Shown here one piece after another: positions 1 through 64,000 of a DNA stretch of 64,000 nucleotides. Source of the DNA: an uncultured archaeon. GTDB taxonomy: Archaea > Aenigmatarchaeota > Aenigmatarchaeia > QMZP01 > QMZT01. The stretch lies in the NCBI GenBank assembly GCA_964347025.1, contig CAYFWU010000004.1, positions 3,752-67,751 on the forward strand. The letters are read 5' to 3'. The notes under the pieces were generated by a model that did no database searches, had not been told where the DNA came from, and was given only the letters and a program-made list of their open reading frames with translations. The position numbers and the translations under genes were made by a program. The stretch's first letter is position 1. Each line of letters starts with the position of its first letter.

Positions 1-189
1 GCCTTGCAGGGGGTCTTTGTCGAACCCACTTCAGCGATTGTTATCCCTGCGATTGAAAAATTCTACCAGAACAGAATGATAGGGAAGAAAGAAAAAACAG
101 TTGTTGTTTTGTCCGGAAGCGGCCTGAAGACAACGGATGTCCTTGCATCCTCTAGGTTTCTTTCTTTAGAATATCAAAGAGCATCTTGA
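1..189 (+). CDS. threonine synthase-like PLP enzyme, C-terminal fragment (5' end outside window)
   Basis: ORF runs off the left edge. The terminal block VFVEPTSA...VVVLSGSGLKT resembles the C-terminus of threonine synthase / Trp-synthase-beta-fold enzymes. Confidence 0.45.
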   Translation, partial: ALQGVFVEPTSAIVIPAIEKFYQNRMIGKKEKTVVVLSGSGLKTTDVLASSRFLSLEYQRAS

Positions 190-1027
190 TTTTTCTATCT
201 TCACCTTCGATTGTATTCGCTCCTGCATGCGGCGTGGAGACGACGTTAGGCAGACCAACAAGCTTCTTTTTCCCGACGGGCTCCTTCTCAAAAACATCCA
301 ATCCCGCTCCCCTTATCCTTCCCGACTTCAGGGATTTGTAGAGCACCCTAGAATCAACGATCCCCCCTCTCGCGGTGTTTATGAGTATGGATGATCTCTT
401 CATACTCTTCAATTGTTTATCCCCTATCATGTGCTTCGTTTTCCTGTCCAGATGCGCGTGTATAGAAACGACATCAGAGATTTTGAGCAGCCTGTCAAGA
501 CTGATCATCTTCACGTTGGATTTCCCTTTAACTAACTTGTTGGGGTCGCAGGCGACGACATTCATACCGAAAGATTTAGCTATCTTACAGACATCCATTC
601 CGATTGGACCGAGACCTATCACCCCGAGTGTTTTCCCGTAGAGTTCGTTTCCGAATTCCCTTTTCCACTCTCCCCTCTTCATTCTCCTGTCCTGCTCCGG
701 AATCTTCCTGAGAACAGAGATCATCAGACCAAAGGTGAGCTCAGCGACGCTTGCCGTGCTTCCGGGGATTGTATGGAATTTTATCCCCCTTTCCTTGAGG
801 GTTCCTGTATCTACATGTTCATATCCGTGGGAAAAGGCTATTAAAATCTTCAATGATTTTGCCATCTCCAGAAATTTTTTATCAACCTTTATCCTCGGTG
901 TCACAACCAGGACTTCAGCGTTTTCTACCCCTTTCTTGCCAGGACTTTCCAGATGAACAATTTTCACCTTCCTTTTAATCCCCTTGATCACGAAGTCAGG
1001 GTATCCGCCGAGAAGGACGACTTTCAT
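152..1027 (-). CDS. D-isomer-specific 2-hydroxyacid dehydrogenase (phosphoglycerate dehydrogenase / glyoxylate reductase family)
   Basis: 291 aa. Has the NAD-binding motif GVIGLGPIGMDV plus family blocks LINTARGGIVD and STPHAGANT. Confidence 0.8.
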   Translation of the reverse strand: MKVVLLGGYPDFVIKGIKRKVKIVHLESPGKKGVENAEVLVVTPRIKVDKKFLEMAKSLKILIAFSHGYEHVDTGTLKERGIKFHTIPGSTASVAELTFGLMISVLRKIPEQDRRMKRGEWKREFGNELYGKTLGVIGLGPIGMDVCKIAKSFGMNVVACDPNKLVKGKSNVKMISLDRLLKISDVVSIHAHLDRKTKHMIGDKQLKSMKRSSILINTARGGIVDSRVLYKSLKSGRIRGAGLDVFEKEPVGKKKLVGLPNVVSTPHAGANTIEGEDRKIKMLFDILKKET

Positions 1028-1050
1028 GGAAAGAATTTGTTTTCAGACTT

Positions 1051-1494
1051 TTAAATGTCTTTCTCCGTCATTACTTTGATATTGTTATTCTTCAGTATCG
1101 CTGCCGCCACACCTTCCCCTTTCTTCAGTTTTCCAGAAAAAGATCCGTCATATATTTTTTTACAGGCGCAGGCAGGGGACTTCGATTTCAGTATCGCTTC
1201 CTTCACACCCAGAGATTTTGCCACCATCAGTGTTTCCTCTGCTCCTCTTATGAAATTCTTTGTGACATCCCTCCCACTGGCTGTCATCACCTTTGCCTTT
1301 CCCTCCAGAACATCTTCTCCTGTCCCGCCAACAATCTCCTGAATTTCCCTCGGTGTAGGTAAACCGCCGAGCTGTTCGGGACACAGAGGGATAAAATCCC
1401 CCTTCTTGAACTTCTTGAAAATCTTAGAATTAATCGAATTTTTACCGTCGTACCTGCAGTTAATACCAACCAGACATGCGCTTACTATTTTCAT
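1051..1494 (-). CDS. DUF523 (YbbK / 2-thiouracil desulfurase-like) protein
   Basis: Start moved to the ATG at 1494 (MKIVSACLVGINCRYDG...). PLCPEQLGGLPTPR is typical of DUF523. The longer track ORF adds an unrelated N-terminal extension overlapping the ferredoxin gene. Confidence 0.6.
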   Translation of the reverse strand: MKIVSACLVGINCRYDGKNSINSKIFKKFKKGDFIPLCPEQLGGLPTPREIQEIVGGTGEDVLEGKAKVMTASGRDVTKNFIRGAEETLMVAKSLGVKEAILKSKSPACACKKIYDGSFSGKLKKGEGVAAAILKNNNIKVMTEKDI

Positions 1495-1535
1495 ATTTTT
1501 CGAAAGAAACACACTTTCGTGTATTTCAGTCTGAC

Positions 1536-1733
1536 CTAGACTTTCTTTACTGTTATACAGTGCACAGGACAGGAGTCTGCGGCCTCTTTGTTGCATCCCA
1601 TTTCCTTCACCGTGGTTTTCTTTGGCTTGCTCTTGTCCCCTTCCATTACCCAGTTGTCCGGACAAATTGCAGCGCAGGCCCCACAACCAATACACGCTTC
1701 CTTGTCATGTATTATTTTAAAAGGCATAGACAC
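1536..1733 (-). CDS. fdx: small 4Fe-4S ferredoxin
   Basis: 65 aa. Has CIGCGACAAICP plus a distal C..CP motif. It lies directly downstream of the por genes. Confidence 0.7.
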   Translation of the reverse strand: MSMPFKIIHDKEACIGCGACAAICPDNWVMEGDKSKPKKTTVKEMGCNKEAADSCPVHCITVKKV

Positions 1734-1756
1734 ACCCCATTTTACATCCTTTCAAT

Positions 1757-2647
1757 TTATTTATTTCCACCGGAAAGTTTTAATAGTTTTTCCCACTCAT
1801 TGTCAATATAGTCCTGTATTTTTTTGATCACCTTCTTGTTGCCCGATTTAAACAGGTGGGAAAACCTCCCCTGGGTTCTGAGATATTCCTCGACAGGCTT
1901 TCTCTTATGGATGTTTTTTGTTATCTTGAAATTCCCGTCGTGTACTTCGTAAAGCATCCACATACCCGTTTCGACAGCGATTTTCGCGATCTCTATTGTT
2001 TTTGAAGGATCGAATTTCCAGCCGAGCGGACAGGGACATTCCACATGTATGAACGATGGCTGATTCTTCTTTTCGAGCGCTTTCTTAACCTTTTCTTTCA
2101 GATCGGCAATGAATCCTACGGAGGCGGTCGCGATGTAATGAGTTCGATGGGCAGCAACTATCTCCACTATGGGCTTCTTCCATTCCTCCTTGCCTATGGA
2201 GAACCTTCCATGAGGGCTCGTTGTCGTCCATGCCCCGAGGGGGGTCGCGGAACTTCTCTGTATCCCAGTGTTCATGTAGGCATTGTTGTCAAGGCAGACA
2301 AAACAGATCTTGTCCCCTCTCTCCAGGCTTCCTGACAACGCCTGCAACCCTATATCTAGCGTACCACCATCGCCAGCCATTGCTATTACATTTCCCTTCT
2401 TTCCCATGTCTTCAAGGGCGAGGGAAACCCCGCTGGCTATCGCGGATGCATTCTCGAACGCCCCGTGTATGTAATTAACCCCCCAGGATGTGCGCGGATA
2501 CTGGGAGCTCACGATCTCTAAGCATGAAGTGGCGTTAACTATGACGGTCTTCTTACCCGCAACCTCGAGAATGTTGCGAACAGCGATTGTTTCCGGACAA
2601 CCGCAGCAGCTCGTGGAACCCTGATAAAATCCGCATGCTAGACCCAT
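1757..2647 (-). CDS. porB: pyruvate/2-oxoacid:ferredoxin oxidoreductase, beta (TPP-binding) subunit
   Basis: 296 aa. Has an N-terminal Cys cluster (CCGCPE) and the TPP motif GDGGTLDIG. Overlaps porA by 10 nt. Confidence 0.85.
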   Translation of the reverse strand: MGLACGFYQGSTSCCGCPETIAVRNILEVAGKKTVIVNATSCLEIVSSQYPRTSWGVNYIHGAFENASAIASGVSLALEDMGKKGNVIAMAGDGGTLDIGLQALSGSLERGDKICFVCLDNNAYMNTGIQRSSATPLGAWTTTSPHGRFSIGKEEWKKPIVEIVAAHRTHYIATASVGFIADLKEKVKKALEKKNQPSFIHVECPCPLGWKFDPSKTIEIAKIAVETGMWMLYEVHDGNFKITKNIHKRKPVEEYLRTQGRFSHLFKSGNKKVIKKIQDYIDNEWEKLLKLSGGNK

Positions 2648-3765
2648 ATTAATCCTCTCCTCTCCTTTCTTACGTCATCGAAAATGTTCAGGATGTCCTC
2701 TATCTTCACATCCTTTCCTCCAAGGCCTCCGACAAATGCGCTGACCGAACGTTTCCTGGTGAGACCGCGGATTTCGTAGCAGAGAGCTCCGCCAAGACCG
2801 GGTGATATGTTCTTTTCAAGAACGCCTATTGATTTTATCCCGTTCAAGGCCTTCTTTATCTCCCCTATTGGGAAGGGACGGAAGCTCTTTATTTTCACGA
2901 GTCCCACATCCTTTATATTCTTCTCATCTATCACATGTCTTATAGTTCCGCATGTAGAGCCCATGGTCACGATAGCGTAATCAGCGGATTCCATGTTATA
3001 GGTTTCGACTAATCCGCTACCGTAACCTCTACCGAAAATTCTCTTGAATTCCGAATTCGTCCGCCTTATCACATCCTTCGCATTCCTCATGGCCTCGTGC
3101 TGATCCTTTTTGAATTCTTGGAAATAATCAGGACCAGCCCACGCTCCCTGCGTAACAGGTTTATTGAAATCCATCTTTCTCCCCTTATACTTCGGCAGGA
3201 ACTTTCTAACGAGGGTTTTATCCGCTATATCCACGGGTTCGTAAACATGAGAAAGAATGAAGCCATCTATGCATACCACTACAGGAAGCGAAACGTTAGG
3301 ATTCTCTGCTATTTTGTACGCCTGTATGGTCGTATCGAAGGCCTCCTGTGCACTCTCGCAGTAGAACTGTAACCATCCGGAATCCCTTTCAGCGAACGTA
3401 TCCGACCAGTCGCACCATATGTTCAGAGGGGAAGCTAACGAACGATTGGCGACTGCCATGACTATGGGCAGGCGCATCCCCGAAACATTATAAAGAACCT
3501 CGTGCATCAGAGCGATTCCTTGGCTGGCAGACGCCGTGAACGTTCGAACGCCTGCCGCCTGCGCGCCCAAGCATATCGACATCGCCGAATGTTCAGATTC
3601 CGCTCTGGAAAACTTGGTCCTGAATTCACCGTCTGCCACCATCTCTGATATCCTTTCAATTATATGGGTTTGCGGCGTGATGGGGTAGGCTGCAACAACA
3701 CCCGGTTCGCACAGCTTAACCGCTTCTGCTATTGCGTGGCTCCCCTCTAAAACCTTTTTTACCAT
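2638..3765 (-). CDS. porA: pyruvate/2-oxoacid:ferredoxin oxidoreductase, alpha subunit
   Basis: 375 aa. GSHAIAEAVKLC..VVAAYPITPQT is the typical N-terminus of POR/VOR alpha subunits. Confidence 0.85.
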   Translation of the reverse strand: MVKKVLEGSHAIAEAVKLCEPGVVAAYPITPQTHIIERISEMVADGEFRTKFSRAESEHSAMSICLGAQAAGVRTFTASASQGIALMHEVLYNVSGMRLPIVMAVANRSLASPLNIWCDWSDTFAERDSGWLQFYCESAQEAFDTTIQAYKIAENPNVSLPVVVCIDGFILSHVYEPVDIADKTLVRKFLPKYKGRKMDFNKPVTQGAWAGPDYFQEFKKDQHEAMRNAKDVIRRTNSEFKRIFGRGYGSGLVETYNMESADYAIVTMGSTCGTIRHVIDEKNIKDVGLVKIKSFRPFPIGEIKKALNGIKSIGVLEKNISPGLGGALCYEIRGLTRKRSVSAFVGGLGGKDVKIEDILNIFDDVRKERRGLIWV

Positions 3766-3769
3766 TCTT

Positions 3770-4024
3770 TCACTTCTCCATCTCGTTCTTTACAGCTTTG
3801 AAAGGGCATACATTTGCGCATATCAAACAGCCCTTGCAGTAATCGTAATCCACCTTCGCCTTTTTCTTCTCGATCTTCATACACCCTTCAGGACAGTGCG
3901 TTACGCATATCCCGCATCCCTTGCAGTTTTCCGTGATAATCGGTCTGAAGGTTCTCCACCCGGATTTCTTTAGACCGATTGTCGGCTTCGAGGTTACACC
4001 AGCTTTGGATATCTTCCTCTCCAT
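3770..4024 (-). CDS. porD: pyruvate/2-oxoacid:ferredoxin oxidoreductase, delta (2x[4Fe-4S]) subunit
   Basis: 84 aa with two CxxCxxCxxxCP motifs (CKGCGICVTHCP, CKGCLICANVCP). Confidence 0.85.
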   Translation of the reverse strand: MERKISKAGVTSKPTIGLKKSGWRTFRPIITENCKGCGICVTHCPEGCMKIEKKKAKVDYDYCKGCLICANVCPFKAVKNEMEK

Positions 4025-4566
4025 TACATCACCGTCTCCTCGTACGCCCTCTTAACCGCACGTACATTCTTTTTCCTGAGTTCTCCCTCAAACCTTTCCT
4101 TTATGGATTCCACCAGATTTTCAAGTGAAATCAGGCCGGTTGCCTTGGCAAACGCCCCGAGCATTACGGTGTTAACTATGGGTCTCCCCAGGACCTCCAT
4201 TGCGATCTTGTTTGCATCAACAGTGTAAACGTCGAAACCGTTGAACTTCACTTTTCTTTCAGAATTTATCAGTATGATCCCCTTCTTCGACAGGCCCTTC
4301 GTGATGTCTACTGTCCTCGGGAGAGAATCGTCCAGAACAATTACGTGATCCGGGCTGTAAACCTGCGTTCTCAGCGTGATGAAATCCTTTGAAATCCTGC
4401 AGTAGGACTGAACAGGAGATCCTCTCCTCTCCGGCCCGAACTTCGGAAAGGCCTGCGTGAACTTCCCGTCCTTGAAGGCGGCTATCGCCAGCAACTCTGC
4501 CGCTGTAACTGCCCCCTGCCCTCCCCGGCCGTGTATGACTATCTCTAGAATTTTCGTAGTTAACAC
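4024..4566 (-). CDS. porG: pyruvate/2-oxoacid:ferredoxin oxidoreductase, gamma subunit
   Basis: 180 aa. IHGRGGQGAVTAAELLA is typical of gamma subunits. It is the first gene of the porGDAB order. Confidence 0.85.
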   Translation of the reverse strand: MLTTKILEIVIHGRGGQGAVTAAELLAIAAFKDGKFTQAFPKFGPERRGSPVQSYCRISKDFITLRTQVYSPDHVIVLDDSLPRTVDITKGLSKKGIILINSERKVKFNGFDVYTVDANKIAMEVLGRPIVNTVMLGAFAKATGLISLENLVESIKERFEGELRKKNVRAVKRAYEETVM

Positions 4567-4641
4567 CCTTAGGTTTAATATCCACAGATACCTTTATAAG
4601 ATTTACTTAATGAAATACGTCGATTGTGGAGAATAATAAAC

Positions 4642-5196
4642 TTATTTAATGATCCTGCTTACCTTCCTGAATTCGTCCGTCCCTGCCCTGTCCATGACCT
4701 GGAAGATCACGGATTCTGTTGTTGTCAAGAAAATGCCTGCATGGGAAATCCTGCACATTGAGATGCTCCAGTCCATCTGTTTCCGGGAGGAAACCGCGTC
4801 ATAAACCACGTGAACATTGTAGCCTCTTTTCACTCCGTCCAGAGCCGTCTTCAGGACGCACACATGCGCTTCCAGTCCGCAGAGAACGATGTCCTTAACC
4901 TTTAATTTTCTCAGCTCCTTTTCGAACTTTTTATCCCCGAAGCAGGAGAAGTGAAGCTTTTCGAATGGCTTGAAACTGCCCAAGACCTTCGAGACCCCAG
5001 GGACTGTTCGTCCCAGCTTGTCTGGATTCTGCTCTGTCACTATTATGGGGACATTCAGGATACGGAAAGAACCCACAAGTTTCTTTATGTTTTCAGCCAT
5101 TTTGTTGAACTCAAAAATAACGGGCCTGAACTTCTCCTGGACATCTATGACCACCAGACACGTTCTCTTCCTTTCAAGTATCCCCAGTCCTTTCAT
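4642..5196 (-). CDS. isochorismatase-family cysteine hydrolase (nicotinamidase-like)
   Basis: 184 aa. Has CLVVIDVQEKF and VLCGLEAHVCV (catalytic Cys region). Confidence 0.7.
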   Translation of the reverse strand: MKGLGILERKRTCLVVIDVQEKFRPVIFEFNKMAENIKKLVGSFRILNVPIIVTEQNPDKLGRTVPGVSKVLGSFKPFEKLHFSCFGDKKFEKELRKLKVKDIVLCGLEAHVCVLKTALDGVKRGYNVHVVYDAVSSRKQMDWSISMCRISHAGIFLTTTESVIFQVMDRAGTDEFRKVSRIIK

Positions 5197-5999
5197 GGTT
5201 TCCTTATCCTTACACTGTCCTTCAGTTTCGTCCCGAATCTCTTTGAAAAATTCCCCATGTTTATCGCGATCTCTATTCTTCCGTAATCGTCCGGGAAGAG
5301 AACCACTTCATTTTTTCCGACTTCTCCGAAGGTTTTCAGGAACTTGGTCTTTATCTTTTTGTTCTTTGTCTCTATAACGACATCATCTTTGTACACTATC
5401 CCGGTCTTTTCAAAATTACTCTGCGTCACGTTTATGAAAATGCTTCCGAAGTGGTTTACATGTATTATCTCGCCCTCGGCAACACCTCTGGAAACCTTCG
5501 CTTCTCCATAGGGAGCCTTGACCAGATCTTTCTTGTCGATTTCTGGCCCGAACTCTTCTAGGCGAACACCCTTCGCCAGCCACGCAGCTGCCGGGGTGAA
5601 AACGTCGCGACCGTGGAAGACTGGCGAGACCGGCTTCCTCATGTATTTGTCATTCGTTATCTCCACTGCCTTTTCAATCCCTCCGAGAATTTTGCTGGCA
5701 GGGATCAAAACCCCGTTATCCGGTCCGATCAGGTAGTCGCCGCGTTTGGCCTTGATTATGATCGCTCTTCGCGAGGTCCCGACCCCGGGATCGACCACGC
5801 AGACGTGACAGCCGACGGGAAGGTAGCTAATGCTCTCGAGGGTCCAGGCCCCTTCTGTAACATCGAATCCTGGCAGGCCGTGTCTCAGATCAATGATTTC
5901 ACAATCAGGGCAGATATCCAATGCGACTGCCCTCATTAAACCTATCCCCTGCGTGCCCACACCGAAATCGCTCGTCAGGGAAATGAACTTTCGTTTCAT
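5193..5999 (-). CDS. SAM hydrolase / S-adenosyl-L-methionine hydroxide adenosyltransferase (DUF62) family
   Basis: 268 aa. The N-terminal LTSDFG.. motif and overall layout match the DUF62/fluorinase-like family. There is a 4-nt overlap with the downstream gene. Confidence 0.65.
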   Translation of the reverse strand: MKRKFISLTSDFGVGTQGIGLMRAVALDICPDCEIIDLRHGLPGFDVTEGAWTLESISYLPVGCHVCVVDPGVGTSRRAIIIKAKRGDYLIGPDNGVLIPASKILGGIEKAVEITNDKYMRKPVSPVFHGRDVFTPAAAWLAKGVRLEEFGPEIDKKDLVKAPYGEAKVSRGVAEGEIIHVNHFGSIFINVTQSNFEKTGIVYKDDVVIETKNKKIKTKFLKTFGEVGKNEVVLFPDDYGRIEIAINMGNFSKRFGTKLKDSVRIRKP

Positions 6000-6073
6000 A
6001 TGAATAGAATAAGAAAATAGTTAATAAAAATTTAAATGTTTAACACGACTAAAATAAACCAAGGAGGTTGAAA

Positions 6074-6838
6074 ATGAAAACGAAGTTTTACTGGATGATT
6101 TCTGTTTTAGTGATAGCGAGTTTCATTCTTTCGGTAACAGTCCTGCCAATCCAGGTAGAAGGAAAGGGGAAACCACAGAAGATCGTTTTTATCCATTACA
6201 AAAAGGGACACGCAAAGCCGACATGTAACAACAACGGAATCTGCGAGCCAGAGCTTGGAGAAAAAAAGAACTGTGCTGACTGCAAGAATGGAGGTGGAGA
6301 GGAAAGTACGTGCTACACATTCCTTGGAAAGGGAGTGAAATGGAGGGATTTGCCGGTGAATTACGTTATCCACCCGGACCTGGATACAGGAGCGATCTCA
6401 TCCGCTGCTTCCGAATGGGATTCCCATACTTCGGCGAATCTCGTTGGAAGCTATTCAATAGATAACGGAGCAACATGGGATGATGAAACGCCTGATGGAA
6501 GGAATGAAATGGTTTTCGGAGATTATTCACAGTCGGGAGTGATCGCGGTGACAATCATATGGGGATACTTCAACGGAAAGCCGAACACGAGAGAGATTCT
6601 CGAATTCGACATCCTCTTTGACACGGATTTCACATGGGGCGACGCGACAAAAGATCCTTCAGTGATGGATCTGCAGAATATAGCAACACATGAATTCGGG
6701 CACGGATTCGGCCTGGGAGATTTATACAACTCGGCATGTGTAGAGGAGACAATGTACGGCTACTCTTGGGAAGGAGACACGCAGAAAAGAGATCTGAATG
6801 CAGGTGATATCGTAGGGATACAGCAACTTTACGGATAA
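6074..6838 (+). CDS. secreted metzincin-type zinc metalloprotease (matrixin-like)
   Basis: ATG at 6074 lies 7 nt after AAGGAGG. Has an N-terminal hydrophobic signal, the zinc motif HEFGHGFGLGD and a downstream Met-turn candidate (ETMYGY). Confidence 0.65.
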   Translation: MKTKFYWMISVLVIASFILSVTVLPIQVEGKGKPQKIVFIHYKKGHAKPTCNNNGICEPELGEKKNCADCKNGGGEESTCYTFLGKGVKWRDLPVNYVIHPDLDTGAISSAASEWDSHTSANLVGSYSIDNGATWDDETPDGRNEMVFGDYSQSGVIAVTIIWGYFNGKPNTREILEFDILFDTDFTWGDATKDPSVMDLQNIATHEFGHGFGLGDLYNSACVEETMYGYSWEGDTQKRDLNAGDIVGIQQLYG

Positions 6839-6881
6839 ACCCCTTCTTTTAATTTTTATTTTGGTTAGGCCTACCAAAAGC

Positions 6882-6903
6882 TTTAAATATAACAGTGTTA
6901 TAT
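6882..6903 (+). promoter_or_regulatory. TATA-like box fused to perfect 7-3-7 inverted repeat, copy 1 (TTTAAATATAAC-AGT-GTTATAT)
   Basis: Intergenic, 78 nt upstream of the ATG of the redox operon. Near-identical modules occur at 13823-13844 and 16650-16670. Confidence 0.55.
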
Positions 6904-6980
6904 TGTTACTAATACCCGAAGACAAACTTTAAAAATCCAAAATCCGTCAAAAAGAAATGAGGGTTGAAAGAGGTGAATGC

Positions 6981-7220
6981 ATGGAAAAGAAAAAGGTGAA
7001 AGTTTATTCAACACCCACATGTCCATATTGTAAGATGGCAAAGGAATTTCTGAAGTCGAAGGGGGTTGAATTCAAGGACATAGATGTTTCAACCGACCAA
7101 AACGCAGCGAAGGAAATGATAGAGAAGTCAGGATCCAACGGAGTTCCTCAGATCGAGATCAACGGGAAGATAATAGTAGGTTTTGACAAAGAAGCGATAG
7201 AAAAGGAATTGGGATTGTAA
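6981..7220 (+). CDS. glutaredoxin-like small thioredoxin-fold protein (CPYC)
   Basis: 79 aa from the ATG at 6981. VKVYSTPTCPYCKMAKEFL...GVPQIEING matches the NrdH/glutaredoxin-like family. Confidence 0.8.
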   Translation: MEKKKVKVYSTPTCPYCKMAKEFLKSKGVEFKDIDVSTDQNAAKEMIEKSGSNGVPQIEINGKIIVGFDKEAIEKELGL

Positions 7221-7234
7221 ATTAGGGGGTTAAT

Positions 7235-7381
7235 ATGCCTGAGAAGAAATTTTGGAGATGTAATGTGTGCAATGACATACACTTCGGCATGGCTGGTCCC
7301 AAAATTTGTCCGACATGCCAGGCCGAGAACGCGTACGTTGAGATTGATAAAAAGGAAGCTCAGAAGGTTATGAGATTATGA
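7235..7381 (+). CDS. rubredoxin-like zinc/iron-ribbon protein (48 aa, below ORF-track cutoff)
   Basis: Translates to MPEKKFWRCNVCNDIHFGMAGPKICPTCQAENAYVEIDKKEAQKVMRL, with CxxC-x13-CxxC. An ATGA overlap couples it to the next gene. Confidence 0.55.
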   Translation: MPEKKFWRCNVCNDIHFGMAGPKICPTCQAENAYVEIDKKEAQKVMRL

Positions 7382-7659
7382 ATAAGGAAGACATTCGAAG
7401 GATTTGGGAAAGATTTGCAGAAAATAAGGATTTCATGCTCAATCCAGACGAGAAGCATGTAGATATGCTGGCAGACGGGGTTCTGGCGAATGAAAAGAAA
7501 TTCGGCCTTAAACTCTGTCCCTGCAGACTGAGGGACGGAACGAGAGAAACCGATCTCTCGCTAATATGCCCCTGCAACTTCAAAACCCAGGAAGTGTGGG
7601 CAAAGGAAGGTAGATGCTGGTGTGGATTGTTCATTAAAAGAAGTCATGATAAGAGGTGA
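7378..7659 (+). CDS. ferredoxin:thioredoxin reductase catalytic-subunit homolog (FTRc)
   Basis: 93 aa with the CPC-x16-CPC-x13-CWC pattern (LCPCR...ICPCN...CWCGLF), characteristic of the FTR catalytic chain. Confidence 0.75.
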   Translation: MNKEDIRRIWERFAENKDFMLNPDEKHVDMLADGVLANEKKFGLKLCPCRLRDGTRETDLSLICPCNFKTQEVWAKEGRCWCGLFIKRSHDKR

Positions 7660-7663
7660 TGGT

Positions 7664-8182
7664 ATGGTGAAATTGTGGAGATGCGAAATATGCGGGGACC
7701 CGTACATAGGAGAATCCGCTCCGGATAATTGTCCGTTCTGCGGAGCCCATAAGAAACACATAAAGGAAGCGAAGAACCTGAAGGTAAATTTCGATGTAGA
7801 GCTAAACGAGAAGGACAAGGCGAACGCTGAAAGAGCTTTGCAGGTGGAGGTGAGTAACGCAGCCTTCTACTTCTGCGCTGCCAAGAAAACGGACGATGAA
7901 GAGGGGAAGCTGTTGTTCAAGGCATTAGGGAAGGTGGAAGCAGAGCATGCAAGCATCTGGAAGAAGATACTTAAGATGGACAGCGTTCCGAAAGGTGAAG
8001 AGCCCTGCCATACGGACAACAAGGAAAACTTACAGGAATCGCACAACAGGGAGACGAGAGCGATCGAGTTCTACAGTAATGCCGCGAAAGAATCCGAGAA
8101 TCCCAGGGTCAAACAGATATTCGAGGCGTTGGTGGAGGTCGAAACGGATCATCTGCATCTTTCCGAGGAACGAATGAAATAA
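7664..8182 (+). CDS. reverse rubrerythrin-like protein (N-terminal rubredoxin-like domain + ferritin-like diiron domain)
   Basis: Start at the ATG at 7664 after AAGAGGTGA. Has WRCEICG...CPFCG followed by two ExxH motifs (EAEH, ETDH). Confidence 0.7.
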   Translation: MVKLWRCEICGDPYIGESAPDNCPFCGAHKKHIKEAKNLKVNFDVELNEKDKANAERALQVEVSNAAFYFCAAKKTDDEEGKLLFKALGKVEAEHASIWKKILKMDSVPKGEEPCHTDNKENLQESHNRETRAIEFYSNAAKESENPRVKQIFEALVEVETDHLHLSEERMK

Positions 8183-8193
8183 GGAGGATTAAT

Positions 8194-8694
8194 ATGGAAA
8201 CGAATGAAAACCTCATGAAGGCATTCGCAGGCGAGAGTCAAGCGAATAGAAGGTATCTGGCATTCGCGAAAAAGGCGGAGGAGGAAGGTTTCAAAAACAT
8301 TGCAAGACTCTTTCGAGCGGCCGCAAGAGCAGAGACAATTCATGCGCATAACCATCTCAGAACGGTCGGCGAGGTGAAATCAACCAAGGAGAACATCCAG
8401 GCAGCAATAAACGGTGAGAACTACGAATTCACAAAGATGTACCCTGGTTTCATAGAGAAGGCCAAGAGCGAAGGCAGTGAAGACGCGAGAAGGAGTTTCG
8501 ACTGGGCAAACCAGGTTGAAAAGATTCATCACGATCTTTACGAGAAAGCCTTGGAAAACCTGGGCCAGGGGAAGGATATAGAGTCAAAGGATTACTATGT
8601 CTGCCAGACTTGTGGGAACACTGTCGAAGGTTCTCCACCCGAGAGCTGTCCTATATGCGGCTTTCCTAAGAGTCAGTTTAAAAAGATAGAATAA
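8194..8694 (+). CDS. rbr: rubrerythrin
   Basis: 166 aa. Has an N-terminal diiron four-helix region (FAGESQANRRY, ETIHAHNH) and a C-terminal CQTCG...CPICG rubredoxin-like domain. Confidence 0.85.
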   Translation: METNENLMKAFAGESQANRRYLAFAKKAEEEGFKNIARLFRAAARAETIHAHNHLRTVGEVKSTKENIQAAINGENYEFTKMYPGFIEKAKSEGSEDARRSFDWANQVEKIHHDLYEKALENLGQGKDIESKDYYVCQTCGNTVEGSPPESCPICGFPKSQFKKIE

Positions 8695-8707
8695 TTAAGT
8701 GGTAAAA

Positions 8708-9082
8708 ATGACGAATGTAAATGAAGTGTATAAGTGTAATGTATGTGGTAACATTGTCGAAGTATTACATGCAGGAGTAGGTCAGCTCGTCTGCTGCGGC
8801 CAGCCGATGGAACTCTTGGAAGAAAAGACAGAGGACGAGGGGAAAGAGAAGCATGTCCCTGTCATCGAAAAGACAGAGACAGGAGTAAAGGTGAAGATCG
8901 GAAGCGTTCCCCACCCGATGGAGGAGAACCATCACATAGAGTGGATAGAATTGATTGGTGATGGAAGGACCTACAGAAAGTTCCTGAAACCTGGCGAAAA
9001 CCCCGAAGCAGAATTCGAGGTCACTGCGGCCAAGATAGAGGCGAGAGAGTATTGCAACGTCCACGGGCTGTGGAAGGCATGA
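8708..9082 (+). CDS. dfx: desulfoferrodoxin (2Fe superoxide reductase)
   Basis: Has an N-terminal desulforedoxin motif [12 protein letters not shown]...CCG and the SOR centre-II region HVPVI...[14 protein letters not shown]...CNVHGLW. An alternative GTG start lies at 8699. Confidence 0.85.
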
Positions 9083-9336
9083 ATCGAAAGGCAATAGAGA
9101 AAGCGATCGAGGAGTTCAACAAATACCGCTCCCCTGAGGCAACAGTCAAATTAATTTCTACTGGAAAGAGATCTTTCTTTACAGAATTCACAGGACCTTT
9201 CTGCAAAACCTGCGGTTTCTACGATTACTTCGAGGACTTCAGGCTCATTCTTGAGGAGAAAGGTCTAAAGACAAAAACAGGGAAGATAAAAGAGAAGGGA
9301 GAGGGAGCTGAAGTAATGTTCATCGTAACCGGCTAA
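9079..9336 (+). CDS. hypothetical 85-aa protein with a single CxxC motif, last gene of the redox operon
   Basis: The ATG at 9079 overlaps the dfx stop (ATGA). Contains [14 protein letters not shown]. No family recognised. Confidence 0.4.
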
Positions 9337-9368
9337 AACCTTTTTTACCCTCTTTCTGAAATATAAAG

Positions 9369-9653
9369 ATGGATGTTTTTTTACTCGTCATACTGGCGGT
9401 TATTTTCTATTTCGTATTTGACATCCTTAAATCAGGCGATATTGAAGAAAAATTGAAGAAAACAAAATATACACTTATGCTTTTACTTCTCGTTGTCGGA
9501 GCCGTTTCCGTTATGTATTTTTCATTAACCTTTTTCTATGTACCTGAATATTCATTATTTTATGTTGCGGTTCCCCTAATTGCGGTTTTCATATTGTCTG
9601 AGAGAATAATCCGGAAATATCACATCAAAAAACATACCAAAAAGGGGAAATAA
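9369..9653 (+). CDS. hypothetical small membrane protein
   Basis: 94 aa with three hydrophobic segments and a basic tail. Confidence 0.35.
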   Translation: MDVFLLVILAVIFYFVFDILKSGDIEEKLKKTKYTLMLLLLVVGAVSVMYFSLTFFYVPEYSLFYVAVPLIAVFILSERIIRKYHIKKHTKKGK

Positions 9654-9683
9654 TTTTTAAACCACCTTAGATAATAGATTAAT

Positions 9684-10532
9684 ATGGTAAAAAAGAAAGC
9701 CACGAAAAAGAAAACCAAAACTAAAAAGAAAGCAGATGTTGCGGAACGAAGGGTTGAGCATTTCGGTGAAGAGGTCGGAAAGATCGGTGAAAGGTTCGGA
9801 AAGAGAATGGAAAAGAAAGGGGAGGAATGGGACAGCTGGTTTCACCGGACTTTCGGGATAATAGGACCTTTTATATCCGGCGTGTTCGGACTGATAATTC
9901 TCAGCCTGATAGTCTGGCTCGTATCCTTCGTGAACCTTCCCCTGGGAAGCATTTTCTTGGCGAACGTAAATTCCTTCCTTCTGGCGAACCTAGGTTTGTT
10001 CTTCCTGATATTCCTGTTCTTTTCGTATACATCGTATTTTTCCAGGGCCTTTCCCAAGACATACAGACCGTTCTCTCCCTTTACGGTAGCCATCGGAATA
10101 ACAATAATTTTCTGGTTGGTCGCGCAGGCGATGGACATTTCAAACCTCTCTCTGAACATTTACTGGTTCTCAACCGTAACGTCTTACGTTATGCTTAACC
10201 TTCCTATCATATTTTTCTTTTTCCTGTTCCTGGGGTATATCATCCTCGCCATAAAGGTAACGCTTGAAATACCGAAAAAGATACCGGAAGAGAAGATAAT
10301 AACGAGGCAGAGACCAAAAATGGTTGGAATCCACAGACTGTACAGATCAGGAAGGGATCGTCTGCTTGGAGGCGTTTGCGGAGGGATCGCGGAATACCTT
10401 GGCGTGGATCCAGTTATAGTTCGTTTGGTCTGGATTGCAGGAACACTTCTTCTTTGGGGTTTCGGGATCGTGCTATACATAATATGCTGGGTAATAATAC
10501 CAAGAAATCCGAGGCATAAATGGGAAGATTGA
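9684..10532 (+). CDS. PspC-domain membrane protein
   Basis: 282 aa. The C-terminal RLYRSGRDRLLGGVCGGIAEYLGVDPVIVRLVW matches the PspC domain. Also has a Lys-rich N-terminus and several TM segments. Confidence 0.65.
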   Translation: MVKKKATKKKTKTKKKADVAERRVEHFGEEVGKIGERFGKRMEKKGEEWDSWFHRTFGIIGPFISGVFGLIILSLIVWLVSFVNLPLGSIFLANVNSFLLANLGLFFLIFLFFSYTSYFSRAFPKTYRPFSPFTVAIGITIIFWLVAQAMDISNLSLNIYWFSTVTSYVMLNLPIIFFFFLFLGYIILAIKVTLEIPKKIPEEKIITRQRPKMVGIHRLYRSGRDRLLGGVCGGIAEYLGVDPVIVRLVWIAGTLLLWGFGIVLYIICWVIIPRNPRHKWED

Positions 10533-10573
10533 TCTGCCGTGGTTTTTTAAAATCTAACATTTTATAATCAGAC

Positions 10574-11200
10574 ATGGAAGGGATATTCGGGTGTGTCTGT
10601 GATCTCAGGAAAAGCGGACTGAAGGAAAGGGTGGACTCGAGGCTGAGGGAATTCAAAGAAATCGGAGAAAAAAGCAACGAAGACATTTTCAATGAAATGT
10701 GCTTCTGCATCCTTACAGCAAATTACTCGGCCGAAGGCGGGATGCGTATACAGAAGGCAATAGGAAATGGTTTCTTGAAACTCCCTGAGAAAGATCTAGC
10801 CAGGAAACTCAGTGAGCTTGGTCACCGGTATCCCCAACTGCGAGCTAAATTCATAGCAGAGGCCAGAAAACATCATGGTTCATTGAAAGAAACAATCAGA
10901 TCCTTCGGCAGCGAAGAAAACGCGAGGGAATGGATTGTAAAGAACGTGAAAGGCCTCGGATACAAGGAGGCGAGCCATTTTCTTAGGAATATAGGATTCG
11001 AGAACCTAGCGATAATCGATTTCCACATAATCGATATCCTTTCGAAGCACGGTCTCATAGAAAGACCGAAGACGCTGACGAAAAAGAAATACCTGGAAAT
11101 AGAAAAGATCCTGAAAGAGATCGCAAAGAAACTTGACATGAACCTCGCGGAGCTCGATCTTTATTTGTGGTATGAGGAAACAGGGAAGGTTTTGAAATAA
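10574..11200 (+). CDS. ogg: 8-oxoguanine DNA glycosylase / AP lyase (archaeal Ogg2-type, HhH-GPD)
   Basis: 208 aa. CFCILTANYSAE plus VKGLGYKEASHFLRNIG...IIDFHI are typical of Ogg2. Confidence 0.7.
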   Translation: MEGIFGCVCDLRKSGLKERVDSRLREFKEIGEKSNEDIFNEMCFCILTANYSAEGGMRIQKAIGNGFLKLPEKDLARKLSELGHRYPQLRAKFIAEARKHHGSLKETIRSFGSEENAREWIVKNVKGLGYKEASHFLRNIGFENLAIIDFHIIDILSKHGLIERPKTLTKKKYLEIEKILKEIAKKLDMNLAELDLYLWYEETGKVLK

Positions 11201-11263
11201 TTTTTGGAAACCCCAAGGAATAAAAAACTTCGTTTCAAAATTACGTTATTCGTTTGATAATCA

Positions 11264-12619
11264 TTGGTAGGTTTTATGGGAATTGCGCTTGTTCACTATC
11301 GTAATAAAGAAGCCAACTGTGTGGAAGATGCTAAAGAGGCTATCATGCAAATTAACCACACAGGACAGGAACATTGCGGGATAACGTTATTCAACGGCGA
11401 AGATTTCCAGCGTGAAACAAAAAACGGACTTGTCAGGGAACTTAAGATTCCCTGGAACATGAAAGGGTATTGTGGTATTGGCAGTGTGAGTAAATTGCAC
11501 GATCACCAGCCACTTGAAACCAGATCATCTTCCATGCCCAATTTCGCATTGACGTCTGACGTGTTCATAATAAACAGGGATGAATTTAGAGGAAGAAGGG
11601 ATGGATTTCTTTCGGATTTTGATGCAGAACTTGCGGGAAGGATAATATCTGAAGGCAAAAATATCCCTGAAGGGATAGAAAAATTGGCAGAGGAAATTAA
11701 AGGCTATTATTGCTTGGGCACAATAACAAAAGACGGAGAATCGTATATCGCGAGATGCCCGCTGGGAACGAAGTCTCTTATGATAGGAGAAGGCAGGAAG
11801 GGTCATGCCAGTGTTACGGAATCCAGGGCATTAAGAAAGATAGGAATAACAAAATACAGAGACGTGAAACCGGGTGAGATTTTAAAAATCGACAGATACG
11901 GTGTGATACATCCTGTGAGAACCATAAAGGGGAAGCACGGAATGAAGTTATGCACGTTCCTATACGGTTACTATGGATGGGTGGATTCTGTGATAGAGGG
12001 AATCCCTGTAAGCGCAGTCAGGGAAACGACAGCTGCCAAGATTGTTGAAAATGACAGGAATATGAAATTTGACTTTGCCACCGCAATTGAGGATTCCGGG
12101 AAGGCTTACGGGGAGGAGGGAGCTGCCCAGCTGAAAATCCCTTACAGGAGTGCACTTATAAAATATGCATATTTTTTAAGGAGTTACGAGAAGGGTATAA
12201 AAGAAAGACGTAAGGAGGCAATGGGTAAAACTTCTTCTGTGGAGGACAGAATAAAGGGTAAAATACTGCTTGTATTCGATGATTCTCTCAGGCGGGCAAC
12301 AATGATCGAGGAAGGGAGTCCCATGGAATATGCATGGGATGACGGGGCCAAAGAGATACATCTGAGATTCGGAACGCCAAGAAATACGCACCAGTGCAGA
12401 TTGGATTTCATGGACCGTCCGGATGAGAACCTTCCCGCGAACCGTTATCCCACAGATGAAGAGATGGCAGGTTACCTGAACGTGACCACTGTAAGATTCT
12501 CCACAGTTGATCAGTATGTAGATTCTATACTTGAATGCGCGAAAAGATACGGAAGCAATTTAAGAAGAGAAGATCTCTGTCTAGGATGTTATAACGGAGA
12601 TTTCGGCTTTCTAGAATAG
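11264..12619 (+). CDS. amidophosphoribosyltransferase (PurF)-like protein lacking the N-terminal Cys nucleophile
   Basis: Collinear with PurF (HTGQEHCGI; LVFDDSLRRATM in place of the PRPP loop; C-terminal CLGCYNGDF). However, the N-terminus reads (TTG)VGF-ATG-GIALV, with in-frame stops just upstream and no Cys. Confidence 0.6.
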   Translation: MVGFMGIALVHYRNKEANCVEDAKEAIMQINHTGQEHCGITLFNGEDFQRETKNGLVRELKIPWNMKGYCGIGSVSKLHDHQPLETRSSSMPNFALTSDVFIINRDEFRGRRDGFLSDFDAELAGRIISEGKNIPEGIEKLAEEIKGYYCLGTITKDGESYIARCPLGTKSLMIGEGRKGHASVTESRALRKIGITKYRDVKPGEILKIDRYGVIHPVRTIKGKHGMKLCTFLYGYYGWVDSVIEGIPVSAVRETTAAKIVENDRNMKFDFATAIEDSGKAYGEEGAAQLKIPYRSALIKYAYFLRSYEKGIKERRKEAMGKTSSVEDRIKGKILLVFDDSLRRATMIEEGSPMEYAWDDGAKEIHLRFGTPRNTHQCRLDFMDRPDENLPANRYPTDEEMAGYLNVTTVRFSTVDQYVDSILECAKRYGSNLRREDLCLGCYNGDFGFLE

Positions 12620-12623
12620 GTTT

Positions 12624-13784
12624 TTATTTGAACCCGCTTATTTTCCTTAAATGTTCCACGACCTCTTTTATTGATTCTATCGTGTATCCTATTTCTTCAT
12701 CCGTGTTGAACTTCGATAGCGTCAGCCGGATGGATCCGCTTGCGAATTCCAGATCCTCGCAGACCGCCTGGAGGACGTGAGAGATGCCACCTTCCTTGAC
12801 CAGGAGATTGGAACAGGCTGAACCGGTTGAGGAAGCGATTCCCTTTGTGTCGAGATACATCATCAAGCTTTCCCCCTCCACTCCCCGGAATCCCACGTTA
12901 ACGTTGTTACAGAGTCTCCCATTCCCCTTGGGACCGTTTAACTTCGAGCCCTTTATCTTCAGGAGTTTGCCTATAAGCCTGTCCCTGAGTTTTTTCATTT
13001 TCTTGATATCCGTCTCCTTCGTCAGATCAACAGCCTTCCCGAGTCCGACTATGCCCGGGACGTTTTCCGTTCCTGCCCGCAGGCCTGATTCGTGTCTCCC
13101 TCCCGTCACCTCTTCCCTCAGCTTCACTCCCTTTCTCACGAACAACGCGCCAATACCCTTCGGTCCGTGGATCTTGTGTCCTGACAACGAGAGCAGATCT
13201 ACGTGCATCTTCTTTACATCTATCGGGACTTTCGTAAAACTCTGGACAGCGTCGGTATGGAACAGGACGCGATGTTTTTTGCAGATCTGCCCTATCTTAT
13301 CCAGAGGTTGAACAGTCCCTATCTCGTTGTTGGCGTGCATTATCGAAACGAGGATGGTTTTCTTCGTTATAGCCTTCTCCAGGGCTTTGAGATCAACAAA
13401 CCCTTCGTTGTCCACATCGAGAAGCTTGATTTCAAATCCCTCCTCCATGAGAGAATTACATGTGTTAAGGATCGCCGGATGCTCGATCTTCGAGGTAATG
13501 ATGTGATTTCCAAGGTGTTTGTTTGCATGGGCAATTCCCCTTAAGGCAAGGTTGTCTGATTCCGTCCCGCCTGAGGTGAATACGATTTCGGAGGGATCGG
13601 CGTTTATCTTTTTTGCAATGATAGATCTCGCTCTTTCCACCGCCTTTTTCGCTTCCTTGCCGAACTGGTGGATGCTTGCGGCATTTCCGAATTTCTCTGA
13701 AAAGTAGGGAAGCATTGCTTTAACAACTTTCTGATCCGTCATTGTGGTTGCCGCATTATCAAGATACACCCTCATGGAAATCAC
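12624..13784 (-). CDS. nifS: cysteine desulfurase (NifS/IscS class V aminotransferase)
   Basis: 386 aa. Has YLDNAATT, the PLP-Lys motif SLSGHKIHGPKG and the catalytic-Cys loop SSTGSACS. Confidence 0.85.
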   Translation of the reverse strand: MISMRVYLDNAATTMTDQKVVKAMLPYFSEKFGNAASIHQFGKEAKKAVERARSIIAKKINADPSEIVFTSGGTESDNLALRGIAHANKHLGNHIITSKIEHPAILNTCNSLMEEGFEIKLLDVDNEGFVDLKALEKAITKKTILVSIMHANNEIGTVQPLDKIGQICKKHRVLFHTDAVQSFTKVPIDVKKMHVDLLSLSGHKIHGPKGIGALFVRKGVKLREEVTGGRHESGLRAGTENVPGIVGLGKAVDLTKETDIKKMKKLRDRLIGKLLKIKGSKLNGPKGNGRLCNNVNVGFRGVEGESLMMYLDTKGIASSTGSACSNLLVKEGGISHVLQAVCEDLEFASGSIRLTLSKFNTDEEIGYTIESIKEVVEHLRKISGFK

Positions 13785-13822
13785 GCAAATAAAATGATTT
13801 TAATTTTATTGTTTTTAAAGTA

Positions 13823-13844
13823 TTTAAATATAACACTGTTATAT
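13823..13844 (+). promoter_or_regulatory. TATA-like box fused to 7-3-7 inverted repeat, copy 2 (TTTAAATATAAC-ACT-GTTATAT)
   Basis: Lies in the divergent intergenic region between nifS (-) and the 112-aa nuclease-like gene (+). Confidence 0.5.
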
Positions 13845-13890
13845 AACCCAGACTTCATCCATTTTTATTCTTTCCAATCATACTATTATT

Positions 13891-14229
13891 ATGGTCAAGA
13901 GCTACGCGAGGGGGAGAAGATTCGAATACCACGTTGTTGATAAGCTGGCTAAACACGGCATAAACTCCCGGAGGGTCGCGTTATCCGGAAGGCAGCCCTC
14001 AGTGGACATACCGAACGCGGACATAGTTGTTGAGGAGAAATTTCTCGGCAAGGCGAAGACAACCAAGGCGAAGAAGTACGTATCCTTCCCCGAGAAAGAG
14101 ATAACTGAGTTGGAAAAGAAGGATCTGAACTTCCTCGTATTCAACTTCTCGAGAACAAACCCGTTTGTGGTGATAAGATTCGAGGATTTCGTGGAGCTCG
14201 TAAAGCTGTGGAAGGAGAAAAAACCCTAG
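13891..14229 (+). CDS. small PD-(D/E)XK-like protein, possibly a Holliday-junction-resolvase (Hjc)-related nuclease
   Basis: 112 aa. The arrangement (ARGRRFEY..V.KL.KHG....SG....D...ADIVV....KAK) loosely parallels Hjc, but the E-x-K motif is not clear. Confidence 0.3.
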   Translation: MVKSYARGRRFEYHVVDKLAKHGINSRRVALSGRQPSVDIPNADIVVEEKFLGKAKTTKAKKYVSFPEKEITELEKKDLNFLVFNFSRTNPFVVIRFEDFVELVKLWKEKKP

Positions 14230-14972
14230 TCGGCGAACTCATGGATCTCCTCGATTTTCTTCATGTATTTCTCCTTATCATCTTTCAATCTTTTCAGTAA
14301 TTTATCCTCTTCTTCCCTCCTTTCCTTTCTCTTTTCAAGTATCTCTATGCTCTTGTTTATCTTGGTTATCTCTATTTCACACAGCCTTGTTTCCAGGTCC
14401 TTGACATGGGGTAACGGATAATCTCTGTGATGCCATATATCGTCCAGTATCTCATCCGCTTTGGGATCGCTGCCAGCCTCGTATTCCGTTACGTCAACAA
14501 CACGGGAATATTTAGAGGCGATTTTCTGCGCCCTGTTAATATTGAAGTAGCTGTAAAATTCGAATAACCTTCTTACCACCCTGAACTTGCCTATCAGAAT
14601 CCCGACAAGCAAGAAAAATACAATGTAATAGTTAACGAACAGGAAAGCGAAAACAAGCTCTGTCAGAAACGGGAAGGCGTATACGAGGAACAACGTTAAT
14701 GCAAATGTCCAGAAAGTCAAAAGCGGATAAGGCAGAACGTAGGTCTTAACCACTATTATCGGGGTTGCCAACTTTGTGTACGACCTGTAGAGGGAAAAGG
14801 CTATGTAAAGTGAAAGGGCGGAGTAAATGGCGCATAGGGAAAAAAGGCTGATTGACTCAAGCGTGAACGCTTCCCAGAAAATTATCCCGGATGTCAGTGT
14901 GAAGACAGCCAGGGTGAAAAAAAAGTAATGAAGGATCTTCAAATAGTAGATACCGAAATAAACCCTTTCCAT
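14226..14972 (-). CDS. hypothetical polytopic membrane protein with C-terminal coiled-coil tail
   Basis: 248 aa with about 5 TM segments, then a charged helical tail (...ITKINKSIEILEKRKERREEEDKLLKRLKDDKEKYMKKIEEIHEFAD). Confidence 0.4.
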   Translation of the reverse strand: MERVYFGIYYLKILHYFFFTLAVFTLTSGIIFWEAFTLESISLFSLCAIYSALSLYIAFSLYRSYTKLATPIIVVKTYVLPYPLLTFWTFALTLFLVYAFPFLTELVFAFLFVNYYIVFFLLVGILIGKFRVVRRLFEFYSYFNINRAQKIASKYSRVVDVTEYEAGSDPKADEILDDIWHHRDYPLPHVKDLETRLCEIEITKINKSIEILEKRKERREEEDKLLKRLKDDKEKYMKKIEEIHEFAD

Positions 14973-14986
14973 TCAACCACCAAATC

Positions 14987-15163
14987 CTAGCTACCTAATT
15001 TCTGGATATCTCTAATTTTATTCATATATTCTGTCTTATCATTTTTAAGGGTTTCCAGCAACTTTTCCTCCTCTTTTAACCTTTCCCCTCTTTTTTCAAG
15101 TACTTCTATACTTTTATTTATTTTTATTATTTGTATTTTTTCCATGGTTTGTACTTTCTCCAT
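14987..15163 (-). CDS. 58-aa coiled-coil protein, stand-alone paralog of the tail of the downstream membrane protein (below ORF-track cutoff)
   Basis: Translates to MEKVQTMEKIQIIKINKSIEVLEKRGERLKEEEKLLETLKNDKTEYMNKIRDIQKLGS. Its ATG abuts the stop of the upstream DedA gene (TGAATG). Confidence 0.35.
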   Translation of the reverse strand: MEKVQTMEKIQIIKINKSIEVLEKRGERLKEEEKLLETLKNDKTEYMNKIRDIQKLGS

Positions 15164-15664
15164 TCACCCACCAAAAACCCTCAGCACCCATTGGACTCCG
15201 AAGAAACCTCCCCAGGCAATGAACAGACTCATTATTATCTTACCTGTCAGGGAGGCGAGGAAGAATCTCTTTAAATCGTAATTTATCATCCCGCAGATTA
15301 TCCCTATCACATCATCTGGCAGGGGGGTTAATGCGAAGAGAACAATTATCGAGAATGCTCCGTGCTTTTCCATCCAAGCCCTCGATCTCGCGAGTATTTT
15401 CTCGTGTTTCTTATCGATTAATTTTTTCCCGCCCTTTCCGATTACATAACCCACCAGCTCCCCCAGTGCAGCACCCACACCGGCGACGAGTCCGACCAGC
15501 CAGGGGTTGAGGATCCCCCCGAAGGTGAAGGTTACAATGAAGGAGGGAACAGGAAAAATTATCGAGGCCGAACCTACCAGGTTAATCAAAAATATACCAG
15601 GATAACCAAAAATTTCCGAAAGGTTAACGGCCCATGCTATAAACTGAGAAATAAAGGAAACCAT
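15164..15664 (-). CDS. DedA / VTT (SNARE-associated) family membrane protein
   Basis: 166 aa. The hydrophobic profile and blocks (GYPGIFL...S.IIFPVP...LTPLPDDV) resemble DedA/TVP38. Confidence 0.6.
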   Translation of the reverse strand: MVSFISQFIAWAVNLSEIFGYPGIFLINLVGSASIIFPVPSFIVTFTFGGILNPWLVGLVAGVGAALGELVGYVIGKGGKKLIDKKHEKILARSRAWMEKHGAFSIIVLFALTPLPDDVIGIICGMINYDLKRFFLASLTGKIIMSLFIAWGGFFGVQWVLRVFGG

Positions 15665-15723
15665 ATTAAAGTTTTGTCTAACTCAGTTAAAAAATAAAAG
15701 AAAAGGGTTTAATAAACCCTTAT

Positions 15724-16020
15724 CTAAATTCTCCTAACCTTCTCGATTCCGACCTTTGAAACGGTTGGTTTCTTGATTCTTGCTGGCAGCCAGCTTGGCC
15801 TGTTTGCTGGTGCGTCAACTTCCCTGAATGATCCCCTGAATACGTGGATTGTGTAAGTCCTGTCCTTGTTTCTCCTTCCTCTTTCACGAAGTCGGATGTC
15901 TGTGATTCCACGTGCAGCTGCCTTCAACGCGGCCTGCCTTGGAGATCTTCCTGTAAACACTGACACCTTTGATCCCTTCTTGTAGATGTAGTATTTCTTT
16001 TTTGCTTTTCTTCTTGCCAT
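15724..16020 (-). CDS. chromosomal protein MC1 family
   Basis: 98 aa. FTGRSPRQAALKAAARG..DIRLRERG...IHVF......VDAPANRPSWLP..I.KP.V matches the MC1 signature known from Methanosarcina and haloarchaea. Confidence 0.8.
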   Translation of the reverse strand: MARRKAKKKYYIYKKGSKVSVFTGRSPRQAALKAAARGITDIRLRERGRRNKDRTYTIHVFRGSFREVDAPANRPSWLPARIKKPTVSKVGIEKVRRI

Positions 16021-16205
16021 ATTTTCCCTCCTTTGATTTCAGAATCCCTTTTGCTATATCGGGTCTTGCTCCCGATATTTTAAAAAATAACCAAAGGCTT
16101 TATAAAGATTTCGCTATCTTACGAACAAACACGAACGAAAATACACAGGCTGGACATAACCCCTGGAGGATCTATACATATAAATCATTCTGCCAAGAAA
16201 ACCTT

Positions 16206-16478
16206 ATGGGCTACGGAAGATCGCCTTGGTTGGCAGCCTTTCTCAATTTCATCATCTGGGGATCCGGATATGTTTACATAGGACACAGGATGATTTTAGG
16301 GGCGGGACTGGTGATAGTTTCAATTTTCAATTTCCTGATTCTCATTTCCCTTCCAGAGATTATCCTCCTCCGTGGTTCAGAGCTTTTTTCTCTCTGGCTG
16401 TCTTTCATCTGGATCGCGCTAAGCGTCCTCTTCGCGATAGATGTCTACAGGGAAACGAGAGAAATAAATGCTGTTTAG
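16206..16478 (+). CDS. hypothetical small membrane protein
   Basis: Start moved to the ATG at 16206 (MGYGRSPWLAAFLNFIIWGSGYVYIG...). Has 3 hydrophobic segments. The upstream part of the track ORF is antisense to the MC1 gene. Confidence 0.35.
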   Translation: MGYGRSPWLAAFLNFIIWGSGYVYIGHRMILGAGLVIVSIFNFLILISLPEIILLRGSELFSLWLSFIWIALSVLFAIDVYRETREINAV

Positions 16479-16649
16479 CTTAATCTACAGGTTCTTCCCA
16501 TCACCAGGTTGCTATAAATTTCAAAACTGCAGGTATCCCATATAGTAGGCTATTGCCAGTATTATTATTATGATGATGATCAGCCATATAATCTTACTCA
16601 TAATAATACTTTGTCTGAGCTTACTTAAATCCAGCTTCCGGCGAAAAGC

Positions 16650-16670
16650 TTAAATATAACAGTGTTATAT
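16650..16670 (+). promoter_or_regulatory. TATA-like box fused to 7-3-7 inverted repeat, copy 3 (TTAAATATAAC-AGT-GTTATAT)
   Basis: Lies 20 nt upstream of a 49-codon Cys-rich ORF. Its flanks (AAAAGCTT...TTA.TAATAC) also match copy 1. Confidence 0.5.
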
Positions 16671-16689
16671 TTTATTAATACGTGATTCT

Positions 16690-16839
16690 ATGGACTGTAT
16701 AATATGCGGAAAAACCATTCCTGAAGAAAGAGGATACTATTGTTTAAAGAAGGACATGAAAGTCGCTTTTTGTAACAAGCATGCAATTAAATACTGTGGG
16801 AAATGCGAAGTTTCGAAATGTAAAGCTAAGAAAAAATAG
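16690..16839 (+). CDS. 49-aa Cys-rich zinc-finger-like protein (below ORF-track cutoff)
   Basis: Translates to MDCIICGKTIPEERGYYCLKKDMKVAFCNKHAIKYCGKCEVSKCKAKKK. Has 7 Cys including two CxxC pairs. Confidence 0.35.
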   Translation: MDCIICGKTIPEERGYYCLKKDMKVAFCNKHAIKYCGKCEVSKCKAKKK

Positions 16840-16842
16840 GAA

Positions 16843-17979
16843 TTAACACTGTGCCTGTGAGCCGCCTCCACCACCAGAGCCTACAGGACCAAATCCTGGT
16901 GCTTCAGGAGCTGAGCTCAAGGTCTGACCGCATTCCTCTGGAGGTGAATTGAAGGCAGAACATATCGCCTGCTTTATTGCTTCCGGTGATCTGTTCACCT
17001 GAACCTGCTGCCCATTTATTCCGAAAGTGGGTGAACCTCCCACACCATAAGCTTGAGCAAGAACGGCGTCAAGAGCATATGGCGGGAACCTGTCTTGGCT
17101 TTCCTGGAAAGCCTTGGTCAGCCCGAATGTATCGTCCGTTGTTTGCATACATGTTTCAACCGAATTCTTGTCAATTCCCGCTTCTCCCATACATTTTTCA
17201 GGATCATCATACTCAACGAAACATCTCAGGTAATCGGTAAACTTGTCCTTCTGTTCATTCTGTATGCAGTGCATTCTCGTATTTTCTGTCATCTCCTTTT
17301 CTCCGTGCATAATGTAGTGAACAAAATTAATCTCGAGATCTGCCTTATCTCCAAGAAGTTCTATGACCGGGATGTAAGCCTTAGTAAACTGTATACCATA
17401 CGGACAATAAGACATTATGAATGCATGCGCTTCAGGTTTGTCACTCTTCGGAACTTCAGGCGTTGGCGGTTCAGGTGGCTGAAGTTCACCTGCTTCCTCA
17501 CAGATCCCTTCGTGTTCTGTGATCTGACAGACCTGAATTTTAAGGAGTTCTTCACTGTCAAATCCTATCGCACCCAGAAACTCATCATTGTAGATCAAAA
17601 CAAAACCAGGATTCTCCATCTCCTGGGTGAACCCTGTCTTAACAAAAGGCACTCCAAGCGTGTTCGCCACCTCTCTTGCTACCGGCTCCAGCTCTGCGCA
17701 GTTGAGGCAGCCAGGAGGCGAAATGAAAATGAACTGATCAGTGGTGGATGTAGGAGCAGTAATCTGTCCTGTAATCGCAGGGTTGATAAGATAACCTATT
17801 CCAAAGAACACGACAGCTATAACAATGGAATAGAAGAACGCTTTTCTGGCTCCTATGATCCTGTCTTTGCTCTCCATCATTACCTCTTTTTTCTCAGCTT
17901 TCTCTTCCGCTGGTTTTTCATCTATTTCCTCGGTCTCAGAAACCACTTTTTCGTATTCCTTTTTTCTTCTTTTGGACAT
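16843..17979 (-). CDS. membrane-anchored extracytoplasmic thioredoxin-fold protein (DsbA/GILT-like, tentative)
   Basis: 378 aa. Has an acidic N-terminus, one TM segment, two Cys-containing thioredoxin-like segments (PPGCLNCAELEP; IMSYCPYGIQF) and a Gly-rich C-terminus ending in Cys. Confidence 0.4.
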   Translation of the reverse strand: MSKRRKKEYEKVVSETEEIDEKPAEEKAEKKEVMMESKDRIIGARKAFFYSIVIAVVFFGIGYLINPAITGQITAPTSTTDQFIFISPPGCLNCAELEPVAREVANTLGVPFVKTGFTQEMENPGFVLIYNDEFLGAIGFDSEELLKIQVCQITEHEGICEEAGELQPPEPPTPEVPKSDKPEAHAFIMSYCPYGIQFTKAYIPVIELLGDKADLEINFVHYIMHGEKEMTENTRMHCIQNEQKDKFTDYLRCFVEYDDPEKCMGEAGIDKNSVETCMQTTDDTFGLTKAFQESQDRFPPYALDAVLAQAYGVGGSPTFGINGQQVQVNRSPEAIKQAICSAFNSPPEECGQTLSSAPEAPGFGPVGSGGGGGSQAQC

Positions 17980-18066
17980 ATACGCTATTTATGTAAATTG
18001 TATTTAAATACTTTTCTATATTCTACTATATAGTAATTACAATATTATAAGCGAATTTTATGCCGA

Positions 18067-18474
18067 TCAAATGAAATAATTCAGTGCTTCTTCCGACGTC
18101 AGATAAACGAAACTTATAACATCTCCTTCATCAGGTTCGTAGAAATCGCACGGCTTTTCAGGGAGCTTTCCATTCACCAGACAAAGCCAGTGATGATTTT
18201 CATCCATCTTCACACCGTTTATTTCAGATACTATTATGCCTGTTGAGTACATCTCGTAATCAATGACAGCGACCCTCTTCAAGGCATCAAAGGCCGTCTC
18301 CCCCTCCCCTACATCATAGGTGTAAGTTAACCTCTCTATACCGTTGTCTATGTTAAGCTCAACCGTTCGTGTTGTACCCAGAACAAAAAAACCTGTGAGG
18401 TTTACTATCTGGAAGCCCGCGAATAACATAACGGCTATCAGGATGATTGCAATCAAAAGGGATCTTGATTCCAT
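18067..18474 (-). CDS. DUF4430-domain (transcobalamin-like) secreted/anchored protein
   Basis: 135 aa. Has an N-terminal TM segment. TAFDALKR...VSEINGV....HHWLCLVNGK......Y.PDEGDVISFVY resembles DUF4430. Confidence 0.5.
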   Translation of the reverse strand: MESRSLLIAIILIAVMLFAGFQIVNLTGFFVLGTTRTVELNIDNGIERLTYTYDVGEGETAFDALKRVAVIDYEMYSTGIIVSEINGVKMDENHHWLCLVNGKLPEKPCDFYEPDEGDVISFVYLTSEEALNYFI

Positions 18475-18516
18475 GCTTGATTTTTGTGAATTAGCTTTAA
18501 ATCCCTTTCAACTTCC

Positions 18517-19164
18517 TTACCCCTTTTGGAAAACATAGATACAGAATGCAGCAAACAAAGATGGTCTGCCAAAAGGAGTGTATTTTTTGTCAATCAGCCT
18601 GAGATATTTCTCTCCTGTATTTGCTATTTCACTAGCTGAAAAATAATGATCATCCGGCTTTTTATAACCGAATATCTTTCTGCCCAACTGGTAAAACCAA
18701 GTCTCGGTGGGGGACGAGAATATCAGATACCCATCTGGAACAATAAGACGGACAATCTCTTTAAATAATTTGTCCCTCTCTGCAAAGTGCTCCAGTACGC
18801 TGGCAGCAAATACAATATCAAAGCAGTTATCATCAAACGAATTATCAAAGAAATTATTCTGAAAAAGTTTAACGTTGTTTAACTTGTAATAGTCAAGCAC
18901 CTCTTTTGCTGCCCTGGTATCGATGTCAAGCCCGTACACCTGAGCAAAACCCTCTGAAAGAGCCGGCAGAAACACTCCTTCCCCGCATCCCAGATCAAGA
19001 ACCTTTTTACCTTCCACTTCTCTACCTAGATGCAGCATCTTCCTCAGGCGACTCCAGTAGAGCCATCTAACCAGAGGATTCTTGTCTGTGTACGTTCGGA
19101 CAACGTTAGTTCCGGACTTGGCTTGATGGAATTTTTTCAAAATATCTATAGGAATTGTTTTCAT
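18517..19164 (-). CDS. class I SAM-dependent methyltransferase
   Basis: 215 aa with SAM motif I VLDLGCGEGVF and a post-I acidic residue (GLDID). Confidence 0.7.
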   Translation of the reverse strand: MKTIPIDILKKFHQAKSGTNVVRTYTDKNPLVRWLYWSRLRKMLHLGREVEGKKVLDLGCGEGVFLPALSEGFAQVYGLDIDTRAAKEVLDYYKLNNVKLFQNNFFDNSFDDNCFDIVFAASVLEHFAERDKLFKEIVRLIVPDGYLIFSSPTETWFYQLGRKIFGYKKPDDHYFSASEIANTGEKYLRLIDKKYTPFGRPSLFAAFCIYVFQKG

Positions 19165-19176
19165 GCCAACATCCCA

Positions 19177-19689
19177 CTATCCTGAATGCTCCCTGCTTCC
19201 CGTGATCTCTCTCTGACCAAGGTACTTCCCTGAATAACCCTCGCTCTCCCTGTCAAGCCTTACCAGAAGGAGCTGAAAGAAGCGCGTTCCTGCCTTTATT
19301 TTAACAGGAGAATCGTTAGGATTGAAAACGCTGAGCGTTAGTGTTCCCTTGAATCCGGGATCCACCCATCCGGCGTTGTTGAACATCAGGCCGATCCTGG
19401 AAAGCGAACTCCGGAGTTTGGTTATACCCCCGACATCATTCGGTAGCTCCACGCGTTCTCTCGTTCGGACGAGAACATGCGTTTTCGGAGGAAGAACCAC
19501 TTCGTTAGCCTTGATTCTTTCATATTCAGGTTCTTTCCCGAAATCTATTTCCTCTCCCTTTGCGATCAGTATCTCATCCGAAATCCTGAGATCGATTGAA
19601 GCGGGCTGTATCTGTTCGGAATCCAGAGGTTCGATAACAAGTTTTCTGTTTTCCAGAAGCTCTTTTATAGCGAATGAAGACAAAACCAT
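19177..19689 (-). CDS. dcd: dCTP deaminase (possibly bifunctional dCTP deaminase/dUTPase)
   Basis: 170 aa. LVIEPLDSEQIQPASIDLRIS and GWVDPGFKGTLTL are typical of Dcd. Confidence 0.85.
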   Translation of the reverse strand: MVLSSFAIKELLENRKLVIEPLDSEQIQPASIDLRISDEILIAKGEEIDFGKEPEYERIKANEVVLPPKTHVLVRTRERVELPNDVGGITKLRSSLSRIGLMFNNAGWVDPGFKGTLTLSVFNPNDSPVKIKAGTRFFQLLLVRLDRESEGYSGKYLGQREITGSREHSG

Positions 19690-19697
19690 TCTATCAC

Positions 19698-20222
19698 CTA
19701 GTACTCCAATCCCTTCTCCGCTTTCTTGCCCGCAGCAAATGGGTGTTTAACATCCCTCATTTCGGTCACTAAATCCGCCTTCTCCATTATATTCTTTGTT
19801 GCCCCTCTTCCGGTAATTATGAGATTGGTTTTATCAGGGAGCTTTCTAATGAGTTCAATGACTTCAGTCTCCTTGATAATCCCCGACGATATCGCAACGT
19901 TTACTTCGTCTAATACGAGCAGATCAGGCCTGTCGACCCGTTGCGTGACCCTCCTTGCGTAGAACATGGCTTCCTTCGCCCTCTCCATATCCTTTGGGGA
20001 AGGATTCTTTAGGTCCACGAAATGCTCTCCCCCGAACTGCACGACATCGAGGTTCCGAAGGTCTTTCCTGAGCAGTATCTCCCCGCTCTCCCTTCCCTTA
20101 AGAAACTGAACCACAACCACCCGCTTTCCGTATCCAAGGAACCTCATCGCTGTTCCGAATGCTGCCGATGTCTTTCCCTTTCCTTTGCCTGTGAAAACGT
20201 AAACCAGTCCCATATCAATCAT
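19698..20222 (-). CDS. cobO: ATP:corrinoid adenosyltransferase (CobO/BtuR family)
   Basis: 174 aa. Has the P-loop-like motif TGKGKGKTSAAFG, plus VVVVQFLKG and LLVLDEVNVA. Confidence 0.8.
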   Translation of the reverse strand: MIDMGLVYVFTGKGKGKTSAAFGTAMRFLGYGKRVVVVQFLKGRESGEILLRKDLRNLDVVQFGGEHFVDLKNPSPKDMERAKEAMFYARRVTQRVDRPDLLVLDEVNVAISSGIIKETEVIELIRKLPDKTNLIITGRGATKNIMEKADLVTEMRDVKHPFAAGKKAEKGLEY

Positions 20223-20911
20223 CCCCTTACTTCACATTTGTCAAAGAATTTACTTAAACCTTTCCGTATATCCTCCATTTCTTTCTGCGTGTACGGACTC
20301 TCCTTTCCGAATTTCTTGTCAAGCGTGTGTTCATTCGAAAATTTCTGTATTACGTATTTCCTCGCCCCCTCCAGCCACTTCCCTATCTTTATAAAATCCC
20401 TGGGCTTCTGTAAACGAGGGACGGCAGTCGTCCGAAACTCGTAACTAACGCCGGAGTTCATTATTATCCTTACACTCTCCCTTATCTTTTTAATGTCCAC
20501 TTTCACACCGCAGGCCTTCTCGTATCTGGAAGGAGAGGATTTTATGTCCATCGCGATGTAGTCCAAAAGTTTGTCATCAATCAGTTTCTTTAACCTTACC
20601 GGGAAACATCCATTGGTGTCGAGTTTAACGAGAAAACCCATTGACCTTATTTTTTTAATGAAACCTTCAATGTCTTTCTGAAGTAAGGGCTCGCCCCCTG
20701 TGATCACTACTGCATCAAGCAATCCTTTCCTCGATTTCAGAAAATTGAAGAAATATTTTTCTGCAATTATAGGAGTTTCTTTTGTATCGATCACAAGATC
20801 GGCGTTTTGGCAGAAAGGGCAGCGAAGGTTGCACCCCACCGTGAAGACGATGCAAGAAACCTTGTCCGGATAATCTATGAGAGAGGTCTTCTGTAAGCCT
20901 CCAATGAGCAT
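20219..20911 (-). CDS. nrdG: anaerobic ribonucleotide reductase activating enzyme (radical SAM)
   Basis: Start moved to the ATG at 20911 (MLIGGLQKTSLIDYPDK...). Has the cluster motif GCNLRCPFCQN. The track ORF's 40-aa extension overlaps the glycyl-radical ORF in another frame. Confidence 0.8.
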   Translation of the reverse strand: MLIGGLQKTSLIDYPDKVSCIVFTVGCNLRCPFCQNADLVIDTKETPIIAEKYFFNFLKSRKGLLDAVVITGGEPLLQKDIEGFIKKIRSMGFLVKLDTNGCFPVRLKKLIDDKLLDYIAMDIKSSPSRYEKACGVKVDIKKIRESVRIIMNSGVSYEFRTTAVPRLQKPRDFIKIGKWLEGARKYVIQKFSNEHTLDKKFGKESPYTQKEMEDIRKGLSKFFDKCEVRG

Positions 20912-20919
20912 AAAAACAC

Positions 20920-21075
20920 CTATTTTTTGCTTAGATTGAAGTTTTTCCTGTCTCGGAACTCCGCCTGCTTGCCGTCGTTCCACTGTCCCACTGGCCTCAG
21001 ATATCCCACTATTCTGGAATACACTTCGCACTTGGTTCTTCTCTTTTGCAGATCTTTCGATTTTTTTCCGGTCAT
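20920..21075 (-). CDS. nrdD: glycyl-radical C-terminal segment of class III RNR, encoded as a separate 51-codon ORF in frame with nrdD
   Basis: Translates to MTGKKSKDLQKRRTKCEVYSRIVGYLRPVGQWNDGKQAEFRDRKNFNLSKK, carrying the SRxxGY..WNxGKxxE glycyl-radical signature. It is preceded by TAA-GGAGGAATTGAC-ATG. Confidence 0.6.
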   Translation of the reverse strand: MTGKKSKDLQKRRTKCEVYSRIVGYLRPVGQWNDGKQAEFRDRKNFNLSKK

Positions 21076-21087
21076 GTCAATTCCTCC

Positions 21088-23133
21088 TTATTTTGTTTTC
21101 ACGGCTATCTTAACCTTGGGCTTGAATCCTATTTCCTCATCACATACAGGACAGTATTCATGTTCTCCCCGTATGTATCCGTGTTTCGGACATATTGAAA
21201 ACGTCGGGGTGATGGTAAAGTAAGGCAGTGAATAGTGTGCAGCGATCTTCTTTACGAGGGCTTTGGTCGCTGCGGGTGAGGGAGACCTCTCTCCAACAAA
21301 TCCATGTAACACCGTCCCTCCGGTGTATCTCGATTGCAGGGCGTCCTGAAGATCCAATGCCTTGAAGATATCGTCCGTATAATTTACCGGGAGCTGTGTA
21401 GAGTTCGTGTAGTAGGGGGATGCTTCAAACTTTCGGACATTATACTCGTTCGCAACCATTATACCTGGATTCAGCTTCTTGTCAAGAAGGGCGAGCCTGT
21501 ATGACGTCCCCTCCCCGGGAGTTGCCTCAAGATTGTATATGTTCCCGCTCTGCTCCTGATATTCTGAAAGCTTGTCCCTCATGAAATCCATAACCTTCAC
21601 TGCGAACTTCACTCCCTCCTTCGATGTGATATTCGTGTCAATGAAATTCATGAGACTTTCATTCATTCCTATTATACCTATCGTGGAGAAATGGTTCTTC
21701 CAGTAACTTCCCATTGCCTTCTTGGTTGTTCTGAGATAGAACCTTGAATATGGATACAATCCTTTCTCGGTGAAACTCTCTATCACCTTTCTCTTTATTT
21801 CGAGGGAATTCCTTGCTACCCCCATCAGCGAGTCGAGCCTTGCGAAATATTCGTCTTCATTTTTTGACATGTAGCCTATCCTGGGCATGTTCAGCGTGAC
21901 CACTCCTATCGACCCGGTGAGAGGATTCGCTCCGAAGAGTCCGCCTCCCCTTCTTCGCAATTCCCTGTTATCTAACCTTAGTCTACAACACATGCTCCTT
22001 ACATCTTCCGGTTTCATGTCCGAATTGATGAAGTTCGAGAAGTAAGGAATCCCGTACTTCGAAGTCATCTCCCATATTTTTTCGTAGTTGGGATCGTCCC
22101 AGTCGAATTCCTTCGTTATGTTATACGTGGGAATGGGAAAGGTGAAAACCCTCCCCTTTGCATCCCCTTCCACCATTACTTCCGCAAACGCCCGGTTGAA
22201 CATATCCATTTCTTTCTGGTATTCTCCATAGGTGGCGTCCAAGAGTTTACCACCGAGAGCGACAGCCTCACCTTTCATGAATTTCGGTATTTTTAGGTCA
22301 AGCGTGACGTTAGTGAAGGGCGTCTGGAATCCCACACGGGTAGGAACGTTTATGTTGAAAACAAATTCCTGCATTGCCTGCTTAACACCATTGTAATCGA
22401 GATTATCCTTCCTTATGTAAGGAGCAAGTAGTGTATCGAAGCTCGAAAAGGCCTGCGCCCCTGCGGCCTCTCCTTGCAGGGTGTAAAAGAAGTTCACAAG
22501 CTGTCCGAAGGCGACTCGTAAGTGCTGGGCGGGCCTGCACTCTATCTTCCCTCTCACACCCTTGAAACCACTCATTATCAGATCCCTCAGATCCCAGCCT
22601 ACACAATACGCGCCAAATATTCCCAGATCATGGACATGGAAATCTCCCGAGACGTGCGCATCCCTGATTTCCGATGGGTAGATATTGCTCAGCCAGTATT
22701 TCGAGATGATGGTCGAGGATATGTGAAAGTTCAGTCCCTGTAAAGAATACGACATGTTCGCGTTCTCTTTCACCTTCCAGTCCGTTTCATCCAGATATTT
22801 CTCCACCACGCTGACATCAGACAGCATTTTCCTGATATCTCTTATATTCTTGTGCTGTTCCCTGTAGAGAATGTAGGCCTTCGCCGTCTTTGCGTGACCC
22901 TCCTCTATCAAAACCTTTTCAACAATGTCCTGAACATCCTCCACTGTCGGAATCTTATGCCTGAATTTCGAGTTCACAACATTCACAATGCTATCAGCGA
23001 GTTCCTCCGCACGTTTCCTGTCCTTACCGCCGACCGCCTTTGCCGCTTTCCAAACAACATTAATTATCTTCTCTTTCTCAAAATCCACAATCCTTCCGTC
23101 CCTTTTCCTTATCTTTTTCACAACCATAGACAT
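21088..23133 (-). CDS. nrdD: anaerobic (class III) ribonucleoside-triphosphate reductase, large body lacking the glycyl-radical loop
   Basis: 681 aa. Has an N-terminal ATP-cone (VKKRDGRIVDFEKEKI), a conserved core and a C-terminal Cys cluster ICPKHG...YCPVC. It ends 21 residues later at TAA. Confidence 0.85.
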   Translation of the reverse strand: MSMVVKKIRKRDGRIVDFEKEKIINVVWKAAKAVGGKDRKRAEELADSIVNVVNSKFRHKIPTVEDVQDIVEKVLIEEGHAKTAKAYILYREQHKNIRDIRKMLSDVSVVEKYLDETDWKVKENANMSYSLQGLNFHISSTIISKYWLSNIYPSEIRDAHVSGDFHVHDLGIFGAYCVGWDLRDLIMSGFKGVRGKIECRPAQHLRVAFGQLVNFFYTLQGEAAGAQAFSSFDTLLAPYIRKDNLDYNGVKQAMQEFVFNINVPTRVGFQTPFTNVTLDLKIPKFMKGEAVALGGKLLDATYGEYQKEMDMFNRAFAEVMVEGDAKGRVFTFPIPTYNITKEFDWDDPNYEKIWEMTSKYGIPYFSNFINSDMKPEDVRSMCCRLRLDNRELRRRGGGLFGANPLTGSIGVVTLNMPRIGYMSKNEDEYFARLDSLMGVARNSLEIKRKVIESFTEKGLYPYSRFYLRTTKKAMGSYWKNHFSTIGIIGMNESLMNFIDTNITSKEGVKFAVKVMDFMRDKLSEYQEQSGNIYNLEATPGEGTSYRLALLDKKLNPGIMVANEYNVRKFEASPYYTNSTQLPVNYTDDIFKALDLQDALQSRYTGGTVLHGFVGERSPSPAATKALVKKIAAHYSLPYFTITPTFSICPKHGYIRGEHEYCPVCDEEIGFKPKVKIAVKTK

Positions 23134-23136
23134 CCC

Positions 23137-23586
23137 TCACCTTCTTCCTAATCTTCTAAGCTCATTTTCAAAACTTTCCACGTCCTGGAATTCTCTGTAA
23201 ACCGAGGCGAAACGTATGTAGGCAACCTTATCCGTTTTTTTCAGTTTCTTCATCACGAGCTGCCCTATCCTCTTGCTCGGTATCTCAACACCATCATCAC
23301 TCCTCAGTTCGGTTTCTATCTCATCGATCATCTTTTCTATCATCTCATTGGTAATCGGACGTTTTTCACACGCCTTCAAAATCCCGATCTTCAGTTTGTC
23401 CCTGTCGAAACGTTCGCGTTCCCCACTCTTCTTGACAACTATCAAATCCGCTGACTCGATCCTCTCGTACGTTGTGAACCTCTTCCCGCACTTCAGACAC
23501 TCCCTCCTTCTCCGGGAGGATTTCTCATCAGATTCCCTCTTGTCAATTACCTTCAGTTCCTCATTCATGCAGTAGGGACAACGCAT
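23137..23586 (-). CDS. nrdR: transcriptional repressor NrdR (zinc ribbon + ATP-cone)
   Basis: 149 aa. MRCPYC....V.DKR......RRRREC..CGKRFTTYERIE is the NrdR signature. The stop lies 3 nt before the nrdD start. Confidence 0.85.
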   Translation of the reverse strand: MRCPYCMNEELKVIDKRESDEKSSRRRRECLKCGKRFTTYERIESADLIVVKKSGERERFDRDKLKIGILKACEKRPITNEMIEKMIDEIETELRSDDGVEIPSKRIGQLVMKKLKKTDKVAYIRFASVYREFQDVESFENELRRLGRR

Positions 23587-23624
23587 TTAGTCACCAAACC
23601 CTCAAATTTCACTACTGGTTAAAA

Positions 23625-23640
23625 ACACAATATATTGTAT
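23625..23640. promoter_or_regulatory. NrdR box 1 (ACACAATATATTGTAT)
   Basis: 16-bp AT-rich palindrome close to the published NrdR-box consensus, upstream of nrdR. Confidence 0.6.
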
Positions 23641-23656
23641 ATTTCATATCTTTAGA

Positions 23657-23672
23657 GTGCAATATATTGTAG
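23657..23672. promoter_or_regulatory. NrdR box 2 (GTGCAATATATTGTAG)
   Basis: Second copy 32 bp from box 1 (start to start). A TATA-like TTTATATA (minus-strand reading) lies just beyond it at about 23683-23692. Confidence 0.6.
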
Positions 23673-23825
23673 ATTGAGGTTATATATAAAATTTTGTATT
23701 CTCGAAAATATATTTTTTAAATCCAGACAATTTATGCCCATGTCTTAGGTTTATAATAGAAGATCATTTTAGTGTAAAAACTAAACAAATCAAAAACAAA
23801 GAACCAGAAACCGCTATTAAATATA

Positions 23826-24071
23826 TTAAAAGCGTTTTGGCTTACGCTTCTGATAACATTCCCTACAATATACGGGCCTGTCTCCTGAAGGCTTGAAAGG
23901 AACCTGTGCCTCTTTTCCGCACTCGGAACATTTTACTGTATACAACGTTCTTCCAAATTTGTCTTTTTCTCCTTCTTCTGCTTCTTCCGACACTTCGGCT
24001 GCTGCTTCCTCTTCCTTCTCTTCCTCTTCTTTAACCTCTTCTTCAGTTTTCTCCTTTTTTTCTTCTTCCAT
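23826..24071 (-). CDS. CxxC-x17-CxxC zinc-ribbon protein with poly-acidic N-terminal tail
   Basis: 81 aa with a Glu/Lys-rich N-terminal half, then CSECGKEAQVPFKPSGDRPVYCREC (exactly 17 residues between the CxxC pairs). Confidence 0.5.
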   Translation of the reverse strand: MEEEKKEKTEEEVKEEEEKEEEAAAEVSEEAEEGEKDKFGRTLYTVKCSECGKEAQVPFKPSGDRPVYCRECYQKRKPKRF

Positions 24072-24153
24072 AAAAACACCTTTTTTATTATCTTATATTG
24101 AGATTGCTGCCTTTTAAATCTAATTATTTAAAACCTCGTCACAATTCTGAAGC

Positions 24154-24390
24154 ATGAATAAAGCTGAGCTGTTCAATAAGATGAATGATATAATTTCTAT
24201 GGAGGACGAGTTTATAGAGAATCTTACAAACATAGACATTTCCAGTATCCAACATTCACAATTCAAGGTAACGACCTTTCTCAGACTGAAAAGCGGTCTT
24301 ACAAAGCTCATGGACGACTCAAGAAGACACAAAGAAATAATTTCGAATATGATTACGATCCTCTCGGGTGATCCTCGTGATGAATACTAG
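24154..24390 (+). CDS. hypothetical helical protein
   Basis: 78 aa. No recognisable motif. Overlaps the next ORF by 11 nt. Confidence 0.3.
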   Translation: MNKAELFNKMNDIISMEDEFIENLTNIDISSIQHSQFKVTTFLRLKSGLTKLMDDSRRHKEIISNMITILSGDPRDEY

Positions 24391-24577
24391 GGAAGAAATT
24401 CTTTCGCACTTAAAGGAAATGCTTAAAATGGAGAACCAAGCATATAACATGTATTCCGATCTCGCCTCCTCGGTCGATGCCCCTGCCCTGAAAAACTTCT
24501 TTCTTGAGATCGCAGAAGAGGAAAAGAACCACGCAAAAATAGTGAGTGAACTGATAAAAGTATGTGGTGAAGGTTAG
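24380..24577 (+). CDS. hypothetical small ferritin-like/rubrerythrin-like helical protein
   Basis: About 65 aa from the ATG at 24380. EMLKMENQAYNMY...EIAEEEKNHAKIV resembles a single ferritin-like helix pair with an ExxH motif. Confidence 0.3.
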   Translation: MNTREEILSHLKEMLKMENQAYNMYSDLASSVDAPALKNFFLEIAEEEKNHAKIVSELIKVCGEG

Positions 24578-24831
24578 AGATCGTATTCTTCCTTTTTCTT
24601 TTCCTCGGTTTTGGGTTTTTCTTCTTTCTCCTCCACAACAGGGGATTCGTATTCCTTTTCATCCAGCTCTTTCGAGGAGGAACCCGGCTTGTAATCAGGC
24701 CTCCTGAACTGACCATCCTGATCTTTCGCATCCTTTATCATCCGTTTTACATATGCCTTTGCCGCATTCTCTTCCTCAGGAGTCTCGAAATACTCGTATT
24801 CGTCCTCCCCTCCCTCTTCTTCGTAGTCCAT
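24574..24831 (-). CDS. hypothetical highly acidic protein
   Basis: 85 aa, Glu/Asp/Lys-rich. No recognised domain. Confidence 0.3.
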   Translation of the reverse strand: MDYEEEGGEDEYEYFETPEEENAAKAYVKRMIKDAKDQDGQFRRPDYKPGSSSKELDEKEYESPVVEEKEEKPKTEEKKKEEYDL

Positions 24832-24836
24832 AAAAA

Positions 24837-24853
24837 CAATAACACCGTTATAT
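24837..24853. promoter_or_regulatory. degenerate fourth copy of the 7-3-7 palindrome (CAATAAC-ACC-GTTATAT) abutting a TATTTATAAA box
   Basis: Lies between divergent genes 24574-24831 (-) and 24882-25217 (+). The right arm is perfect and the left arm matches 5 of 7. Confidence 0.3.
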
Positions 24854-24881
24854 TTATAAACCCTTCTTCCATCTTAATTTA

Positions 24882-25217
24882 ATGAAGCCATTCTGCGAAT
24901 ACATAACATCAGAAATCCTTCCAGGCGTTCGCGCGCTCATTGCAAAGAAGATGATAGAGGATCATGGGATCACGCAGAGCAAGGCAGCAGAACTTCTGGA
25001 TACCACACAGCCCGCGATTTCTCACTACAAGAGAGATTTAAGGGGAATGAAAATCTCCCTCCTTAAGAAACACCCGGAAATCATGGAGATGGTTGACTCC
25101 ATCGCGAAAAGAATAATGAGCGGTGAGGTTTCTTCCAAAAATACAGATCAGGAATTCTGTTCAATATGCAGATACATGCAAAAACACGATCTTATCCAAA
25201 ACACAACTTCTAAATAA
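24882..25217 (+). CDS. HTH-type transcriptional regulator (small archaeal XRE/COG2522-like)
   Basis: 111 aa. GITQSKAAELLDTTQPAISHYKRDLRG is a helix-turn-helix. The C-terminal part contains a CSIC motif. Confidence 0.5.
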   Translation: MKPFCEYITSEILPGVRALIAKKMIEDHGITQSKAAELLDTTQPAISHYKRDLRGMKISLLKKHPEIMEMVDSIAKRIMSGEVSSKNTDQEFCSICRYMQKHDLIQNTTSK

Positions 25218-25269
25218 ACTTTATATGTAACCTCCCCAAAACTTTCTAATAACATTTTTTGGTGTTTAG

Positions 25270-26118
25270 ATGGCGAAAAGAAAGAGGGAAAGGGAAAAAC
25301 CAACCAAATCCAAGGTAAGGCATGTCAGGAGAAAGGAGATAGAAAAGATAGAAAGGATTGACAAGAAGAAGGAAGTGGAGATCAAGAGGGAAATGGAAAA
25401 AAAGACGAGAGGCATTCCCATAATCTATGCCGTGATAATAATCATAATCATCGCCATCATAAGCGCTGTACTGATATTCACGATACCTGAAAGATCCTTC
25501 GTGGAGAAGGGGGATACGATCCTCGTTCAATACAAAGGAGAACTTGAGGACGGAACGATATTCGATTCAGGGAACTTCACATTCAATGCAGGGATGGGAG
25601 AGGTAATAAGCGGTTTTGACGAGGCCGTCGTTGGCATGGCAGAGGGAGAGACCAAAAGGATAGAACTCACCCCTGACCAGGCCTATGGGGAACACAACCC
25701 TGACCTGATTATGTATGTTCCTCTGATCCAGAAATTCAACATAACAGTTAACACCACTGCTGAAGTATTTAACCTCACATTCGGGGAAGAACCTGTTATA
25801 GGCAAGACATACAGCGTGGAGGGAATGAACTGGGATGTAAAGGTCGTAGATATACAAAACTCGAACGTCACGCTGAGGCAGGAAGTCGAGGACGGTCAGA
25901 TGATATACATGGACTACGGAACTTCTGTTGTGAGTGTAAGTGGCAACGAAATGACCATAACCCTGACACCAAGAATAGGAGAAGTGGTGCAAACGGTATT
26001 CGGGAACGGGAGGATTACCAGCGAGAACGGGACACACATGTCACTGGATTTTAACCATGAACTTGCCGGGGAGAAACTGATATTCACCGTAACGGTTCTG
26101 AAAGTCCTTTCAACTTAA
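25270..26118 (+). CDS. membrane-anchored FKBP-type peptidyl-prolyl cis-trans isomerase (SlyD-like with insert domain)
   Basis: 282 aa. Has a basic N-terminus plus a TM segment. GDTILVQYKGELEDGTIFDS...GEVISGFDEAVVGMAEGETKRIELTPDQAYG is an FKBP core. Confidence 0.75.
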   Translation: MAKRKREREKPTKSKVRHVRRKEIEKIERIDKKKEVEIKREMEKKTRGIPIIYAVIIIIIIAIISAVLIFTIPERSFVEKGDTILVQYKGELEDGTIFDSGNFTFNAGMGEVISGFDEAVVGMAEGETKRIELTPDQAYGEHNPDLIMYVPLIQKFNITVNTTAEVFNLTFGEEPVIGKTYSVEGMNWDVKVVDIQNSNVTLRQEVEDGQMIYMDYGTSVVSVSGNEMTITLTPRIGEVVQTVFGNGRITSENGTHMSLDFNHELAGEKLIFTVTVLKVLST

Positions 26119-26984
26119 TCCGGTTCACAATGGACAATAACAGAGCGGACAGGTTCTATCTGTTTTTTTATCCTTTCCTCAACCTCTGTCGCTATCTCAT
26201 GAACCTCTGAAAGTCTCTTTTTCCTGTCAATGTTCAAATGGAGGCTGACAGAAGCGTTCGGCCCCACGTAATGTACCCGGACGTTGTGAACGTCTTTCAC
26301 CCCTCTAACGGCCTTTGCTATGTGGCTTATTTGCCTCAACATGTATTCCGACGGGACCTCACCCATGAGCGAGTGAATGTTCCTCTTTCCGACATCAAAT
26401 CCGATCTTCACAATCCATAGCGCCACAATCAGCCCTGCAATGGGATCGAGTATTCTGAAACCTAACATCGCTCCGACCACACCGACTATCACAACCAGCG
26501 ATGTGTAAAAATCCGACTTGTGGTGAGCCGCATCCGCCACCAGGGCAGTAGAATTCAACTTCTTACCTGTCTTATCGACAAAACGGAACATCCAATATTT
26601 TACCAATATAGACACCACCACAGCAACAATTGCAATCATCCCTGGAGCGTATATCTCTCCGGTTATCATCTTTTGTATGGATTCCCTGACGAATTCAAAG
26701 GCAATCAAACAAAGAACAATGGAAACAATTAAGCCTGCTATTGGTTCCGCATCCCCATGCCCGTATGGATGGTATTTATCAGGAGGTTTCTTTCCAACCT
26801 TCAATCCAATCCATATCACTATGCTGGTTAACATGTCAGATATGCTGTGAACCGAGTCAGTCACCACAGCAAAGGAATTACCCAGAATACCGGCAATTAA
26901 CTTGAATATCCCAAGCAGAAGATTCCCGAATATCCCTACGAGTACACCAACCCTCGCCTGCCTGTATCTCTCAGAAACCTTCAT
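26115..26984 (-). CDS. cation diffusion facilitator (CDF) family metal efflux transporter
   Basis: The start at the ATG at 26984 avoids overlap with rpoN. Has 6 TM segments, HSISD and HHKSD metal-site motifs, and a C-terminal cytoplasmic domain (VHNVRVHYVGP). Confidence 0.8.
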   Translation of the reverse strand: MKVSERYRQARVGVLVGIFGNLLLGIFKLIAGILGNSFAVVTDSVHSISDMLTSIVIWIGLKVGKKPPDKYHPYGHGDAEPIAGLIVSIVLCLIAFEFVRESIQKMITGEIYAPGMIAIVAVVVSILVKYWMFRFVDKTGKKLNSTALVADAAHHKSDFYTSLVVIVGVVGAMLGFRILDPIAGLIVALWIVKIGFDVGKRNIHSLMGEVPSEYMLRQISHIAKAVRGVKDVHNVRVHYVGPNASVSLHLNIDRKKRLSEVHEIATEVEERIKKQIEPVRSVIVHCEPD

Positions 26985-27012
26985 AATTAAAATTTGTTTT
27001 CTTTCGAATATA

Positions 27013-27207
27013 TTACTTCTTGAACTTTCCAACCTTCTCAACCATATCCATATGGGTCAAGAACAAAGAACGGCAACAATATCTTTCTATTCCTAGGGTG
27101 TCCAGGATCTTCTTTGGGTTCGCTCCCTTCCCTACCTGTTTCTGATACTTTTCCCAGAGATGACCCAGAGGCTTACCACAGGTCATACACCTTATGGGTA
27201 TCAACAT
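27013..27207 (-). CDS. rpoN: DNA-directed RNA polymerase subunit N (Rpb10 homolog)
   Basis: MLIPIRCMTCGKPLGHLWEKY...LGIERYCCRSLFLTH is the RpoN signature. Start at the ATG at 27207. Confidence 0.85.
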   Translation of the reverse strand: MLIPIRCMTCGKPLGHLWEKYQKQVGKGANPKKILDTLGIERYCCRSLFLTHMDMVEKVGKFKK

Positions 27208-27499
27208 TTTGCACACCTTCAAATGATTATATAATATTCTGTGTTTGTTTTTATAAACTTATCTAAAAAGAAGAATATAAAAACTTAATGACCTTTTCCC
27301 TTACATCCTCATTAATCTTTACAAGATCATCCAACCCTTTCGCCTTTTTGTTAATTTCAAGCAGATCTTCCATTCCAGCACCTCGGAATACAAAAAAATT
27401 ACTTTTATGATTTAAATAGTACTATTAAAAAATTATTTTTAAAAATTCACGAAGGGAATAGTAAAAATTTATTCAAATTTGATCCTTTCTATTAAAAAA

Positions 27500-28126
27500 T
27501 TATTTTGAAAGCCCATCCGCTATTGCGAGAGGTTCAGGGAGCTTTCTCCCTTTCAGGCAGTGCAGACAGATACCTAGCGAGCGCTGCAGGGAAACCCTGT
27601 GGCCAGGAGAAACAAACAAGGGTCTACATCCCTCCTTCGATCTGAGAGCCCATCCGACCTGCTCTCCCTCAAACATGAGCCTCTCGAAAACCCTCTCCTT
27701 ACTCGGTTCCTTGTACTCACCAACCAGTCTGTTCTGAGCAACCCCTATGCTAGGCTTCCTTATCATCACTCCCACGTGACTTGCCAAACCCACACGTAAG
27801 GGATGCGAAATCCCCTGACCGTTGAACATGATAACATCCGGTTTCTTTCGCAATCTCTCATAGACCTTGATCAAAGGAGGACCCTCTCTAAATGTCAAGA
27901 ACGTGGGTATGTAGGGTAATCCAACGTTCATTTCAATCACCTTCTTCTCGATAATTTCCAGACTCTCGTAATCCAAAACAACCCCCACTACCTTCGCCTT
28001 CGTTCGTGAGTAACCAATATCAAACCCACCAATCGTTTTGATCTTCCTTGGAAGACGATCCTCAATCACGACCTTTTTTGCGATCCTTTTCTGTTCCTTC
28101 TTCATCCCTTCGATATCGTACTTCAT
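27500..28126 (-). CDS. nfi: endonuclease V (deoxyinosine 3' endonuclease)
   Basis: 208 aa. Matches Nfi at GGFDIGY, YIPTFLTFREGPPL and PDVIMFNGQGISHPLRVGLASHVGV. Confidence 0.85.
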   Translation of the reverse strand: MKYDIEGMKKEQKRIAKKVVIEDRLPRKIKTIGGFDIGYSRTKAKVVGVVLDYESLEIIEKKVIEMNVGLPYIPTFLTFREGPPLIKVYERLRKKPDVIMFNGQGISHPLRVGLASHVGVMIRKPSIGVAQNRLVGEYKEPSKERVFERLMFEGEQVGWALRSKEGCRPLFVSPGHRVSLQRSLGICLHCLKGRKLPEPLAIADGLSK

Positions 28127-28166
28127 AAATTTATAATGTAAAACTGCATAATATTAAAAACCCCAA

Positions 28167-28241
28167 GGGGCCGTGGTGTAGTTTGGTCTAGCATTGCAGC
28201 ATGGGGCGCTGCCGACCGGGGTTCAAATCCTCGCGGCCCCA
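28167..28241 (+). tRNA. tRNA-Pro (anticodon GGG), uninterrupted
   Basis: GGGGCCG-TG-GTGT-AGTTTGGTCTA-GCAT-T-GCAGC-ATGGGGC-GCTGC-CGAC-CGGGG-TTCAAAT-CCTCG-CGGCCCC-A. A TTTATAAT box lies about 30 nt upstream and a T-run downstream. Confidence 0.9.
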
Positions 28242-28278
28242 TCACCACTTTTTTATTCAACCTTGATCAATAATTACT

Positions 28279-29298
28279 ATGAGACCTAATTTTACCGCCA
28301 GACAGAAGAAACTTAGAAAGTTAATGGAAAACAAAAGGGTGGACGCTTTACTTCTTTCGAGCCATGACGATATTTATTACTATACAGGTTACTTTGGCCT
28401 GAAAGAGGACCGGATATTCCTTGCCTTCCCCAGGAGTGACAAACCTAAACTGATCGTGACCCCCTTGGAGAACGAGGCCGAGGTGAAATACCCAAACACG
28501 GTCTTCATTGAAAGAATAAAGGACTTCATGAACGAATTGAAGGATTACAAGAGACTCGGGTATGATGAAAGACAGATGAACGTTCTACTTTTCAAGGCCC
28601 TCGAAAAAACCAAGGTAAAACTCAGACCCTTTGGGAAATCCCTGGAGATCCCCAGGATCACTAAAGATGCATACGAGATAGAACAGATCAGGAAAGCGAT
28701 AAGGATAACCAAAAAGGTCTTCGGGTCCCTCCCTCCCCTGACGGGCAAATCAGAGACAGAGATCTCGAATGAGATAGACATACAGTTCAGGAAACACGGA
28801 GTTGGCAACGCCTTCGAGAACATCGTTTCTTCAGGTCCGCAGGGAGCTTTCGTACATCACAAGCCAAACGAAAGGGTGGTGAAAAGGAACGATGTCGTCC
28901 TGATCGACATAGGCTGCAAGGTCAACAGATACTGCTCGGATATCGCCAGGATATTCTGCCAGAAATTCGGGAAGAGGGAAAAAGAAATCTACGAGGACGC
29001 GAAGGAAATACATTATGAAATAGCAGACAACATAAGGGCAGGTATGGGTTACAGGGATGTAGAGAACATAGAAAAGAAATTTTTCAAGAGAAAGGGCTAC
29101 GAACTCATTCACTACTTCGGACACGGTGTGGGCCTGTCTGTGCACGATCCAACCGGAAACATACTGAAAGAAAATATGATACTAACGGTTGAACCGGGAA
29201 TTTACATAAAAAATATAGGTGGGTTTAGGATAGAGGATATGGTACTGGTCAAAAGGGGAAAAGCCCATTTACTTTCTAAATCTATTCCGCTGCAGTAG
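28279..29298 (+). CDS. Xaa-Pro aminopeptidase / M24 family metallopeptidase
   Basis: 339 aa with a creatinase-like N-domain. Metal ligands sit in context (VLIDIGC..RYCSDIAR, HYFGHGVGLSVHD, LTVEPGIY, RIEDMV). Confidence 0.8.
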   Translation: MRPNFTARQKKLRKLMENKRVDALLLSSHDDIYYYTGYFGLKEDRIFLAFPRSDKPKLIVTPLENEAEVKYPNTVFIERIKDFMNELKDYKRLGYDERQMNVLLFKALEKTKVKLRPFGKSLEIPRITKDAYEIEQIRKAIRITKKVFGSLPPLTGKSETEISNEIDIQFRKHGVGNAFENIVSSGPQGAFVHHKPNERVVKRNDVVLIDIGCKVNRYCSDIARIFCQKFGKREKEIYEDAKEIHYEIADNIRAGMGYRDVENIEKKFFKRKGYELIHYFGHGVGLSVHDPTGNILKENMILTVEPGIYIKNIGGFRIEDMVLVKRGKAHLLSKSIPLQ

Positions 29299-29617
29299 CT
29301 GAAGCAGCTGCAACAGCTTCCGGCCTTTCCACAGGCTCTCTTGCTTCGCCTTCTTCTTCCGATACGGGAAGTGATATGTGCTTTATTATTATTATGTCTC
29401 CGATTGACTCGACCATAGGGAATGGTATAATCACCCCTTTCTTACTCCCCAGCATTTTTGAGATGTATGATTCCTTGGCAGCCTTGACAACCAGCGAACG
29501 TATTTTGAATCTCCTGAGATCGCATTCCACATCCTCTACTTTCCCACAGAACATTCCTCTACTTGTAAATACATCCTTACCATATGTTTCAGAAACACTA
29601 GCAACCTTGATAGCCAT
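29282..29617 (-). CDS. PRC-barrel domain protein
   Basis: 111 aa. YGKDVFTSRGMFCGKVEDVECDLRRFKIRSLVV resembles the PRC-barrel fold family. Has an acidic/Ala-rich tail. Confidence 0.5.
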   Translation of the reverse strand: MAIKVASVSETYGKDVFTSRGMFCGKVEDVECDLRRFKIRSLVVKAAKESYISKMLGSKKGVIIPFPMVESIGDIIIIKHISLPVSEEEGEAREPVERPEAVAAASATAAE

Positions 29618-29706
29618 TTACCCACCTCAGTATTAATTTAATTAATTGATATATAAAACTAATATTTATAAAGATTATGTAAAATAAAACGCTGAGTAAG
29701 GTTCTT

Positions 29707-29819
29707 GCTGGGGTGGCCGAGTGGTTAAGGCGCAGTAGCCTTTTGAGAAATCAATGGTTGCGCAAGGTTGCTAACCCTGTGGGCTTCGGCCCGCGCAGGT
29801 TCGAATCCTGTCCCCAGCG
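29707..29819 (+). tRNA. tRNA-Ser (anticodon GCU) with a 30-nt insertion in the 5' strand of the anticodon stem
   Basis: GCTGGGG-TG-GCCG-AGTGGTTAA-GGC-G-CAG[TAGCCTTTTGAGAAATCAATGGTTGCGCAA]GG-TTGCTAA-CCCTG-TGGGCTTCGGCCCGC-GCAGG-TTCGAAT-CCTGT-CCCCAGC-G. Class II variable arm. Confidence 0.7.
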
Positions 29820-29885
29820 CTCACATTTCTATCTAGAAATATATCTAAACACACCCACTTCAAGAAAAAATAAACTTCCAATTTG

Positions 29886-30161
29886 CTATTTTCTGAATGC
29901 CCTGAATGCATCCGCTACTCTTCTTTCTTCTCTGTCCAATGCTTCCAAAACCCTGTCTCTGATATCTCTGCTCCTAATCTCATCCCTGTCTCTGAAATTG
30001 TTTTCAACATCCCTTGCAACCCTGTCTGCCATTTTCCTCGCTCTGTCTTTATCGACATCGACTCTTTCCGCCGCTCTTTCAATTCCTCTTCTGATTTTGT
30101 CGGCTTTGAAATCCTCTTTTCTATCGTCCTTTTTCACAACCTTCGTAATAAACACCCCCAT
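29886..30161 (-). CDS. stand-alone ATP-cone domain protein
   Basis: 91 aa. VVKKDDRKEDFKADKIRRGIERA...DIRDRVLEAL matches the ATP-cone pattern found at the N-termini of RNRs and NrdR. Confidence 0.5.
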   Translation of the reverse strand: MGVFITKVVKKDDRKEDFKADKIRRGIERAAERVDVDKDRARKMADRVARDVENNFRDRDEIRSRDIRDRVLEALDREERRVADAFRAFRK

Positions 30162-30255
30162 TTTAAGTAATTGAAGATTGAATCAAGGGCATATAAAATT
30201 ATGTTTAAACCCCGCTGCAAAATTCTTTTATAAAACCCGGTCCAAAATTATACAT

Positions 30256-30702
30256 ATGTCTTATTCGAAAACTGACGGGGTGATCCTGTTAACGTTTATT
30301 ATTGGTATAATAAGCATAGTCTATTTCATAACAACCCTTTCTCTGATAGGATCGGATCCCATGCTTGTCGGTATCCCGGAATCCTATCTCTCTTGGATGG
30401 TATTCGAGAGGCTAGTTATAATAGGCATAATCATAATAGTTCTCATACTCATAACCTATATTCTGCTCAGGCAGAAGAACTTCGAAGAACTGGAAAGATC
30501 AAGACCCGAGGAGAAAGCGAAGAGGGCGAGAAGCGAGAAGGAAATACGAGAGGATATGCAAAGATATTACAGGGATCTCGGAGCCCTGAAGATCGTTTTC
30601 AAGGACGGGGCGCTGGATGCAAAGACCTACAATGAGAGAAAGAAATATCTTGATGATATGATAAAGAAACGAAAAAAGCAGCTGGAAAATCTTAAGAAGT
30701 AA
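30256..30702 (+). CDS. hypothetical membrane protein with SHOCT-like C-terminal region
   Basis: Start at the ATG at 30256. Has two TM segments, then a charged region including LGALKIVFKDGALDAKTYNERKKYLDDMI. Confidence 0.35.
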   Translation: MSYSKTDGVILLTFIIGIISIVYFITTLSLIGSDPMLVGIPESYLSWMVFERLVIIGIIIIVLILITYILLRQKNFEELERSRPEEKAKRARSEKEIREDMQRYYRDLGALKIVFKDGALDAKTYNERKKYLDDMIKKRKKQLENLKK

Positions 30703-30704
30703 TC

Positions 30705-32012
30705 CTATCTTTTTCTTCCAACAAACATTTTAACATTCATGTAAACCAGGACCATCATTATTACCACGATCGCAACGAGGATCGCGAAAAGAACGAAGAC
30801 AGCCATTCTGGTTATATACGAAACGTACATCCCCTTACACTCGTTGTCCCAGCATCCGTATTTGCACGTTTCGATGTCTTTCCAAGCAGTCCCGTCCATC
30901 TTACATCTCTGCAATACGTTCCCTGAACATCTCCTTTCACCCGGACTGCAGAAAGGAGGAACCTCTGTTATACACCCCCCTTCGTAACATCCGTGATCAC
31001 ATTTACCAAGAGTATCCCAAGATCCCTGGGAGGAACATTCCTGGAGGTAGTCTCCGTAACACCTCTTTTCTCCGGGTCTGCATAAGGTTATTCCCCTCCC
31101 TGTGATGGAAAAGACAGACAAGTCCGGGATCTCCGCTCCGTAGTAAGCGTAATCCGAATCCTCATCTATCAGTCCTGTGGTGAAGCTCTCCCACCCCAGG
31201 TCATCAGAATATCTGTTGAGAGTCACGGAGTATTTATCAATGCTGTTGCTCGATAACCATTCATTTTCAACCCTGAACATTATCACCACATTCCGGACTT
31301 TCCCTTCAAGATTGTCATGTTTTATTTCTATGTACTGGTAGGTTCTTCCTGCAGGTTCTTTGCTAACGAAGCTAGGTTTGTCATGAAACCTGTTCACCTC
31401 GACCTTGACATCATTCGATTCTTTCTCAACCTCTATAGTGATCTCTGTGAAAGCGAACATCTCGCTCTCTATCTCGATCGTAACAGAAGCACCGGGAAGA
31501 ATTTTATTCCATGTCTTGGTTATGTTCAGTACAGGCGGTCTGGAAGGGCCTGCACCACCTCCGTCAGGAGGAGGCTGGGAAGGTTGGGAATAAACGGTGA
31601 AGGATGTTGTAATGAAGGTAAAATTGCTCTGGTTGAACTCATTGCTTGTCATGTTGATTGTAACGTTCGCCAGAAAATCTCCGGTGTCCGTTGGTGTCCA
31701 GTTGAAGGTAAAATTATTGAACTGCTGCGCAGATACGCTGTCATTGAAAACTTTCTGGTTATGGATAACGGACCCGTCCTTCTTTATGCTAAGGTTCCCG
31801 CTGACATTCAGATCCACTGTCCCGTTGTTGTTGAATTCAAGGATAAAATCAACTGTATTGGGATATGTAACATCCGTGGCTGTTAAACCCACAACATTCC
31901 AGCTCATCACTTTACTCACATCCACGATCGTGGTTACCGCATATGCGGGCGTGGACAAAACAAACTGAACCGAGAAAAGAATAACCAGTGTAAGAAAAAA
32001 CTTTCTCTTCAT
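30705..32012 (-). CDS. secreted surface protein: PGF-pre-PGF-like domain + two Cys-rich ~40-aa modules + C-terminal TM anchor
   Basis: 435 aa with a signal peptide and many NxS/T sites. The middle region resembles the archaeal PGF-pre-PGF domain. Carries two modules, CRPGEKRCYGDYLQEC...CDHGCYEGGC and CSPGERRCSGNVLQRC...CKYGCWDNEC, and a hydrophobic C-terminus. Confidence 0.5.
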   Translation of the reverse strand: MKRKFFLTLVILFSVQFVLSTPAYAVTTIVDVSKVMSWNVVGLTATDVTYPNTVDFILEFNNNGTVDLNVSGNLSIKKDGSVIHNQKVFNDSVSAQQFNNFTFNWTPTDTGDFLANVTINMTSNEFNQSNFTFITTSFTVYSQPSQPPPDGGGAGPSRPPVLNITKTWNKILPGASVTIEIESEMFAFTEITIEVEKESNDVKVEVNRFHDKPSFVSKEPAGRTYQYIEIKHDNLEGKVRNVVIMFRVENEWLSSNSIDKYSVTLNRYSDDLGWESFTTGLIDEDSDYAYYGAEIPDLSVFSITGRGITLCRPGEKRCYGDYLQECSSQGSWDTLGKCDHGCYEGGCITEVPPFCSPGERRCSGNVLQRCKMDGTAWKDIETCKYGCWDNECKGMYVSYITRMAVFVLFAILVAIVVIMMVLVYMNVKMFVGRKR

Positions 32013-33211
32013 CTGGAACCCCTTTTGAGTCTCCTTTTTAGCAGGATCACTATTATCAAAACCACCACTATCGCTGAAACCAAAAGAGCAATATTATTCA
32101 TATCTTGCGGGGGGAGGATCGCCTCTTTGGGGGTGACATTAATTACGGATTCTTTTGTTCCCGTGGTTTTCCCTTCATACACAACGTAACCTTTCACCAC
32201 GTAACGCCCCTGGGTTTCCGGATTGAAGTAAGAGGACATCACGACGGTTTTGCCCACAGGGACTTCGAGCTCATCGCTCTCGATGACCTCAACTAGTCTG
32301 TTACCAAGATAAACCTCTCCCTTAAACTTCCCGCTCACCACAACTTCTCCTGTATTCTCAAAGTACGCATCTATCTTCACGACATCCCCTTCCCTTACCC
32401 ACGGCTCATTCCATACACTTTGCAGAACACCCATCTTGCTCAGGGTCCCCTTCTCAAACACATGGAAAGAAAGGGTCTGTTCATACAGTTTCTCATCATC
32501 AAGAAAAACCTTAACATCCCCCGCGTACTCCCCTATATCCAGGTCATCCGTATCCATCTTTATCCTTATTATCTTCATCTTGGTGGGAAGTATGTCGGTC
32601 TGGCTGTGGCTTGTTGATTTCAAAACATTGGTTTCTCCCTTCCCGGTTATCTCTATCTGTATCAGCGGCGTTATTATAACATTGCCGTCATTGAGTATCG
32701 AAACCGAGAATTCAACAGGATAATCCTCCTCGGTATCTTTAACCTTCACGTTCTCCACCCTGGCCCTCTTTATTTCCTCACCCGTGATTTCCACGGATAT
32801 TCCCGAGGCCGCTCCTGTGGTCACACCTACACCTATTCCCCCCTCCGGCTCCGAGGGCTCTGTGCTTACCACGATGCTCCCGCCGTAAACCCCGTTGGCT
32901 ACGTTTCCAGGGGGCTTAACAATGACTGTTATTCTTTTCATGCTGTTTTTGCTGACCTCCAAATCTTCGGAAGGATCGAACTCTATCCAGTCCTTTATAG
33001 AACCGCTCGCTGCAACAGTGAACTTAACCGGGGTTTCACTTGACGTGCTAACAGCGATAGTTTTTTCTGCATACCCGTTCTTGAGAACGTTGCTGAAATA
33101 CAGGTCGGCAGGACTTATGCCTATGCTCACAGCGTAAACAGAATTTGATGATAAACCCAGAAATAACAAAAACAAAACCATGCAGACCATGAATTTAACA
33201 TCAATTTTCAT
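32009..33211 (-). CDS. secreted Ig-like-repeat surface protein with C-terminal TM anchor (COG1470-like, tentative)
   Basis: 400 aa with a signal peptide (..SSNSVYA-VS), beta-rich repeats and a C-terminal TM segment plus basic tail. There is a 4-nt overlap with the downstream gene. Confidence 0.4.
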   Translation of the reverse strand: MKIDVKFMVCMVLFLLFLGLSSNSVYAVSIGISPADLYFSNVLKNGYAEKTIAVSTSSETPVKFTVAASGSIKDWIEFDPSEDLEVSKNSMKRITVIVKPPGNVANGVYGGSIVVSTEPSEPEGGIGVGVTTGAASGISVEITGEEIKRARVENVKVKDTEEDYPVEFSVSILNDGNVIITPLIQIEITGKGETNVLKSTSHSQTDILPTKMKIIRIKMDTDDLDIGEYAGDVKVFLDDEKLYEQTLSFHVFEKGTLSKMGVLQSVWNEPWVREGDVVKIDAYFENTGEVVVSGKFKGEVYLGNRLVEVIESDELEVPVGKTVVMSSYFNPETQGRYVVKGYVVYEGKTTGTKESVINVTPKEAILPPQDMNNIALLVSAIVVVLIIVILLKRRLKRGSR

Positions 33212-33224
33212 ATATCCCCCTCCA

Positions 33225-34058
33225 TTAGCTATCCGTCACAGCAGTGAAAGTTACGGTTCCCGTGTAAATCAGGTTCTCAATAACCGAAGGTATGCTTATC
33301 TTCCAGTAGGTTTTGTTCGTCATTGCCCCGTTCGTTCTCTTCCCCAGGTTGAAATCCGCGCGCGTCGAGGTCGCTGACAGCGAGGTCATACCAGTCGCGT
33401 AATCCTGACTGTAATTCGTCACGTTATACTTTATGCTTCCAACTGTTATATTAGTTACAGTGGCCGAGGTATTCGTCAAATCAGTTCCGCTCAGGTTGAG
33501 ATCAATCGCCACATTCCCGCAGTTCGTTACTGTATTGTTTACGTCATCCGGGCTTGTCACTCCTGGATCAAGGCTGCCGAAATTCATCGTATCCTCTGCG
33601 TCCAGCGCGATGAGCGTGTTCACGGTTAAATTAGTCGAATTGCTTCCGACATTCGAGGACGAATCGTTCACTCGTATCTTACACGTCCAGTTCGCCGGGT
33701 TCGCGTAATATTGAAGAGTGAACGAACAGTTTACAAAAACATCCGTAGCCGAAATGTTTTCCCCAAGTGCACAACTCAGGTTCGTGTAGTGATTCGAGTT
33801 GTCATCCGAATCCCCCTCGTTCACCGCTGCCTCATCCCACAGGGTCGCGTTAACTGTATCCACCTCATTGTACCATCCATCGTCATCAGTTATTGTGGCA
33901 TTACACCATATCACAACAGTGGAGCACGCGTTCAAGTCAACCGGGTCAGTCAAAGTCATATTCGAAACACTCGGAACTGCCGGCCCTGCCAACACAACTA
34001 TTCCTGCAAGTAAAAACGCCATGCAAACCCCCACTATTGAAACAATTAAAAACCTCAT
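33225..34058 (-). CDS. secreted sequon-rich surface protein, tandem paralog A
   Basis: Start at the ATG at 34058 (MRFLIVSIVG...). Shares blocks with paralog B: WDEAAVNEGDSDDNSNHYTN, LQYYANPANWTCK, DDVNNTVTNCGNV, KTYWKISIP..IENLIYTGTVTFTAVTDS. Confidence 0.5.
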   Translation of the reverse strand: MRFLIVSIVGVCMAFLLAGIVVLAGPAVPSVSNMTLTDPVDLNACSTVVIWCNATITDDDGWYNEVDTVNATLWDEAAVNEGDSDDNSNHYTNLSCALGENISATDVFVNCSFTLQYYANPANWTCKIRVNDSSSNVGSNSTNLTVNTLIALDAEDTMNFGSLDPGVTSPDDVNNTVTNCGNVAIDLNLSGTDLTNTSATVTNITVGSIKYNVTNYSQDYATGMTSLSATSTRADFNLGKRTNGAMTNKTYWKISIPSVIENLIYTGTVTFTAVTDS

Positions 34059-34145
34059 TCCACCCCGCCCAAGCACTTGATAGAGTAATATAAAATAAAG
34101 GGAAATAAAAAAGATACCTTCCGCTCCTTAATGTCAATCTCTTGC

Positions 34146-35009
34146 TTAACTGTCAGTTACAGCCGTGAACGTTATGGTTCCCGTGTAAATGAGGTTCTCA
34201 ATGCTTCCTGGTATGCTTATCTTCCAGTAGGTTTTGTTCGTGCTCACACCATTCGTTCGTTTCGCAAGACTGAAGTCTGCCCATGTTGAAGTGTTGGTGA
34301 GTGCAGTCATCAACGTTGCGTAGTCCTGATAATAATCAGTCACGTTGTAGTGCACGTTTCCAACTGTTATATTAGCTACGGTCGCTGTTGTGTTGGTCAA
34401 ATTAGTCCCGCTCAGGTTAAGGTCCATTATCACATTCCCACAGTTGGTTACCGTGTTGTTGACATCATCCGAGCTCGTCGCTCCGGGGCTCAATGTCAGG
34501 AAGTCAATCGTGTTATCTGCATCCAATGCTATGAGCGAATTAACAGTTACATTTGAAGAATTGCTATCAGATTCCCCACCAGTGTCGTTCGCATAAACCT
34601 TACACGTCCAGTTCGCCGGGTTCGCATAATATTGAAGAGTGAGCGAACAGTTCGCCTGCACAGTCGAACCCGAACCGCTGTTCAGCGTGCAACTCACATT
34701 CGTATAGTGATTCGAGTTGTCATCCGAGTTTCCCTCGTTGGTCGCTGCTTCATCCCAGAAAGTTACATTCGCAGCCTGCACATCATTGTAACCGTTCGCA
34801 TCCGTTACTGTCGCATTGCACCAGATCGTAACAGTTCCGCACGAGGAAAGATCAATCGGAGAAGGTGTAAAGTATATGTTCCCAACCACAGGTGCTGCAG
34901 TTCCTACAGCTACGCTTGAGGTGATATCTTCGCCAAACGCCAGCGGTACTGCCAGCAAAGCAAGTAGAACCAATCCAAAGGCTGAACCATATATTATCTT
35001 ATTTTTCAT
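34146..35009 (-). CDS. secreted sequon-rich surface protein, tandem paralog B
   Basis: 287 aa with a Sec-type signal (..AVPLAFG-ED). By manual count there are about 16 N-x-S/T sequons. Confidence 0.5.
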   Translation of the reverse strand: MKNKIIYGSAFGLVLLALLAVPLAFGEDITSSVAVGTAAPVVGNIYFTPSPIDLSSCGTVTIWCNATVTDANGYNDVQAANVTFWDEAATNEGNSDDNSNHYTNVSCTLNSGSGSTVQANCSLTLQYYANPANWTCKVYANDTGGESDSNSSNVTVNSLIALDADNTIDFLTLSPGATSSDDVNNTVTNCGNVIMDLNLSGTNLTNTTATVANITVGNVHYNVTDYYQDYATLMTALTNTSTWADFSLAKRTNGVSTNKTYWKISIPGSIENLIYTGTITFTAVTDS

Positions 35010-35090
35010 TTTACCCCAAGTCCCCCGAATTTAATTTAAATATTTCGAATCAGGGTATAAAAAAGTTTTTCGTTTAAACATACGCTTGTT

Positions 35091-35681
35091 TCAGACCTTT
35101 TCCACCTCTCCATTTGGTGTTTTCTCAGAAAAAATCTCCGAATGGAAACGGAAGATCTCCGTCCCCTCGTACGTCCAGGCATCCTGGGATAGAAACGCTT
35201 TCATACACAGTTGTTCCAGAAACGTTTTCACATCCCATCCTTGTTCTTTCGGGACCTGAGGAAGGAGGAGACCTGACTGCATTCCGTTCTTTATGATCAG
35301 ACCATCCTTCCCGATCTTTATCTTTTCGGGATACTCCTCCGGTTTCCTGACCCTGATCCTTTCCGGTTTGGTAAGAACCGAGACCTCAACAATTATGTTA
35401 TCAATTTCACTGGGCCGCAGCTCAGGGAATCTCGGATCCTGCGTGACACTCATCGCGCTCTCTATAATCGACTCTATCAGCGGCTTGACAGGATACGGAA
35501 TGCCTATGCACCCACGCAATTCCTTTCCGGGATAGGTGTGAAGGGTGGTGAAAACCCCTCTGTTATCATAAAAATCCTTCGAAAGGTTTCTCGGTTTCTT
35601 CATACTCTTCCTTTCATTCACCCACTTTTCGATTGTTTCTCGGGCAAACTTAACCGCGAATTCTCCATCCTTAATATTCAT
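35091..35681 (-). CDS. AMMECR1 domain protein
   Basis: 196 aa. GVFTTLHTYPGKELRGCIGIPYP is the AMMECR1 signature. Confidence 0.8.
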   Translation of the reverse strand: MNIKDGEFAVKFARETIEKWVNERKSMKKPRNLSKDFYDNRGVFTTLHTYPGKELRGCIGIPYPVKPLIESIIESAMSVTQDPRFPELRPSEIDNIIVEVSVLTKPERIRVRKPEEYPEKIKIGKDGLIIKNGMQSGLLLPQVPKEQGWDVKTFLEQLCMKAFLSQDAWTYEGTEIFRFHSEIFSEKTPNGEVEKV

Positions 35682-36652
35682 GATTTCACCTTTTGGTATT
35701 TACCAAGAAGCTTGTTCAATTCCTTTACAAAATCTTTAAACCTGTTCAGAGGTATACGCGCTCCCGACGCCTGCGGATGACCTCCTCCAGACCCATCAAC
35801 CGCTTCCGCCGCGTCCTCTGCGAGTACGTTCAGAGGGATTGAATAATCTCTTGAACGCATGGTTATGTCCAGGTAACTTCTCCTGGTATGTATAGCCAGA
35901 CCGATCCTTGTTTTCGTTACAGTGGAAGCGAACAGGGCTGAAGGGCCCCGGAAACCGAAGAAGGCTATGTCTTTCACGAATCCCACATCCCCTATGCTCT
36001 TCGCCTGCTTCTTCACGATCTCGTAAAGATCGAATTCCTCGTTAACAACCTTTTTCGCAACCTTTACCAGACCAGGAACATCTGAAGGGTTGTTGCCTTC
36101 GGCTAACGTTCTCGCAATCATCCTTTTCGAGTCATACCTCTCGAACTTCTCGTCCTTTATGCCCAGAACGATCGTGCTCGCCTCGAAGTAGAGGGCCCGC
36201 GCATCCCAGTTCTTTATCCTCTCCTCAACAAACTCCGTATGCTGGGAGTAATCTCCTATCGCTCCGTAGATCGCGATCCATACCCTTTCTCTTGGGATTT
36301 CTTTCTGGAAGTATCTGTATACGAGCTCGGACGCGCTCGCCTCTTCATTCACATAGGCCTTCAGGTTCTTCGCTAGTTTCGCCTTCACCTTCTCTGGAAG
36401 AAAGTGATGATCGAAGTAGTAGATTTCACTCCCCTTCGCCCTCTCCTCAAGAAGTTTCACTACTCTAGATATATCCTTCCTTGTAATCGCTATGTCGGTG
36501 ATTATTATCCGGTCAGCATCGAATTTCTCCAGATCCTCATAGAAAGAAACAGGTTTCGTGAAGAACAATTCCGCTTCCGGGAACTTCGAGAGAGCGATCG
36601 CTCCTGCACATATCCCGTCACAATCGGAATGAGTAAAGATGATTGTTTTCAT
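35678..36652 (-). CDS. DHH/DHHA1 family phosphoesterase (RecJ/NrnA-like)
   Basis: 324 aa. Has HSDCDGICAG (motif I-II region), an FDHH motif and the DHHA1 motif GGGHPQASGA. Confidence 0.75.
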   Translation of the reverse strand: MKTIIFTHSDCDGICAGAIALSKFPEAELFFTKPVSFYEDLEKFDADRIIITDIAITRKDISRVVKLLEERAKGSEIYYFDHHFLPEKVKAKLAKNLKAYVNEEASASELVYRYFQKEIPRERVWIAIYGAIGDYSQHTEFVEERIKNWDARALYFEASTIVLGIKDEKFERYDSKRMIARTLAEGNNPSDVPGLVKVAKKVVNEEFDLYEIVKKQAKSIGDVGFVKDIAFFGFRGPSALFASTVTKTRIGLAIHTRRSYLDITMRSRDYSIPLNVLAEDAAEAVDGSGGGHPQASGARIPLNRFKDFVKELNKLLGKYQKVKS

Positions 36653-36703
36653 AATAGAGAAAATTTGTCCTAACGGATATAAAAATAGAGCAAAAAGAAC
36701 TTT

Positions 36704-37657
36704 TCACAGGCTCACACGCTGGAACTTACCGTCTTTAAATATTATCAATTCTGGTTTAATCGTGTTTTCCATCCAGTCCTCTGCCTTAGGAGTTCTATCA
36801 TTGAAAAGCTTCAGACTTCCGTAATACCCACTGTGATCATAAGTAAGAACAACGTCTTCAGGCCTGGTTGGCAAGTTGTGATCCCCTCCATAGGTAGGAA
36901 GATCTTTTACTGAAGAAAACCTCCCTAGATCCGGTTTCTCCTGTGTGAGCTCAATTATTACAAACCTCTCAAAGGAGTCATCAAGAACGCAAAGTCCCAG
37001 ATGCTTCTCTAACTTGAGCAACCTATACCTATCAATCATTCCCGCGGTCTTGAACAAAGTCGCTCCGAATGTATGCATATCCTCACAGTCCATCTCAACG
37101 CCTTCAAAGTCTCTACCGTGCTTAACAACATAGGCCTGGTTGGGTGTTAGCGCAAGTTCTTTAAAACCGAAATTTTCCATATCGCTACCATATTCGAAAT
37201 CCATTTGACTCTCCAAAAACTTAAACATTCTTACTATATTTTTATTGCATTTCAATGGATTTTTTATCTGTAACTTATTTCTTTCAACTTCGATTCCTAG
37301 GTAACCCATTCTATCGTAAATCAATGCTGCAGCAGGAATATTAGTAGGCTTAATTGTTCTTTCTTCCTGGGTCAACTTCCCTTCATCTATAAGTTTCTTT
37401 TCTTCCATAACTGTTTTCAGAACCGCATAATCATCAGGAAGAGGATGTTCATCGGGGTGAACATTGATTGCAGGGAGTTTCGTCAAAATAGTAGCTTGAG
37501 GAGGCGGGTCTTCTGTTCCTCTAAAGTAATCAGTAGCAAGTGAGGATGTGATAGCACCAATGTTGTAACTCAGCTGTTTAAAAATTTTCTTAATCTCTTT
37601 ATCAGTATATTCGTTCTTTAGGTGATAACGACAAAGTTCCTTTACTTTGTCTTCCAT
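36704..37657 (-). CDS. hypothetical protein (orphan, about 317 aa)
   Basis: Long ORF with coding-like composition and no overlap conflicts. No motif recognised. The likely start is the ATG at 37657 (the track ORF extends to 37693). Confidence 0.4.
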   Translation of the reverse strand: MEDKVKELCRYHLKNEYTDKEIKKIFKQLSYNIGAITSSLATDYFRGTEDPPPQATILTKLPAINVHPDEHPLPDDYAVLKTVMEEKKLIDEGKLTQEERTIKPTNIPAAALIYDRMGYLGIEVERNKLQIKNPLKCNKNIVRMFKFLESQMDFEYGSDMENFGFKELALTPNQAYVVKHGRDFEGVEMDCEDMHTFGATLFKTAGMIDRYRLLKLEKHLGLCVLDDSFERFVIIELTQEKPDLGRFSSVKDLPTYGGDHNLPTRPEDVVLTYDHSGYYGSLKLFNDRTPKAEDWMENTIKPELIIFKDGKFQRVSL

Positions 37658-37810
37658 TTTGGTTCTAAAATTATCTTCCCTTCGAAGGCACATGTTTTAT
37701 TCTTGACAGTAAATTTTTTAACTTTAACCACCTCTCAGAAATAATAATTTGAATCCTTGTCCTAATAATTCTCTCTCAAGTTTTTTAAATAACCCGATTT
37801 AATATTATTC

Positions 37811-39163
37811 ATGGCTTTCGACATCACTTTGACAATGACTTACTTCGCTTTCTTACTCGGTTTCGGTGTGATCATAGCGAATCTTCTCAAAAAAGCGAGA
37901 ATTCCCGACACCTTTTTTCTCCTCCTGCTGGGCCTTATATTGGGACCAACGGTCTTCATGCACCCCTTTGTTATGCAGTACGTCAACGTCGTGCTGGTTG
38001 ATGTAAGCGCAATGGGAGCTGTCCCGGATTTCCTGCGTATACTAGCGCTAATCCTTGTCGTGTTCACCGGGACGTTTAATCTGAGCTGGAAGGTCTTCAA
38101 ACGCTTTTCAGACGTTTCCGTTAACCTCGCCTTTGTCGGGGTTGTCTTCAGCACGGCATTCCTTGGTCTGATCGCCCACCTGATATTCGGTTTCAATCCC
38201 GTATACGCTCTCCTGCTGGGAGCGGTTATAAGCGGGACAGGTACAGGAGTTTTATACGCCTTTGAACACTCGCTCTCGAGATCAAGGAGAGCGCTGGCGA
38301 TCATAAAGGTGGAATCCATCTTCAACTCGCCCCTCACAGTTCTTTTACCAATCATCTTCCTCGATCTTGTTCTGATGGAGCCAGGCGCTCTATTCGAGCC
38401 CATGAAATACCTCGCGCTCTTCTGGCAGATGATTGTCGCTGGGGTTGGGACAGGGATAATAATAGGGTTTGCGGTCTCAAAAATAATGAGAGGAATGCTG
38501 AAAGAATATTCTTCACTGATCCTTTTCTCAATCGCCCTAATAACCTACGCCCTCGCGGAGAACGTCGGCGGATCAGGCATGCTTGCAGTTGCTATCTGCG
38601 GTCTGATATCCGGAAACCTTGTCCTATCAGAAAGGGAAAAGGAAGAGGTTAAAAGGTTCGAGGACCAGCTTTCGGAAATGCTGAGGATTTCCGTTTTCAC
38701 CCTCTTGGGGGCCCAGGTCATGCTACCATTTGATTTTAACCAGTTGCTGATAGCATTCATATTCTTCCTCATTGTGTTTTTCTCGCGGCCGATCTTTTTG
38801 ATACCGACCCTGGGCAAGCAGAGGAAGAAATTCGACAGGAAAGATCTCGTGCTAATGAGCTTCGTCGCCCCCAGAGGTCTCGCAGCAGCTGCAATGGCCC
38901 CAATAATCGCGACCGTCCTGACAGGGATAGGATCTCCTGAAGTGGGGACCCAGATGGTTAACATAATATTCCTTGTGATCCTGTTCTCGGTACTCTTCTC
39001 AACAGTAGTCGCTGGAATAATGAGCACCAGGTATGTTCAGGACATGGGAAAGGAGGAGAAACCTCCAAAACCGAAAGAGCCGGAGGAACCAAAACAACCG
39101 AAAGAGCCAGAAAAACCAAGGGAAGAAAAATTCTTAGAAGAGGCGGAACAGGCAGTCGGATAG
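37811..39163 (+). CDS. Na+/H+ (cation/proton) antiporter, CPA1/NhaP-like, with Pro/Lys/Glu-rich tail
   Basis: 450 aa with about 11-12 TM segments and a typical CPA N-terminus. The C-terminal tail reads KPPKPKEPEEPKQPKEPEKPREEK. Confidence 0.7.
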   Translation: MAFDITLTMTYFAFLLGFGVIIANLLKKARIPDTFFLLLLGLILGPTVFMHPFVMQYVNVVLVDVSAMGAVPDFLRILALILVVFTGTFNLSWKVFKRFSDVSVNLAFVGVVFSTAFLGLIAHLIFGFNPVYALLLGAVISGTGTGVLYAFEHSLSRSRRALAIIKVESIFNSPLTVLLPIIFLDLVLMEPGALFEPMKYLALFWQMIVAGVGTGIIIGFAVSKIMRGMLKEYSSLILFSIALITYALAENVGGSGMLAVAICGLISGNLVLSEREKEEVKRFEDQLSEMLRISVFTLLGAQVMLPFDFNQLLIAFIFFLIVFFSRPIFLIPTLGKQRKKFDRKDLVLMSFVAPRGLAAAAMAPIIATVLTGIGSPEVGTQMVNIIFLVILFSVLFSTVVAGIMSTRYVQDMGKEEKPPKPKEPEEPKQPKEPEKPREEKFLEEAEQAVG

Positions 39164-39166
39164 AAT

Positions 39167-40507
39167 TTATTTTCTGAATGATTTTTCCAATTTTTCTATA
39201 CACTCATCTATTTCCTCTTTATTAACATTGAGCGGAGGACGGAAGCGAATGGATTTCGGCCAGGAGGCCAGAACCGCTAAACCGTTCTTCCAACAACGCA
39301 TACGGAATGAATCTCTCTGCTTCCTGCTCGGCATTTCTAACGCTAGGAAACACCCACGACCGCGGACGTTCGAGACCTTTTCGTTTCTCTCAGCGAGTTC
39401 CCACAGCCTTTTCACAAAATAATCACCCATCTTAGTTGCGTTATCCAAAAGTTTATCCTGCACTATGATCTCCAGATATCTCCTGCCCCTGACCATATCC
39501 ACGAGGTTCCCGCCCCATGTGGAATTGATCCTGCTAGATACATAAAACACATTGTCTTTCACCTCGTCCACTTTCTTGGAAGCCATGATCCCGCATATCT
39601 GGGATTTTTTCCCAAACGCGATAATATCCGGTTTTATTCCGAAGTGCTCGAAACCCCACATCTTCCCTGTTGCTCCAAACCCTGTCTGTATCTCGTCAAG
39701 TACGAACATTATATCATTTTCCCTGCAAACCCTTTCGAGCGATTGCAAAAATTCCGGACGGAAATGATTGTCTCCTCCCTCTCCCTGTATTGGCTCTATT
39801 ATAAGGCATGCAATACGTTTGGGATACTTCCTGAGGGCTGAATTTATCTGAGATAGCGATTTCTTCTCGTTCTTTTCCACTTCCTTTATCACCCCTTCAG
39901 TAACAGGGAAACGTAATTTCGGGTTAAGAACCCTTGGCCATTTGAACTTCGGGAAGTATTTAATTTTCGTATCCGCAGTGTTTGTTAACGAGAGCGTATA
40001 CCCCGAACGCCCATGGAAGGCTTCCTTGAAATGTATTACTTTTCTCCCTAGTTCTCGCTTCGCGCCGCGATTGAAGTTCTTTCGTATCTTCCAGTCAATC
40101 GCTGCCTTCAGAGCGTTCTCAACCGCTAACGCCCCTCCGGCTATGAGGAACAGATGTTTCATGAATTTTGGCATGGCAAGCCTGCTGAAGACCCTAACGA
40201 AGTGAGCATATTCCTCTGTGTAAACATCCGAATTCGCAGGGTTCTCGAGAGCAGCAGATCTCAGCTCCCGGAGGAAATCCCTATCCCTCATTTTCGGGTG
40301 GTTGTGCCCGATAGGAAGGGTTGAGAAGTAGGAATACATATCCAGGTATTTCCTCCCTGTCCTCGCATCCACCATGTACGAACCCTTCGAGCGCTCGAGA
40401 TCCACAACAATGTGAAAACCATCAACAAGAATTCTTTTCGCCAGAGTATCAATAACCTTACCCGGAGGAACATCCTCCGCAAGAAACCTGCTCTTTATCC
40501 GTGGCAT
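39167..40507 (-). CDS. class III aminotransferase, L-lysine 6-transaminase-like
   Basis: 446 aa. VDLERSKGSYMVDARTGRKYLDMYSYFSTLPIGHNHP and the PLP-Lys region FGKKSQICG resemble Lat-type enzymes. Confidence 0.75.
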   Translation of the reverse strand: MPRIKSRFLAEDVPPGKVIDTLAKRILVDGFHIVVDLERSKGSYMVDARTGRKYLDMYSYFSTLPIGHNHPKMRDRDFLRELRSAALENPANSDVYTEEYAHFVRVFSRLAMPKFMKHLFLIAGGALAVENALKAAIDWKIRKNFNRGAKRELGRKVIHFKEAFHGRSGYTLSLTNTADTKIKYFPKFKWPRVLNPKLRFPVTEGVIKEVEKNEKKSLSQINSALRKYPKRIACLIIEPIQGEGGDNHFRPEFLQSLERVCRENDIMFVLDEIQTGFGATGKMWGFEHFGIKPDIIAFGKKSQICGIMASKKVDEVKDNVFYVSSRINSTWGGNLVDMVRGRRYLEIIVQDKLLDNATKMGDYFVKRLWELAERNEKVSNVRGRGCFLALEMPSRKQRDSFRMRCWKNGLAVLASWPKSIRFRPPLNVNKEEIDECIEKLEKSFRK

Positions 40508-40529
40508 GTTTAATATTTGTCAGAATTTA

Positions 40530-41093
40530 TTAATTAACATATGAATGATCAGTCGGATTTTTTAAATCGTTATGCAAGGCTTCCATTTTTTCCAAGTTGT
40601 TTATGCATGCTATTATTCCCCCAAGTCCTATACTCTCTATAAGCCTTTCATAGCCCTCACCCGATGATCTTTCCCTGCCGGAGTTAATGTAGAAAGAAGC
40701 GTTTCTCACGTGCTCTCGTGCCTCTTCGAATCGGAATTCTTCCGCAGGCTTTAACACCCTAATCGATTCCTTGAAGACAAGAAATTCAGCCTCCGCAGGG
40801 TTCAGATCTAGATAATTATTGAGACGCTTTTTTACCAGTTTCTCATTCTGTTCATTTCCTATGAGCGCATATTCTTTCATGCTTTTGAACATCACTTCTC
40901 CTGGAGTAAGAAATTCATCCATCATTGTAGCGAACTTGTCCATCACCATACTTTTTTCTCTGCCCTCAAAACCTCCAATGTAATTCTCTATATCCTTTAT
41001 AGTCCGTTTCACATTCAAGTAATCTTTATTTCTAACGTAGGCCCTAAGCAGATTGCGGGCCCCTCTCAAATCACGCATCACAGATTCTTTCAT
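40530..41093 (-). CDS. hypothetical helical protein
   Basis: Start moved to the ATG at 41093, downstream of the rhomboid stop. 187 aa. No motif recognised. Confidence 0.35.
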   Translation of the reverse strand: MKESVMRDLRGARNLLRAYVRNKDYLNVKRTIKDIENYIGGFEGREKSMVMDKFATMMDEFLTPGEVMFKSMKEYALIGNEQNEKLVKKRLNNYLDLNPAEAEFLVFKESIRVLKPAEEFRFEEAREHVRNASFYINSGRERSSGEGYERLIESIGLGGIIACINNLEKMEALHNDLKNPTDHSYVN

Positions 41094-41140
41094 AATAATC
41101 ACTTTAGATTTATTTATCAGTAGTAAATTATTTAAGCTTT

Positions 41141-41866
41141 CTACCACAGAATAATTCCCAAAACCTTCGCTATCCCGTACAGGAATATCCCCAGGACGAA
41201 ATCTATTGCCCCCAAGAACAAATTCCCGATCCCTATTATGAAACTGAATATGGGACCCAGAAGTATGATTATTGCCACGAACAATATCAGCCACAGCAAA
41301 CCCTTTCCGGCCCTCCTCGGATCTGCCCGGAAGGCGAAGAGCACGCCAACAACCATGCCCGCGACATGCGCGATGTGAGCGACCCCAGAAACAATTTCTC
41401 CATAGTAAACGAGCATGGTCTCGATGATCGCATATATTATCGCTATCAGGCCAAGGGGAAGAGGGAATATGTAAAGGTTTATCATTTTTTTAGGTTTCGT
41501 GAGCATCGCGTAGCCCATCAGACCGAACACACATCCTGACGCTCCTACAACAGGATTCACTGATGTGATTCCGTACGCGAGACTCCCGACAATCCCTGAT
41601 ACGAAATAGATCAATAGAAATCTCTTGGGGGTGAGCTCCTCTTCCAGAACCTTCCCGAAAAAATACAGACCAAGCATGTTGAAGAACAGGTGAGAGGCGC
41701 TAGCATGGAGGAAAAGAGATGTAAACAATCTCCATACCTGAAGTATTAGGGGAGAGGAAAACGCGAAAAGGTCGAATGTCGTTTGCATCAGATTCTCGGG
41801 CATGGAGAAAACTAGTTCAAAAATTATCACGTTCGCCAGTATAAGTGCCCAGGTAAGCCTACCCAT
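41141..41866 (-). CDS. rhomboid family intramembrane serine protease
   Basis: 241 aa. Has the HASASHLFFNM motif, the catalytic GASGCVFG motif and a downstream HIAHVAG (His) motif. Confidence 0.8.
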   Translation of the reverse strand: MGRLTWALILANVIIFELVFSMPENLMQTTFDLFAFSSPLILQVWRLFTSLFLHASASHLFFNMLGLYFFGKVLEEELTPKRFLLIYFVSGIVGSLAYGITSVNPVVGASGCVFGLMGYAMLTKPKKMINLYIFPLPLGLIAIIYAIIETMLVYYGEIVSGVAHIAHVAGMVVGVLFAFRADPRRAGKGLLWLILFVAIIILLGPIFSFIIGIGNLFLGAIDFVLGIFLYGIAKVLGIILW

Positions 41867-41899
41867 AGATTATTCTTGGGCGGATACACTATTAAGATT

Positions 41900-42154
41900 T
41901 CATTTGGATTTCTCTTCCTTCGCTTCCTTCGGTGCGAGCACCTTCGCCAGTATGATTGTTACGATCACAACAACTACAGTCACCACGAAAGCCGCCATTG
42001 TCAAACTCGTAGCCCCTTCCGCGCTTTCGTACAAGGGTTTAAGCCATGCAGAGATCGCGTCTTTCCATACCAGTGCAGCCACAAAACCGAGGGCAGCTGT
42101 CATCAGTGTAAGCGTCTGCTTTTTGATCTCCTCAAAAACAGTCATCATATACAA
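41900..42154 (-). CDS. hypothetical small membrane protein
   Basis: 84 aa with two hydrophobic helices and a Lys/Glu tail. Confidence 0.35.
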   Translation of the reverse strand: MYMMTVFEEIKKQTLTLMTAALGFVAALVWKDAISAWLKPLYESAEGATSLTMAAFVVTVVVVIVTIILAKVLAPKEAKEEKSK

Positions 42155-42199
42155 CCCTCCTTAATTTTAATTTTTATTTAGAAACGGGTCTTATATATT

Positions 42200-42862
42200 A
42201 TGCCTAAAATAATCCTCATCCCCACCTCGCACATCGCTAGGGAAAGCCTGGAGAACGTAAGAAAAATCATCACGAAAGAGAAGCCGGAATGCATCGCCCT
42301 GGAACTGGATCTTAACAGGTATTACGCCCTGAAGGCAGAGGAGAAGGAAAGGTCAGGTTTCTGGGGAATGATAAAATCCTTCGGAATCTTCACGTCCCTG
42401 ATATACTGGATACTTAAGAAATTCCAGGGGTACTTTGGAGGAAAAACCGGGGTTCTGCCAGGATCCGAGATGCTGAAGGGGGTTGAAATCGCGGAGGAAC
42501 TAAAACTCCCCTTCGCCTTCATAGACCAGCCGGTCGAAAGGACGTTTTTCAATATAAAGAAAATCCCTCTTTCAGAGAAGCTCAGTCTGTTCTGGCTTTT
42601 GATAAAAGCGGTATTCGGTCTCGCTTACCCGTTCGGGAAGAAGGTGGAGATTGATCTCTCCAAGGTTCCGCCAAAAAAACTGATAGAAGAGGCCATGAAA
42701 CAATTCAGGAAAGATCTCCCGGGTTTCTATAATGTCCTGGTGGAGGAAAGAAACGCTGTCATGGCAAGAAACCTGAAAGCCCTCGCTAAGAAATTCGATA
42801 AGATTGTCTGCGTGATAGGAGCCGGGCACGAAAAGGGATTGAAAAAATTGTTGGCACAATAA
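42200..42862 (+). CDS. TraB/GumN family protein
   Basis: 220 aa. ILIPTSHIARESLENV....KPECIALELD and a C-terminal GAGHEKGL match the TraB family. Confidence 0.7.
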   Translation: MPKIILIPTSHIARESLENVRKIITKEKPECIALELDLNRYYALKAEEKERSGFWGMIKSFGIFTSLIYWILKKFQGYFGGKTGVLPGSEMLKGVEIAEELKLPFAFIDQPVERTFFNIKKIPLSEKLSLFWLLIKAVFGLAYPFGKKVEIDLSKVPPKKLIEEAMKQFRKDLPGFYNVLVEERNAVMARNLKALAKKFDKIVCVIGAGHEKGLKKLLAQ

Positions 42863-42898
42863 ACACTTAAAAATCTTAAAACGAAAAAATAATTTTGA

Positions 42899-43897
42899 AT
42901 GAGAACTAACAGACATATTATTGATTCTAGACAGTTCAAGGAAAGAGAGGTTCTAGAAAGGCTTTTTGAACTATCGGATGACATGAAAGCCTACAAGTAC
43001 TTTGAACTTGAAGGGGGCCAGTACGAAAAACTTCTCCTCTCCAGTGAACCAAGAAAGAAAATTCTGTGTACGCTGTTCTACGAGCCTAGCACAAGAACAA
43101 GATTTTCATTTGAATCCGCAATGAAGTTGATAGGAGGCGATTTCATAAACACAGAATCTGCAGGGCATTTCTCTTCCGCAGCAAAGGGTGAATCGATTCC
43201 TGATGCAATCACAGTTATCGGAAATTATGTAGATGCGATTGTTATGAGGCATCCCAAGAGGGGCAACGCAAGACTGGCAGCAGAACATTCACCTGTCCCT
43301 ATTATTAATGCCGGTGACGGTGACGGTCAGCACCCCACACAGACACTTCTGGACATATATACAATCAATGAGGAACTGGGAAGAATTGATGATCTGGAGG
43401 TGGGCATGGTCGGAGATTTACTTAAAGGGAGAACAGTACATTCCCTTGCTTATCTACTTGCACACCAGAAGAACATAAAATTGTATTTTGTTTCCCCGGG
43501 AATGATAAGAATGCCCCCAGACATTATTAAATACCTTGAAAGAAAAAACATCCCTGTGGAGGAAACGGCAGATCTCAAAAAAGTTGCAAAGAGGGTTGAT
43601 GTTCTTTACGTCACAAGAATTCAGAAGGAACGTCTCAGACCTGAAGATTACGAAAAGGTTAAGGGAGTTTACGTGGTTGATGGGGAAATGGCGGATTCAA
43701 TGAAAAAAGATTCAATAATCATGCATCCGCTACCAAGAGTTGATGAAATCTTAACCGAAGTTGATGAACATTCAAGAGCAGCCTACTTCAGACAGGCCGA
43801 GAACGGACAGTATGTAAGGATGGCCCTGTTAAAGACTATTCTGGAGCCTGATAAATACTGGTCCGAGTTTTTCAGCAGGCCGATCCCCAAGAAATAA
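42899..43897 (+). CDS. pyrB: aspartate carbamoyltransferase catalytic subunit
   Basis: 332 aa. Has EPSTRTRFSFE, HPTQTLLD, VTRIQKERL and HPLPRV motifs. No pyrI lies adjacent. Confidence 0.8.
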   Translation: MRTNRHIIDSRQFKEREVLERLFELSDDMKAYKYFELEGGQYEKLLLSSEPRKKILCTLFYEPSTRTRFSFESAMKLIGGDFINTESAGHFSSAAKGESIPDAITVIGNYVDAIVMRHPKRGNARLAAEHSPVPIINAGDGDGQHPTQTLLDIYTINEELGRIDDLEVGMVGDLLKGRTVHSLAYLLAHQKNIKLYFVSPGMIRMPPDIIKYLERKNIPVEETADLKKVAKRVDVLYVTRIQKERLRPEDYEKVKGVYVVDGEMADSMKKDSIIMHPLPRVDEILTEVDEHSRAAYFRQAENGQYVRMALLKTILEPDKYWSEFFSRPIPKK

Positions 43898-43908
43898 TTT
43901 TATTTAAC

Positions 43909-45147
43909 CTACGGTTTAAACCATTCTATTTCATAGTATTCATACTTGGATTTTGGAAGAACGATCTTTTTCAGTTCGTAGTACGTTATTGAGGTTTCAC
44001 GATCTGTTATCGAGAGCAAAAGATTAAGGCCTGTATCCTTCGCCTTCTTCAACATTGAGGCGAGCTCAACCCCTCCAATGTGCTCGTCTTCAGATACCGA
44101 TACTAACACGTATCTTGGTTTATCCTTAGGGGTCTCTCTCACCCACACCCCTTTTCCTTTCTTCCTCCTGTAAGTCATGAAGTCTCCCTGATAATCAATG
44201 TAATCCTTCTTTTTCAATTCAGGGATCCCTAAGATAAACGTTTTCTTCACCCCGTGCGCAACGCGAACCGCTCTCGACCACTCAGAGATCAACAGTTTCT
44301 GCTCTTTGGGAAAAACATGGAGAACGTGCTTGGAGTGAACCCATTCCCCTCCCCTCACAGGAGAAGCTCCGGGGAAGTAAATACGAAAATGAGAACCGAA
44401 TTTAAACCCTGTTTTCACAACGTAACCTTTCAATCTCCAGTCCTCGTATATCTCATACAACTGTTTGGCATACTCCCTTTTTTTAACAACTTCTTTTAAG
44501 ATTCCCTCTGGTTTCATCTTCTTCCCGGTCTCGTTGCTTATAACCTCCAAGCCGAAGTGTTTCGCAAGGAAAATGGTCTCGAAGAAATTCAGTTTCGATT
44601 GCTTCCCTCTTTCCTGCTTGTACACTCCGTATTGCCCTATCCAGTATTTATCAAAAAGTTCTTTCCCAACCTTGTCGTTGTCCAGTATCGAAAACAGGGA
44701 ATCAGGGTACCAGTAGGCCTTTGCCTTAAGTTTCTCAGGTTTTAATTTCTGGGAAGGGTATTTCTTGTACGTTTTCTTCGAATGCTTACCCTGGACGTTT
44801 TCATTGAACCTTCTTACCACGAGACCGCGATCCCTCCAGTCCCTGTAAGCGTTATACCTTATGAACAGTCTCGGTTCTTTACCAATGAAATGTTTGGCCA
44901 GCGAATTGAAGTCGATCTCCTTCCCCCTCTTGTCCAGAACTACCGCATTCCTGAACATTATCAAATACATTGCTTCTTCGGGAAGTAGCGAGATCTTCCC
45001 CCCTTTCTGATTTCCGAAGAAATCATTCGTTAGTTTTCCAACTATCTCTGCCTCTTCCGCCCATATCCCCTTCCTAGGATCGAATTTCAGCTCAAGCATA
45101 GTAATACCTTTACCAACGGAATATATAAAATTAAAAAAACCCTTCAA
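43909..45147 (-). CDS. endA: tRNA-splicing endonuclease, single-chain three-unit form (alphaN-alpha-betaC-like)
   Basis: 412 aa (alternative ATG at 45099). Residues ~17-115 form an N-domain-like unit ending in YRDWRDRGLVV. Residues ~150-330 form a full catalytic unit (YEDWRLKGYVVKTGFKFGSHFRIY...HSKH...AHGVKK, the Tyr/His/Lys triad). Residues ~350-412 form a C-domain-only unit (YVLVSVSED...LLLSITDRETSITYYELK). Confidence 0.75.
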   Translation of the reverse strand: MKGFFNFIYSVGKGITMLELKFDPRKGIWAEEAEIVGKLTNDFFGNQKGGKISLLPEEAMYLIMFRNAVVLDKRGKEIDFNSLAKHFIGKEPRLFIRYNAYRDWRDRGLVVRRFNENVQGKHSKKTYKKYPSQKLKPEKLKAKAYWYPDSLFSILDNDKVGKELFDKYWIGQYGVYKQERGKQSKLNFFETIFLAKHFGLEVISNETGKKMKPEGILKEVVKKREYAKQLYEIYEDWRLKGYVVKTGFKFGSHFRIYFPGASPVRGGEWVHSKHVLHVFPKEQKLLISEWSRAVRVAHGVKKTFILGIPELKKKDYIDYQGDFMTYRRKKGKGVWVRETPKDKPRYVLVSVSEDEHIGGVELASMLKKAKDTGLNLLLSITDRETSITYYELKKIVLPKSKYEYYEIEWFKP

Positions 45148-46021
45148 GTTCCTGTTTTATTATTTCCTCTACCGCATCGGCCTCGAATTCATCCCTCGCA
45201 ACAGTGACGCCGTCTATTACCACTGTTTTCTTCCCATCGTTGTAGTAGAACTGAACCTTTTTGCCGTTACATTTAAATCCACTCAAGAGTTCTCTTTCCA
45301 GACGCGAAGTCCAGATAGAATCAATGACTTCAATCCCAGCCAAATATTTCATGAATTTATCCGAACCTCTGGGCAAATGATGATTCACAGAACCTCCGCA
45401 TATTTTTTCTTTCTGACTTTTCTTTGAAGGCTCTATCAATGTCATAATTAATTTTTTGTATTTGCAGCAGAGTTGTTGGTATTTTTTATTCAAATCCTGA
45501 TCATCCCTATATTTTTTCAGACCCTGTAGGTCTCTTTTTAAATTTCTGATCTCCTTTTCAAGATTACTCTTCCTTATTTTCATGCCCCTAAAAGCCTTTT
45601 CCGATTTTTGCAAACTTTTTTCTAATCCGAGAATTTTATCCTTGAGCTCTTGTATTGAATTATTATATTGTAACTGTCTTTCTTGGTATTTTATGAGGTC
45701 ATCTTTATCCTTTAATTTTTTCAAAATCTTTGATTTCTCAGCAGAAAAATACGGATGCACACTTTTGATTTCTTCTGTAATATCCCTGGGCAAACCTACA
45801 GCCTCTCCCTCTAGAAAACCAATAAGATCTTCATGTTTTATCACCTTTGGAAATTTAGGAAATTTCCTGTTAGTTTTTGATTTACCCTCTCCGTAATTAA
45901 CATTCAAAATATAGTAACTGGATTTGGGGGATCTGAGGTATATTATTTTTCGTAAAAAAGGAGAAACTATTTCGACTTCTATTTCTTTATCAAAATCATT
46001 TATAGTATAAATCGTTTTCAT
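45131..46021 (-). CDS. hypothetical coiled-coil protein
   Basis: 296 aa with a central heptad-rich Lys/Glu region flanked by globular ends. Lies immediately upstream of endA on the same strand. Confidence 0.4.
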   Translation of the reverse strand: MKTIYTINDFDKEIEVEIVSPFLRKIIYLRSPKSSYYILNVNYGEGKSKTNRKFPKFPKVIKHEDLIGFLEGEAVGLPRDITEEIKSVHPYFSAEKSKILKKLKDKDDLIKYQERQLQYNNSIQELKDKILGLEKSLQKSEKAFRGMKIRKSNLEKEIRNLKRDLQGLKKYRDDQDLNKKYQQLCCKYKKLIMTLIEPSKKSQKEKICGGSVNHHLPRGSDKFMKYLAGIEVIDSIWTSRLERELLSGFKCNGKKVQFYYNDGKKTVVIDGVTVARDEFEADAVEEIIKQELEGFF

Positions 46022-46053
46022 ATCTAATTAGTAATAACCTAAATCTTAAATAT

Positions 46054-46632
46054 CTAATATCCTGCCAGATTTAAATTGAATTTTTTGGAATAATTTCCCA
46101 AAAGTCTTTTGAACTCTGCTCGTTCCCCATGAAAGAAATTGTAAAGCTTTCCACCACAGGGTCTGATCTCGTTTTCTTCATATTTCTTCATTTTCTTATT
46201 TTTTCCGGAGGCAAATCTGAGATCGGGAAATTTCAGATCAGAATTCTGATTGGGCATGTCCAGATTTATCCCGTAAAATTCCCTGTACTTCGTGCAGCCG
46301 GGGCAGCCACACCCGATTTTGTGTCCCCTCTCCCAGGGCGTCTTGATTTTTTCCTCTTCTCTACTTCTTTCAGCATACATATCCTTGCTCCTGGCAGTCT
46401 CTTTGGGCTCGTAGAGGTTTCGCAGCTCCTTTTTTATACTCTCTGCGTATTTCCTGAACTTTTCCTGATACTCTTTCAGATCATCAATGGATTCCGAATA
46501 CTCCTCATCCTCTTCTTCCCTGTCCTCTTCCTCATACTCGCTCGGGATTTCGAATTTCAGATCCTTTATTATCTCCCCTATCTCCTCGATCTCCTCCAGC
46601 AAAGAATCTATTTCCTTAGTGTTCATTCTCAC
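46054..46632 (-). CDS. hypothetical protein with acidic N-terminus and CGCPGC motif
   Basis: 192 aa. No family recognised. Confidence 0.4.
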   Translation of the reverse strand: MRMNTKEIDSLLEEIEEIGEIIKDLKFEIPSEYEEEDREEEDEEYSESIDDLKEYQEKFRKYAESIKKELRNLYEPKETARSKDMYAERSREEEKIKTPWERGHKIGCGCPGCTKYREFYGINLDMPNQNSDLKFPDLRFASGKNKKMKKYEENEIRPCGGKLYNFFHGERAEFKRLLGNYSKKFNLNLAGY

Positions 46633-46786
46633 CCCTTCTCTTTATGCCCTATTTTTTATACTTCTATACTATCTTAAAAAGCCTTAAATGCCCTATTTCT
46701 TCGTAAAGGTGCTTGAACTGTTTCCTGGAATGGCCAAAAATTGACCTAATTTTTTATATAAATATAATAGTACAAATATATAAATT

Positions 46787-47614
46787 ATGAAGATTCGCGA
46801 CCTTCTCAAGGGCAAGATCTCAGGTAAGGAAAAAGAATTCCTTAAGACTTCCTTCGATATAGTTGGTGATGTCGCTATCATAGAAATCCCGGAGGAACTT
46901 GAGAAAAAGGAGAAGGAGATAGCGAAAGCCTTAAAGAAGGTACACAAACATATAAAAACCGTTTGCAGGAAGATGAGTAAGAGGGAAGGAAAATACAGAT
47001 TAAGAAAATTTAAGATAATTTTAGGTTCAAAAACCGAAACCATCCATAAAGAACATGGCTGTAAATTCAAAATGGACATATCTAAAGTTTATTTCTCTCC
47101 GAGGGAATCCCAGGAAAGACAAAAGACTGCTGAAAAAATAAAATCCGGAGAAATTGTAATGGTAATGTTTGCAGGGATAGGTCCTTATCCGATAATCATA
47201 GCAAAGAAAAATAAAAATGTGAAAAAAATCTATGCAATTGAGATGAATTCAAAAGCCTTTGAATACATGAAAGAAAATATCAGAATAAATAAAGTTGGAG
47301 ATAAAGTTATTCCAATTTTAGGAAGCGTTGATGAAAAATGCCCGGAATATTTCGGAAAATGTGATCGAATTCTGATGCCTCTGCCAAAAGGATCTCATGA
47401 ATTTCTCTCTCTAGCGATAAATTGCTTAAAAAAAGGAAAGGGATGGATTCATTTTTACTACTGGGCACCTGAAGACGGTTTTAAAGAAGCTGAAGAAATG
47501 GTAAAAGGAACTGTTCGAAATTTAGGAAGGAAGGTAAAGAAAATCGAGATACGCAAGATCCTTCCCTACAAGCCTAAAGTCTGGAAAATATGCATGGATA
47601 TTGAGATTCGTTAG
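46787..47614 (+). CDS. trm5: tRNA (guanine37-N1)-methyltransferase Trm5 / Taw2-like (Met-10+ family)
   Basis: 275 aa. Has FDIVGDVAIIEIPEEL, HKEHGCKFKMDISKVYFSPRES and the SAM motif VMFAGIGPYPI. Confidence 0.75.
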   Translation: MKIRDLLKGKISGKEKEFLKTSFDIVGDVAIIEIPEELEKKEKEIAKALKKVHKHIKTVCRKMSKREGKYRLRKFKIILGSKTETIHKEHGCKFKMDISKVYFSPRESQERQKTAEKIKSGEIVMVMFAGIGPYPIIIAKKNKNVKKIYAIEMNSKAFEYMKENIRINKVGDKVIPILGSVDEKCPEYFGKCDRILMPLPKGSHEFLSLAINCLKKGKGWIHFYYWAPEDGFKEAEEMVKGTVRNLGRKVKKIEIRKILPYKPKVWKICMDIEIR

Positions 47615-47886
47615 ATCTTATCCAGGAATCTCAGTCTGTCCGCTGGTTCTGGTGCATGACTTGACCTTACCGCATGCTCTGAGGTAGGCATCCCTGGAGC
47701 AGGAACCCATTCCTCCTTTCTCTTTGCCTCGACATCCTCGGAAAAAACTCTTGAAAATCTCTCTCCGCACGATCTGCAAACATACGTGACTTTAAGAATA
47801 ACCTTTATCGGCGTTGTGTTTTCCAGAACCTTAACTACTTCCTCATCCGAAACGTACGATCCCCCACTACACTTCGGGCAGTTCAT
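47611..47886 (-). CDS. hypothetical zinc-ribbon protein
   Basis: Start at the ATG at 47886 (MNCPKCSGG...CRSCGERF). Two CxxC pairs. Confidence 0.4.
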   Translation of the reverse strand: MNCPKCSGGSYVSDEEVVKVLENTTPIKVILKVTYVCRSCGERFSRVFSEDVEAKRKEEWVPAPGMPTSEHAVRSSHAPEPADRLRFLDKI

Positions 47887-47924
47887 AAGAAAATATTGGC
47901 GAAGCACGTATAAATTTGTTAGAT

Positions 47925-48377
47925 TTAACGGGAGCTCACATAGATATGATCATCGTGACCTTCCTTTACCTTTGAATGCGACTTCCTGACCAAAGAACGA
48001 ATTTTTCCAGGAGTTATCTTTATATTATATCTTCTTTGAAACTCCAACGAGAGATTATCAGCTGTCTCGCCCTCCTTCACCTGAACCTCTGGCCTGTCGT
48101 CTATCCCAATAGGCTGCGAGATACCGCCGCCAGTTATAAGATGTTCGATCATTGAAAGGATAAATTGATCGTACTTGAACGGATTCCTGTAACATACTTC
48201 CCCGTTTTTTTCAATTTCATACGTTTTCAAAAACTCGCCGAGTTTATCTTCACCTATCTTGAACCTACCTTTTATGTCCTCATACACCCTGTTCCTTTTT
48301 AAAAACACCTCTGATTCGTACTCAGTCTCGCAGAGAACCTTGAATACCTCTCTCGCTAACTTCCTGTAATTAATCAT
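47925..48377 (-). CDS. hypothetical protein
   Basis: 150 aa. No motif recognised. Same strand and tight spacing with mcm. Confidence 0.35.
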   Translation of the reverse strand: MINYRKLAREVFKVLCETEYESEVFLKRNRVYEDIKGRFKIGEDKLGEFLKTYEIEKNGEVCYRNPFKYDQFILSMIEHLITGGGISQPIGIDDRPEVQVKEGETADNLSLEFQRRYNIKITPGKIRSLVRKSHSKVKEGHDDHIYVSSR

Positions 48378-48416
48378 ACCGCTCTTTATTCTTAAAGGAA
48401 AGTTTTAAAAAATGAT

Positions 48417-48773
48417 TTATTCCTCAATTAGATTCCCTAAAATTTCCCGTTTTACACCCCATGGAAGGCATTTGCCTTCAAGAAGAAAATGGTATATGTT
48501 TAACTTACCAATTTCCCTTCTCATTTCTTCCCTGTCGCCGTCGGATGCGGCCCTGCAGGCTTCTATTTTCTTGTTTTCATACACTATTCCCAGTGCGGCT
48601 TTACCCATTCTTAAAATTTTTGGTAGATTCATCTCCTCTAATGGAGCAAGGATTTTGTAGGCAGTTTTATGCATACTTCCTACATGTTTCATCCATTCTG
48701 AATAATATTTTTCTAAGTATTCTGATGTACTTCTCCCCCCGGAATATCCGAACATTGGTTGTACTCCACTCAT
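48417..48773 (-). CDS. hypothetical protein
   Basis: 118 aa. No motif recognised. Starts 26 nt downstream of the mcm stop. Confidence 0.35.
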   Translation of the reverse strand: MSGVQPMFGYSGGRSTSEYLEKYYSEWMKHVGSMHKTAYKILAPLEEMNLPKILRMGKAALGIVYENKKIEACRAASDGDREEMRREIGKLNIYHFLLEGKCLPWGVKREILGNLIEE

Positions 48774-48798
48774 AGGAAATAAATAGAAGCAAAATCTT

Positions 48799-50787
48799 TT
48801 AAACCTTTTGCACGTAACCCGGATTCGGCTCGAAAAGAAGGCCTTCTCTCTTTAGTTTCTCTATTATATCATCAACCTCCTCCACCCCTTCTTTCCTAGC
48901 GAGTTTCTGGATCTCGGAGATAGAAATCTCCTTGGTCTTCTCAGACAGGTCGTTTATTATGTCCATTACCATCCGGATTCTCGACCTCTCGCTGGAGCTC
49001 ACCGATGCCCCTTCCGCTCTGTCTATGTCTATCTGACCAGTTTCTGTATCGAATCCCAGCTGTGTAAGTGAGAACCTCATCAACCTGATCGCTCGCTGCG
49101 CGTCCTCCTTCCTTATCTCATTGTTTAACTGTATTCGGGCGGAGGCCTCTGCCAGACGGATGAGCGCCTCGAACTGACGGAGCGTGATAGGGATCGGACC
49201 GGCTCCACCCTCTGCTCGTTTTCTCATGTTTATGTAGAACCTTCTCATAATCTTCCCCGCCTCAGGCGTTAGGGTTGGCTCGCAATTCTGTTTGGTGTAA
49301 GCTATGTACTTCCTTATCAGTTCCTGATTTATCTTTGGTTTTGACCCTTCGAAATCTTCTTCCCTTGTCTTCAGAACGTGATCAACTATTTTCTTGTCCA
49401 TCTCCGCCTGGGGGACGTCCCTCAGAGCGAACTTCAAATCAAACCTCGTGAGCAGGGTATCGGGGATGGTTATCTGCTTCGCTATTGGCATGTAAGGATC
49501 GAACCTTGAAAACTTCGGGTTACCTCCTGCGAGAACAGAGGTCTGAGCAGGCAAGGTCGCAACGATAGAGGCCTTTGCGATAGAAATACTCCCCTGCTCG
49601 AGCGCCTCGTGCATTGCTATCTGATCGTCCGATGTCATCTTCTCAAACTCGTCTATTGCGAGCAACCCCTTGTTCGTTAACACCAACGCTCCTGCTTCCA
49701 GAACCCATCCTCCCATGAACTGCTCATCCTTCGTAACGGTTGCCGTCAATCCTGCTCCTGTCACTCCCTTCCCGCTCACGTACTTCCCTCTAGGAACGAT
49801 CTGCGGAACGAGTTTCATGAGCTGGGATTTCCCCGAAGAGGGATCCCCTATCAATAGTATGTGTACATCTCCTCGGAAGTGCGTCCCGTCCTTCAACGTC
49901 CTATGAACGCCTCCGAACAACTGGAGGATTATGGATTCCTTTATTTCCTTCATCCCGTAGAGCGATGGAGCGAGGGAATCAACAAGTTTATCATAAATTA
50001 ACGGATCTTTCGTCATCTTTTTTATCTCCTTCTCGTCCTCTTTGGTTATTTCCAGGTGTTGCAAACCTATCTCCACAGGTTCAACAAAATTTGAGTCAAG
50101 ATAAAAATCCAGTTTGACTGAAAAATATTTTCCTTTTGGGATCTCCCTCAGAATTCCCGTGATCTTTATCCTGTTCCCTGGATCCGTTAATCTCCTTCCT
50201 TCAGGCGAAACCAGATCCTCTGTAAGCAGGATGTTCAGCTGGGAAGGTCTCTCTCCCTCTGTCAGTTCGAACGGTTCATCTATCGTTATCCACCTTGTAT
50301 CAATCATTTTCCTGTCAACCTGCTTCAGTCCCTGCTTATTCCCGCAATTCGTACACTGCATTGGCTTAAAAATAACATTGGTTTTCCTTGGCTGCACTAT
50401 CTTCTCGTTGCAATCAGGACATTCCCATATGGTTTCTATAATTTCCGGGCGTATCTCACTGGCCCTCCTTACAACCCCTTCCACACAGCTGAATTTTCCG
50501 ATATGCCTCGATCTCAGATCCCTTATGTTGGTCAGGTCAATCCCCTTAACCTTCAGTTTCACGGGATTCGGGAGCTCGATCTGATCCAACGACTCATACG
50601 CTATGCCAAAAAACCTTTCAGGGTCCTTCAAGAGAAGATCGGACAGATCAGGATCATAAAGTTTTGAGAATTCAATCACCAAGGGTCTCCCCTCATTGGA
50701 GGCCTTCATGAGCTCTTTCTTATACACCTTCTCCAGGAATTCATTGAATTTCGCCACCAACTCCTCATGCTTATGCTTTTTCGCCAT
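48799..50787 (-). CDS. mcm: MCM replicative helicase
   Basis: 662 aa. Has a zinc motif (CPDC...CTNC), Walker A GDPSSGKSQ, Walker B LLAIDEFEKM, an arginine-finger region SRFDL and a C-terminal wHTH. Confidence 0.9.
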   Translation of the reverse strand: MAKKHKHEELVAKFNEFLEKVYKKELMKASNEGRPLVIEFSKLYDPDLSDLLLKDPERFFGIAYESLDQIELPNPVKLKVKGIDLTNIRDLRSRHIGKFSCVEGVVRRASEIRPEIIETIWECPDCNEKIVQPRKTNVIFKPMQCTNCGNKQGLKQVDRKMIDTRWITIDEPFELTEGERPSQLNILLTEDLVSPEGRRLTDPGNRIKITGILREIPKGKYFSVKLDFYLDSNFVEPVEIGLQHLEITKEDEKEIKKMTKDPLIYDKLVDSLAPSLYGMKEIKESIILQLFGGVHRTLKDGTHFRGDVHILLIGDPSSGKSQLMKLVPQIVPRGKYVSGKGVTGAGLTATVTKDEQFMGGWVLEAGALVLTNKGLLAIDEFEKMTSDDQIAMHEALEQGSISIAKASIVATLPAQTSVLAGGNPKFSRFDPYMPIAKQITIPDTLLTRFDLKFALRDVPQAEMDKKIVDHVLKTREEDFEGSKPKINQELIRKYIAYTKQNCEPTLTPEAGKIMRRFYINMRKRAEGGAGPIPITLRQFEALIRLAEASARIQLNNEIRKEDAQRAIRLMRFSLTQLGFDTETGQIDIDRAEGASVSSSERSRIRMVMDIINDLSEKTKEISISEIQKLARKEGVEEVDDIIEKLKREGLLFEPNPGYVQKV

Positions 50788-50870
50788 ACTTTCCCTTCCA
50801 ACCTTTAGATTTAAAAAGCGAGTAATAAAAAATTGGAACCAAGCTTAAAATTCTTTTTGGTTTAAGATGA

Positions 50871-51650
50871 TCAGTAATAATACATCTGATCCTTGTCCGA
50901 TTTAGGGCTTATTACGATCTTCTTGACCGATAGACCGCCATCATCAGTTCTTTCAGCCTTTATCTTCCAGTTCCATGGCTTTTCTTTCAGAAGATGATCG
51001 CACTTTATGCCGATGTCAGCAAACATAGGGATTTTGTTCCTGATGCAGTCCATAGCGAATGTTGTGTCATCCCAGATAGGGGCATTCAGCTCGTTCCTGA
51101 ATTTTATCCTTTGCAGGACACTCCTGTGGATTAACAAACACCCTGTCCCGTTCAGACCGACTCTCACCAATCTTGGGGTTTTCATTTCCTCCTCTGTCAG
51201 TGGCCTGACCAGATTATCCTCTTCAAAGGTATCCTCGTTCGCAGGGACCCTTATGACAGAGATAGGTTTCCCTTCGGGAGTGATGTTGTAGTAAACACCC
51301 GATACCACCTTCTTTTGGTGTTTGAGAAGGTCTTCAAGCACGGTTTTAGGAGGAATTACATCCTGATCCGCGCAATACATGTAATCGTAACATCCCTTGA
51401 TAACTTTCTCCCTTATCATGTTCCTGCATTTAACGAGCCTGACCCTGGGATCATCAATGAACTCGATCCTCTCCACGGGAATCCCCATTCCCTTGACTTT
51501 ATTAAAAAACCTATCCTCCTTTGAATTGTCCACCAGGAAGATATCATAGCTCGGATACGTTAGGTTACGAATACTTTCAATGAAGCGATCAAAACAGTAT
51601 TCCATCAGATCCGTTACAGGGGCGCCAACCAGTATTTTCGGATGCTTCAT
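50871..51650 (-). CDS. glycosyltransferase (GT-A fold, family 2-like)
   Basis: 259 aa. ILVGAPVTD...YPSYDIFLVDNSKED and a later DQD motif suggest a GT-A nucleotide-sugar transferase. Confidence 0.55.
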   Translation of the reverse strand: MKHPKILVGAPVTDLMEYCFDRFIESIRNLTYPSYDIFLVDNSKEDRFFNKVKGMGIPVERIEFIDDPRVRLVKCRNMIREKVIKGCYDYMYCADQDVIPPKTVLEDLLKHQKKVVSGVYYNITPEGKPISVIRVPANEDTFEEDNLVRPLTEEEMKTPRLVRVGLNGTGCLLIHRSVLQRIKFRNELNAPIWDDTTFAMDCIRNKIPMFADIGIKCDHLLKEKPWNWKIKAERTDDGGLSVKKIVISPKSDKDQMYYY

Positions 51651-51683
51651 ACCTATAATTTTTAATTTAATTTAAAAAACAAA

Positions 51684-51819
51684 TGGGCCGGGCAGGATTC
51701 CCAACGACCTTTTGGGTGGCGAGCCTTTTTTGACTCGCGGAAGCGTCTGGAAAAGGTTCGCATTGAACCTGCGACCTTCGCGTTGTAAGCGCGACGTCAT
51801 ACCACTAGACCACCGGCCC
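51684..51819 (-). tRNA. tRNA-Val (anticodon UAC) with a 64-nt insertion in the T-loop
   Basis: Minus strand: GGGCCGG-TG-GTCT-AGTGGTA-TGAC-G-TCGCG-CTTACAA-CGCGA-AGGTC-GCAGG-TTCAA[..64 nt..]AT-CCTGC-CCGGCCC-A. The junction is ambiguous by 2 nt. Confidence 0.75.
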
Positions 51820-52251
51820 GGCTTATTCTAATTTGTTTCAATGTATTTATTAATTTTCAGAACCGGTAAAACTTTGAATTTTCAACAATTTTTGGCCATT
51901 TTCCGGCAATAAACCGATATGCTGAAACCCAAAAATAAAGTATTTAAGCACGTTCGTACATTATACAATCGAATACAGATTTTTGCCATCTTAAAACCCT
52001 TTGAAAGGAGGGAGGTCTACATGGCCAAGAAGAAGAAAGCAAAAAAGAAGAAATAATTTAAAGGTTTAAATTAGTCGGCAAATGGAAAACCGTTTCTTTG
52101 TTTGTTTTTGAAAACGCATGGTTGGGAATCCGGAATATGCAAAAGGGAGGTTGTGTATGTTCAGGCTAGAAGAGGATGAAGACTATGAAGAAGATGAAGA
52201 AGAAGACTTATGATTATCAGTAAATCCTTTATTTTTCATTTTTCTTATTTT

Positions 52252-52842
52252 TTATCCCTTGAAATCCAGACCCATTTTAAACGCTTTGAGATTCTTTTCC
52301 AGCCCTCTCGGGACCACTTCCTTTAAAGATTTCAGAATATGTTTTTTGCTTATAGGGAGCATGTCGTTCGCCAGCGCGACTCCTATGCACATCACGTTTC
52401 CAAATATCGGGTTTCCTAACTTTTCATAACAAATGTTAGAGGCGTCAACCATTATGATCTTTTTGGCAAAGGGCTCGATCATCTTCCTTACTTTCTCATT
52501 CGAAGGATAGGTCTGTCCGAGAAGGTTGGCATAAACAGGCTTCAGGGGATACGTGTCTACTATGAAATTCGTTCTATCCTTGCCCCCGTGAAAACATGCT
52601 CTCGCCGCCTCAATGGGCTCGAGTCCAAGTATCAAATCCGCGGATGCTCTGGGTATAATGGGAGAATAAACCTTCTTTCCCAACCTCAAATGAGTCGGAA
52701 TTGATCCTCCCCTCTGAGCAAGACCATGAAGCTGGGTTCCCCTCACCTCGTAGCCATCCATGTTCGCCGCCCTTGCGACAATAACTGAAGTAACGAGAAC
52801 TCCTTCTCCTCCCACGCCCGTTAGCAATATATTGTACGTCAT
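52252..52842 (-). CDS. iorB: indolepyruvate:ferredoxin oxidoreductase, beta subunit
   Basis: 196 aa. ILLTGVGGEGVLVTS is typical of IorB. There is a 4-nt overlap with iorA. Confidence 0.8.
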   Translation of the reverse strand: MTYNILLTGVGGEGVLVTSVIVARAANMDGYEVRGTQLHGLAQRGGSIPTHLRLGKKVYSPIIPRASADLILGLEPIEAARACFHGGKDRTNFIVDTYPLKPVYANLLGQTYPSNEKVRKMIEPFAKKIIMVDASNICYEKLGNPIFGNVMCIGVALANDMLPISKKHILKSLKEVVPRGLEKNLKAFKMGLDFKG

Positions 52843-54704
52843 TTCTTCTCCTTTTTGCTCTTTACAATCGGAGCAATGTCTCCTTTACCTGAGATCTGCA
52901 TGCATACCCCACACCCCAAGCAGACATCTTCCCTAATGAAGACCCTGTTACCTCTCCTCACCATTGCAGGGCATGCGAATTTCTTGACCAGTTCTTTACA
53001 GTTAACTGATTTTTGATTAACCACCCGGAACTTCGTGAGCGTCCCGCCTTTCGCTCGAACCTCCCTCTTCATAACGAGCCTGCAAGGAGCTCTTGAAACT
53101 ATAACGCAAAGTTCATTCTTCTTGGAGAACTCCCTGATCGTGGCCTGCAGGTTTTTCTGATCAAAGGCATTGACTACCCGCACGTTCTTTATCCCGAAGG
53201 AGCGGGCAACGTCTTCTATAAGAACAGGTTTCCTTCGAATGCCCATCCCGTCAATTTCTGTCCCTGGATGCGGTTGGTGACCTGTCATCGCGGTTATCTC
53301 ATTATCCATGATCATAACCAGCGGTTTCGTCCCGTGCCTCGCCATGTTCACGAGACCCTGCATACCGTTATGGAAGAACGTGGAATCCCCTATGAACACA
53401 ACAGCCTTCTGTTTGCTTACCTTCTTTATTCCATGGGTCAGGCCAAGACTCGCTCCCATGGATATCATGAAATCCTGCATCTCGAAGGGCTCGAATATTC
53501 CGAGAACATAACAACCAACATCTCCGGCCCAGACAACATCTTCACCCAAAACCTTCTTCACCGCGTAAAAGGTCGATCTGTGGGGACAACCTGGACAAAA
53601 AACAGGTTTTCTAACAGGTAGCTTGATTTTTTTCAAAAGCTGTTCATGTTTCTTGAATTCATGCTTTTTCAATTTTAGGATGGGAGCAAGGGCATCATAG
53701 ACAATATCGGGTGTGTATTCTCCAACCCTAGGGAGAATGTCCTTGCCATATATTCGAACGTTTGGATTAACATCCTTCGCGACCCCACGGACAAAGTTCT
53801 CCACCACAGGCTCTAGTTCTTCCACAACTACCACTGTCTTCAGACCCTTCAGGAACTTTGAAACAAACGCCTTCGAAATGGGATGAGTAAGGTTCAAGTT
53901 CGCAATCTTGACATTCGGAAGCTTCCCGAGCTCTTTGACGTATTGATAGGATACGCCGTTTGCTATTATTCCCATGCTACCTTTCCCTTCAATTTTATTG
54001 AGTTTCATTCCGAATTCCTTCTCAATTTTTTCGAGTTTTTTGTTTAGTTTCGAATGCAGCACTTGCAAATTCGGCCGGATGTTGTAATATCTCTTCAGAT
54101 CCTTGACAAACTTTCCTGTTGTCTTTGGCTTTTTTATTTTCCCCAGCTTAACAGTCCCTGCTGAATGCGAGACCATCGTGGTCGTCCGGAGGACAACGGG
54201 AACTTCGTATTTCTCCGAGATCTCGAATGCAAGTTTCGTGAAATCCTTTGCCTCCTGTGTATCAGAAGGCTCTAAACAAGGGATCTTCCCCATCCTGTAA
54301 TAGAAACGAGTGTCCTGCTCTGATTGTGCGCTGCTGTGTCCCAGCGGATCGTCCGCGACCATGATGACGAACCCCGCTCGCACACCAGTAAATATCACAG
54401 GGAAGAAAGAATCGCTGGCCACGTTAAGACCGAAGTGCTTCATCGCCGTTAGCGACCTCACACCTGACCAGGCAGCTCCAGCACATACCTCCAGCGCGAC
54501 CTTCTCATTAGTGCTCCATTCAAAATAGAAACTCTTGGTCTCCTGCGCGGCATCAGACAACGTCATGGGAACTTCAGAGCTCGGAGTTCCCGGATAGCAT
54601 GCAACAATCCCCACTCCGGCTTCCATAGCCCCCCTCGCGATCGCCTCATTCCCGAGAAGAACAACCCTTTTTCCTTCATTTGCGAGAACTTCAGGATTTT
54701 CCAT
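52839..54704 (-). CDS. iorA: indolepyruvate:ferredoxin oxidoreductase, alpha subunit
   Basis: 621 aa. Has a fused TPP-binding region (GDSTFFHNG), a CPGCPHR motif and a C-terminal ferredoxin-like Cys cluster (CLGCGVC). Confidence 0.85.
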   Translation of the reverse strand: MENPEVLANEGKRVVLLGNEAIARGAMEAGVGIVACYPGTPSSEVPMTLSDAAQETKSFYFEWSTNEKVALEVCAGAAWSGVRSLTAMKHFGLNVASDSFFPVIFTGVRAGFVIMVADDPLGHSSAQSEQDTRFYYRMGKIPCLEPSDTQEAKDFTKLAFEISEKYEVPVVLRTTTMVSHSAGTVKLGKIKKPKTTGKFVKDLKRYYNIRPNLQVLHSKLNKKLEKIEKEFGMKLNKIEGKGSMGIIANGVSYQYVKELGKLPNVKIANLNLTHPISKAFVSKFLKGLKTVVVVEELEPVVENFVRGVAKDVNPNVRIYGKDILPRVGEYTPDIVYDALAPILKLKKHEFKKHEQLLKKIKLPVRKPVFCPGCPHRSTFYAVKKVLGEDVVWAGDVGCYVLGIFEPFEMQDFMISMGASLGLTHGIKKVSKQKAVVFIGDSTFFHNGMQGLVNMARHGTKPLVMIMDNEITAMTGHQPHPGTEIDGMGIRRKPVLIEDVARSFGIKNVRVVNAFDQKNLQATIREFSKKNELCVIVSRAPCRLVMKREVRAKGGTLTKFRVVNQKSVNCKELVKKFACPAMVRRGNRVFIREDVCLGCGVCMQISGKGDIAPIVKSKKEKK

Positions 54705-54874
54705 AGAACACCCCGGATATTAATAATTGTCTCCGTTAAATAAATCCTTTTACCTAAACTTTCTTCCTTTTCCAACACCGTGCATCATTCTGTAAGGTCC
54801 ACCCGTGCTTGTCACAAAAGTATTGAAAAAATTGGACATAAGCGACAAAGCCTGGTTGAGGATCTCTGTGTAAA

Positions 54875-55549
54875 TTAAATAAAACTTCTTATCAGCACAG
54901 GGAAAACCCTGTTCAGTCCATGCCCTACCCATGCCCCGATTATGTTTTTCGTTTTGTCCGTGACCATTGTTAGAAGGATTCCCTGCGTTATTGTGGAGAT
55001 CAAAAAAGGCGAAAGGAAATGTTGAGGGTGTATGAGCACGAAACCGAGGATCGATGTAACATACGCTATCTTCCGTTCGGTCTTTGCAAGCAAATAAATA
55101 AACAGAAATCCCCTGAAGAAGAACTCTTCTGTAAATGCTTCAAAGAACATGATGATCCTGTAGGGAAGATCGATGGATGTTGTGGATATTAGAAAGACTG
55201 TAATGATTATAGTGATCACTCCAGCGAGCACGCCATAAACCATACTCTTCCTAAGATTTTCTTTCCTTATGCCCAGGTTCGACAATATCGCTTTCAACTT
55301 CCACCTTTCCACGTAGAAAATAATGATTATCGGCAGGAAGACGAATAGAATAAACTTCCCTATGGTATATCCGAAGAGAGGAATAGCCTGGCTTAGATAG
55401 TAGATGAGTGGATAGAAAACAACCATCGTCAGCGAGCATATTATTATCGCCAGGATCGGTTTCAGGTTTTTCCTCCTGTTCTTCAGGCTATATGCAAGGG
55501 GAATTAATAGGACGATCAAGAACGGGGCTATGGGAGAGGTCCAGAACAT
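54875..55549 (-). CDS. CPBP (CAAX/Abi) family intramembrane glutamic endopeptidase
   Basis: 224 aa. Has the EEFFFRGFLF motif, a later H motif (LIHPQHF) and a distal HGLNR. Confidence 0.7.
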   Translation of the reverse strand: MFWTSPIAPFLIVLLIPLAYSLKNRRKNLKPILAIIICSLTMVVFYPLIYYLSQAIPLFGYTIGKFILFVFLPIIIIFYVERWKLKAILSNLGIRKENLRKSMVYGVLAGVITIIITVFLISTTSIDLPYRIIMFFEAFTEEFFFRGFLFIYLLAKTERKIAYVTSILGFVLIHPQHFLSPFLISTITQGILLTMVTDKTKNIIGAWVGHGLNRVFPVLIRSFI

Positions 55550-55589
55550 ATTTTATATTGTGGTAAAGCATAATTTATTTGTGATTTCT

Positions 55590-55919
55590 ATGAGGGTTTG
55601 GGACATACCTCCGGATAAGCTGTGCAGAAATCATCTGCTTGGCGAGCACAGGGAAATACATGCAATCTGGTCCATACTTACCAAGAGTAAGAAGGGATAT
55701 TCCAGGCACCCGGAGACCCTTAGGTGGATAGGGAAACTGAAAGCACTGTATGCAAGGCATGAAAAACTGGCGAGGGAGATGTGCAAGCGGGGGTATGAGC
55801 ATAGAAGCTGTCTTGACCAATCCCTGGCAAGGGGAAAGGGAAAACAGGAAAGGTTTATCAATTCTGCCGGAGAACAGATTAAAATCCTTAGTAATAAAAA
55901 ATGCGGCTGCAGGGTCTAG
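55590..55919 (+). CDS. pyrimidine dimer DNA glycosylase (T4 endonuclease V / Pdg-like family)
   Basis: Start at the ATG at 55590. MRVWDIPPDKLCRNHLLGEHREIHAIWSIL...GYSRHPETLRW matches the Pyr_excise-type signature. Confidence 0.7.
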   Translation: MRVWDIPPDKLCRNHLLGEHREIHAIWSILTKSKKGYSRHPETLRWIGKLKALYARHEKLAREMCKRGYEHRSCLDQSLARGKGKQERFINSAGEQIKILSNKKCGCRV

Positions 55920-56395
55920 ATGTTCAGCACCCAAATACTGTAATTAAGCAAAGCCGCCACACTCACCCACAATATGTAGGGAACGAGAAGGAGACCCGCC
56001 TTTCTCGATATCCTGTAAAATAATATGATGTTTACAAGAATTGCTATCCACAGGAAAATGATCTCAATAAAAGCGAAAAAGGGATTTTGCAGCCCGAAGA
56101 AAAGGACAGACCACATAACGTTCAATACCAATTGAATGCCAAAAACAGATATCGCTAGTTTTACATCTTTCTTCTCAGGACCCCTGTCCCAAATAAGATA
56201 CAAGGAAATACCCATGAGCAGGAACAGGGTTGTCCAGACAGGGGCGAAAACCCAGTTGGGAGGCGTGAAATCAGGTTTCTGTATCGAAGCGTACCATGTA
56301 GCTATGGAGGGGGTGGTAAAGACCGATCCTATCACTGCGGCAATCTGGCATATAATGATGGCAGCTATGAGCTTGACAATTTTATTTTTATTCAT
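55916..56395 (-). CDS. tspO: TspO/MBR family tryptophan-rich sensory protein
   Basis: 159 aa with five TM segments. WYASIQKPDFTPPNWVFAPVWTTLF is the TspO signature. Confidence 0.8.
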   Translation of the reverse strand: MNKNKIVKLIAAIIICQIAAVIGSVFTTPSIATWYASIQKPDFTPPNWVFAPVWTTLFLLMGISLYLIWDRGPEKKDVKLAISVFGIQLVLNVMWSVLFFGLQNPFFAFIEIIFLWIAILVNIILFYRISRKAGLLLVPYILWVSVAALLNYSIWVLNI

Positions 56396-56400
56396 TCTCT

Positions 56401-57147
56401 CTATCCTCCAAGTAAGATCTTAATCACCAACAGGAACACTATACCTATTATAAAGAAAACAAAAGATAAAAACGATCTCTTCATGTTCTCTTCCTTATGA
56501 AGCTCGGGTATTAAATCAGAGGAAGCGATGTAGATGAAGCCGCCTGCAGCGAACGGCAAAAGGAATGCAATCGATTCCGGGGTGTACAAAAGGAAGAATC
56601 CCACGAACCCTCCGATTATGCATGTGATCTGGGCAAGGAAGTTGAAACCGAGGGCTCGAACCTTCTCAAACCCCCCATAAACCAAAACCCCGAAATCTCC
56701 GAGTTCCTGGGGTATCTCGTGAAGTATTATTACCAGAGTGGTGATCCAGCCGAATGCAACACTCACCATGAAGCTTGCCGCAATCACGACTCCATCAATG
56801 AAGTTGTGTATCCCATCTCCGATCAGTACGAGGTGCGTAAAGGGATGGACATCACACTTTCCCTCGTGACAGTGTCTCCAGTGAAGAACCCTTTCCATCA
56901 AGAAGAATATTATAAAACCTATGAGAAGATAGATGAAGGACGTCATAACTTCCATTTCAACAAGCGATTCCGCTATCAAATGAAAGAAAGCTCCGCTCAG
57001 CAGAGCGCCCGCGGAAAAAGCAACGAGTATTATCAGTATACTTTCCAGGGATTTTTCCCTCATCCACAGCGTTAAAACACCTATAAGGCCTATGAAGCTG
57101 TTTACCACGGTCGCCAACAGTATGAACAAAAAAGTTTCAGGACCCAT
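56401..57147 (-). CDS. ZIP family divalent-metal transporter (ZupT-like)
   Basis: 248 aa. Has the HNFIDGVVIAASF and HEIPQELGDF motifs. Confidence 0.8.
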   Translation of the reverse strand: MGPETFLFILLATVVNSFIGLIGVLTLWMREKSLESILIILVAFSAGALLSGAFFHLIAESLVEMEVMTSFIYLLIGFIIFFLMERVLHWRHCHEGKCDVHPFTHLVLIGDGIHNFIDGVVIAASFMVSVAFGWITTLVIILHEIPQELGDFGVLVYGGFEKVRALGFNFLAQITCIIGGFVGFFLLYTPESIAFLLPFAAGGFIYIASSDLIPELHKEENMKRSFLSFVFFIIGIVFLLVIKILLGG

Positions 57148-57188
57148 AAACCAATAATTGCCCTCTGGGATTTAAATTAATTTAAAAA

Positions 57189-57200
57189 ATGCGCCGACCG
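57189..57200 (+). repeat. 12-nt exact copy of the 3' end of tRNA-Gly (ATGCGCCGACCG)
   Basis: Identical to 58782-58793, which spans the acceptor 3' strand, the discriminator and 1 flanking nt of the minus-strand tRNA-Gly. Same orientation, 1.6 kb away. Confidence 0.45.
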
Positions 57201-57217
57201 TTCGTAAAGAAGGAATA

Positions 57218-57490
57218 TTACCTTGAGCACATATCTTCAACTATATGTAGCTCAGATTTTAGACCTGACCTCTTGTTCATTTCGTCAAACGCTGCCTGCA
57301 ATCCCTCAAGATTTTCGGTCTTCCAAGAACACCACATCAACTTCTTATCGTTTTCAATCCAGGCTCCAAGTAGTTTTGCAACTCCCTTAGATTTCACATC
57401 TTCTGCAAATTTTAAGGCCTGCGTGATCAAAAACTCTTTTGGAATATCTCTTTCCCAAGTGTTTGTTCCCATAACTATCATTTTTTTCAC
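57218..57490 (-). CDS. hypothetical protein, DUF4242-like (tentative)
   Basis: 90 aa. KKLMWCSWKTENLEGLQAAFDEMNKRSGL..ELHIVE resembles the DUF4242 pattern. Confidence 0.3.
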   Translation of the reverse strand: MKKMIVMGTNTWERDIPKEFLITQALKFAEDVKSKGVAKLLGAWIENDKKLMWCSWKTENLEGLQAAFDEMNKRSGLKSELHIVEDMCSR

Positions 57491-57523
57491 CTCCCTACCT
57501 TATAATTATGAAATCCAGAAACT

Positions 57524-57730
57524 TTACACTTTTGCTTCACGACTTCTGATCTTCCTGATCGCCGAAACCAGGATCGCGAATGCCACCCAAGCAATTATAA
57601 TCGGCCAGAATGGGAAATTAAATGTCCACCACCCGGCGTCGTTCCCGAGCCAGACAATCGCACCAACCAAAACAACAAAGGCAATCACACCCCAGAAGAT
57701 CGCGTCATCCCTTTCTTTCGGAGTTACCAT
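57524..57730 (-). CDS. hypothetical small membrane protein
   Basis: 68 aa with two Trp-rich hydrophobic helices. Confidence 0.3.
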   Translation of the reverse strand: MVTPKERDDAIFWGVIAFVVLVGAIVWLGNDAGWWTFNFPFWPIIIAWVAFAILVSAIRKIRSREAKV

Positions 57731-57786
57731 TCATCCACCCCTTAATTAATCTTGATAGTAGATTTAATGTATAATAAAAGATGCCG

Positions 57787-57927
57787 TTACTTACAGCATC
57801 CCTTCATGAACCCTCCGCACATCTCCTTACCTTCTTCCGTGCATTCCACGCTGAATCCCCTTTCTCCGCACTTAATTATTGCAACTTCCTTTCCGTCACA
57901 TACGATTTTGCATTCTTTGCATTCCAT
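57787..57927 (-). CDS. 46-aa Cys-rich protein (8 Cys; below ORF-track cutoff)
   Basis: Translates to MECKECKIVCDGKEVAIIKCGERGFSVECTEEGKEMCGGFMKGCCK. GGAGGTGGG lies 4-12 nt upstream of the ATG. Divergent from the PadR-like gene. Confidence 0.35.
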   Translation of the reverse strand: MECKECKIVCDGKEVAIIKCGERGFSVECTEEGKEMCGGFMKGCCK

Positions 57928-57942
57928 TTTACCCACCTCCTT

Positions 57943-57962
57943 AATATCGGTCACCCGATATT
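57943..57962. promoter_or_regulatory. inverted repeat AATATCGG-TCAC-CCGATATT (putative operator 1)
   Basis: Perfect 8-4-8 palindrome between a TATA-like box and the start of the 46-aa Cys-rich ORF. Confidence 0.45.
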
Positions 57963-57989
57963 ATATAAAACACCACTGATATATAAAGT

Positions 57990-58005
57990 TATCGGTTATC
58001 CGATA
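57990..58005. promoter_or_regulatory. inverted repeat TATCGG-TTAT-CCGATA (putative operator 2)
   Basis: Perfect 6-4-6 palindrome with the same ATCGG-N4-CCGAT core, between ATATATAAAG and the PadR-like ORF. Confidence 0.45.
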
Positions 58006-58020
58006 TATATTTAGGAAGAG

Positions 58021-58362
58021 ATGAACCTTTTATATAGGACATCCGATACTATAATTATGGAATGCTGCGACATGAAAGGATTCCTCTCCTATCTTGTATT
58101 ATGGAATCTCAGTAAGAAGAAGATGACTGGAGCAGAGCTAGCGAAGGAACTGGAAAAAAGGAAAGGAACAAAACCCAGCCCGGGGACCATATATCCCGCC
58201 TTAAAGGAACTGAAAGAAAAGGGCTTCATAAAGGCAGACAAGAAGAAGGTTTATTCTTTAACCAAAAAAGGACAAAAGGAGCTAGAAGACGCGTGCAAAT
58301 TTTTCTGCAAGATGTTCTACGACATGAAAGAGATGTCCAAATGTTGTGAATGTTTTAAATAA
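58021..58362 (+). CDS. PadR-family transcriptional regulator with Cys-rich termini
   Basis: 113 aa. LSYLVLWNL.KKKMTGAELAKELEKRKGTKPSPGTIYPALKELKEKGFI is a PadR wHTH. Has an N-terminal MECCD and a C-terminal CKFFCK...CCEC. Internal ATGs at 58057 and 58072 are alternative starts. Confidence 0.65.
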   Translation: MNLLYRTSDTIIMECCDMKGFLSYLVLWNLSKKKMTGAELAKELEKRKGTKPSPGTIYPALKELKEKGFIKADKKKVYSLTKKGQKELEDACKFFCKMFYDMKEMSKCCECFK

Positions 58363-58366
58363 TATA

Positions 58367-58385
58367 ATGTACCGACCGGGATATT
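58367..58385 (+). repeat. degenerate copy (16 of 19 nt, 10-nt exact core CCGACCGGGA) of the tRNA-Gly 3' end region
   Basis: ATGTACCGACCGGGATATT versus ATGCGCCGACCGGGACATT at 58782-58800. Same orientation. Confidence 0.35.
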
Positions 58386-58449
58386 GTATGCAAGACTTAT
58401 ATATATATCAAAAAATAAATTGAACTATTGCTGAGGAGGGGTTGATCAA

Positions 58450-58770
58450 ATGGCTGAGAAAAAAACTGTTAAGAAAAAGGCGGTTAAGAAAAAGGAGAAA
58501 GAGCCCACTTGGGATGAGATTGGAGAACTTGTTGGAAAAAAAATTGAAAAAGCTTCAAAAGAGGGCAAATTTGATTGTAAGTCTTGGACTAAAGAGAAGA
58601 TCCAGTGTAGCGGAACCGGAGGTTGCATTTATTTTTTGGGATTCATTGCTTCACTGATATATTACGTAACTACTGCCCCAGACCTATGGGGTGCTGTTGT
58701 GGGGTTCTTCAAGGCGATCTTCTGGCCAGCTTTCCTTGTTTACGGATTGCTGTTATTCATAGGGGCGTAA
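58450..58770 (+). CDS. hypothetical membrane protein with Lys-rich N-terminus
   Basis: 106 aa. GAGGAGGGG lies upstream. Has two C-terminal TM helices. Confidence 0.4.
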   Translation: MAEKKTVKKKAVKKKEKEPTWDEIGELVGKKIEKASKEGKFDCKSWTKEKIQCSGTGGCIYFLGFIASLIYYVTTAPDLWGAVVGFFKAIFWPAFLVYGLLLFIGA

Positions 58771-58782
58771 TCAATGATATGA

Positions 58783-58930
58783 TGCGCCGACCGGGACATT
58801 CAGACCGTTTTCCGTTGACGCTTTTCTGAAAAGGGTCATTTGAACCCGGGTTACAGGCTTGGGAAGCCCGTGTCCTAGTGCCCGCAAGTCCTTCTTGCGA
58901 AGTGAAGGCGCCAGGCTAGACTATCGGCGC
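58783..58930 (-). tRNA. tRNA-Gly (anticodon CCC) with two insertions (33 nt in D-loop, 42 nt in T-loop)
   Basis: Minus strand: GCGCCGA-TA-GTCT-AGCCTGG[33]TA-GGAC-A-CGGGC-TTCCCAA-GCCTG-TAAC-CCGGG-TTCAAAT[42]CCCGG-TCGGCGC-A. The exons total 73 nt. Confidence 0.75.
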
Positions 58931-58995
58931 GTTCAGTTTTATATTGATTACCTGATTAAAAAACATTTATTAGAGACTCGATTTTAATATTAACT

Positions 58996-60606
58996 ATGTT
59001 GAAAAAATATCTTGTTTTCGGTCTCTCTCTAACTCTTGTTATTTTTCTTTCCGGTTGTTTGGAAGGTCTAACCCCCGAAGCCCTGGCTTATGCGAATCCT
59101 CTCGTGGAGCAGTTTATGGAGCAATATCCAAATGCCCAGATCCAGATTACACATTTCACTGCTCTCCAGAGTATAAGGCTGGTTGAAAACATAAGCATAG
59201 ATTGCGGTAAGAATGTGACGCCCAAGGACTTCTACAGGATCACGATAGATGATCCTGACAGCGGATTGAACGTAATTGCCTGGATAGACTGGGAAAACAA
59301 AAGACTGGAGTGCGCTGTTAAATACGGAATGGGAGAGGAAAAAACAATCTCGAAACCCGAAACACCTATCCAGACCTGTACATCACATGCGGAAGCGAAA
59401 TGTTACGGAGATCACGTATACTGGTTTGATTCCTGCGGCCACAAACAGGAAAAGAAGGAGTATTGCCAACAGGGATGTGAACTCGGCTTCTGCAAGGAAA
59501 AAAGCCATTGTGAAAGGGAGGGCGGATACTGCATTTCAAAAACCGATGTGGCAGGTTGTAAGGAAGATTATGTATTGAAGGAAGAGATCGACTGCCTCGA
59601 AGGTAAGGTATGCTGTCTTCCCAAGTGCGAATCACACGCAGAACTTAAATGTTACGAAGGACATGTATTCTGGTATAATTCCTGCGGTCACAGGCAGGAG
59701 AAGAAAGAATACTGCTACCATGGATGCTTTGAAGGGAAATGCAAGGCCGCTCCCGAGGCTTTCTGTGGAACATCAACAGAAGGTCCCTGCGAAACAGATG
59801 ACAACTGCACAACCGGGGGATGTTCCAGTCAGGTCTGCCAGAGTGTAAACGAAGATCCGGTTTCAACAACGTGTATATATAAGGATTGCTACAATGCTGC
59901 CGAGTATGACATGGTTTGCAAATGCGTCGAGGGCGAATGCAGGTGGAAGAAGGAGTGCGAATCCCACCACACGTACAAATGCTATGAGGGGCATGTTTAC
60001 TGGTACGACTCCTGCGGAAACAAAGAGGAGAAGAAATATGCCTGCGAACACGGATGTGAGAACAGGCAATGTAAAGGATATTGCCAGTCACACCACGAAT
60101 TTAAATGCTATGAAGGTCATGTGTACTGGTACAATTCATGCGGTAACAAGGAAGACAAGAAACAGGCATGCGAATACGGGTGTTTTGAAGGAGCGTGCAT
60201 AGAAGGGTGTAGAGACGAAGAACATGAATGTTACTTCGGTGAGAAGCCTTGCTGTGAAGGACTGGTCGAGGTTCCTTTTGGTGGCTACGATCCTAATATC
60301 AGCACATGTATTGCAGCGACCTGCGGATGGGTATGCAGGCCATGTGGAAATGGAGTATGTGATGAAAACGAGGATGGATGCACGTGCCCAGAAGATTGCG
60401 GCGATGTATGCATAGACTCCGATGAAGGAAAGAACTACCATGATTGGGGGACTGTAACAAAAGGTTCAACCTCTGCCTCAGATCACTGCAACCAGGACGG
60501 AACGCTCACCGAGAAGTACTGCGAGAACAATGAGATAAAGGCAGAGACAGTGAACTGTTCAGAAGGATACGAATGTCTGGAAGGGGAATGCATAGAGAAT
60601 ATTTAA
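58996..60606 (+). CDS. secreted Cys-rich repeat lipoprotein (four ~40-aa CxSHxExKCYEGHVYWYxSCGxK modules plus other Cys-cluster domains)
   Basis: 536 aa. Has a signal peptide ending in the lipobox-like LSGC. Repeats lie at roughly nt 59377-59496, 59626-59745, 59956-60075 and 60082-60198. The central segment is CGTSTEGPCETDDNCTTGGCSSQVCQ.... Confidence 0.6.
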   Translation: MLKKYLVFGLSLTLVIFLSGCLEGLTPEALAYANPLVEQFMEQYPNAQIQITHFTALQSIRLVENISIDCGKNVTPKDFYRITIDDPDSGLNVIAWIDWENKRLECAVKYGMGEEKTISKPETPIQTCTSHAEAKCYGDHVYWFDSCGHKQEKKEYCQQGCELGFCKEKSHCEREGGYCISKTDVAGCKEDYVLKEEIDCLEGKVCCLPKCESHAELKCYEGHVFWYNSCGHRQEKKEYCYHGCFEGKCKAAPEAFCGTSTEGPCETDDNCTTGGCSSQVCQSVNEDPVSTTCIYKDCYNAAEYDMVCKCVEGECRWKKECESHHTYKCYEGHVYWYDSCGNKEEKKYACEHGCENRQCKGYCQSHHEFKCYEGHVYWYNSCGNKEDKKQACEYGCFEGACIEGCRDEEHECYFGEKPCCEGLVEVPFGGYDPNISTCIAATCGWVCRPCGNGVCDENEDGCTCPEDCGDVCIDSDEGKNYHDWGTVTKGSTSASDHCNQDGTLTEKYCENNEIKAETVNCSEGYECLEGECIENI

Positions 60607-61326
60607 TTACCCCACCTCTTTCAATATTTTTTCACCGTGATGGATCGCTTTCTTCAGAAGCCACTCATCATAACTTTCCTTGTGGATCTTTATGGGTTCT
60701 TTCAGGGTCTTCCAGTGCCATTTAAGTTTGACATTTTTCGACCGGATGTTAAAACCAACCTTCCCCTTAGGATTTTCGAAATCCTTAACTTCAAAGAAAT
60801 TCTTGTTGTTTTTTATTTGATAATTATCCCACCATATCCTTAGGTGCCCTCTTTTCAGACCTTTCTTAACGAACCTGTCAATCCACTTCTTTTGATGTGT
60901 GTCGTAGTCTCCCACCAGATGCAGACGCTCCAGTCTTTCTCCCTTCTTCAGTTTCTTTTCTCTGCACTTGTTCAGAATCCAGTCTTCAAAGCTCTCCTCG
61001 TGCATCTTTATAGGCTTTCTGGGGGTCTTCCAGTGCCATTTCAGTTTTAGTTTTTTCGAACGGATATCAAGACCCACCTTTCCTCCCGGATTTTCAAAAT
61101 CCTTTACCTCTATGAAATTCTTGTCATTCAGAACTTCGCGATTCTCTTTCCAGATCCAGAAATGCCCTCTCTTTAAACCCCTCTTAACGAATCTCTCGAT
61201 CCAGGTTTTCTTGTCAGGATCAATCTTTAATTTCCATTTGCCTTTATTTCGTCTCTCCAGAACAGATATCGCTCTTTCCAGTCTTTTCTCAGTCGATTCA
61301 ATAGGATCCTTTCTTTTTCGAGCCAT
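60607..61326 (-). CDS. hypothetical basic protein made of two tandem ~100-aa repeats
   Basis: 239 aa. Unit 1 is KKTWIERFVKRGLKRGHFWIWKENREV...LKLKWHWKTPRKPIKMHEESFEDWILNK. Unit 2 is QKKWIDRFVKKGLKRGHLRIWWDNYQI...VKLKWHWKTLKEPIKIHKESYDEWLLKK. Confidence 0.45.
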   Translation of the reverse strand: MARKRKDPIESTEKRLERAISVLERRNKGKWKLKIDPDKKTWIERFVKRGLKRGHFWIWKENREVLNDKNFIEVKDFENPGGKVGLDIRSKKLKLKWHWKTPRKPIKMHEESFEDWILNKCREKKLKKGERLERLHLVGDYDTHQKKWIDRFVKKGLKRGHLRIWWDNYQIKNNKNFFEVKDFENPKGKVGFNIRSKNVKLKWHWKTLKEPIKIHKESYDEWLLKKAIHHGEKILKEVG

Positions 61327-61415
61327 GAGACCACCCTGGGAAAATAACCGAATGTCTATTTATTGGAATCCTGATATTTATAGTTTTTGCCGATGATCTG
61401 AAAAAAAGGAGATCA

Positions 61416-61665
61416 CGCTGGGAGCAGGAAATTCGAGCGAAGCAGGTTTCACCTGCTTCATACGCCATTCGAACCTGCACGGGCAAAAAGCCCACCGGAT
61501 CTCTTGACATAGCTCGTCCGAGGACTTGCTGATGTAAGATACTGGTTTTGGTTGATCTTCATCTCCGCCGTATCCGAGTCAAGCCATCAAATCACCGCAA
61601 CGCAAGGTCGCTCATAAGATCCAGTGCTCAAGTCCGGCGCGTTAGCCTGGTTCCGCCATCCCAGC
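61416..61665 (-). tRNA. tRNA-Ser (anticodon UGA) with a 126-nt canonical-position intron and a 38-nt T-loop insertion
   Basis: Minus strand: GCTGGGA-TG-GCGG-AACCAGGCTAA-CGC-G-CCGGA-CTTGAG[126]A-TCCGG-TGGGCTTTTTGCCCGT-GCAGG-TTCGAAT[38]CCTGC-TCCCAGC-G. A TATTTATAAATA box lies about 30 nt upstream. Confidence 0.7.
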
Positions 61666-61720
61666 GTGTGTCTATAGAATTCTATTGATGTATATTTATA
61701 AATAGCATCCAGAATTGAAT

Positions 61721-61927
61721 TCACAACCTCAGATCATGCTTGAATTTTTTCTTTTCCGCTTTGCCCAGGGGCCATGCCTCTTCGATCAGCATGTTTGGGA
61801 CGTTTCCGTCAAGAATAGGATACGCAAGCCTGCATTTTTTACAGGTCAAGAACATCTTATTTTCCTTGATATCTCCTTTACATTTGGGACATGCCAGTAT
61901 CTTCAAAAGCTCTTTGTCTACGCTCAT
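61721..61927 (-). CDS. trm112: Trm112 / UPF0434 family zinc-ribbon protein (methyltransferase activator)
   Basis: 68 aa. LLKILACPKCKG...LTCKKCRLAYPILDGNVPNMLIEEA matches the Trm112p-like family. Confidence 0.65.
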   Translation of the reverse strand: MSVDKELLKILACPKCKGDIKENKMFLTCKKCRLAYPILDGNVPNMLIEEAWPLGKAEKKKFKHDLRL

Positions 61928-61982
61928 ATTAAAATTTAGAAGAAGGTTTTAAAAAGGCTTTTTATGAAATTTTTCAGAGAAT

Positions 61983-62246
61983 TTATTTCTTGAGTTTCTT
62001 CTTCTCCCTCTTCATTTCATCCTTCAGTCTGGGGAGGCGCATTACGAAACCGCATTTAGAGCATTTCACAGCGAACGGACGCCTCCATTCGGCATCAACA
62101 TGCCCCTTGAAACCGCATTCAGGGCATTCGTAGTCCGTTTCCGCTGTGTCCGAATCCACCTTCACGAGGACCCTCATCCTTCCTCTCTCTTCCTCTCTTG
62201 AGTTCCTCAGCGTTCGGTTGCTCACGAACTTGTATTTCCTTTCCAT
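61983..62246 (-). CDS. hypothetical zinc-ribbon protein
   Basis: 87 aa (alternative ATG at 62177). Has CPECG...CSKCG and a Lys-rich tail. Confidence 0.4.
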   Translation of the reverse strand: MERKYKFVSNRTLRNSREEERGRMRVLVKVDSDTAETDYECPECGFKGHVDAEWRRPFAVKCSKCGFVMRLPRLKDEMKREKKKLKK

Positions 62247-62270
62247 AGTATCACTTCGTTAAATTTCTAT

Positions 62271-63176
62271 TTAAATAAACACTCCTATAATGAACGCGAT
62301 CAGAGCAATAAACATCCCGATTTTCAGGCGTTTGCTTATCCTTTTGTAACCCCTCCTTCTCTTCCTCTCCCTCACGAGAGAATAAATACACCAGAGAAAG
62401 ACGAGATCTGCCAGACTCACGATGAAAAGATAACCAGTTCCCATGAACCCGTAATGGTAGGGAAGGTAGGAAAAAATTATCGCTAACATCAGGCAGGCGA
62501 CAGCGATTACAACCATTGCCTTTTCCCCGTGTTTGATCTTCACACCTGTCTTGGTAAGACCGAACCTCTCCCCTATGGATTCAGTCACTTTCATGGCGAT
62601 TCTTTTGAGGAAGCTCTTTCGATCCCCTTCCATATCCTCAAGATCCTTCACTATCTCTCTGGTTATGGTCGTTAACATCGCGAGAATCATCAGGATCAGG
62701 GGTATAACTAACAGTGATAAGTTCCCGATCGCGGCTCCGCCAAAGAGGAAGGTTGACCCGACAAGATAACCTATCGCCAGGTTTCCCATTAAAAGTTTAT
62801 GCTGAAGCACGTAGGAATAGGCTATCAGTAAGAGTGAGTTAATGACCGCTATGAAGAACGTTATCCAGTTTATGAAGCCGGCGGCGACTATCCCTACAAA
62901 GAACAGGATCATTGAGAATGCGAGGGCTGAACCCTTTGAAACCTTTCCCGAGGGTATGGGCCTCTTCGGTCTGTTTACTTTATCCGCTTCAATGTCAGCG
63001 TAATCATTGAAGACATTCCCGGCCCCTGTTATCACGAATATTGCAAAAAGAGCGTAGATCATTGGAATGTAGAATCCGCCTATCCCCTGACCTGCAACTA
63101 GGAACCCTCCGATAAAACCGGCTATTACCCCCATCAGGCAATTGAAAGGTCTCATCATCTCGAACAGCTCGAACAT
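62271..63176 (-). CDS. UbiA-family prenyltransferase, likely digeranylgeranylglyceryl phosphate synthase
   Basis: 301 aa, polytopic. Has the Asp-rich motif NVFNDYADIEADKVNRPKRPIPSG. Confidence 0.65.
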   Translation of the reverse strand: MFELFEMMRPFNCLMGVIAGFIGGFLVAGQGIGGFYIPMIYALFAIFVITGAGNVFNDYADIEADKVNRPKRPIPSGKVSKGSALAFSMILFFVGIVAAGFINWITFFIAVINSLLLIAYSYVLQHKLLMGNLAIGYLVGSTFLFGGAAIGNLSLLVIPLILMILAMLTTITREIVKDLEDMEGDRKSFLKRIAMKVTESIGERFGLTKTGVKIKHGEKAMVVIAVACLMLAIIFSYLPYHYGFMGTGYLFIVSLADLVFLWCIYSLVRERKRRRGYKRISKRLKIGMFIALIAFIIGVFI

Positions 63177-63216
63177 AATATTACCTTTCGCATAGGAAAT
63201 ATAAATAAAAAATAGC

Positions 63217-63393
63217 TTAAACCTTGTGCTCCTTGTGGATCGGTCTCAGGCTCTTTCTCCTGCACTTCCTGCATTTGATTTTACCTGCCCTGACCTTGAG
63301 CAGGTCGGCCTTAATCTTCGCCCCGCATTTCATGCAGATGAACACTCTTTGAAACACGCGGGCGTCTGTCTCTGGAAATTTTTGCTTGACCAT
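63217..63393 (-). CDS. rpl40e: 50S ribosomal protein L40e (58 aa, below ORF-track cutoff)
   Basis: Translates to MVKQKFPETDARVFQRVFICMKCGAKIKADLLKVRAGKIKCRKCRRKSLRPIHKEHKV, which follows the archaeal L40e pattern (FPEA.AR.F....IC..CGA.......KCRKC....LRP.KKE). The track's plus-strand ORF here is antisense. Confidence 0.7.
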   Translation of the reverse strand: MVKQKFPETDARVFQRVFICMKCGAKIKADLLKVRAGKIKCRKCRRKSLRPIHKEHKV

Positions 63394-63419
63394 AATCTCT
63401 CTTTATTATTCAATTATAT

Positions 63420-63773
63420 TTAAATTGTTTTCCTCCCTGCCTTCTTCCTCCCTGATTTTATCGTTCCGGAGACGCGCGAGGTCTGGAATATAACCTTCGA
63501 ATCTCCTATCTGGTGGATCAGACCAAGCGAGACTTTAACATCATCCACGTACTTATGTGAGCAGCATAAAACCCCGCTCTGGCCTTTCTGGTCCCAGAGG
63601 TTCTTGATCACCCAGGGCTTCGCAAGGGCGAGGTCCTTGTCTCCGAGCCAGTTGAGAAGTGAATTCATTATTGCGTCCTTCACCGTCCTATATTCCAGCC
63701 TTTCGAAAGAGTGAACCTTAAAGAAAACATAGCGCTTATTTTCTCTCAGTGTCGGTCTCCCCTTTAGCCTCAT
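63420..63773 (-). CDS. rnp2: RNase P protein component 2 (Pop5 homolog)
   Basis: 117 aa. KGRPTLRENKRYVFFKV... and the overall size and pattern match archaeal Pop5. Confidence 0.65.
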   Translation of the reverse strand: MRLKGRPTLRENKRYVFFKVHSFERLEYRTVKDAIMNSLLNWLGDKDLALAKPWVIKNLWDQKGQSGVLCCSHKYVDDVKVSLGLIHQIGDSKVIFQTSRVSGTIKSGRKKAGRKTI

Positions 63774-63953
63774 AATTAATTAATATAGTATATCAATATT
63801 AATATTCTCGGGATCTTGCGTGGAACAAACCACTTTTAAAAAAACAACCTGTCGATAATTTTAAATACCTTTCGTTTTTTACCGCATAGGTATAAAAAAC
63901 TTTTCACAAACAGATTAACAATAACTTTTTACTACAACCCCGTGAGGTTTTTT

Positions 63954-64000
63954 ATGAAAGAGGAAAGGCCAATCATTGATGTTGATTCGATCGAACTCAA
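63954..64000 (+). CDS. start of an unidentified ORF running off the right edge
   Basis: ATG at 63954 (MKEERPIIDVDSIEL...). Too short to classify. Confidence 0.2.
   Translation, partial: MKEERPIIDVDSIEL

Follow-up and report, generated by a model that had tools for sequence, protein, structure and literature searches.

A 17-bp palindrome at promoters and at the replication origin of Aenigmarchaeota, with a small XRE-like HTH protein as its candidate regulator

The window, that is, the whole 64-kb stretch of DNA analysed in this work, carries four copies of a 17-bp palindrome that is very probably a protein operator. On sequence comparison across archaeal genomes, the balance inclines toward a combined reading in which this palindrome is the operator of a homodimeric regulator, most likely an XRE-like helix-turn-helix (HTH) protein of 111 aa encoded in the same window, with roles both in Fe-S or redox control and at the replication origin.

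Results

The palindrome and its four copies in the window

The motif is a perfect 8-1-8 palindrome of 17 bp, ATATAACA-N-TGTTATAT, and not the 7-3-7 symmetry described in an earlier note on this DNA. The three copies that the note had located were recovered as exact strings, and a search allowing up to two mismatches added a fourth, degenerate one:

6887-6903, strandless: operator copy 1, ATATAACAGTGTTATAT, exact sequence match, weight-matrix (PWM) score 30.2
13828-13844, strandless: operator copy 2, ATATAACACTGTTATAT, exact match, fused to TTTAAATA (13823-13830)
16654-16670, strandless: operator copy 3, ATATAACAGTGTTATAT, exact match with AAAAGC-TTAAATA in front
24837-24853, strandless: operator copy 4, degenerate, CAATAACACCGTTATAT, found at up to two mismatches, PWM score 18.3

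These four matches compare with 0.18 expected in the window at this stringency, and none of 100 shuffles reached four. With a PWM score of 32.2, copy 3 is the top-scoring site of the genome. All three exact copies do have the TATA-like box previously placed over the left arm, as TTTAAATA or TTAAATA; in copy 1, the BRE/TATA-like AAAAGC-TTTAAATA (6877-6889) overlaps this arm. The additional flank likeness of copies 1 and 3 is also real (AAAAGCTT upstream and TTAnTAATAC downstream), and it is common to a third promoter elsewhere in the genome (C20:10153), over about 40 nt including the BRE/TATA. An orientation toward plus-strand genes, as claimed for all three sites, cannot be assigned to a palindrome, and copy 2 sits between divergent genes. 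Copy 4, placed 29 bp in front of the HTH gene at 24882, abuts a TATA box, TTTATAAA (24853-24860). No known RNA family was found between positions 6000 and 26000 of the window.

The genes beside the four copies are as follows:

6957-9082, plus strand: operon downstream of copy 1, from the ORF list and Pfam (FeThRed_B, Rubrerythrin/RUBY_RBDX, Desulfoferrodox)
likely start 6981, plus strand: glutaredoxin (Grx), copy-1 operon
7378-7659, plus strand: FTR catalytic chain, copy-1 operon
7622-8182, plus strand: rubrerythrin-like protein, copy-1 operon
8194-8694, plus strand: rubrerythrin, copy-1 operon
8699-9082, plus strand: desulfoferrodoxin, copy-1 operon
12624-13784, minus strand: NifS/IscS-type cysteine desulfurase, a conserved target whose orthologues flank sites in four genomes
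13891-14229, plus strand: 112-aa PDDEXK-like gene on the far side of copy 2, with a weak Pfam match (PDDEXK_15, E=0.004)
16690-16839, plus strand: 49-aa Cys-rich putative ORF starting 19 nt past copy 3
24882-25217, plus strand: 111-aa XRE-like HTH gene, candidate operator-binding regulator, with copy 4 in its promoter

The Grx/FTR/rubrerythrin/SOR gene calls made earlier for the copy-1 operon were right, as judged from ORFs and Pfam. The nifS/site arrangement of copy 2 recurs in three relatives (G002, G010 and G014), and the orthologue of the 112-aa gene in the first of them likewise adjoins a site. The 49-aa ORF has neither a Pfam match nor a homologue in the DNA of the relatives compared.

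Sites in the whole genome and in relatives

The window corresponds to C4:3752-67751 of a genome of 1.06 Mb in 40 contigs with 43% G+C (hereafter G000; other G numbers denote genomes of relatives). A pattern search of this genome returned four exact sites, eight with at most one mismatch and 11 with at most two. A weight matrix trained on the sites of other genomes only found 14 sites above the score threshold of 14, against 0.2 in Markov-shuffled controls, and 12 of these 14 are intergenic in a genome with a crude ORF cover of 92%. The intergenic enrichment that the earlier note had proposed to look for was thus found, with 12-14 sites for ~0.2 expected, nearly all of them intergenic; and with 12-14 sites among about 1100 genes, the motif is not the ubiquitous promoter or repeat that would have spoken against regulation. 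Outside the window, the G000 sites and their neighbours include:

C14:16782: NifU fused to a DUF59-type domain
C14:20171: ArsP_1 permease with a Cys-rich, YHS/TRASH-like N-terminus (assigned by eye, without a profile match)
C20:10153: CARDB surface protein
C13:21486: AP_endonuc_2 TIM-barrel protein
C1:33928: metallophosphoesterase
C1:36161: orc1/cdc6, 104 bp downstream of the site; a canonical mini-ORB, TTCCACTGGAAAC, immediately adjoins the palindrome

Within the order, the 17-mer occurs with at most one mismatch in 35 of 41 genomes (G000 counted), and the number of sites ranges from 0 to 36 per roughly 1-Mb genome over the same 41, the reversed control giving almost none. Neighbouring genes were clustered for 130 sites in 11 genomes, 108 of which lie outside crude ORFs of at least 90 aa. 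Recurring neighbours are orc1/cdc6 (11/11 genomes), the metallophosphoesterase (8/11), nifS (4), the YHS/ArsP permease (3) and nifU-DUF59 (3), the remaining ones being lineage-specific. No other regulator or DNA-binding gene recurs beside the sites in this survey.

Fe-S assembly genes are a repeated target theme within the family. The Fe-S part of the earlier proposal therefore holds, with NifS, NifU-DUF59 and the YHS/ArsP permease as repeated targets and with Fe-S or sulfur genes as neighbours in other phyla (see below). The proposed small and purely redox regulon does not, since the 0 to 36 sites of the relatives also precede DNA repair, RNR, isoprenoid, surface-protein and other genes. In G024, for instance, sites precede genes for the Lhr helicase, Dpo4, class II RNR, a radical-SAM enzyme, HMG-CoA synthase and IPP isomerase, and the AP_endonuc_2 TIM-barrel family is a target in G000, G024 and G028. 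The antioxidant operon of copy 1 also fails as a conserved target: the FTR gene is present in 15 of 41 genomes, is absent from both genomes of the same genus and has a site within 1.5 kb in two genomes only (G000 and G020), so that this operon appears to be a recent recruit to the regulon. The sequencing runs that hold this sequence are DNA metagenomes only, no RNA run being found for the organism.

A conserved site between the Orc1-binding boxes of the origin

The best-conserved sites lie outside the window, at the centre of oriC and in the adjacent metallophosphoesterase promoter. Every one of the 39 genomes of the order with a main orc1/cdc6 gene, G000 included, has a site within 350 bp upstream of it (as counted from orc1/cdc6 and site coordinates, the remaining upstream regions being read directly), and so do 9/9 genomes from six other families of the class, which brings the total to 48/48. 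It is located between the inverted Orc1-binding boxes (ORBs) of oriC, and in G012, G036 and G039 it is the sole canonical site of the genome. A fixed layout holds in the window's own family: an inverted ORB, 30-45 bp of AT-rich DNA, the palindrome, 2-4 nt, a mini-ORB (TTTCCAGTGGAAAT), an ORB with its G-string, a TATA box and then orc1/cdc6. The origin region of G024, between the metallophosphoesterase gene and orc1/cdc6, displays five palindromes interleaved with canonical ORBs (e.g. CTCCATAGGAAACGATGGGGTGG), together with an AT-rich stretch.

Compared with the defining features of an ORB (a TTCCAnnGGAAA core, usually with a G-string), the palindrome is a different sequence, and it is flanked by canonical ORBs with G-strings. 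Since these ORBs are adjacent and G000 has a single Orc1/Cdc6, the palindrome constitutes a second, distinct origin element. A protein bound to it would sit where two MCM hexamers would load, and may be needed for firing or may block it. We put a functional role of the palindrome or its protein in replication initiation at about even chances.

Linkage of the palindrome to the HTH gene

Two HTH genes of the window had been named as candidate regulators. The one at 58021 is PadR-like and has different palindromes of its own, and the one at 24882 stands out as the best candidate, with the palindrome in its own promoter in this order, in other families and in other phyla. Indeed, the palindrome core ATAAC-N3-GTTAT is present upstream of HTH orthologues in about 27 of 30 loci of the order, where the own-promoter sites are usually fused to TTTATAAA and have a G or C at one central position, which makes them weaker. 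Seven further HTH loci all contain the core (7/7, with variants in family f6 and G038), as do 13 of 15 loci from other families of the class, in which it is sometimes located between the TATA box and the ATG and not upstream of the TATA box. The preservation of the site-gene association while its position shifts argues for a functional autoregulatory site rather than simple inheritance, and copy 4 is probably such a site for the HTH gene.

Beyond the phylum, public genomes were scanned with the recognition-helix peptide T[TS]QPAIS[HQ]Y, which revealed homologues in Micrarchaeota, Promethearchaeota, Thorarchaeota, Hermodarchaeota, Bathyarchaeia, Methanomethylicota and Nanoarchaeota. Of the 22 loci scanned outside Aenigmarchaeota, about half have the palindrome or a close variant 23-51 bp ahead of the HTH gene, and in 4 of 5 Asgard loci it instead flanks the small operon that holds this gene. 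In Micrarchaeota, the neighbours are nifS-nifU-sufS, and the site occupies the intergenic region between the divergent genes. Bathyarchaeota have cysteine-synthase-like genes together with TusA and DsrE, Thorarchaeota have Mrp/NBP35, and in Nanoarchaeota the neighbour is a member of the same AP_endonuc_2 TIM-barrel family that adjoins sites in G000, G024 and G028.

Presence of the gene and presence of the motif also go together. In 13 genomes of the phylum without the HTH gene, three sites were found against three control matches, which is background, versus 21 sites against seven control matches in 15 sister genomes that have the gene, several of these sites being directly upstream of it. In f6 genomes, the HTH gene is present and canonical sites are almost lacking. 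A common TTAC/GTAA variant marks the HTH promoter site and both oriC sites of G038, suggesting that one factor reads all of them; this was the only co-varying lineage found, as the operator is nearly invariant across the phylum. Judging from this linkage, the 111-aa HTH protein is likely to be the binder of the palindrome. The 241-aa XRE protein next to oriC (C1:32495-33220) was rejected as a candidate, having no site upstream in G000.

It is important to recall that orc1/cdc6 likewise always has a site upstream, and linkage of gene and site alone therefore cannot set the HTH protein apart from Orc1 or from another binder. An unlikely alternative is that another dimeric protein, an accessory origin factor or a nucleoid-associated protein of the UBP kind, binds the palindrome, the HTH gene being merely a conserved target. 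Such a protein would fit the superior conservation of the oriC site (48/48 genomes), the 0 to 36 sites per genome before unrelated genes, to be compared with 329 intergenic sites for UBP (PMC12141716), and the site-rich lineages whose HTH protein has no cysteine triad, but the absence of any other DNA-binding gene recurring beside the sites argues against it. Moreover, the HTH-site linkage extends across phyla, including Fe-S and sulfur loci where no origin context was seen, and genomes without the HTH gene have the motif at no more than background level.

Much less probable still is that Orc1/Cdc6 reads the palindrome as a variant ORB and doubles as a transcription factor at the promoters. 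In Sulfolobus, an Orc1 paralogue does regulate genes, the site here is always upstream of orc1/cdc6, and its CAnTG centre resembles the dyad of the mini-ORB TTCCAGTGGAA. However, canonical G-string ORBs adjoin the palindrome in every origin, and ORBs are read asymmetrically by monomers whereas the palindrome is a perfect 8-bp dyad. In addition, the motif accompanies the HTH gene in other phyla at Fe-S and sulfur loci, and G000 encodes a single Orc1/Cdc6; a second Orc1 paralogue as binder was discarded, none being present in this genome.

Position of the sites at promoters

Sites cluster 10-120 bp upstream of start codons, and TATA boxes, with positions counted from the site, concentrate at -3 to -7 and at +16 to +30. 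Of 93 site-gene pairs, 15 have a strict TATA box that begins 3-7 bp ahead of the palindrome and overlaps its left arm, as at the Grx operon, the 112-aa gene, the 49-aa ORF and the CARDB gene. In 14 of the 93, the box adjoins or overlaps the right arm, as at nifS, nifU, the metallophosphoesterase gene and the regulator's own gene. Both arrangements agree with the earlier suggestion of a promoter operator that occludes TBP/TFB, and the perfect dyad fits the dimeric factor proposed with it. In the matrix, the best-conserved positions are those of the non-TATA AAC...GTT core, and in most copies the information content drops to background outside the 17 bp.

The least probable reading, hardly tenable in our view, needs no dedicated binder and takes the motif for a generic strong bidirectional promoter, its two TATA-like halves lying back to back, or for a small dispersed repeat: both arms are TATA-like (ATATAA / TTATAT) and copies 1, 3 and C20:10153 are alike over about 40 nt including the BRE/TATA, but conservation peaks at the non-TATA core and goes no further than 17 bp in most copies, spacing to real TATA boxes and start codons varies, the motif occupies the origin centre, where no gene starts, and only 12-14 of about 1100 genes have it. 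A dispersed repeat or MITE was in particular rejected on the end of conservation at 17 bp and the clustering of sites 10-120 bp upstream of starts.

Returning to the regulator-bound operator, a dimer would bind with one reading head per 8-bp arm, the motif expected from its DNA binding being ATATAACAnTGTTATAT. Once bound, it would shut out TBP/TFB or RNA polymerase and thus act mainly as a repressor, of its own gene as well through the weaker site. The archaeal factors SurR and TrmBL1 can activate from sites upstream of the TATA box, and the effect of SurR in Thermococcales depends on the position of its site relative to the BRE/TATA. By analogy, sites located just upstream of the TATA box could activate rather than repress; since many sites have this position, the sign of regulation is not fixed as repression.

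The 111-aa HTH protein

Against Pfam HTH_3 (PF01381), the 111-aa protein scores 20.4 bits for a cut-off of 23, and three close homologues carry a precomputed PF01381 match. XRE-type regulators bind palindromic operators as dimers and often control their own genes, a pattern that the operator symmetry and the conserved own-promoter site would fit. The matches in a PDB sequence search are weak HTH or unrelated ones, the best being the HTH protein 2a6c (E=0.0015), with UBP not among them. The AF2 model is all-alpha with six helices (mean pLDDT 80). A Foldseek search of the PDB gave no significant structural relative, the best hits being ClgR, C.Esp1396I and P22 c2, with E>0.5 and a TM of about 0.33. 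An NCBIfam search returned noise and no curated family, and no match to an Rrf2-type winged helix (PF02082) was obtained in either Pfam or NCBIfam. The protein is matched in 37 of 41 genomes of the order, with one or two matches each, and a wider sample of the phylum has it in 137 of 151 genomes. A profile search retrieved 722 cluster representatives at E <=1e-10, and nearly all of the best 150 of these 722 are 90-150 aa long. We found no description of this HTH family (COG2522) or of the motif in the literature, and no archaeal Fe-S or sulfur-status regulator in the literature searched.

Three cysteines (Cys5, Cys93 and Cys96, the last two forming Cys93-x2-Cys96) are invariant in the close-family alignment. 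They recur in distant homologues, and many homologues add an extra C...CxxC tail. In the f3 lineages G028, G031, G034 and G037, Cys5 and the first Cys of the CxxC are lost, with 17 to 36 sites in each genome. As these lineages are rich in sites, sensing through the cysteines cannot be universal.

Discussion

The closest published case is the ucm motif and its binder UBP at oriC1 of Sulfolobus. In Sulfolobus/Saccharolobus oriC1, the ucm motif is essential and occupies the middle of the stretch between ORB2 and ORB3 (Dhanaraju et al. 2025, PMC12141716). UBP is needed for origin firing, contacts MCM, also occupies 329 mostly intergenic sites, influences gene expression and is confined to Sulfolobales and Desulfurococcales (PMC12141716). 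The likeness is clear, as our palindrome too is found between inverted ORBs of an orc1-linked origin (48/48 genomes) and at many intergenic sites. However, UBP is a beta-strand-swapped saddle of 111 aa that binds an 11-bp site as a monomer (PMC12141716), whereas the motif described here is a 17-bp perfect dyad, and its candidate binder is a predicted all-alpha, XRE-like protein with conserved cysteines, putatively autoregulated. The link of the palindrome to Fe-S and sulfur genes is a further difference.

On the metabolic side, the system resembles IscR (Rrf2) and SufR, two bacterial repressors that sense Fe-S status and regulate their own genes. Common to them and to our case are a small, predicted dimeric regulator bearing three conserved cysteines and a palindromic operator found both at the gene of the regulator and at promoters of cysteine desulfurase and scaffold genes, which are often adjacent. 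As in IscR-type control, the operator is found in both the own promoter and Fe-S assembly promoters (nifS and nifU-DUF59; in Micrarchaeota, between the divergent nifS-nifU genes and the HTH gene). Unlike them, the 111-aa protein has no Rrf2 or ArsR-type winged helix, would act in an archaeon on a TBP/TFB promoter, and has an operator also built into the replication origin. In the IscR family, three conserved cysteines and a fourth ligand bind an Fe-S cluster. From the cysteine triad and the analogy with IscR and SufR, the three cysteines of the HTH protein may serve as ligands of such a cluster or as a thiol switch, either of which would report Fe-S or redox status. That the HTH regulator senses this status is plausible, at slightly less than even chances. 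It would then tune nifS, nifU-DUF59 and the YHS-permease gene and, in G000, also the Grx/FTR/rubrerythrin/desulfoferrodoxin operon.

Among archaeal regulators of redox genes, SurR shares the presence of cysteines with our candidate, and its GTTn3AAC motif is the reverse arrangement of the AACn3GTT found here. A second system of this kind is OxsR of Haloferax, a cysteine-bearing, thiol-based archaeal regulator of redox genes whose effect likewise depends on where its site lies relative to the BRE/TATA (PMC9426492). Both SurR and OxsR differ from our candidate by an ArsR- or TrmB-type winged helix and by other motifs, and no origin site is known for them.

Regulators that bind promoters and origin alike are familiar from bacteria, where ArcA of Escherichia coli, HP1021 of Helicobacter pylori, CtrA of Caulobacter and MtrA of Mycobacterium also bind oriC. 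As in these cases, a state-responsive factor would have sites in both its regulon and the origin and would link initiation to the state of the cell. The bacterial examples are response regulators acting on DnaA-type origins, whereas the present one would be an XRE-like protein at an Orc1/MCM origin. Indeed, if the HTH protein also occupies the origin centre, it could tie origin firing or orc1 expression to Fe-S or redox status.

To conclude, the regulator-operator pair provides a testable candidate for an Fe-S or sulfur regulator spanning several archaeal phyla, and although the hosts are uncultured, the question of the candidate protein can be approached with recombinant proteins alone. Whether analogous origin proteins exist in other archaeal lineages is a question raised in the UBP study (PMC12141716). 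A defined 17-bp element, found at the corresponding place in all Aenigmarchaeota origins examined, bears directly on it. Going further, Aenigmarchaeota, and perhaps other DPANN, might have an Fe-S/redox-sensing factor built into the origin, with replication licensed by Fe-S supply, a speculative proposal that we regard as unlikely on present grounds. The operator between two Orc1 boxes would then act as ucm/UBP does in Sulfolobus, gating the loading or exit of MCM. To our knowledge, there is no earlier example in archaea of replication initiation coupled to a metabolic signal; a single sensor acting at both promoters and origin would be the first that we know of and, if the licensing proposal holds true, a metabolic checkpoint would be wired directly into an archaeal origin.

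Operator arrays and a second paralogue of the candidate regulator

Away from the origin of replication, the 17-bp operator forms tight arrays in some relatives, where three copies spaced by 30-70 bp lie at the following loci:
G035 C6:42741-42885, three-copy array
G004 C1:3746-3836, three-copy array
G024 L026 3982-4060, three-copy array
G024 L028 4006-4129, three-copy array

The G024 arrays are followed by a radical-SAM gene and a 256-aa gene of unknown kind. Such tight clustering of three sites suggests that binding is cooperative at some promoters. In family f3 genomes, a second paralogue of the regulator (the 111-aa XRE-like candidate binder) of 140-160 aa is encoded (G024 L037 3437-3859, G028 C14 and G031 C7), with a different recognition helix (LTEAAVSNY) and, in G024, an operator copy 160 bp away. 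The same genomes are also the richest in operator sites (17-36).

Other palindromes and HTH genes

Palindromes distinct from the operator were observed at several places. Within the window, a 20-bp near-palindrome (TTTGGTTAGGCCTACCAAAA, 6860-6879) is located between the stop codon of a Peptidase_M10-like gene (6068-6838) and operator copy 1, close to both; a terminator-like hairpin or a further protein-binding site are two possible readings of it. The second HTH gene named by the earlier note (58021-58362) encodes a 113-aa protein that, by eye, looks like a PadR-type winged-helix and is Cys-rich at both ends (MECCD..., ...CCECFK). Its upstream region (57930-58020) contains palindromes differing from the operator, e.g. 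TATCGGTTATCCGATA and ATCGGTCACCCGAT; these resemble a separate operator, putatively autoregulated. Outside the window, another arrangement is found in the same genome (G000):
C30:2433-2560, one operator copy with a TATA box (AAGCTTTATAAG), then a second palindrome, then a 91-aa ORF

This second palindrome, TGTAACTA-N5-TAGTTACA, is unrelated to the operator, and the ORF that it precedes has no family match.

Genes beside the origin

The G000 origin region, also outside the window, is adjoined by these features:
C1:32495-33220, 241-aa protein bearing an XRE HTH at its N-terminus, which scores above cut-off for both HTH_19 and HTH_3
C1:33217-36057, in order, orc1/cdc6, a 298-aa gene, an operator and a 224-aa metallophosphoesterase

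No operator lies upstream of the 241-aa XRE gene in G000, and in G028 this gene is immediately next to the three oriC palindromes. The 298-aa protein shows weak similarity to the OB-fold part of DP1, the PolD small subunit (PDB 5ihe, E=5e-4), and nowhere in G000 does a canonical phosphoesterase domain of DP1 (PF04042) turn up. This archaeon may have a split DP1 or a substitute for it, with the phosphoesterase part under putative operator control.

Follow-up and report, generated by a model that had tools for sequence, protein, structure and literature searches.

Gene arrangement at the nrdD locus

The window (the whole stretch of DNA analysed here, 64 kb in length) carries on its minus strand a compact group of nrd genes. 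It begins with nrdR (23137..23586, 149 aa), which encodes a repressor composed of an NrdR zinc ribbon and an ATP-cone (Pfam Zn_ribbon_NrdR, E = 1.3e-16; ATP-cone, E = 1.8e-22) and lies immediately 5' of nrdD, with a gap close to nil. The nrdD open reading frame (ORF; 23133..21088) encodes 681 aa and terminates at TAA (21090-21088). After this stop, the sequence continues in the same frame as GGA GGA ATT GAC ATG, and the ATG opens a second ORF of 51 codons (21075..20920, TAG included), encoding MTGKKSKDLQKRRTKCEVYSRIVGYLRPVGQWNDGKQAEFRDRKNFNLSKK. Only 12 nt separate the two ORFs, with no gene inserted between them, and a further 8 nt (GTGTTTTT) lead from the TAG stop of the small ORF to the ATG of nrdG at 20911. 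The latter gene (20219..20911, 230 aa) encodes the radical-SAM activase, matching Pfam Radical_SAM and TIGR02495 (NrdG2; 220 bits against a cut-off of 131).

An earlier note on this DNA, made from the sequence alone, had described the 681-aa nrdD ORF ending at this TAA, the 51-codon ORF in the same frame and the nrdG start 8 nt past it, and all three were found as described. Two of its distances needed correction. The large ORF does end past its Cys cluster and before any radical motif, but 17 residues, rather than 21, separate its end from the final Cys of CPVC (DEEIGFKPKVKIAVKTK). Likewise, a Shine-Dalgarno (SD)-like GGAGG (21083..21087) does directly follow the stop, but its core lies 7 nt ahead of the ATG; the claimed spacing of 6 nt is obtained only if the element is read as GGAGGA. 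The position of GGAGG right after the stop of the large ORF suggests translational coupling of the two ORFs.

Among window ORFs of at least 150 aa, TAA ends 34 of 66, TAG 18 and TGA 14; as the commonest stop in the window, TAA is thus an ordinary stop codon in this organism. Downstream of nrdG, on the same strand (19177..20222), we also observed an ATP:corrinoid adenosyltransferase-like gene overlapping the nrdG end (19698-20222; Pfam CobA_CobO_BtuR, E = 1.2e-53) and a dCTP deaminase gene (19177-19689; Pfam DCD, E = 1.1e-35).

NrdD profiles are divided between the two ORFs

The match of the locus to NrdD is far above chance, and the NrdD profiles split cleanly at the ORF boundary. With PRK08270 (NCBIfam NF006126), the large ORF covers profile positions 2-651 of 684 at 1050 bits (cut-off 548), and the small ORF positions 648-683. 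With Pfam NRDD (PF13597), the corresponding ranges are 1-529 (E = 2e-183) and 530-562 (E = 7e-11) of 562, the latter being the sole Pfam match of the small ORF. TIGR02487 gives 518 bits for the large ORF against a cut-off of 326, and aligns the small ORF with positions 549-580 of 581 (E = 3e-10). The small ORF has no match to Pfam Gly_radical (PF01228), the C-terminal domain of pyruvate formate-lyase (PFL), and its NCBIfam matches are to NrdD models only. The proposal that the small ORF is the C-terminal radical loop of NrdD is therefore borne out by all three NrdD profiles.

The large subunit comprises an ATP-cone (residues 7-95), a catalytic barrel with the finger-loop cysteines Cys382 and Cys383, both invariant among 60 homologues, and a zinc ribbon. 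In the latter (21142..21192; CPKH...CPVC), Cys648, Cys661 and Cys664 are invariant in the same 60 homologues and His651 is nearly so, and the segment aligns with C...H...CPVC of Thermotoga maritima NrdD; a zinc site is thus predicted there. We found no RxxGY glycyl-radical motif on the large polypeptide, and the C-terminal part of the profile corresponds to the 51-aa ORF.

The small subunit, RTKCEVYSRIVGYLRPVGQWNDGKQAEF, contains the glycyl-radical loop. Across 63 stand-alone homologues of this peptide 13 residues are invariant, and none of the residues that are invariant in the fused enzymes' catalytic loop is missing from the peptide. Gly24 (codon GGA, 21004..21006), one of the 13, is the predicted radical glycine; its motif, SRIVG24Y, aligns with RIVGY of T. 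maritima NrdD when the alignment is made via a longer fused C-terminus. On its own, the 51-aa peptide retrieved nothing relevant from the PDB by sequence. As a separate matter, a role of the invariant Cys16 of the peptide in completing the zinc site and tethering the peptide is conceivable, but T. maritima NrdD has no such Cys, and some phage peptides have Thr or Ala at this position.

A structure of the two ORFs was modelled with AF2 from an input in which they were artificially joined end to end, using an alignment of 59 fused homologues, so that the model (pLDDT 84.7) is silent on binding in trans. The junction (residues 674-683) is modelled as disordered, with pLDDT below 50, and the Gly-loop segment (691-730) reaches 80-90. 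The fold matches the NrdD structures of Prevotella copri, T. maritima and phage T4 (8p2s, 4u3e and 1hk8), with Foldseek E-values against solved NrdDs from 1e-20 to 6e-33 and target-normalised TM-scores of 0.63-0.76. As modelled, the large subunit is a ten-stranded barrel of the RNR/glycyl-radical enzyme type with a finger-loop cysteine. The glycyl radical domain of P. copri NrdD is mobile, and it is wholly disordered when dATP is bound (PMC11226230).

The split persists in the nearest relative

The closest relative of the window locus, L243/P0267, comes from an independent contig and a different sample, and shows the same split at 89.6% identity in the exteins (its large subunit carries a 320-aa intein). 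The ends of the two large subunits are homologous, VKVAVKAR* in L243 and VKIAVKTK* in the window. The junction in L243 reads TGA GGAGGATTGGT ATG, with a GGAGGA, and places the small ORF in the +2 frame. L243 thus shares the separate ATG that the earlier note had suggested looking for, but its stop is TGA rather than TAA, and in two other relatives the ORF is continuous. These two, L001 (86% identity) and L002 (81%), are the closest named tree neighbours of the window and have a fused nrdD. The split state is thus, as judged from these sequences, evolutionarily labile. The break falls in a linker whose length varies among fused enzymes, and compared to L001 the window linker has about 45 extra nt, which hold the stop, the SD element and the ATG.

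It might be argued that a recent nonsense mutation has cut a single nrdD gene, which would now be a decaying pseudogene with the small ORF as a leftover frame. The close identity of the two fused relatives could be read this way, and so could the absence of the window large subunit from the protein collection that was searched, if, as we can only guess, the NCBI pipeline flagged it as a pseudogene. Nevertheless, the split is common to the window and L243 across a synonymous divergence that is near saturation, and both ORFs are conserved. For the large ORF, pS is 0.72, dS about 2.4 and dN/dS about 0.024; for the small ORF, pS is 0.90 and pN 0.11, and its nearly invariant CEVYS...GKQAE core is identical except for one position. 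Moreover, the additional linker nucleotides amount to more than one base change, nrdG and nrdR are intact, and deep all-split clades are present on the tree described below. We thus regard a recent nonsense mutation, one of the options listed in the earlier note, as extremely improbable.

Another option from that list, an assembly or sequencing error that created the stop, has nothing specific in its favour beyond the metagenome-type character of the assembly (the small ORF matches a protein of an Aenigmarchaeota MAG). The split occurs in independent assemblies from varied samples and pipelines (Logan, JGI, ENA, NCBI and GTDB representatives) with different stops, frames and spacers, L243 with its TGA and other frame being the nearest example, and we give this explanation practically no credence.

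Frames, stops and spacers vary among split loci

Among the 120 closest homologues of the large subunit, 35 lack the Gly loop, ending 2-70 residues past the last ligand Cys of the zinc ribbon. A word-indexed search with the small ORF gave 325 matches, of which the best 120 are all 40-78 aa long. Because the selection of candidates by word index could favour short proteins, an exhaustive HMMER profile search with the peptide and an analysis of the lengths of large-subunit homologues were used as a check. This search yielded 5010 cluster representatives at E <= 1e-3 (2683 at E <= 1e-10), and the best 150 of the 5010 are all 48-149 aa long.

In the window and 35 other operons, the peptide gene lies next to an NrdD without a loop. 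Of 36 split loci, 35 have an ATG start of their own and 24 have an SD element that matches over 5 nt or more. Starts were chosen by an SD-weighted rule; a first-ATG rule was rejected, as it produced false overlaps of -70 to -245 nt. We also excluded L116, L119 and L132, in which fused genes are cut by contig ends. All three stop codons are used, the gaps range from -29 to +199 nt, and the order large subunit, small subunit, nrdG is kept in 32 of 35 split loci.

These data bear on the possibility that the TAA is read through, in a programmed or leaky manner, to give a single NrdD of about 736 residues (681, the read-through codon, GGID and 51), the separate ORF being incidental. In the window the ORFs do share a frame and lie only 12 nt apart, and L009, L083, L087 and some others are likewise in frame. 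However, the small ORF is out of frame or overlaps the large one in 25 of 36 split loci, as it is out of frame behind TGA in L243, and the gaps, of up to 199 nt, contain further stops. Frame offsets of 0, +1 and +2 occur 11, 17 and 8 times, with no excess of the in-frame class, and an in-frame layout like that of the window is what chance would give in about one case out of three. A conserved SD element and ATG would be needless for a readthrough product, and the stop in question is the commonest in the window. Readthrough, which the earlier note had also considered, is thus highly improbable.

A neighbour-joining tree of 105 NrdD cores requires at least seven changes between the fused and split states, which may be fusions or fissions, and contains all-split clades of 11, 5 and 3 members. 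The carriers all belong to DPANN archaea or CPR bacteria as far as named records go, on which this taxonomy rests: Aenigmarchaeota, Woesearchaeota, Nanoarchaeota, Diapherotrites, Micrarchaeia, Saccharibacteria and Parcubacteria; three split or stand-alone records are named just ‘bacterium’ or ‘archaeon’.

A two-subunit class III RNR is the most probable reading

We consider it very probable, on the sequence evidence, that the locus encodes a genuine two-subunit class III (anaerobic) RNR. A two-piece enzyme with a detachable radical-bearing peptide had been the first option of the earlier note, and the shared split of L243, the 36 split loci with their own ATGs and the deep split clades all support it. 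Such an enzyme is apparently new to the literature searched, in agreement with the note's statement that no split of this kind had been described.

The window shares with the single-chain NrdD/NrdG systems of T4, E. coli, T. maritima and P. copri the ATP-cone, the barrel with a Cys finger loop, the zinc ribbon, the RxxGY loop and the adjacent radical-SAM activase, all in the same order. In every NrdD solved or described, however, one chain has it all, with the glycyl-radical loop as its C-terminus (PMC9531940, PMC11226230), whereas in the window it is the product of a separate 51-aa gene.

Small stand-alone proteins with a glycyl-radical loop are known in GrcA/YfiD of E. coli and Y06I of phage T4, which are activated by the parent's activase and supply the radical to the PFL body; the type also occurs in a phage (PMC8683613, PMC13450708). 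GrcA, a protein of about 14 kDa whose N-terminal half is disordered, is homologous to the PFL C-terminus, whereas the window peptide is homologous to NrdD and has about 6 kDa. Furthermore, the PFL for which GrcA serves as a backup possesses a loop itself, while a peptide of the window type is the sole radical loop in cellular operons. The analogy with GrcA/YfiD drawn in the earlier note is thus apt in its logic, but the role of a spare does not carry over, as the parent NrdD here has no loop of its own. According to a review of June 2026, formate lyases are the only enzymes with known spare-part proteins (PMC13450708).

Division of an RNR catalytic polypeptide between adjacent genes has a parallel in the class II enzyme NrdJa/NrdJb, in which a C-terminal zinc-finger module resides on the second chain (PMC9669993). 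That enzyme differs in being B12-dependent, and what is detached from it is not the radical site but a part with the reducing pair of cysteines, a zinc finger and an IscU-like domain; the window enzyme keeps its zinc ribbon on the large chain. The class I NrdA of Aeromonas phage Aeh1 is reportedly split by the homing endonuclease gene mobE, its two polypeptides reassembling, as Friedrich et al. are said to have described in 2007. The window differs from this case both in RNR class and in its gap of 12 nt without an insert. No mobile endonuclease gene was found between the halves, and the gaps of the split loci leave no room for a gene. We also considered a split intein or trans-splicing and rejected it, as the peptide has only about 15 residues ahead of its conserved core.

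Proposed mechanism and its possible advantages

We propose that the radical-loop peptide is translated separately from its own ATG, behind GGAGG, so that the large and small products would be made in roughly equal amounts. The peptide would then bind the large subunit non-covalently, and its SRIVG24Y loop would enter the barrel opposite Cys382/383. NrdG, together with S-adenosylmethionine, would abstract a hydrogen from Gly24 of a peptide that may be free or flipped out, and at every turnover the radical would shuttle to the finger-loop cysteine, the way it does in single-chain NrdD. The radical glycine is the site at which oxygen cleaves glycyl-radical enzymes. With a separate peptide, such damage would probably cost the cell a 6-kDa peptide rather than an 80-kDa enzyme, and the activase would likely reach a free peptide more easily.

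Because the adjacent large subunit has no radical loop of its own, the peptide is predicted to be an obligate subunit and not a spare. One may suppose instead that the peptide is mainly a regulator or a decoy, which for example titrates NrdG away or acts as a gate on the large subunit, the latter obtaining its radical otherwise. Phages that carry the peptide without NrdD or NrdG could equally use it to disturb activation of the host RNR. Against this, we saw no further glycyl-radical motif on the large subunit and no other source of a radical encoded in its vicinity, the peptide holds all the residues that never vary in the catalytic loop when it is fused, and the order of large subunit, small subunit and nrdG is conserved; we therefore find a mainly regulatory role very unlikely.

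If the peptide is indeed a radical-bearing subunit, the consequences reach beyond this locus. The class III RNR is the textbook enzyme with a radical on its own C-terminus, and a natural, separate 6-kDa radical subunit alters this picture. It would also offer a system for studying how the activase gains access to the glycine, the free peptide being its natural substrate. The finding bears on the question, left open in the June 2026 review, whether spare-part radical proteins exist beyond PFL (PMC13450708), and hints at a way for DPANN and CPR episymbionts, and for phages, to economise on an oxygen-fragile essential enzyme. For annotation, it means that split nrdD genes may be mistaken for truncated ones.

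Stand-alone radical peptides in viruses

In 54 of 80 viral contigs, the peptide is present while neither the NrdD core nor NrdG is nearby, and for this reason we conclude that the free-standing radical module is viable alone. An annotated phage collection gave three matches, of which two were examined: ANMV-1 has a stand-alone domain, and PhiF1 a full-length fused NrdD. The 144-aa ‘nrdD’ of ANMV-1 has been taken as evidence of a virus-encoded reductase (PMC4372165); phage peptides of this kind are mislabelled as full RNRs.

The phage orphan peptides may fit the role of a spare, serving a parent enzyme that has its own loop, and may be the first “spare-part” radical module outside PFL. A broader idea is that the peptide acts as an exchangeable ‘cartridge’, which NrdG activates off the enzyme and which is loaded into the loop-less NrdD and swapped after oxygen damage; phages would encode cartridges of their own, minimal or with a zinc ribbon, and thereby sustain or take over the host's anaerobic dNTP supply. 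We put this forward tentatively, as a possibility that falls just short of being probable. If true, PFL would no longer be the one glycyl-radical enzyme with an autonomous glycyl-radical cofactor, and the new system would be widespread among DPANN archaea, CPR bacteria and the viruses of both.

Homing endonuclease genes adjoin many of the phage orphan peptides, with no NrdD core nearby.

The glycyl-radical loop of NrdD is encoded by a separate small ORF

The large nrdD ORF (681 aa) runs on the minus strand from 23133 to 21088 and ends at TAA. Directly 3' of this stop, with the frame unchanged, the sequence reads GGA GGA ATT GAC ATG, and this ATG opens a small ORF of 51 codons (MTGKKSKDLQKRRTKCEVYSRIVGYLRPVGQWNDGKQAEFRDRKNFNLSKK; 21075 to 20920, minus strand) that ends at TAG. 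The nrdG gene, on the same strand, begins at 20911, 8 nt past that TAG. The two-ORF layout and the nrdG spacing described in an earlier note on this DNA were thus confirmed, with two minor corrections: the last Cys lies 17 and not 21 residues from the end of the large ORF, and the GGAGG core is 7 and not 6 nt from the ATG. Profile models are cleanly partitioned between the two ORFs. PRK08270 (NCBIfam, 684 positions) matches the large ORF over positions 2-651, with 1050 bits against a cut-off of 548, and the small one over 648-683; similarly, of the 562 positions of Pfam NRDD, 1-529 fall on the large ORF and 530-562 on the small one. The nrdG product is a clear NrdG2 (TIGR02495, 220 bits, cut-off 131). 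All three stop codons are used in the window, TAA being the commonest (34 of 66 long ORFs).

The nrd operon is headed by a gene for a bacterial-type NrdR repressor (23137-23586), upstream of nrdD, and the small ORF resembles a protein from an Aenigmarchaeota (DPANN archaeon) MAG. Taken together, these two observations suggest that the whole nrdR-nrdD-nrdG cassette was horizontally acquired. Downstream on the same strand, the end of nrdG is overlapped by a gene for a CobO/BtuR-like ATP:corrinoid adenosyltransferase (19698-20222), an unexpected partner for an RNR that does not depend on B12; a dCTP deaminase gene follows. Elsewhere in the window, ARAGORN finds only a tRNA-Pro (28167-28241); Rfam gives two further tRNA matches that ARAGORN lacks, one of 113 nt, probably intron-containing (29707-29819, plus strand), and one of only 56 nt (51764-51819, minus strand).

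The split is shared with the closest relative and maintained by selection

In a collection of 5.8 billion proteins, the large subunit has its nearest homologue in P0267 (999 aa), which is encoded at 2029-5028 of L243, a contig from a different sample. A 320-aa intein interrupts this protein after RVGFQ; the rest of its sequence shares 89.6% identity with the window protein. Its chain likewise ends shortly past the zinc ribbon (...VKVAVKAR, against ...VKIAVKTK in the window). The junction reads AGA TGA GGAGGATTGGT ATG GCT..., and the small ORF, MARKKTEKRKDLESKRTRCEVYSRIVGYLRPVNQWNDGKQAE, reaches the contig end. The large subunit of this relative is therefore interrupted by one intein and, in addition, has its radical loop on a separate ORF; P0274 and P0275 (985 aa) are listed with it for the same arrangement. 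Looking in relatives for the same stop and ATG, as had been proposed, we thus recovered the ATG and the split itself but not the same stop, which is TGA instead of TAA, with the small ORF in the +2 frame instead of in frame.

Between the window and L243, the large ORF shows pS 0.72, dS of about 2.4, dN 0.058 and dN/dS of about 0.024, and the small ORF pS 0.90 and pN 0.11, with only one differing position in its CEVYS...GKQAE core. Purifying selection on both ORFs is strong, and as the split is shared, it must predate a long divergence. Two options raised earlier do not hold in the light of these data: an assembly or sequencing error, as a contig from another sample is also split, and a recent nonsense mutation, as the split is present on both sides of so large a synonymous distance under such constraint. 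Moreover, the window linker exceeds that of L001, the nearest fused relative (86% identity), by about 45 nt, which contain the stop, the Shine-Dalgarno (SD) element and the ATG, and the difference between the two is thus more than a single base change.

Split NrdD recurs in DPANN archaea and CPR bacteria

Searching one genome per GTDB species with the large subunit gave 67 fused loci and 7 split ones, the latter in Aenigmatarchaeota (L003), Woesearchaeota (L030), Nanoarchaeota (L031 and L032), Saccharibacteria (L010) and bacteria (L007 and L009). A second scan, of metagenome contigs with the small-ORF alignment, added 27 loci with an adjacent split. Among 36 split loci, window and L243 included, the small ORF is offset by 0, +1 or +2 (11, 17 and 8 loci), the gap between the ORFs ranges from -29 (overlap) to +199 nt, and all three kinds of stop codon occur; the small ORF starts with ATG in 35 and an SD match of at least 5 nt is found in 24. 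In every case the break comes after the zinc ribbon and before the conserved (K/R)xxCEVYSRxVGY, and nrdG is next in order at 32 of 35 loci. At L123, where the gap is 156 nt, a segment of about 35 nt with an SD-like GGAG and ATGGTA occurs twice, as if the start region of the small ORF had been duplicated in tandem.

The loop is absent from 35 of the 120 closest large-subunit homologues, whose chains end 2-70 residues past the last zinc-ribbon ligand Cys; several are on contigs of 150-450 kb. For the small ORF, a word-indexed search found 325 relatives, the best 120 of them all 40-78 aa long. When 1.84 billion cluster representatives were searched exhaustively with HMMER, 5010 matched at E <= 1e-3 (2683 at E <= 1e-10), the best 150 all being 48-149 aa. 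Thirteen residues are invariant in 63 aligned small proteins: C16, E17, S20, R21, G24, Y25, R27, P28, W32, G35, K36, E39 and R43.

A neighbour-joining tree of 105 NrdD cores requires at least seven fused/split changes and contains all-split clades of 11, 5 and 3 members, which indicates that the split state arose or reverted several times and was long retained. All organism names on split loci and stand-alone peptides belong to DPANN archaea or CPR bacteria, with three of the records saying only 'bacterium' or 'archaeon'; fused enzymes are also present in some members of both groups.

In both Nanoarchaeota loci the separate small subunit also contains a glutaredoxin-like CxxC domain (L031, about 2300-2800, 164 aa, Pfam Glutaredoxin 23.3 bits; L032, about 5000-5440, 144 aa, 22.7 bits; cut-off 22.9), so that one small protein combines the radical loop with a likely reductant module. 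The second zinc pair of the large subunits at these loci reads CPHEH.

A putative mechanism for a two-subunit class III RNR

Two separately started ORFs are conserved together with nrdG, the radical motif is absent from the large chain, and the peptide retains every catalytic-loop invariant. We thus consider it highly probable that the class III RNR encoded here genuinely consists of two subunits and is conserved as such, as the two-piece option of the earlier note had it.

An AlphaFold2 model of the two chains joined end to end, built with an alignment of 59 fused homologues (mean pLDDT 84.7, pTM 0.79), matches the solved class III RNRs of P. copri, S. thermophilus, T. maritima and T4. Residues 674-683, spanning the junction, have pLDDT below 50, and the Gly-loop segment 691-730 has 80-90; the break thus sits in a low-confidence linker that is likely flexible. 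In fused relatives this linker can be as short as 3 or as long as about 40 residues. The glycyl radical domain of P. copri NrdD is a mobile rigid body, lost from dATP-bound maps (PMC11226230), and such mobility would fit a module able to come and go. Some fused NrdDs (L063, L065-L073 and L078, from gut Bacilli, Clostridia and Alistipes genomes; L037 and L038) continue for about 130-180 residues past the loop, in ORFs of 790-890 aa.

In the mechanism we propose, coupled translation would yield roughly equal amounts of both products, the peptide would dock non-covalently with its SRIVG24Y loop facing Cys382/383, NrdG and SAM would generate the Gly24 radical, and turnover would then proceed as in single-chain NrdD. 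Oxygen cuts enzymes of this kind at the glycine that bears the radical (PMC8683613, PMC13450708). Such damage would cost a split enzyme no more than a 6-kDa part; having to replace this part alone is a likely benefit, and a free peptide should be more accessible to the activase. That the peptide acts as an exchangeable cartridge seems to us a slightly less than even prospect.

Split NrdD compared with known systems

Split RNRs as such are known, one being NrdA of phage Aeh1. Another is the class II NrdJa/NrdJb (PMC9669993). In described and solved class III RNRs, however, the radical loop is always on the catalytic chain (PMC9531940), and not on a separate one as here. Neither a split NrdD nor an NrdD-type stand-alone radical peptide was found described in the full-text literature searched, which includes few subscription journals, in agreement with what had been supposed from the sequence; the peptide has no Pfam, NCBIfam or PHROG family of its own. 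The two-subunit class III RNR thus apparently is so far undescribed: a new form of a known enzyme, with a phage-borne stand-alone counterpart.

Viruses carry the radical loop as a stand-alone peptide

In IMG/VR, the small-ORF alignment picked out 80 loci (L161-L240). Eleven encode a fused NrdD, some with inteins, and 68 a stand-alone short ORF with the Gly loop (for example L161, 10001-10123; L185; L192). Profile HMMs detected no NrdD core or NrdG beside these 68 orphans within up to 10 kb on each side; for 54 of them the upstream sequence extends for 2.5 kb or more. Genes beside the orphans encode the large terminase subunit, portal and major head proteins, and homing endonucleases of the HNH or NUMOD3 type, which marks the contigs as genuinely phage. 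Most orphans are peptides of 37-77 aa, of the same build as the window peptide, and six have their own CxxC...CxxC zinc ribbon. Metagenome loci L111, L121, L125 and L143 are listed alongside them.

In the deposited 38.5-kb archaeal virus ANMV-1, a protein of 144 aa bears the annotation 'anaerobic ribonucleoside triphosphate reductase' (AJP62049.1; L241 4680-5114, KP703175.1 25525-25959), read in 2015 as evidence of a virus-encoded oxygen-sensitive RNR (PMC4372165). It contains a zinc ribbon (CHDC...CPKC) and the Gly loop only, and neither an NrdD core nor NrdG was found in the 38.5-kb record, even with the threshold relaxed to E <= 10. The orphans show that the module is useful on its own. The known autonomous glycyl radical proteins, YfiD/GrcA and Y06I of T4, both serve PFL (PMC8683613), and a June 2026 review (PMC13450708) likewise gives formate lyases as the sole enzymes with such spare-part proteins. 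Y06I is the closest parallel to the phage orphans.

Among the conserved neighbours of the orphan peptide, genes for homing endonucleases of the NUMOD3 and HNH types are the commonest, one endonuclease family being present at 20 loci, often directly upstream (for example L205, 12117-12683; L219, 10606-11070; L121, 2673-2906; L125, 2207-2605), a hint that mobile endonucleases move together with the peptide gene or target it.

Follow-up and report, generated by a model that had tools for sequence, protein, structure and literature searches.

The closest described system is the epsilon2-type tRNA splicing endonuclease (EndA, also VSEN) of the tiny archaeon ARMAN-2, Candidatus Micrarchaeum acidiphilum. 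It was the first of its type to be described, and structures of it have been determined in the apo form (PDB 4FZ2) and with BHB RNA (9W2K) (PMC3239211, PMC3488258, PMC12397907). The roles of its residues are known from mutagenesis and from these crystal structures. A Tyr-Lys pair in the ASL loop, beside the active site, leads to cleavage of relaxed motifs, and transplanting it confers the same ability on a narrow enzyme. Alanine mutants of K241 and K244 keep their activity, and the enzyme works alone in vitro (PMC3239211, PMC3488258, PMC12397907). In the literature searched, epsilon2 is placed in Micrarchaeota only: ARMAN-1, ARMAN-2 and Mia14 in 2018, and five Micrarchaeota in 2025.

The gene considered here, endA, is carried by a stretch of 64,000 nucleotides (the window) from an uncultured member of the Aenigmatarchaeota. 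Positions 43909-45099 of the reverse strand very probably encode an epsilon2-type tRNA (RNA) splicing endonuclease, predicted to be active and to follow the mechanism proposed below. Enzymes of this type are already well characterised in structure and mechanism, and the gene itself is ordinary.

Gene model and three-unit organization

The reading frame of 412 codons noticed in the sequence-only reading is present. Its TTG was not retained as the start, since the relatives and the gene-caller product (P0002, 396 aa) begin at Met17 of this frame; in the relatives, the codon aligned with Met17 is ATG or GTG. This points almost with certainty to the ATG at 45099 as the true start. The 16 extra codons, which extend over the 3′ end of up1, the gene upstream, and over a TATA-like box, are probably untranslated. 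With this start the overlap with the up1 frame disappears, and the ATG stands 31 nt past the up1 stop.

43909-45147 (-): maximal ORF, 412 codons counted from TTG
45100..45147 (-): extension of the maximal ORF by 16 codons, beginning with the TTG at 45147; set apart on the basis of relatives and gene-caller product
43909..45099 (-): endA, putative epsilon2-type tRNA splicing endonuclease, 396 aa and TAG stop at 43911-43909
45097-45099 (-): almost certain endA start ATG, residue 17 (Met) of the maximal ORF
44812..45099 (-): alphaN unit, residues 1-96 (ARMAN-2 unit 2-97; Pfam PF02778)
44725..44811 (-): linker 1, residues 97-125 (maps to ARMAN-2 98-125)
44224..44724 (-): catalytic alpha unit, residues 126-292 (Pfam, phmmer and ARMAN-2 residue mapping)
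44605..44628 (-): ASL (L2) loop GVYKQERG, residues 158-165, carrying Tyr160 and Lys161
44413-44415 (-): pocket Lys229, alpha unit; the second pocket residue is Lys233
44377-44379 (-): Tyr241, catalytic triad, alpha unit
44335-44337 (-): His255, triad, alpha unit; Ser256 adjoins
44263-44265 (-): Arg279, RNA clamp, alpha unit
44242-44244 (-): Lys286, catalytic triad, alpha unit
44182..44223 (-): linker 2, residues 293-306 (maps to ARMAN-2 289-300)
43912..44181 (-): betaC unit, residues 307-396, C-terminal subdomain only
44002-44004 (-): L10 Asp366, betaC unit
43921-43923 (-): RNA-clamp Trp393, betaC unit

The layout proposed from the letters alone, with an N-terminal unit stopping after YRDWRDRGLVV, a catalytic unit marked by FRIY, HSKH and GVKK, and a last unit reduced to the C-terminal subdomain, was recovered. 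The alphaN unit, which ends after YRDWRDRGLVVRR, corresponds to an N-terminal subdomain without catalytic residues, and the Tyr/His/Lys triad is confined to the alpha unit, alphaN and betaC having none. Pfam finds tRNA_int_endo in two stretches of the ORF (9e-27) and tRNA_int_endo_N (1.5e-5), while the betaC unit gives weak beta-subunit matches in a domain profile search.

Assignment to the epsilon2 type

In a phmmer search of the PDB, residues 28-412 of the ORF align with residues 14-387 of 4fz2_A/9w2k (E=3e-104). Identity to the ARMAN-2 enzyme is 46% over 368 aligned positions, and the unit boundaries of the two proteins match one-to-one. The AlphaFold2 monomer model of the endA product (pLDDT 86.4, pTM 0.79; confidence is lower over residues 101-120, in the linker 1 region, with block means of 67 and 81) was compared with known structures using Foldseek. 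TM-scores are 0.91/0.93 to 4fz2_A (rmsd 2.2 A) and 0.91/0.94 to 9w2k_B, while no other EndA type exceeds 0.56, with 0.56 for a fused alpha-beta enzyme, 0.49 for alpha'2 (2gjw) and 0.34 for alpha4 (1a79).

All 11 ARMAN-2 residues that have been mutated or seen touching RNA are conserved: Y160, K161, K224, K228, Y236 and H251, as well as S252, R275, K282, D357 and W384, correspond to identical residues in the endA product. Among 41 epsilon2 sequences from two phyla, ten of these positions are invariant, including the ASL pair Tyr160 and Lys161 and the clamp pair Arg279 and Trp393; the catalytic Tyr241 is conserved at 90% or more. The pair that makes the ARMAN-2 dimer contact (D357, K224) is kept as D366 and K229. 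On the evidence of sequence and predicted fold, the endA product is orthologous over its full length to the ARMAN-2 enzyme, which bears out the alphaN-alpha-betaC reading made at the outset.

It might be argued that endA encodes an alpha'2 or alpha4 enzyme of the ordinary kind to which unrelated extensions have been added, or a relic without activity, and Pfam alone indeed gives generic EndA domains only. Comparison of structure and profiles with the EndA architectures, which had been proposed as a test that could refute the reading, does not favour an ordinary enzyme: the 396 residues hold three partial units, the structural similarity is far closer to epsilon2 than to alpha'2 or alpha4, and the alignment with 4FZ2 runs over the full length. 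As for a relic, the frame is intact, the catalytic residues vary little or not at all, and the genome has no other EndA. An ordinary or decayed enzyme thus has a negligible chance of being correct, and this explanation is rejected.

Proposed mechanism

By analogy with ARMAN-2, two copies of the single 396-aa chain, each made of an alphaN, a catalytic alpha and a betaC unit, would form a homodimer through contact of the L10 Asp366 of betaC with the basic pocket (Lys229) of alpha. Such a dimer would offer two catalytic sites, each cutting one 3-nt bulge of the bulge-helix-bulge (BHB). Cleavage would be carried out by Tyr241, His255 and Lys286, leaving a 2′,3′-cyclic phosphate end. The flipped bulge base would be clamped by Arg279 and Trp393, and the bulge backbone would be held by Tyr160 and Lys161 of the ASL, which in ARMAN-2 is the basis of relaxed-motif cutting. 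After removal of the intron, the exons would be joined by RtcB; the genome carries an RtcB ligase (E=7e-158). Dimerisation, activity and breadth of specificity are what we infer for the endA product from its orthologue. In this 89%-complete genome, PF01974 matches this endA gene only. As the sole EndA, its product must excise all tRNA introns, including the six of the window.

tRNA introns and breadth of specificity

Introns were searched for by brute-force deletion of intervals, the remaining tRNA being scored with ARAGORN. This gave six introns in four tRNA genes, one at 29/30, one in the D-loop, one at 37/38 and three at 59/60 in the T-loop, in agreement with the earlier count of five non-canonical insertions out of six.

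29707..29819 (+): tRNA-Ser(GCU), class II; 30-nt intron 29736-29765 in the anticodon stem, 29/30
51684..51819 (-): tRNA-Val(UAC); 64-nt intron 51698-51761 in the T-loop, 59/60
58783..58930 (-): tRNA-Gly(CCC); 33-nt D-loop intron 58878-58910 and 42-nt T-loop intron 58797-58838
61416..61665 (-): tRNA-Ser(UGA); 126-nt canonical intron 61501-61626 at 37/38
61416..61665 (-): same tRNA-Ser(UGA), second intron; 38 nt, T-loop, 61430-61467

The intron-free forms of the four tRNAs are clean, with ARAGORN scores of 121-125; as a negative control, one of 40 random windows gave a match, with a score of 104.5. Run directly on the window, ARAGORN reports one tRNA when introns are disallowed and two when canonical introns are allowed, and the Glu(UUC) call obtained with introns allowed was discarded as a miscalled class II tRNA-Ser(GCU). 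The program is useless for non-canonical introns. Because of such introns, standard tRNA finders detect no more than 15 tRNA genes in this genome.

The splice boundaries were scanned for the 3-4-3 geometry (a 4-bp helix between two 3-nt bulges), and this BHB core was exactly in place in all six introns. Both flanking helices are present for the Gly T-loop intron and for the two introns of tRNA-Ser(UGA). In the three others the adjacent outer or inner helix is missing, so that about three introns have relaxed flanks: the 29/30 intron of tRNA-Ser(GCU) has the core without an outer helix, and the central helix of the Val intron contains two G-U pairs. Minimum-free-energy folds of the whole pre-tRNAs did not give a clean BHB, the Val precursor yielding a 3x3 internal loop.

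The suggestion that these introns fit a broad-specificity enzyme stands in part. Five of the six are non-canonical in position, but the 3-4-3 core is retained in each, and flanking helices on both sides are seen in about half. An unusual site of insertion alone does not demand broad specificity and, with about half of the introns looking like strict BHB motifs, the window is no proof of a need for it. One may therefore imagine an epsilon2 fold with a substrate range limited to strict BHB motifs, the odd intron positions being handled because archaeal EndAs read the BHB without reference to the tRNA body. The cores found throughout, together with the three complete sets of flanking helices, would suit such an enzyme, as would the normal tRNA detectability of four epsilon2 families (f15, f24, f27 and f28). 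It fits less well with the three introns lacking an outer or inner helix, with the G-U pairs of the Val helix and with the ASL Tyr-Lys pair, the relaxed-motif determinant of ARMAN-2, which is invariant here. A strict substrate range is unlikely. The enzyme may act on relaxed motifs too, to which its position as sole EndA in a genome with relaxed-looking introns lends indirect support.

Upstream genes and transcription

Two same-strand reading frames precede endA, as the sequence-only reading had it.

45131..46021 (-): up1, 296-aa coiled-coil ORFan between up2 and endA
46054..46626 (-): up2, 190 aa, ATG at 46626 (maximal ORF from GTG at 46632)
45121..45130 (-): TATA-like box TTTTATATAT, directly past the up1 stop and ~26 nt upstream of the endA ATG

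In a collection of 5.8 billion proteins, up1 has three homologues. It contains no Pfam or NCBIfam domain, and its coiled-coil/SMC-like matches are weak and far below cut-offs. The up2 product, also without a Pfam or NCBIfam domain, is acidic in its N-terminal half and contains the cluster H-x3-C-x-C-x2-C ... PC ... H, which is invariant; the 25 homologues of up2 are all unnamed or called hypothetical. Its AlphaFold model (pLDDT 56, pTM 0.27) was too poor for a fold search. A divergent Trm5/TYW2-type tRNA methyltransferase gene adjoins up2.

The box TTTTATATAT might be an endA promoter of its own, a possibility weakened by the fact that its position is not conserved in relatives, where the regions upstream of endA are AT-rich and often contain a GGTGA-like ribosome-binding site. 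A scan with a bacterial-type promoter and terminator model, unsuited to an archaeon, did no better than on shuffled sequence. The sequencing runs containing the locus are DNA metagenomes only.

Co-transcription of the three genes, raised earlier, is possible given their common strand, but is otherwise unsupported since up1 occurs in the closest relatives only and up2 in the same family only. It may further be asked whether up2, up1 and endA form a functional operon in which up1 and up2 act as partners or regulators of splicing. The gaps of 31-32 nt, the presence of up2 directly upstream of endA in eight loci of the same family and the neighbouring methyltransferase gene would be in line with this proposal. 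However, up1 is found in one of 80 related loci (L001), up2 keeps its place only in close relatives, where the neighbourhood as a whole is conserved, and neither gene adjoins the epsilon2 genes of Micrarchaeota. Moreover, both proteins are devoid of domains, a TATA-like box separates up1 from endA, and the ARMAN-2 enzyme needs no partner in vitro. Domains, homologues and neighbourhoods revealed no link of up1 or up2 to splicing. A splicing operon is therefore very unlikely.

Distribution of epsilon2 in Aenigmatarchaeota

Among 201 sampled Aenigmatarchaeota genomes, epsilon2 occurs in 66, covering one whole order and four families, and an alpha-type EndA in 135. Within the order to which the window belongs, the gene is intact, full-length and conserved in 49 of the 50 genomes sampled. 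From this gene and its relatives, epsilon2 is seen to be the usual EndA throughout one Aenigmatarchaeota order.

It is tempting to imagine that epsilon2, and with it a loop supposed to be peculiar to ARMAN, has long been present in a second DPANN phylum. This reading is tentative, its chances being a little under even. It takes in at least three deep Aenigmatarchaeota epsilon2 clades that do not nest within the Micrarchaeota clade, with epsilon2 as sole EndA in the family of the window, beside alpha-type genes in some sister genomes, and missing from most other families of the phylum. If it is true, EndA types would have been replaced within one phylum and the disruption of tRNA genes would not track the enzyme type.

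Across the 201 genomes, no epsilon2-specific link to poor tRNA detectability was found (family-level p=0.38) using a crude proxy, namely RF00005 counts, which saturate because 23 candidates were scored per genome. This proxy does not support a simple rule by which epsilon2 would go with disrupted tRNAs. Epsilon2, alpha-type and dual-EndA genomes occur together in the phylum, and tRNA detectability varies widely among them; the phylum is thus well suited to testing the long-standing idea that tRNA introns and splicing enzymes co-evolve.

Comparison with known EndA systems

The alpha4 enzyme of Methanocaldococcus jannaschii (1A79) has a homologous catalytic unit (E=9.5e-18). Unlike epsilon2, it is a homotetramer of a subunit of ~180-200 aa, without alphaN, betaC or ASL; the alpha-type genes of most other Aenigmatarchaeota families encode ~190 aa. 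The fused alpha-beta enzyme of Methanopyrus kandleri (5X89) and the alpha'2 enzyme of Archaeoglobus fulgidus (2GJW), the sources of the TM-scores of 0.56 and 0.49, resemble epsilon2 in being single dimerising chains and share its catalytic chemistry. However, they have two units, both of them full, where epsilon2 has three partial units, and they lack the ASL. Their specificity is narrow or constrained and, in alpha'2, the order of the catalytic and structural units is reversed.

The (alpha-beta)2 enzymes of Crenarchaeota with a CSL loop (Aeropyrum pernix, 3P1Z/3AJV) combine, like epsilon2, a catalytic alpha with a structural beta and use an Arg/Trp clamp. They have broad specificity, and their inserted Lys-bearing loop (CSL) is placed as the ASL is, the two loops being unrelated in sequence and convergent. 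In contrast to epsilon2, these enzymes are heterotetramers of two separate polypeptides without alphaN, and their TM-score to the endA model is ~0.36 (query-normalised).

The endA product differs from the ARMAN-2 enzyme in its host phylum, Aenigmatarchaeota instead of Micrarchaeota within DPANN, and in small details. Its ASL (GVYKQE-RG) is shorter by one residue than in ARMAN-2 and other Micrarchaeota, its Tyr-to-His loop is also shorter by one residue, and the loop lysines K241 and K244 are replaced by Ser and Arg. Otherwise, the two enzymes have in common the alphaN-linker-alpha-linker-betaC order, their size (396 aa here, 387-395 aa there), the catalytic triad, the Arg/Trp clamp, the ASL Tyr-Lys pair, the pocket Lys and the L10 Asp, as well as a host genome with several non-canonically placed tRNA introns, including 59/60 in the T-loop.

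A single-chain endonuclease of the epsilon2 type

The reading frame 43909-45147 (minus strand), 412 codons long from a TTG, had been interpreted from sequence alone as a three-part tRNA splicing endonuclease with the alphaN-alpha-betaC layout of the epsilon2 enzymes. Profile searches bear out the three parts. Pfam detects the EndA N-terminal domain (E=1.5e-5) and, in two stretches, the catalytic EndA domain (E=9e-27), and the last ~55 residues give weak NCBIfam matches to the structural beta subunit. The 412-codon frame exists but its true start is to be moved to the ATG at 45097-45099, because the gene callers' product has 396 aa (P0002), the proteins of relatives all start at the aligned ORF residue 17 (Met, ATG or GTG codon) and the alignment with the ARMAN-2 enzyme starts only from ORF residue 28. 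In several relatives, a GGTGA-like ribosome-binding site accompanies the aligned residue-17 start. Counted from this ATG, the gene lies 31 nt from its upstream neighbour, which the longer frame had appeared to overlap by 17 nt. The genes considered here are:

43909-45099, minus strand: endA, splicing endonuclease
45131-46021, minus strand: up1, 296-aa coiled-coil ORFan
46054-46626, minus strand: up2, member of a ~190-aa family
46787-47614, plus strand: Trm5/TYW2-type tRNA methyltransferase

Comparison of endA with all PDB sequences gave a single outstanding match, 4fz2_A/9w2k (E=3e-104, ORF 28-412 against chain 14-387), the second-best match being at E=9e-21. According to the literature, both entries belong to the epsilon2-type EndA of Candidatus Micrarchaeum acidiphilum ARMAN-2; in 9W2K the enzyme carries a bulge-helix-bulge (BHB) RNA. 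An AlphaFold2 model was then obtained from an alignment of 41 epsilon2 sequences from Aenigmatarchaeota and Micrarchaeota loci (mean pLDDT 86.4, pTM 0.79) and searched against the PDB.

Foldseek comparison of the endA model with PDB structures
4fz2_A, epsilon2: TM 0.91 (query), 0.93 (target), rmsd 2.2 A
9w2k_B, epsilon2 with RNA: TM 0.91 (query), 0.94 (target)
5x89, fused alpha-beta: TM 0.56 (query)
2gjw, alpha'2: TM 0.49 (query)
1a79, alpha4: TM 0.34 (query)

Structural comparison, proposed in the sequence-only reading as a possible refutation of the epsilon2 layout, thus upholds it, with TM values of 0.91-0.94 against at most 0.56 for the other types. EndA is an ordinary member of the characterised epsilon2 family and, by analogy, its product is very probably an active enzyme. 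Public databases label these proteins merely 'tRNA-intron lyase'.

The assembly (1.06 Mb, 40 contigs, 89% complete) shows matches to the EndA catalytic domain in the endA reading frame only. Therefore, as far as the assembly shows, endA is the organism's only splicing endonuclease. The RtcB ligase, responsible for the joining step, is found in the genome (E=7e-158).

Interrupted tRNA genes and their BHB motifs

In the window, ARAGORN recognises one tRNA, or two if canonical introns are allowed, and Rfam three, two of them of odd shape. On the whole 89%-complete genome ARAGORN finds only 15 tRNA genes, 8 with introns; standard tools miss most of the tRNA set. Every interval or pair of intervals was deleted from four candidate regions and the products were scored by ARAGORN. 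All four regions gave a clean tRNA (score 121-125), as compared with one match only, at 104.5, in 40 random 136-nt windows.

29707-29819, plus strand: tRNA-Ser(GCU), 30-nt intron at 29/30
51684-51819, minus strand: tRNA-Val(UAC), 64-nt T-loop intron (51698-51761)
58783-58930, minus strand: tRNA-Gly(CCC), 33-nt D-loop intron and 42-nt T-loop intron (58797-58838)
61416-61665, minus strand: tRNA-Ser(UGA), 126-nt intron at 37/38 and 38-nt T-loop intron (61430-61467)

With introns allowed, ARAGORN takes the first of these for a tRNA-Glu(UUC) interrupted by 18 nt; it is in fact a class II tRNA with a long variable arm, the intron of which lies within the anticodon stem. The earlier count is correct: of six insertions, five lie at non-canonical positions.

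The splice boundaries were examined for the substrate geometry of this enzyme family, in which a 4-bp helix stands between two 3-nt bulges, one on each strand, and the cut in each bulge follows its second nucleotide. Such a core occurs in all six introns, exactly at the boundaries yielding the best tRNA; its chance occurrence is estimated at ~2% per predetermined boundary. The three T-loop introns follow one design: each ends (3') in a YGAA-like word that makes up the central helix together with nucleotides 54-57 (TTCR) of the T-loop, and the outer helix is provided by the T-stem, with 59/60 as splice site. As TTCR is found in nearly all tRNAs, this design could suit almost any of them. In tRNA-Ser(GCU), the central helix pairs exon nucleotides 24-27 (GCGC) with GCGC at the 3' end of the intron.

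As to the motif itself, the description of the introns as non-canonical holds only in part. When adjacent flanking pairs are simply counted, three motifs look strict (Gly T-loop, Ser(UGA) T-loop and Ser(UGA) 37/38) and three relaxed: that of tRNA-Ser(GCU) has no outer helix, a mismatch displaces the outer helix of the Gly D-loop intron, and in the Val T-loop intron the inner helix is displaced and the central one includes two G-U pairs. The introns of the window are therefore compatible with a broad-specificity enzyme, without proving the need for one.

Genes upstream of endA

It had been suggested that up1 and up2 could be co-transcribed with endA. This is possible, but the space between up1 and endA contains a TATA-like box, and there is no sign that the genes are functionally linked. 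Neither upstream gene has a recognisable Pfam or NCBIfam domain, their distribution is narrow and, where up2 adjoins endA, the whole neighbourhood is conserved. Among 5.8 billion proteins, just three are relatives of up1, which is present in one of 80 related loci. It was inserted recently between up2 and endA, where only the window genome and those closest to it have it. up2 has 25 homologues, the few with a source name being from Aenigmatarchaeota. Its N-terminal half is acidic, and its invariant motifs ERGHKxGCGCPGC and RPCGG...FHG form a His/Cys cluster that probably binds zinc; the structure model of up2 was too poor for use. The up2 gene directly precedes endA in eight loci of the window's family, within an entirely conserved neighbourhood that includes a TraB-like gene, a zinc-ribbon gene and the Trm5/TYW2-type methyltransferase. 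The latter (PF02475, E=1.7e-48, plus a TYW2 N-terminal domain) is the divergent neighbour of up2, two genes from endA, an arrangement kept in ten related loci.

Distribution and evolution of the epsilon2 enzyme

The nearest relatives of endA (61-88% identity) come from MAGs that bear the label Candidatus Aenigmatarchaeota; identity to Micrarchaeota proteins is 47-51%. In a sample of 201 genomes of the phylum, 66 carry an epsilon2 gene (best match E below 1e-80), full-length and intact in the majority of cases. The window's own order (families f1-f5) accounts for 49 of them, out of 50 genomes sampled, and families f15, f24, f27 and f28 for the other 17, every one of their sampled genomes being included. 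The other 135 give weaker matches to the catalytic unit only, mostly as open frames of ~180-230 aa. Some epsilon2 genomes, several of them in the window's order, also hold an alpha-type gene of ~190-230 aa, whereas the sampled genomes of the window's family have epsilon2 alone. One alpha-type gene (G003:C3:11954-12496) has two in-frame stops and may represent the degenerating remains of an alpha4 enzyme since displaced.

A maximum-likelihood tree of 81 proteins, rooted at midpoint only, resolves the window's order (support 100), Micrarchaeota (99), f24+f28 (98) and f15+f27 (98), with weak links (61) among these four groups. The Micrarchaeota group does not enclose the Aenigmatarchaeota genes, so that recent transfer is not indicated; an early common origin and an ancient transfer both stand as possibilities. 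A contig filed under the bacterial Candidatus Kaiserbacteria (L051, MFMA01000035.1) encodes the very same epsilon2 EndA as L050, from a Norongarragalinales (Micrarchaeota) MAG, most likely through a binning error in the public record. Another locus, L020, filed as Nanoarchaeota, clusters with the window's Aenigmatarchaeota order.

Whether epsilon2 accompanies disrupted tRNA genes was examined using the number of Rfam tRNA matches per genome as a proxy for detectability; with 23 candidates scored per genome, this proxy saturates at ~23. The median is 13 in the window's own order, 23 in the other epsilon2 families and 19 in alpha-type-only genomes. Alpha-only families f9, f14, f6 and f18 have counts as low as the window's order or lower, and no family-level association between epsilon2 and these proxy counts was found in the 201 genomes (Mann-Whitney p=0.38). 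The lack of association is in line with a published statement according to which the diversity of tRNA genes tracks loop insertions, not subunit type. It also restricts the earlier argument from co-occurrence of epsilon2 and non-canonical introns to the window's lineage.

Comparison with the ARMAN-2 enzyme

According to a 2018 paper, epsilon2 was known only from ARMAN-1, ARMAN-2 and Mancarchaeum Mia14, and a 2025 structural paper compared the ASL (L2) loop among five Micrarchaeota only. Nothing relevant on Aenigmarchaeota or Aenigmatarchaeota and splicing endonucleases or tRNA introns was found among searchable papers; a known family is met here in a phylum for which they give no description.

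EndA is 46% identical to the ARMAN-2 enzyme over 368 positions of a global alignment, through which the published unit boundaries were transferred.

Units of endA (P0002 numbering)
1-96: alphaN unit
97-125: linker 1
126-292: alpha unit
293-306: linker 2
307-396: betaC unit

Functional residues of ARMAN-2 and their endA counterparts
Y236, H251, K282 = Y241, H255, K286: catalytic triad; alanine mutants inactive in ARMAN-2
S252 = S256: phosphate contact
R275, W384 = R279, W393: clamp on bulged base
K228 = K233: bulge stabilisation
Y160, K161 = Y160, K161: ASL; mutants and loop deletion inactive in ARMAN-2
K224, D357 = K229, D366: dimer interface; ARMAN-2 mutants neither dimerise nor cleave

Homology, fold, functional residues, gene uniqueness, the ligase and the BHB-bearing substrates are established here; the mechanism that may be envisaged takes its steps from the ARMAN-2 work. 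Two endA chains would dimerise through Asp366 and the Lys229 pocket. Each alpha unit would cut one bulge by means of Tyr241, His255 and Lys286, leaving a 2',3'-cyclic phosphate, while the flipped base would be held by Arg279 and Trp393. Tyr160 and Lys161 would fix the bulge backbone, thereby permitting relaxed motifs, and RtcB would join the exons.

All ARMAN-2 residues with an experimentally supported role are identical in endA, and their codons were checked in the window DNA. They are invariant in the 41-sequence alignment, with the exception of Tyr241 (at least 90%). The ASL, which in the ARMAN-2 work gave relaxed-motif cleavage to a narrow enzyme on transplantation, is one residue shorter in the window's clade, as is the Tyr-to-His loop. 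Finally, ARMAN-2 K241 and K244, the alanine mutants of which retain activity, are replaced by Ser and Arg in endA.
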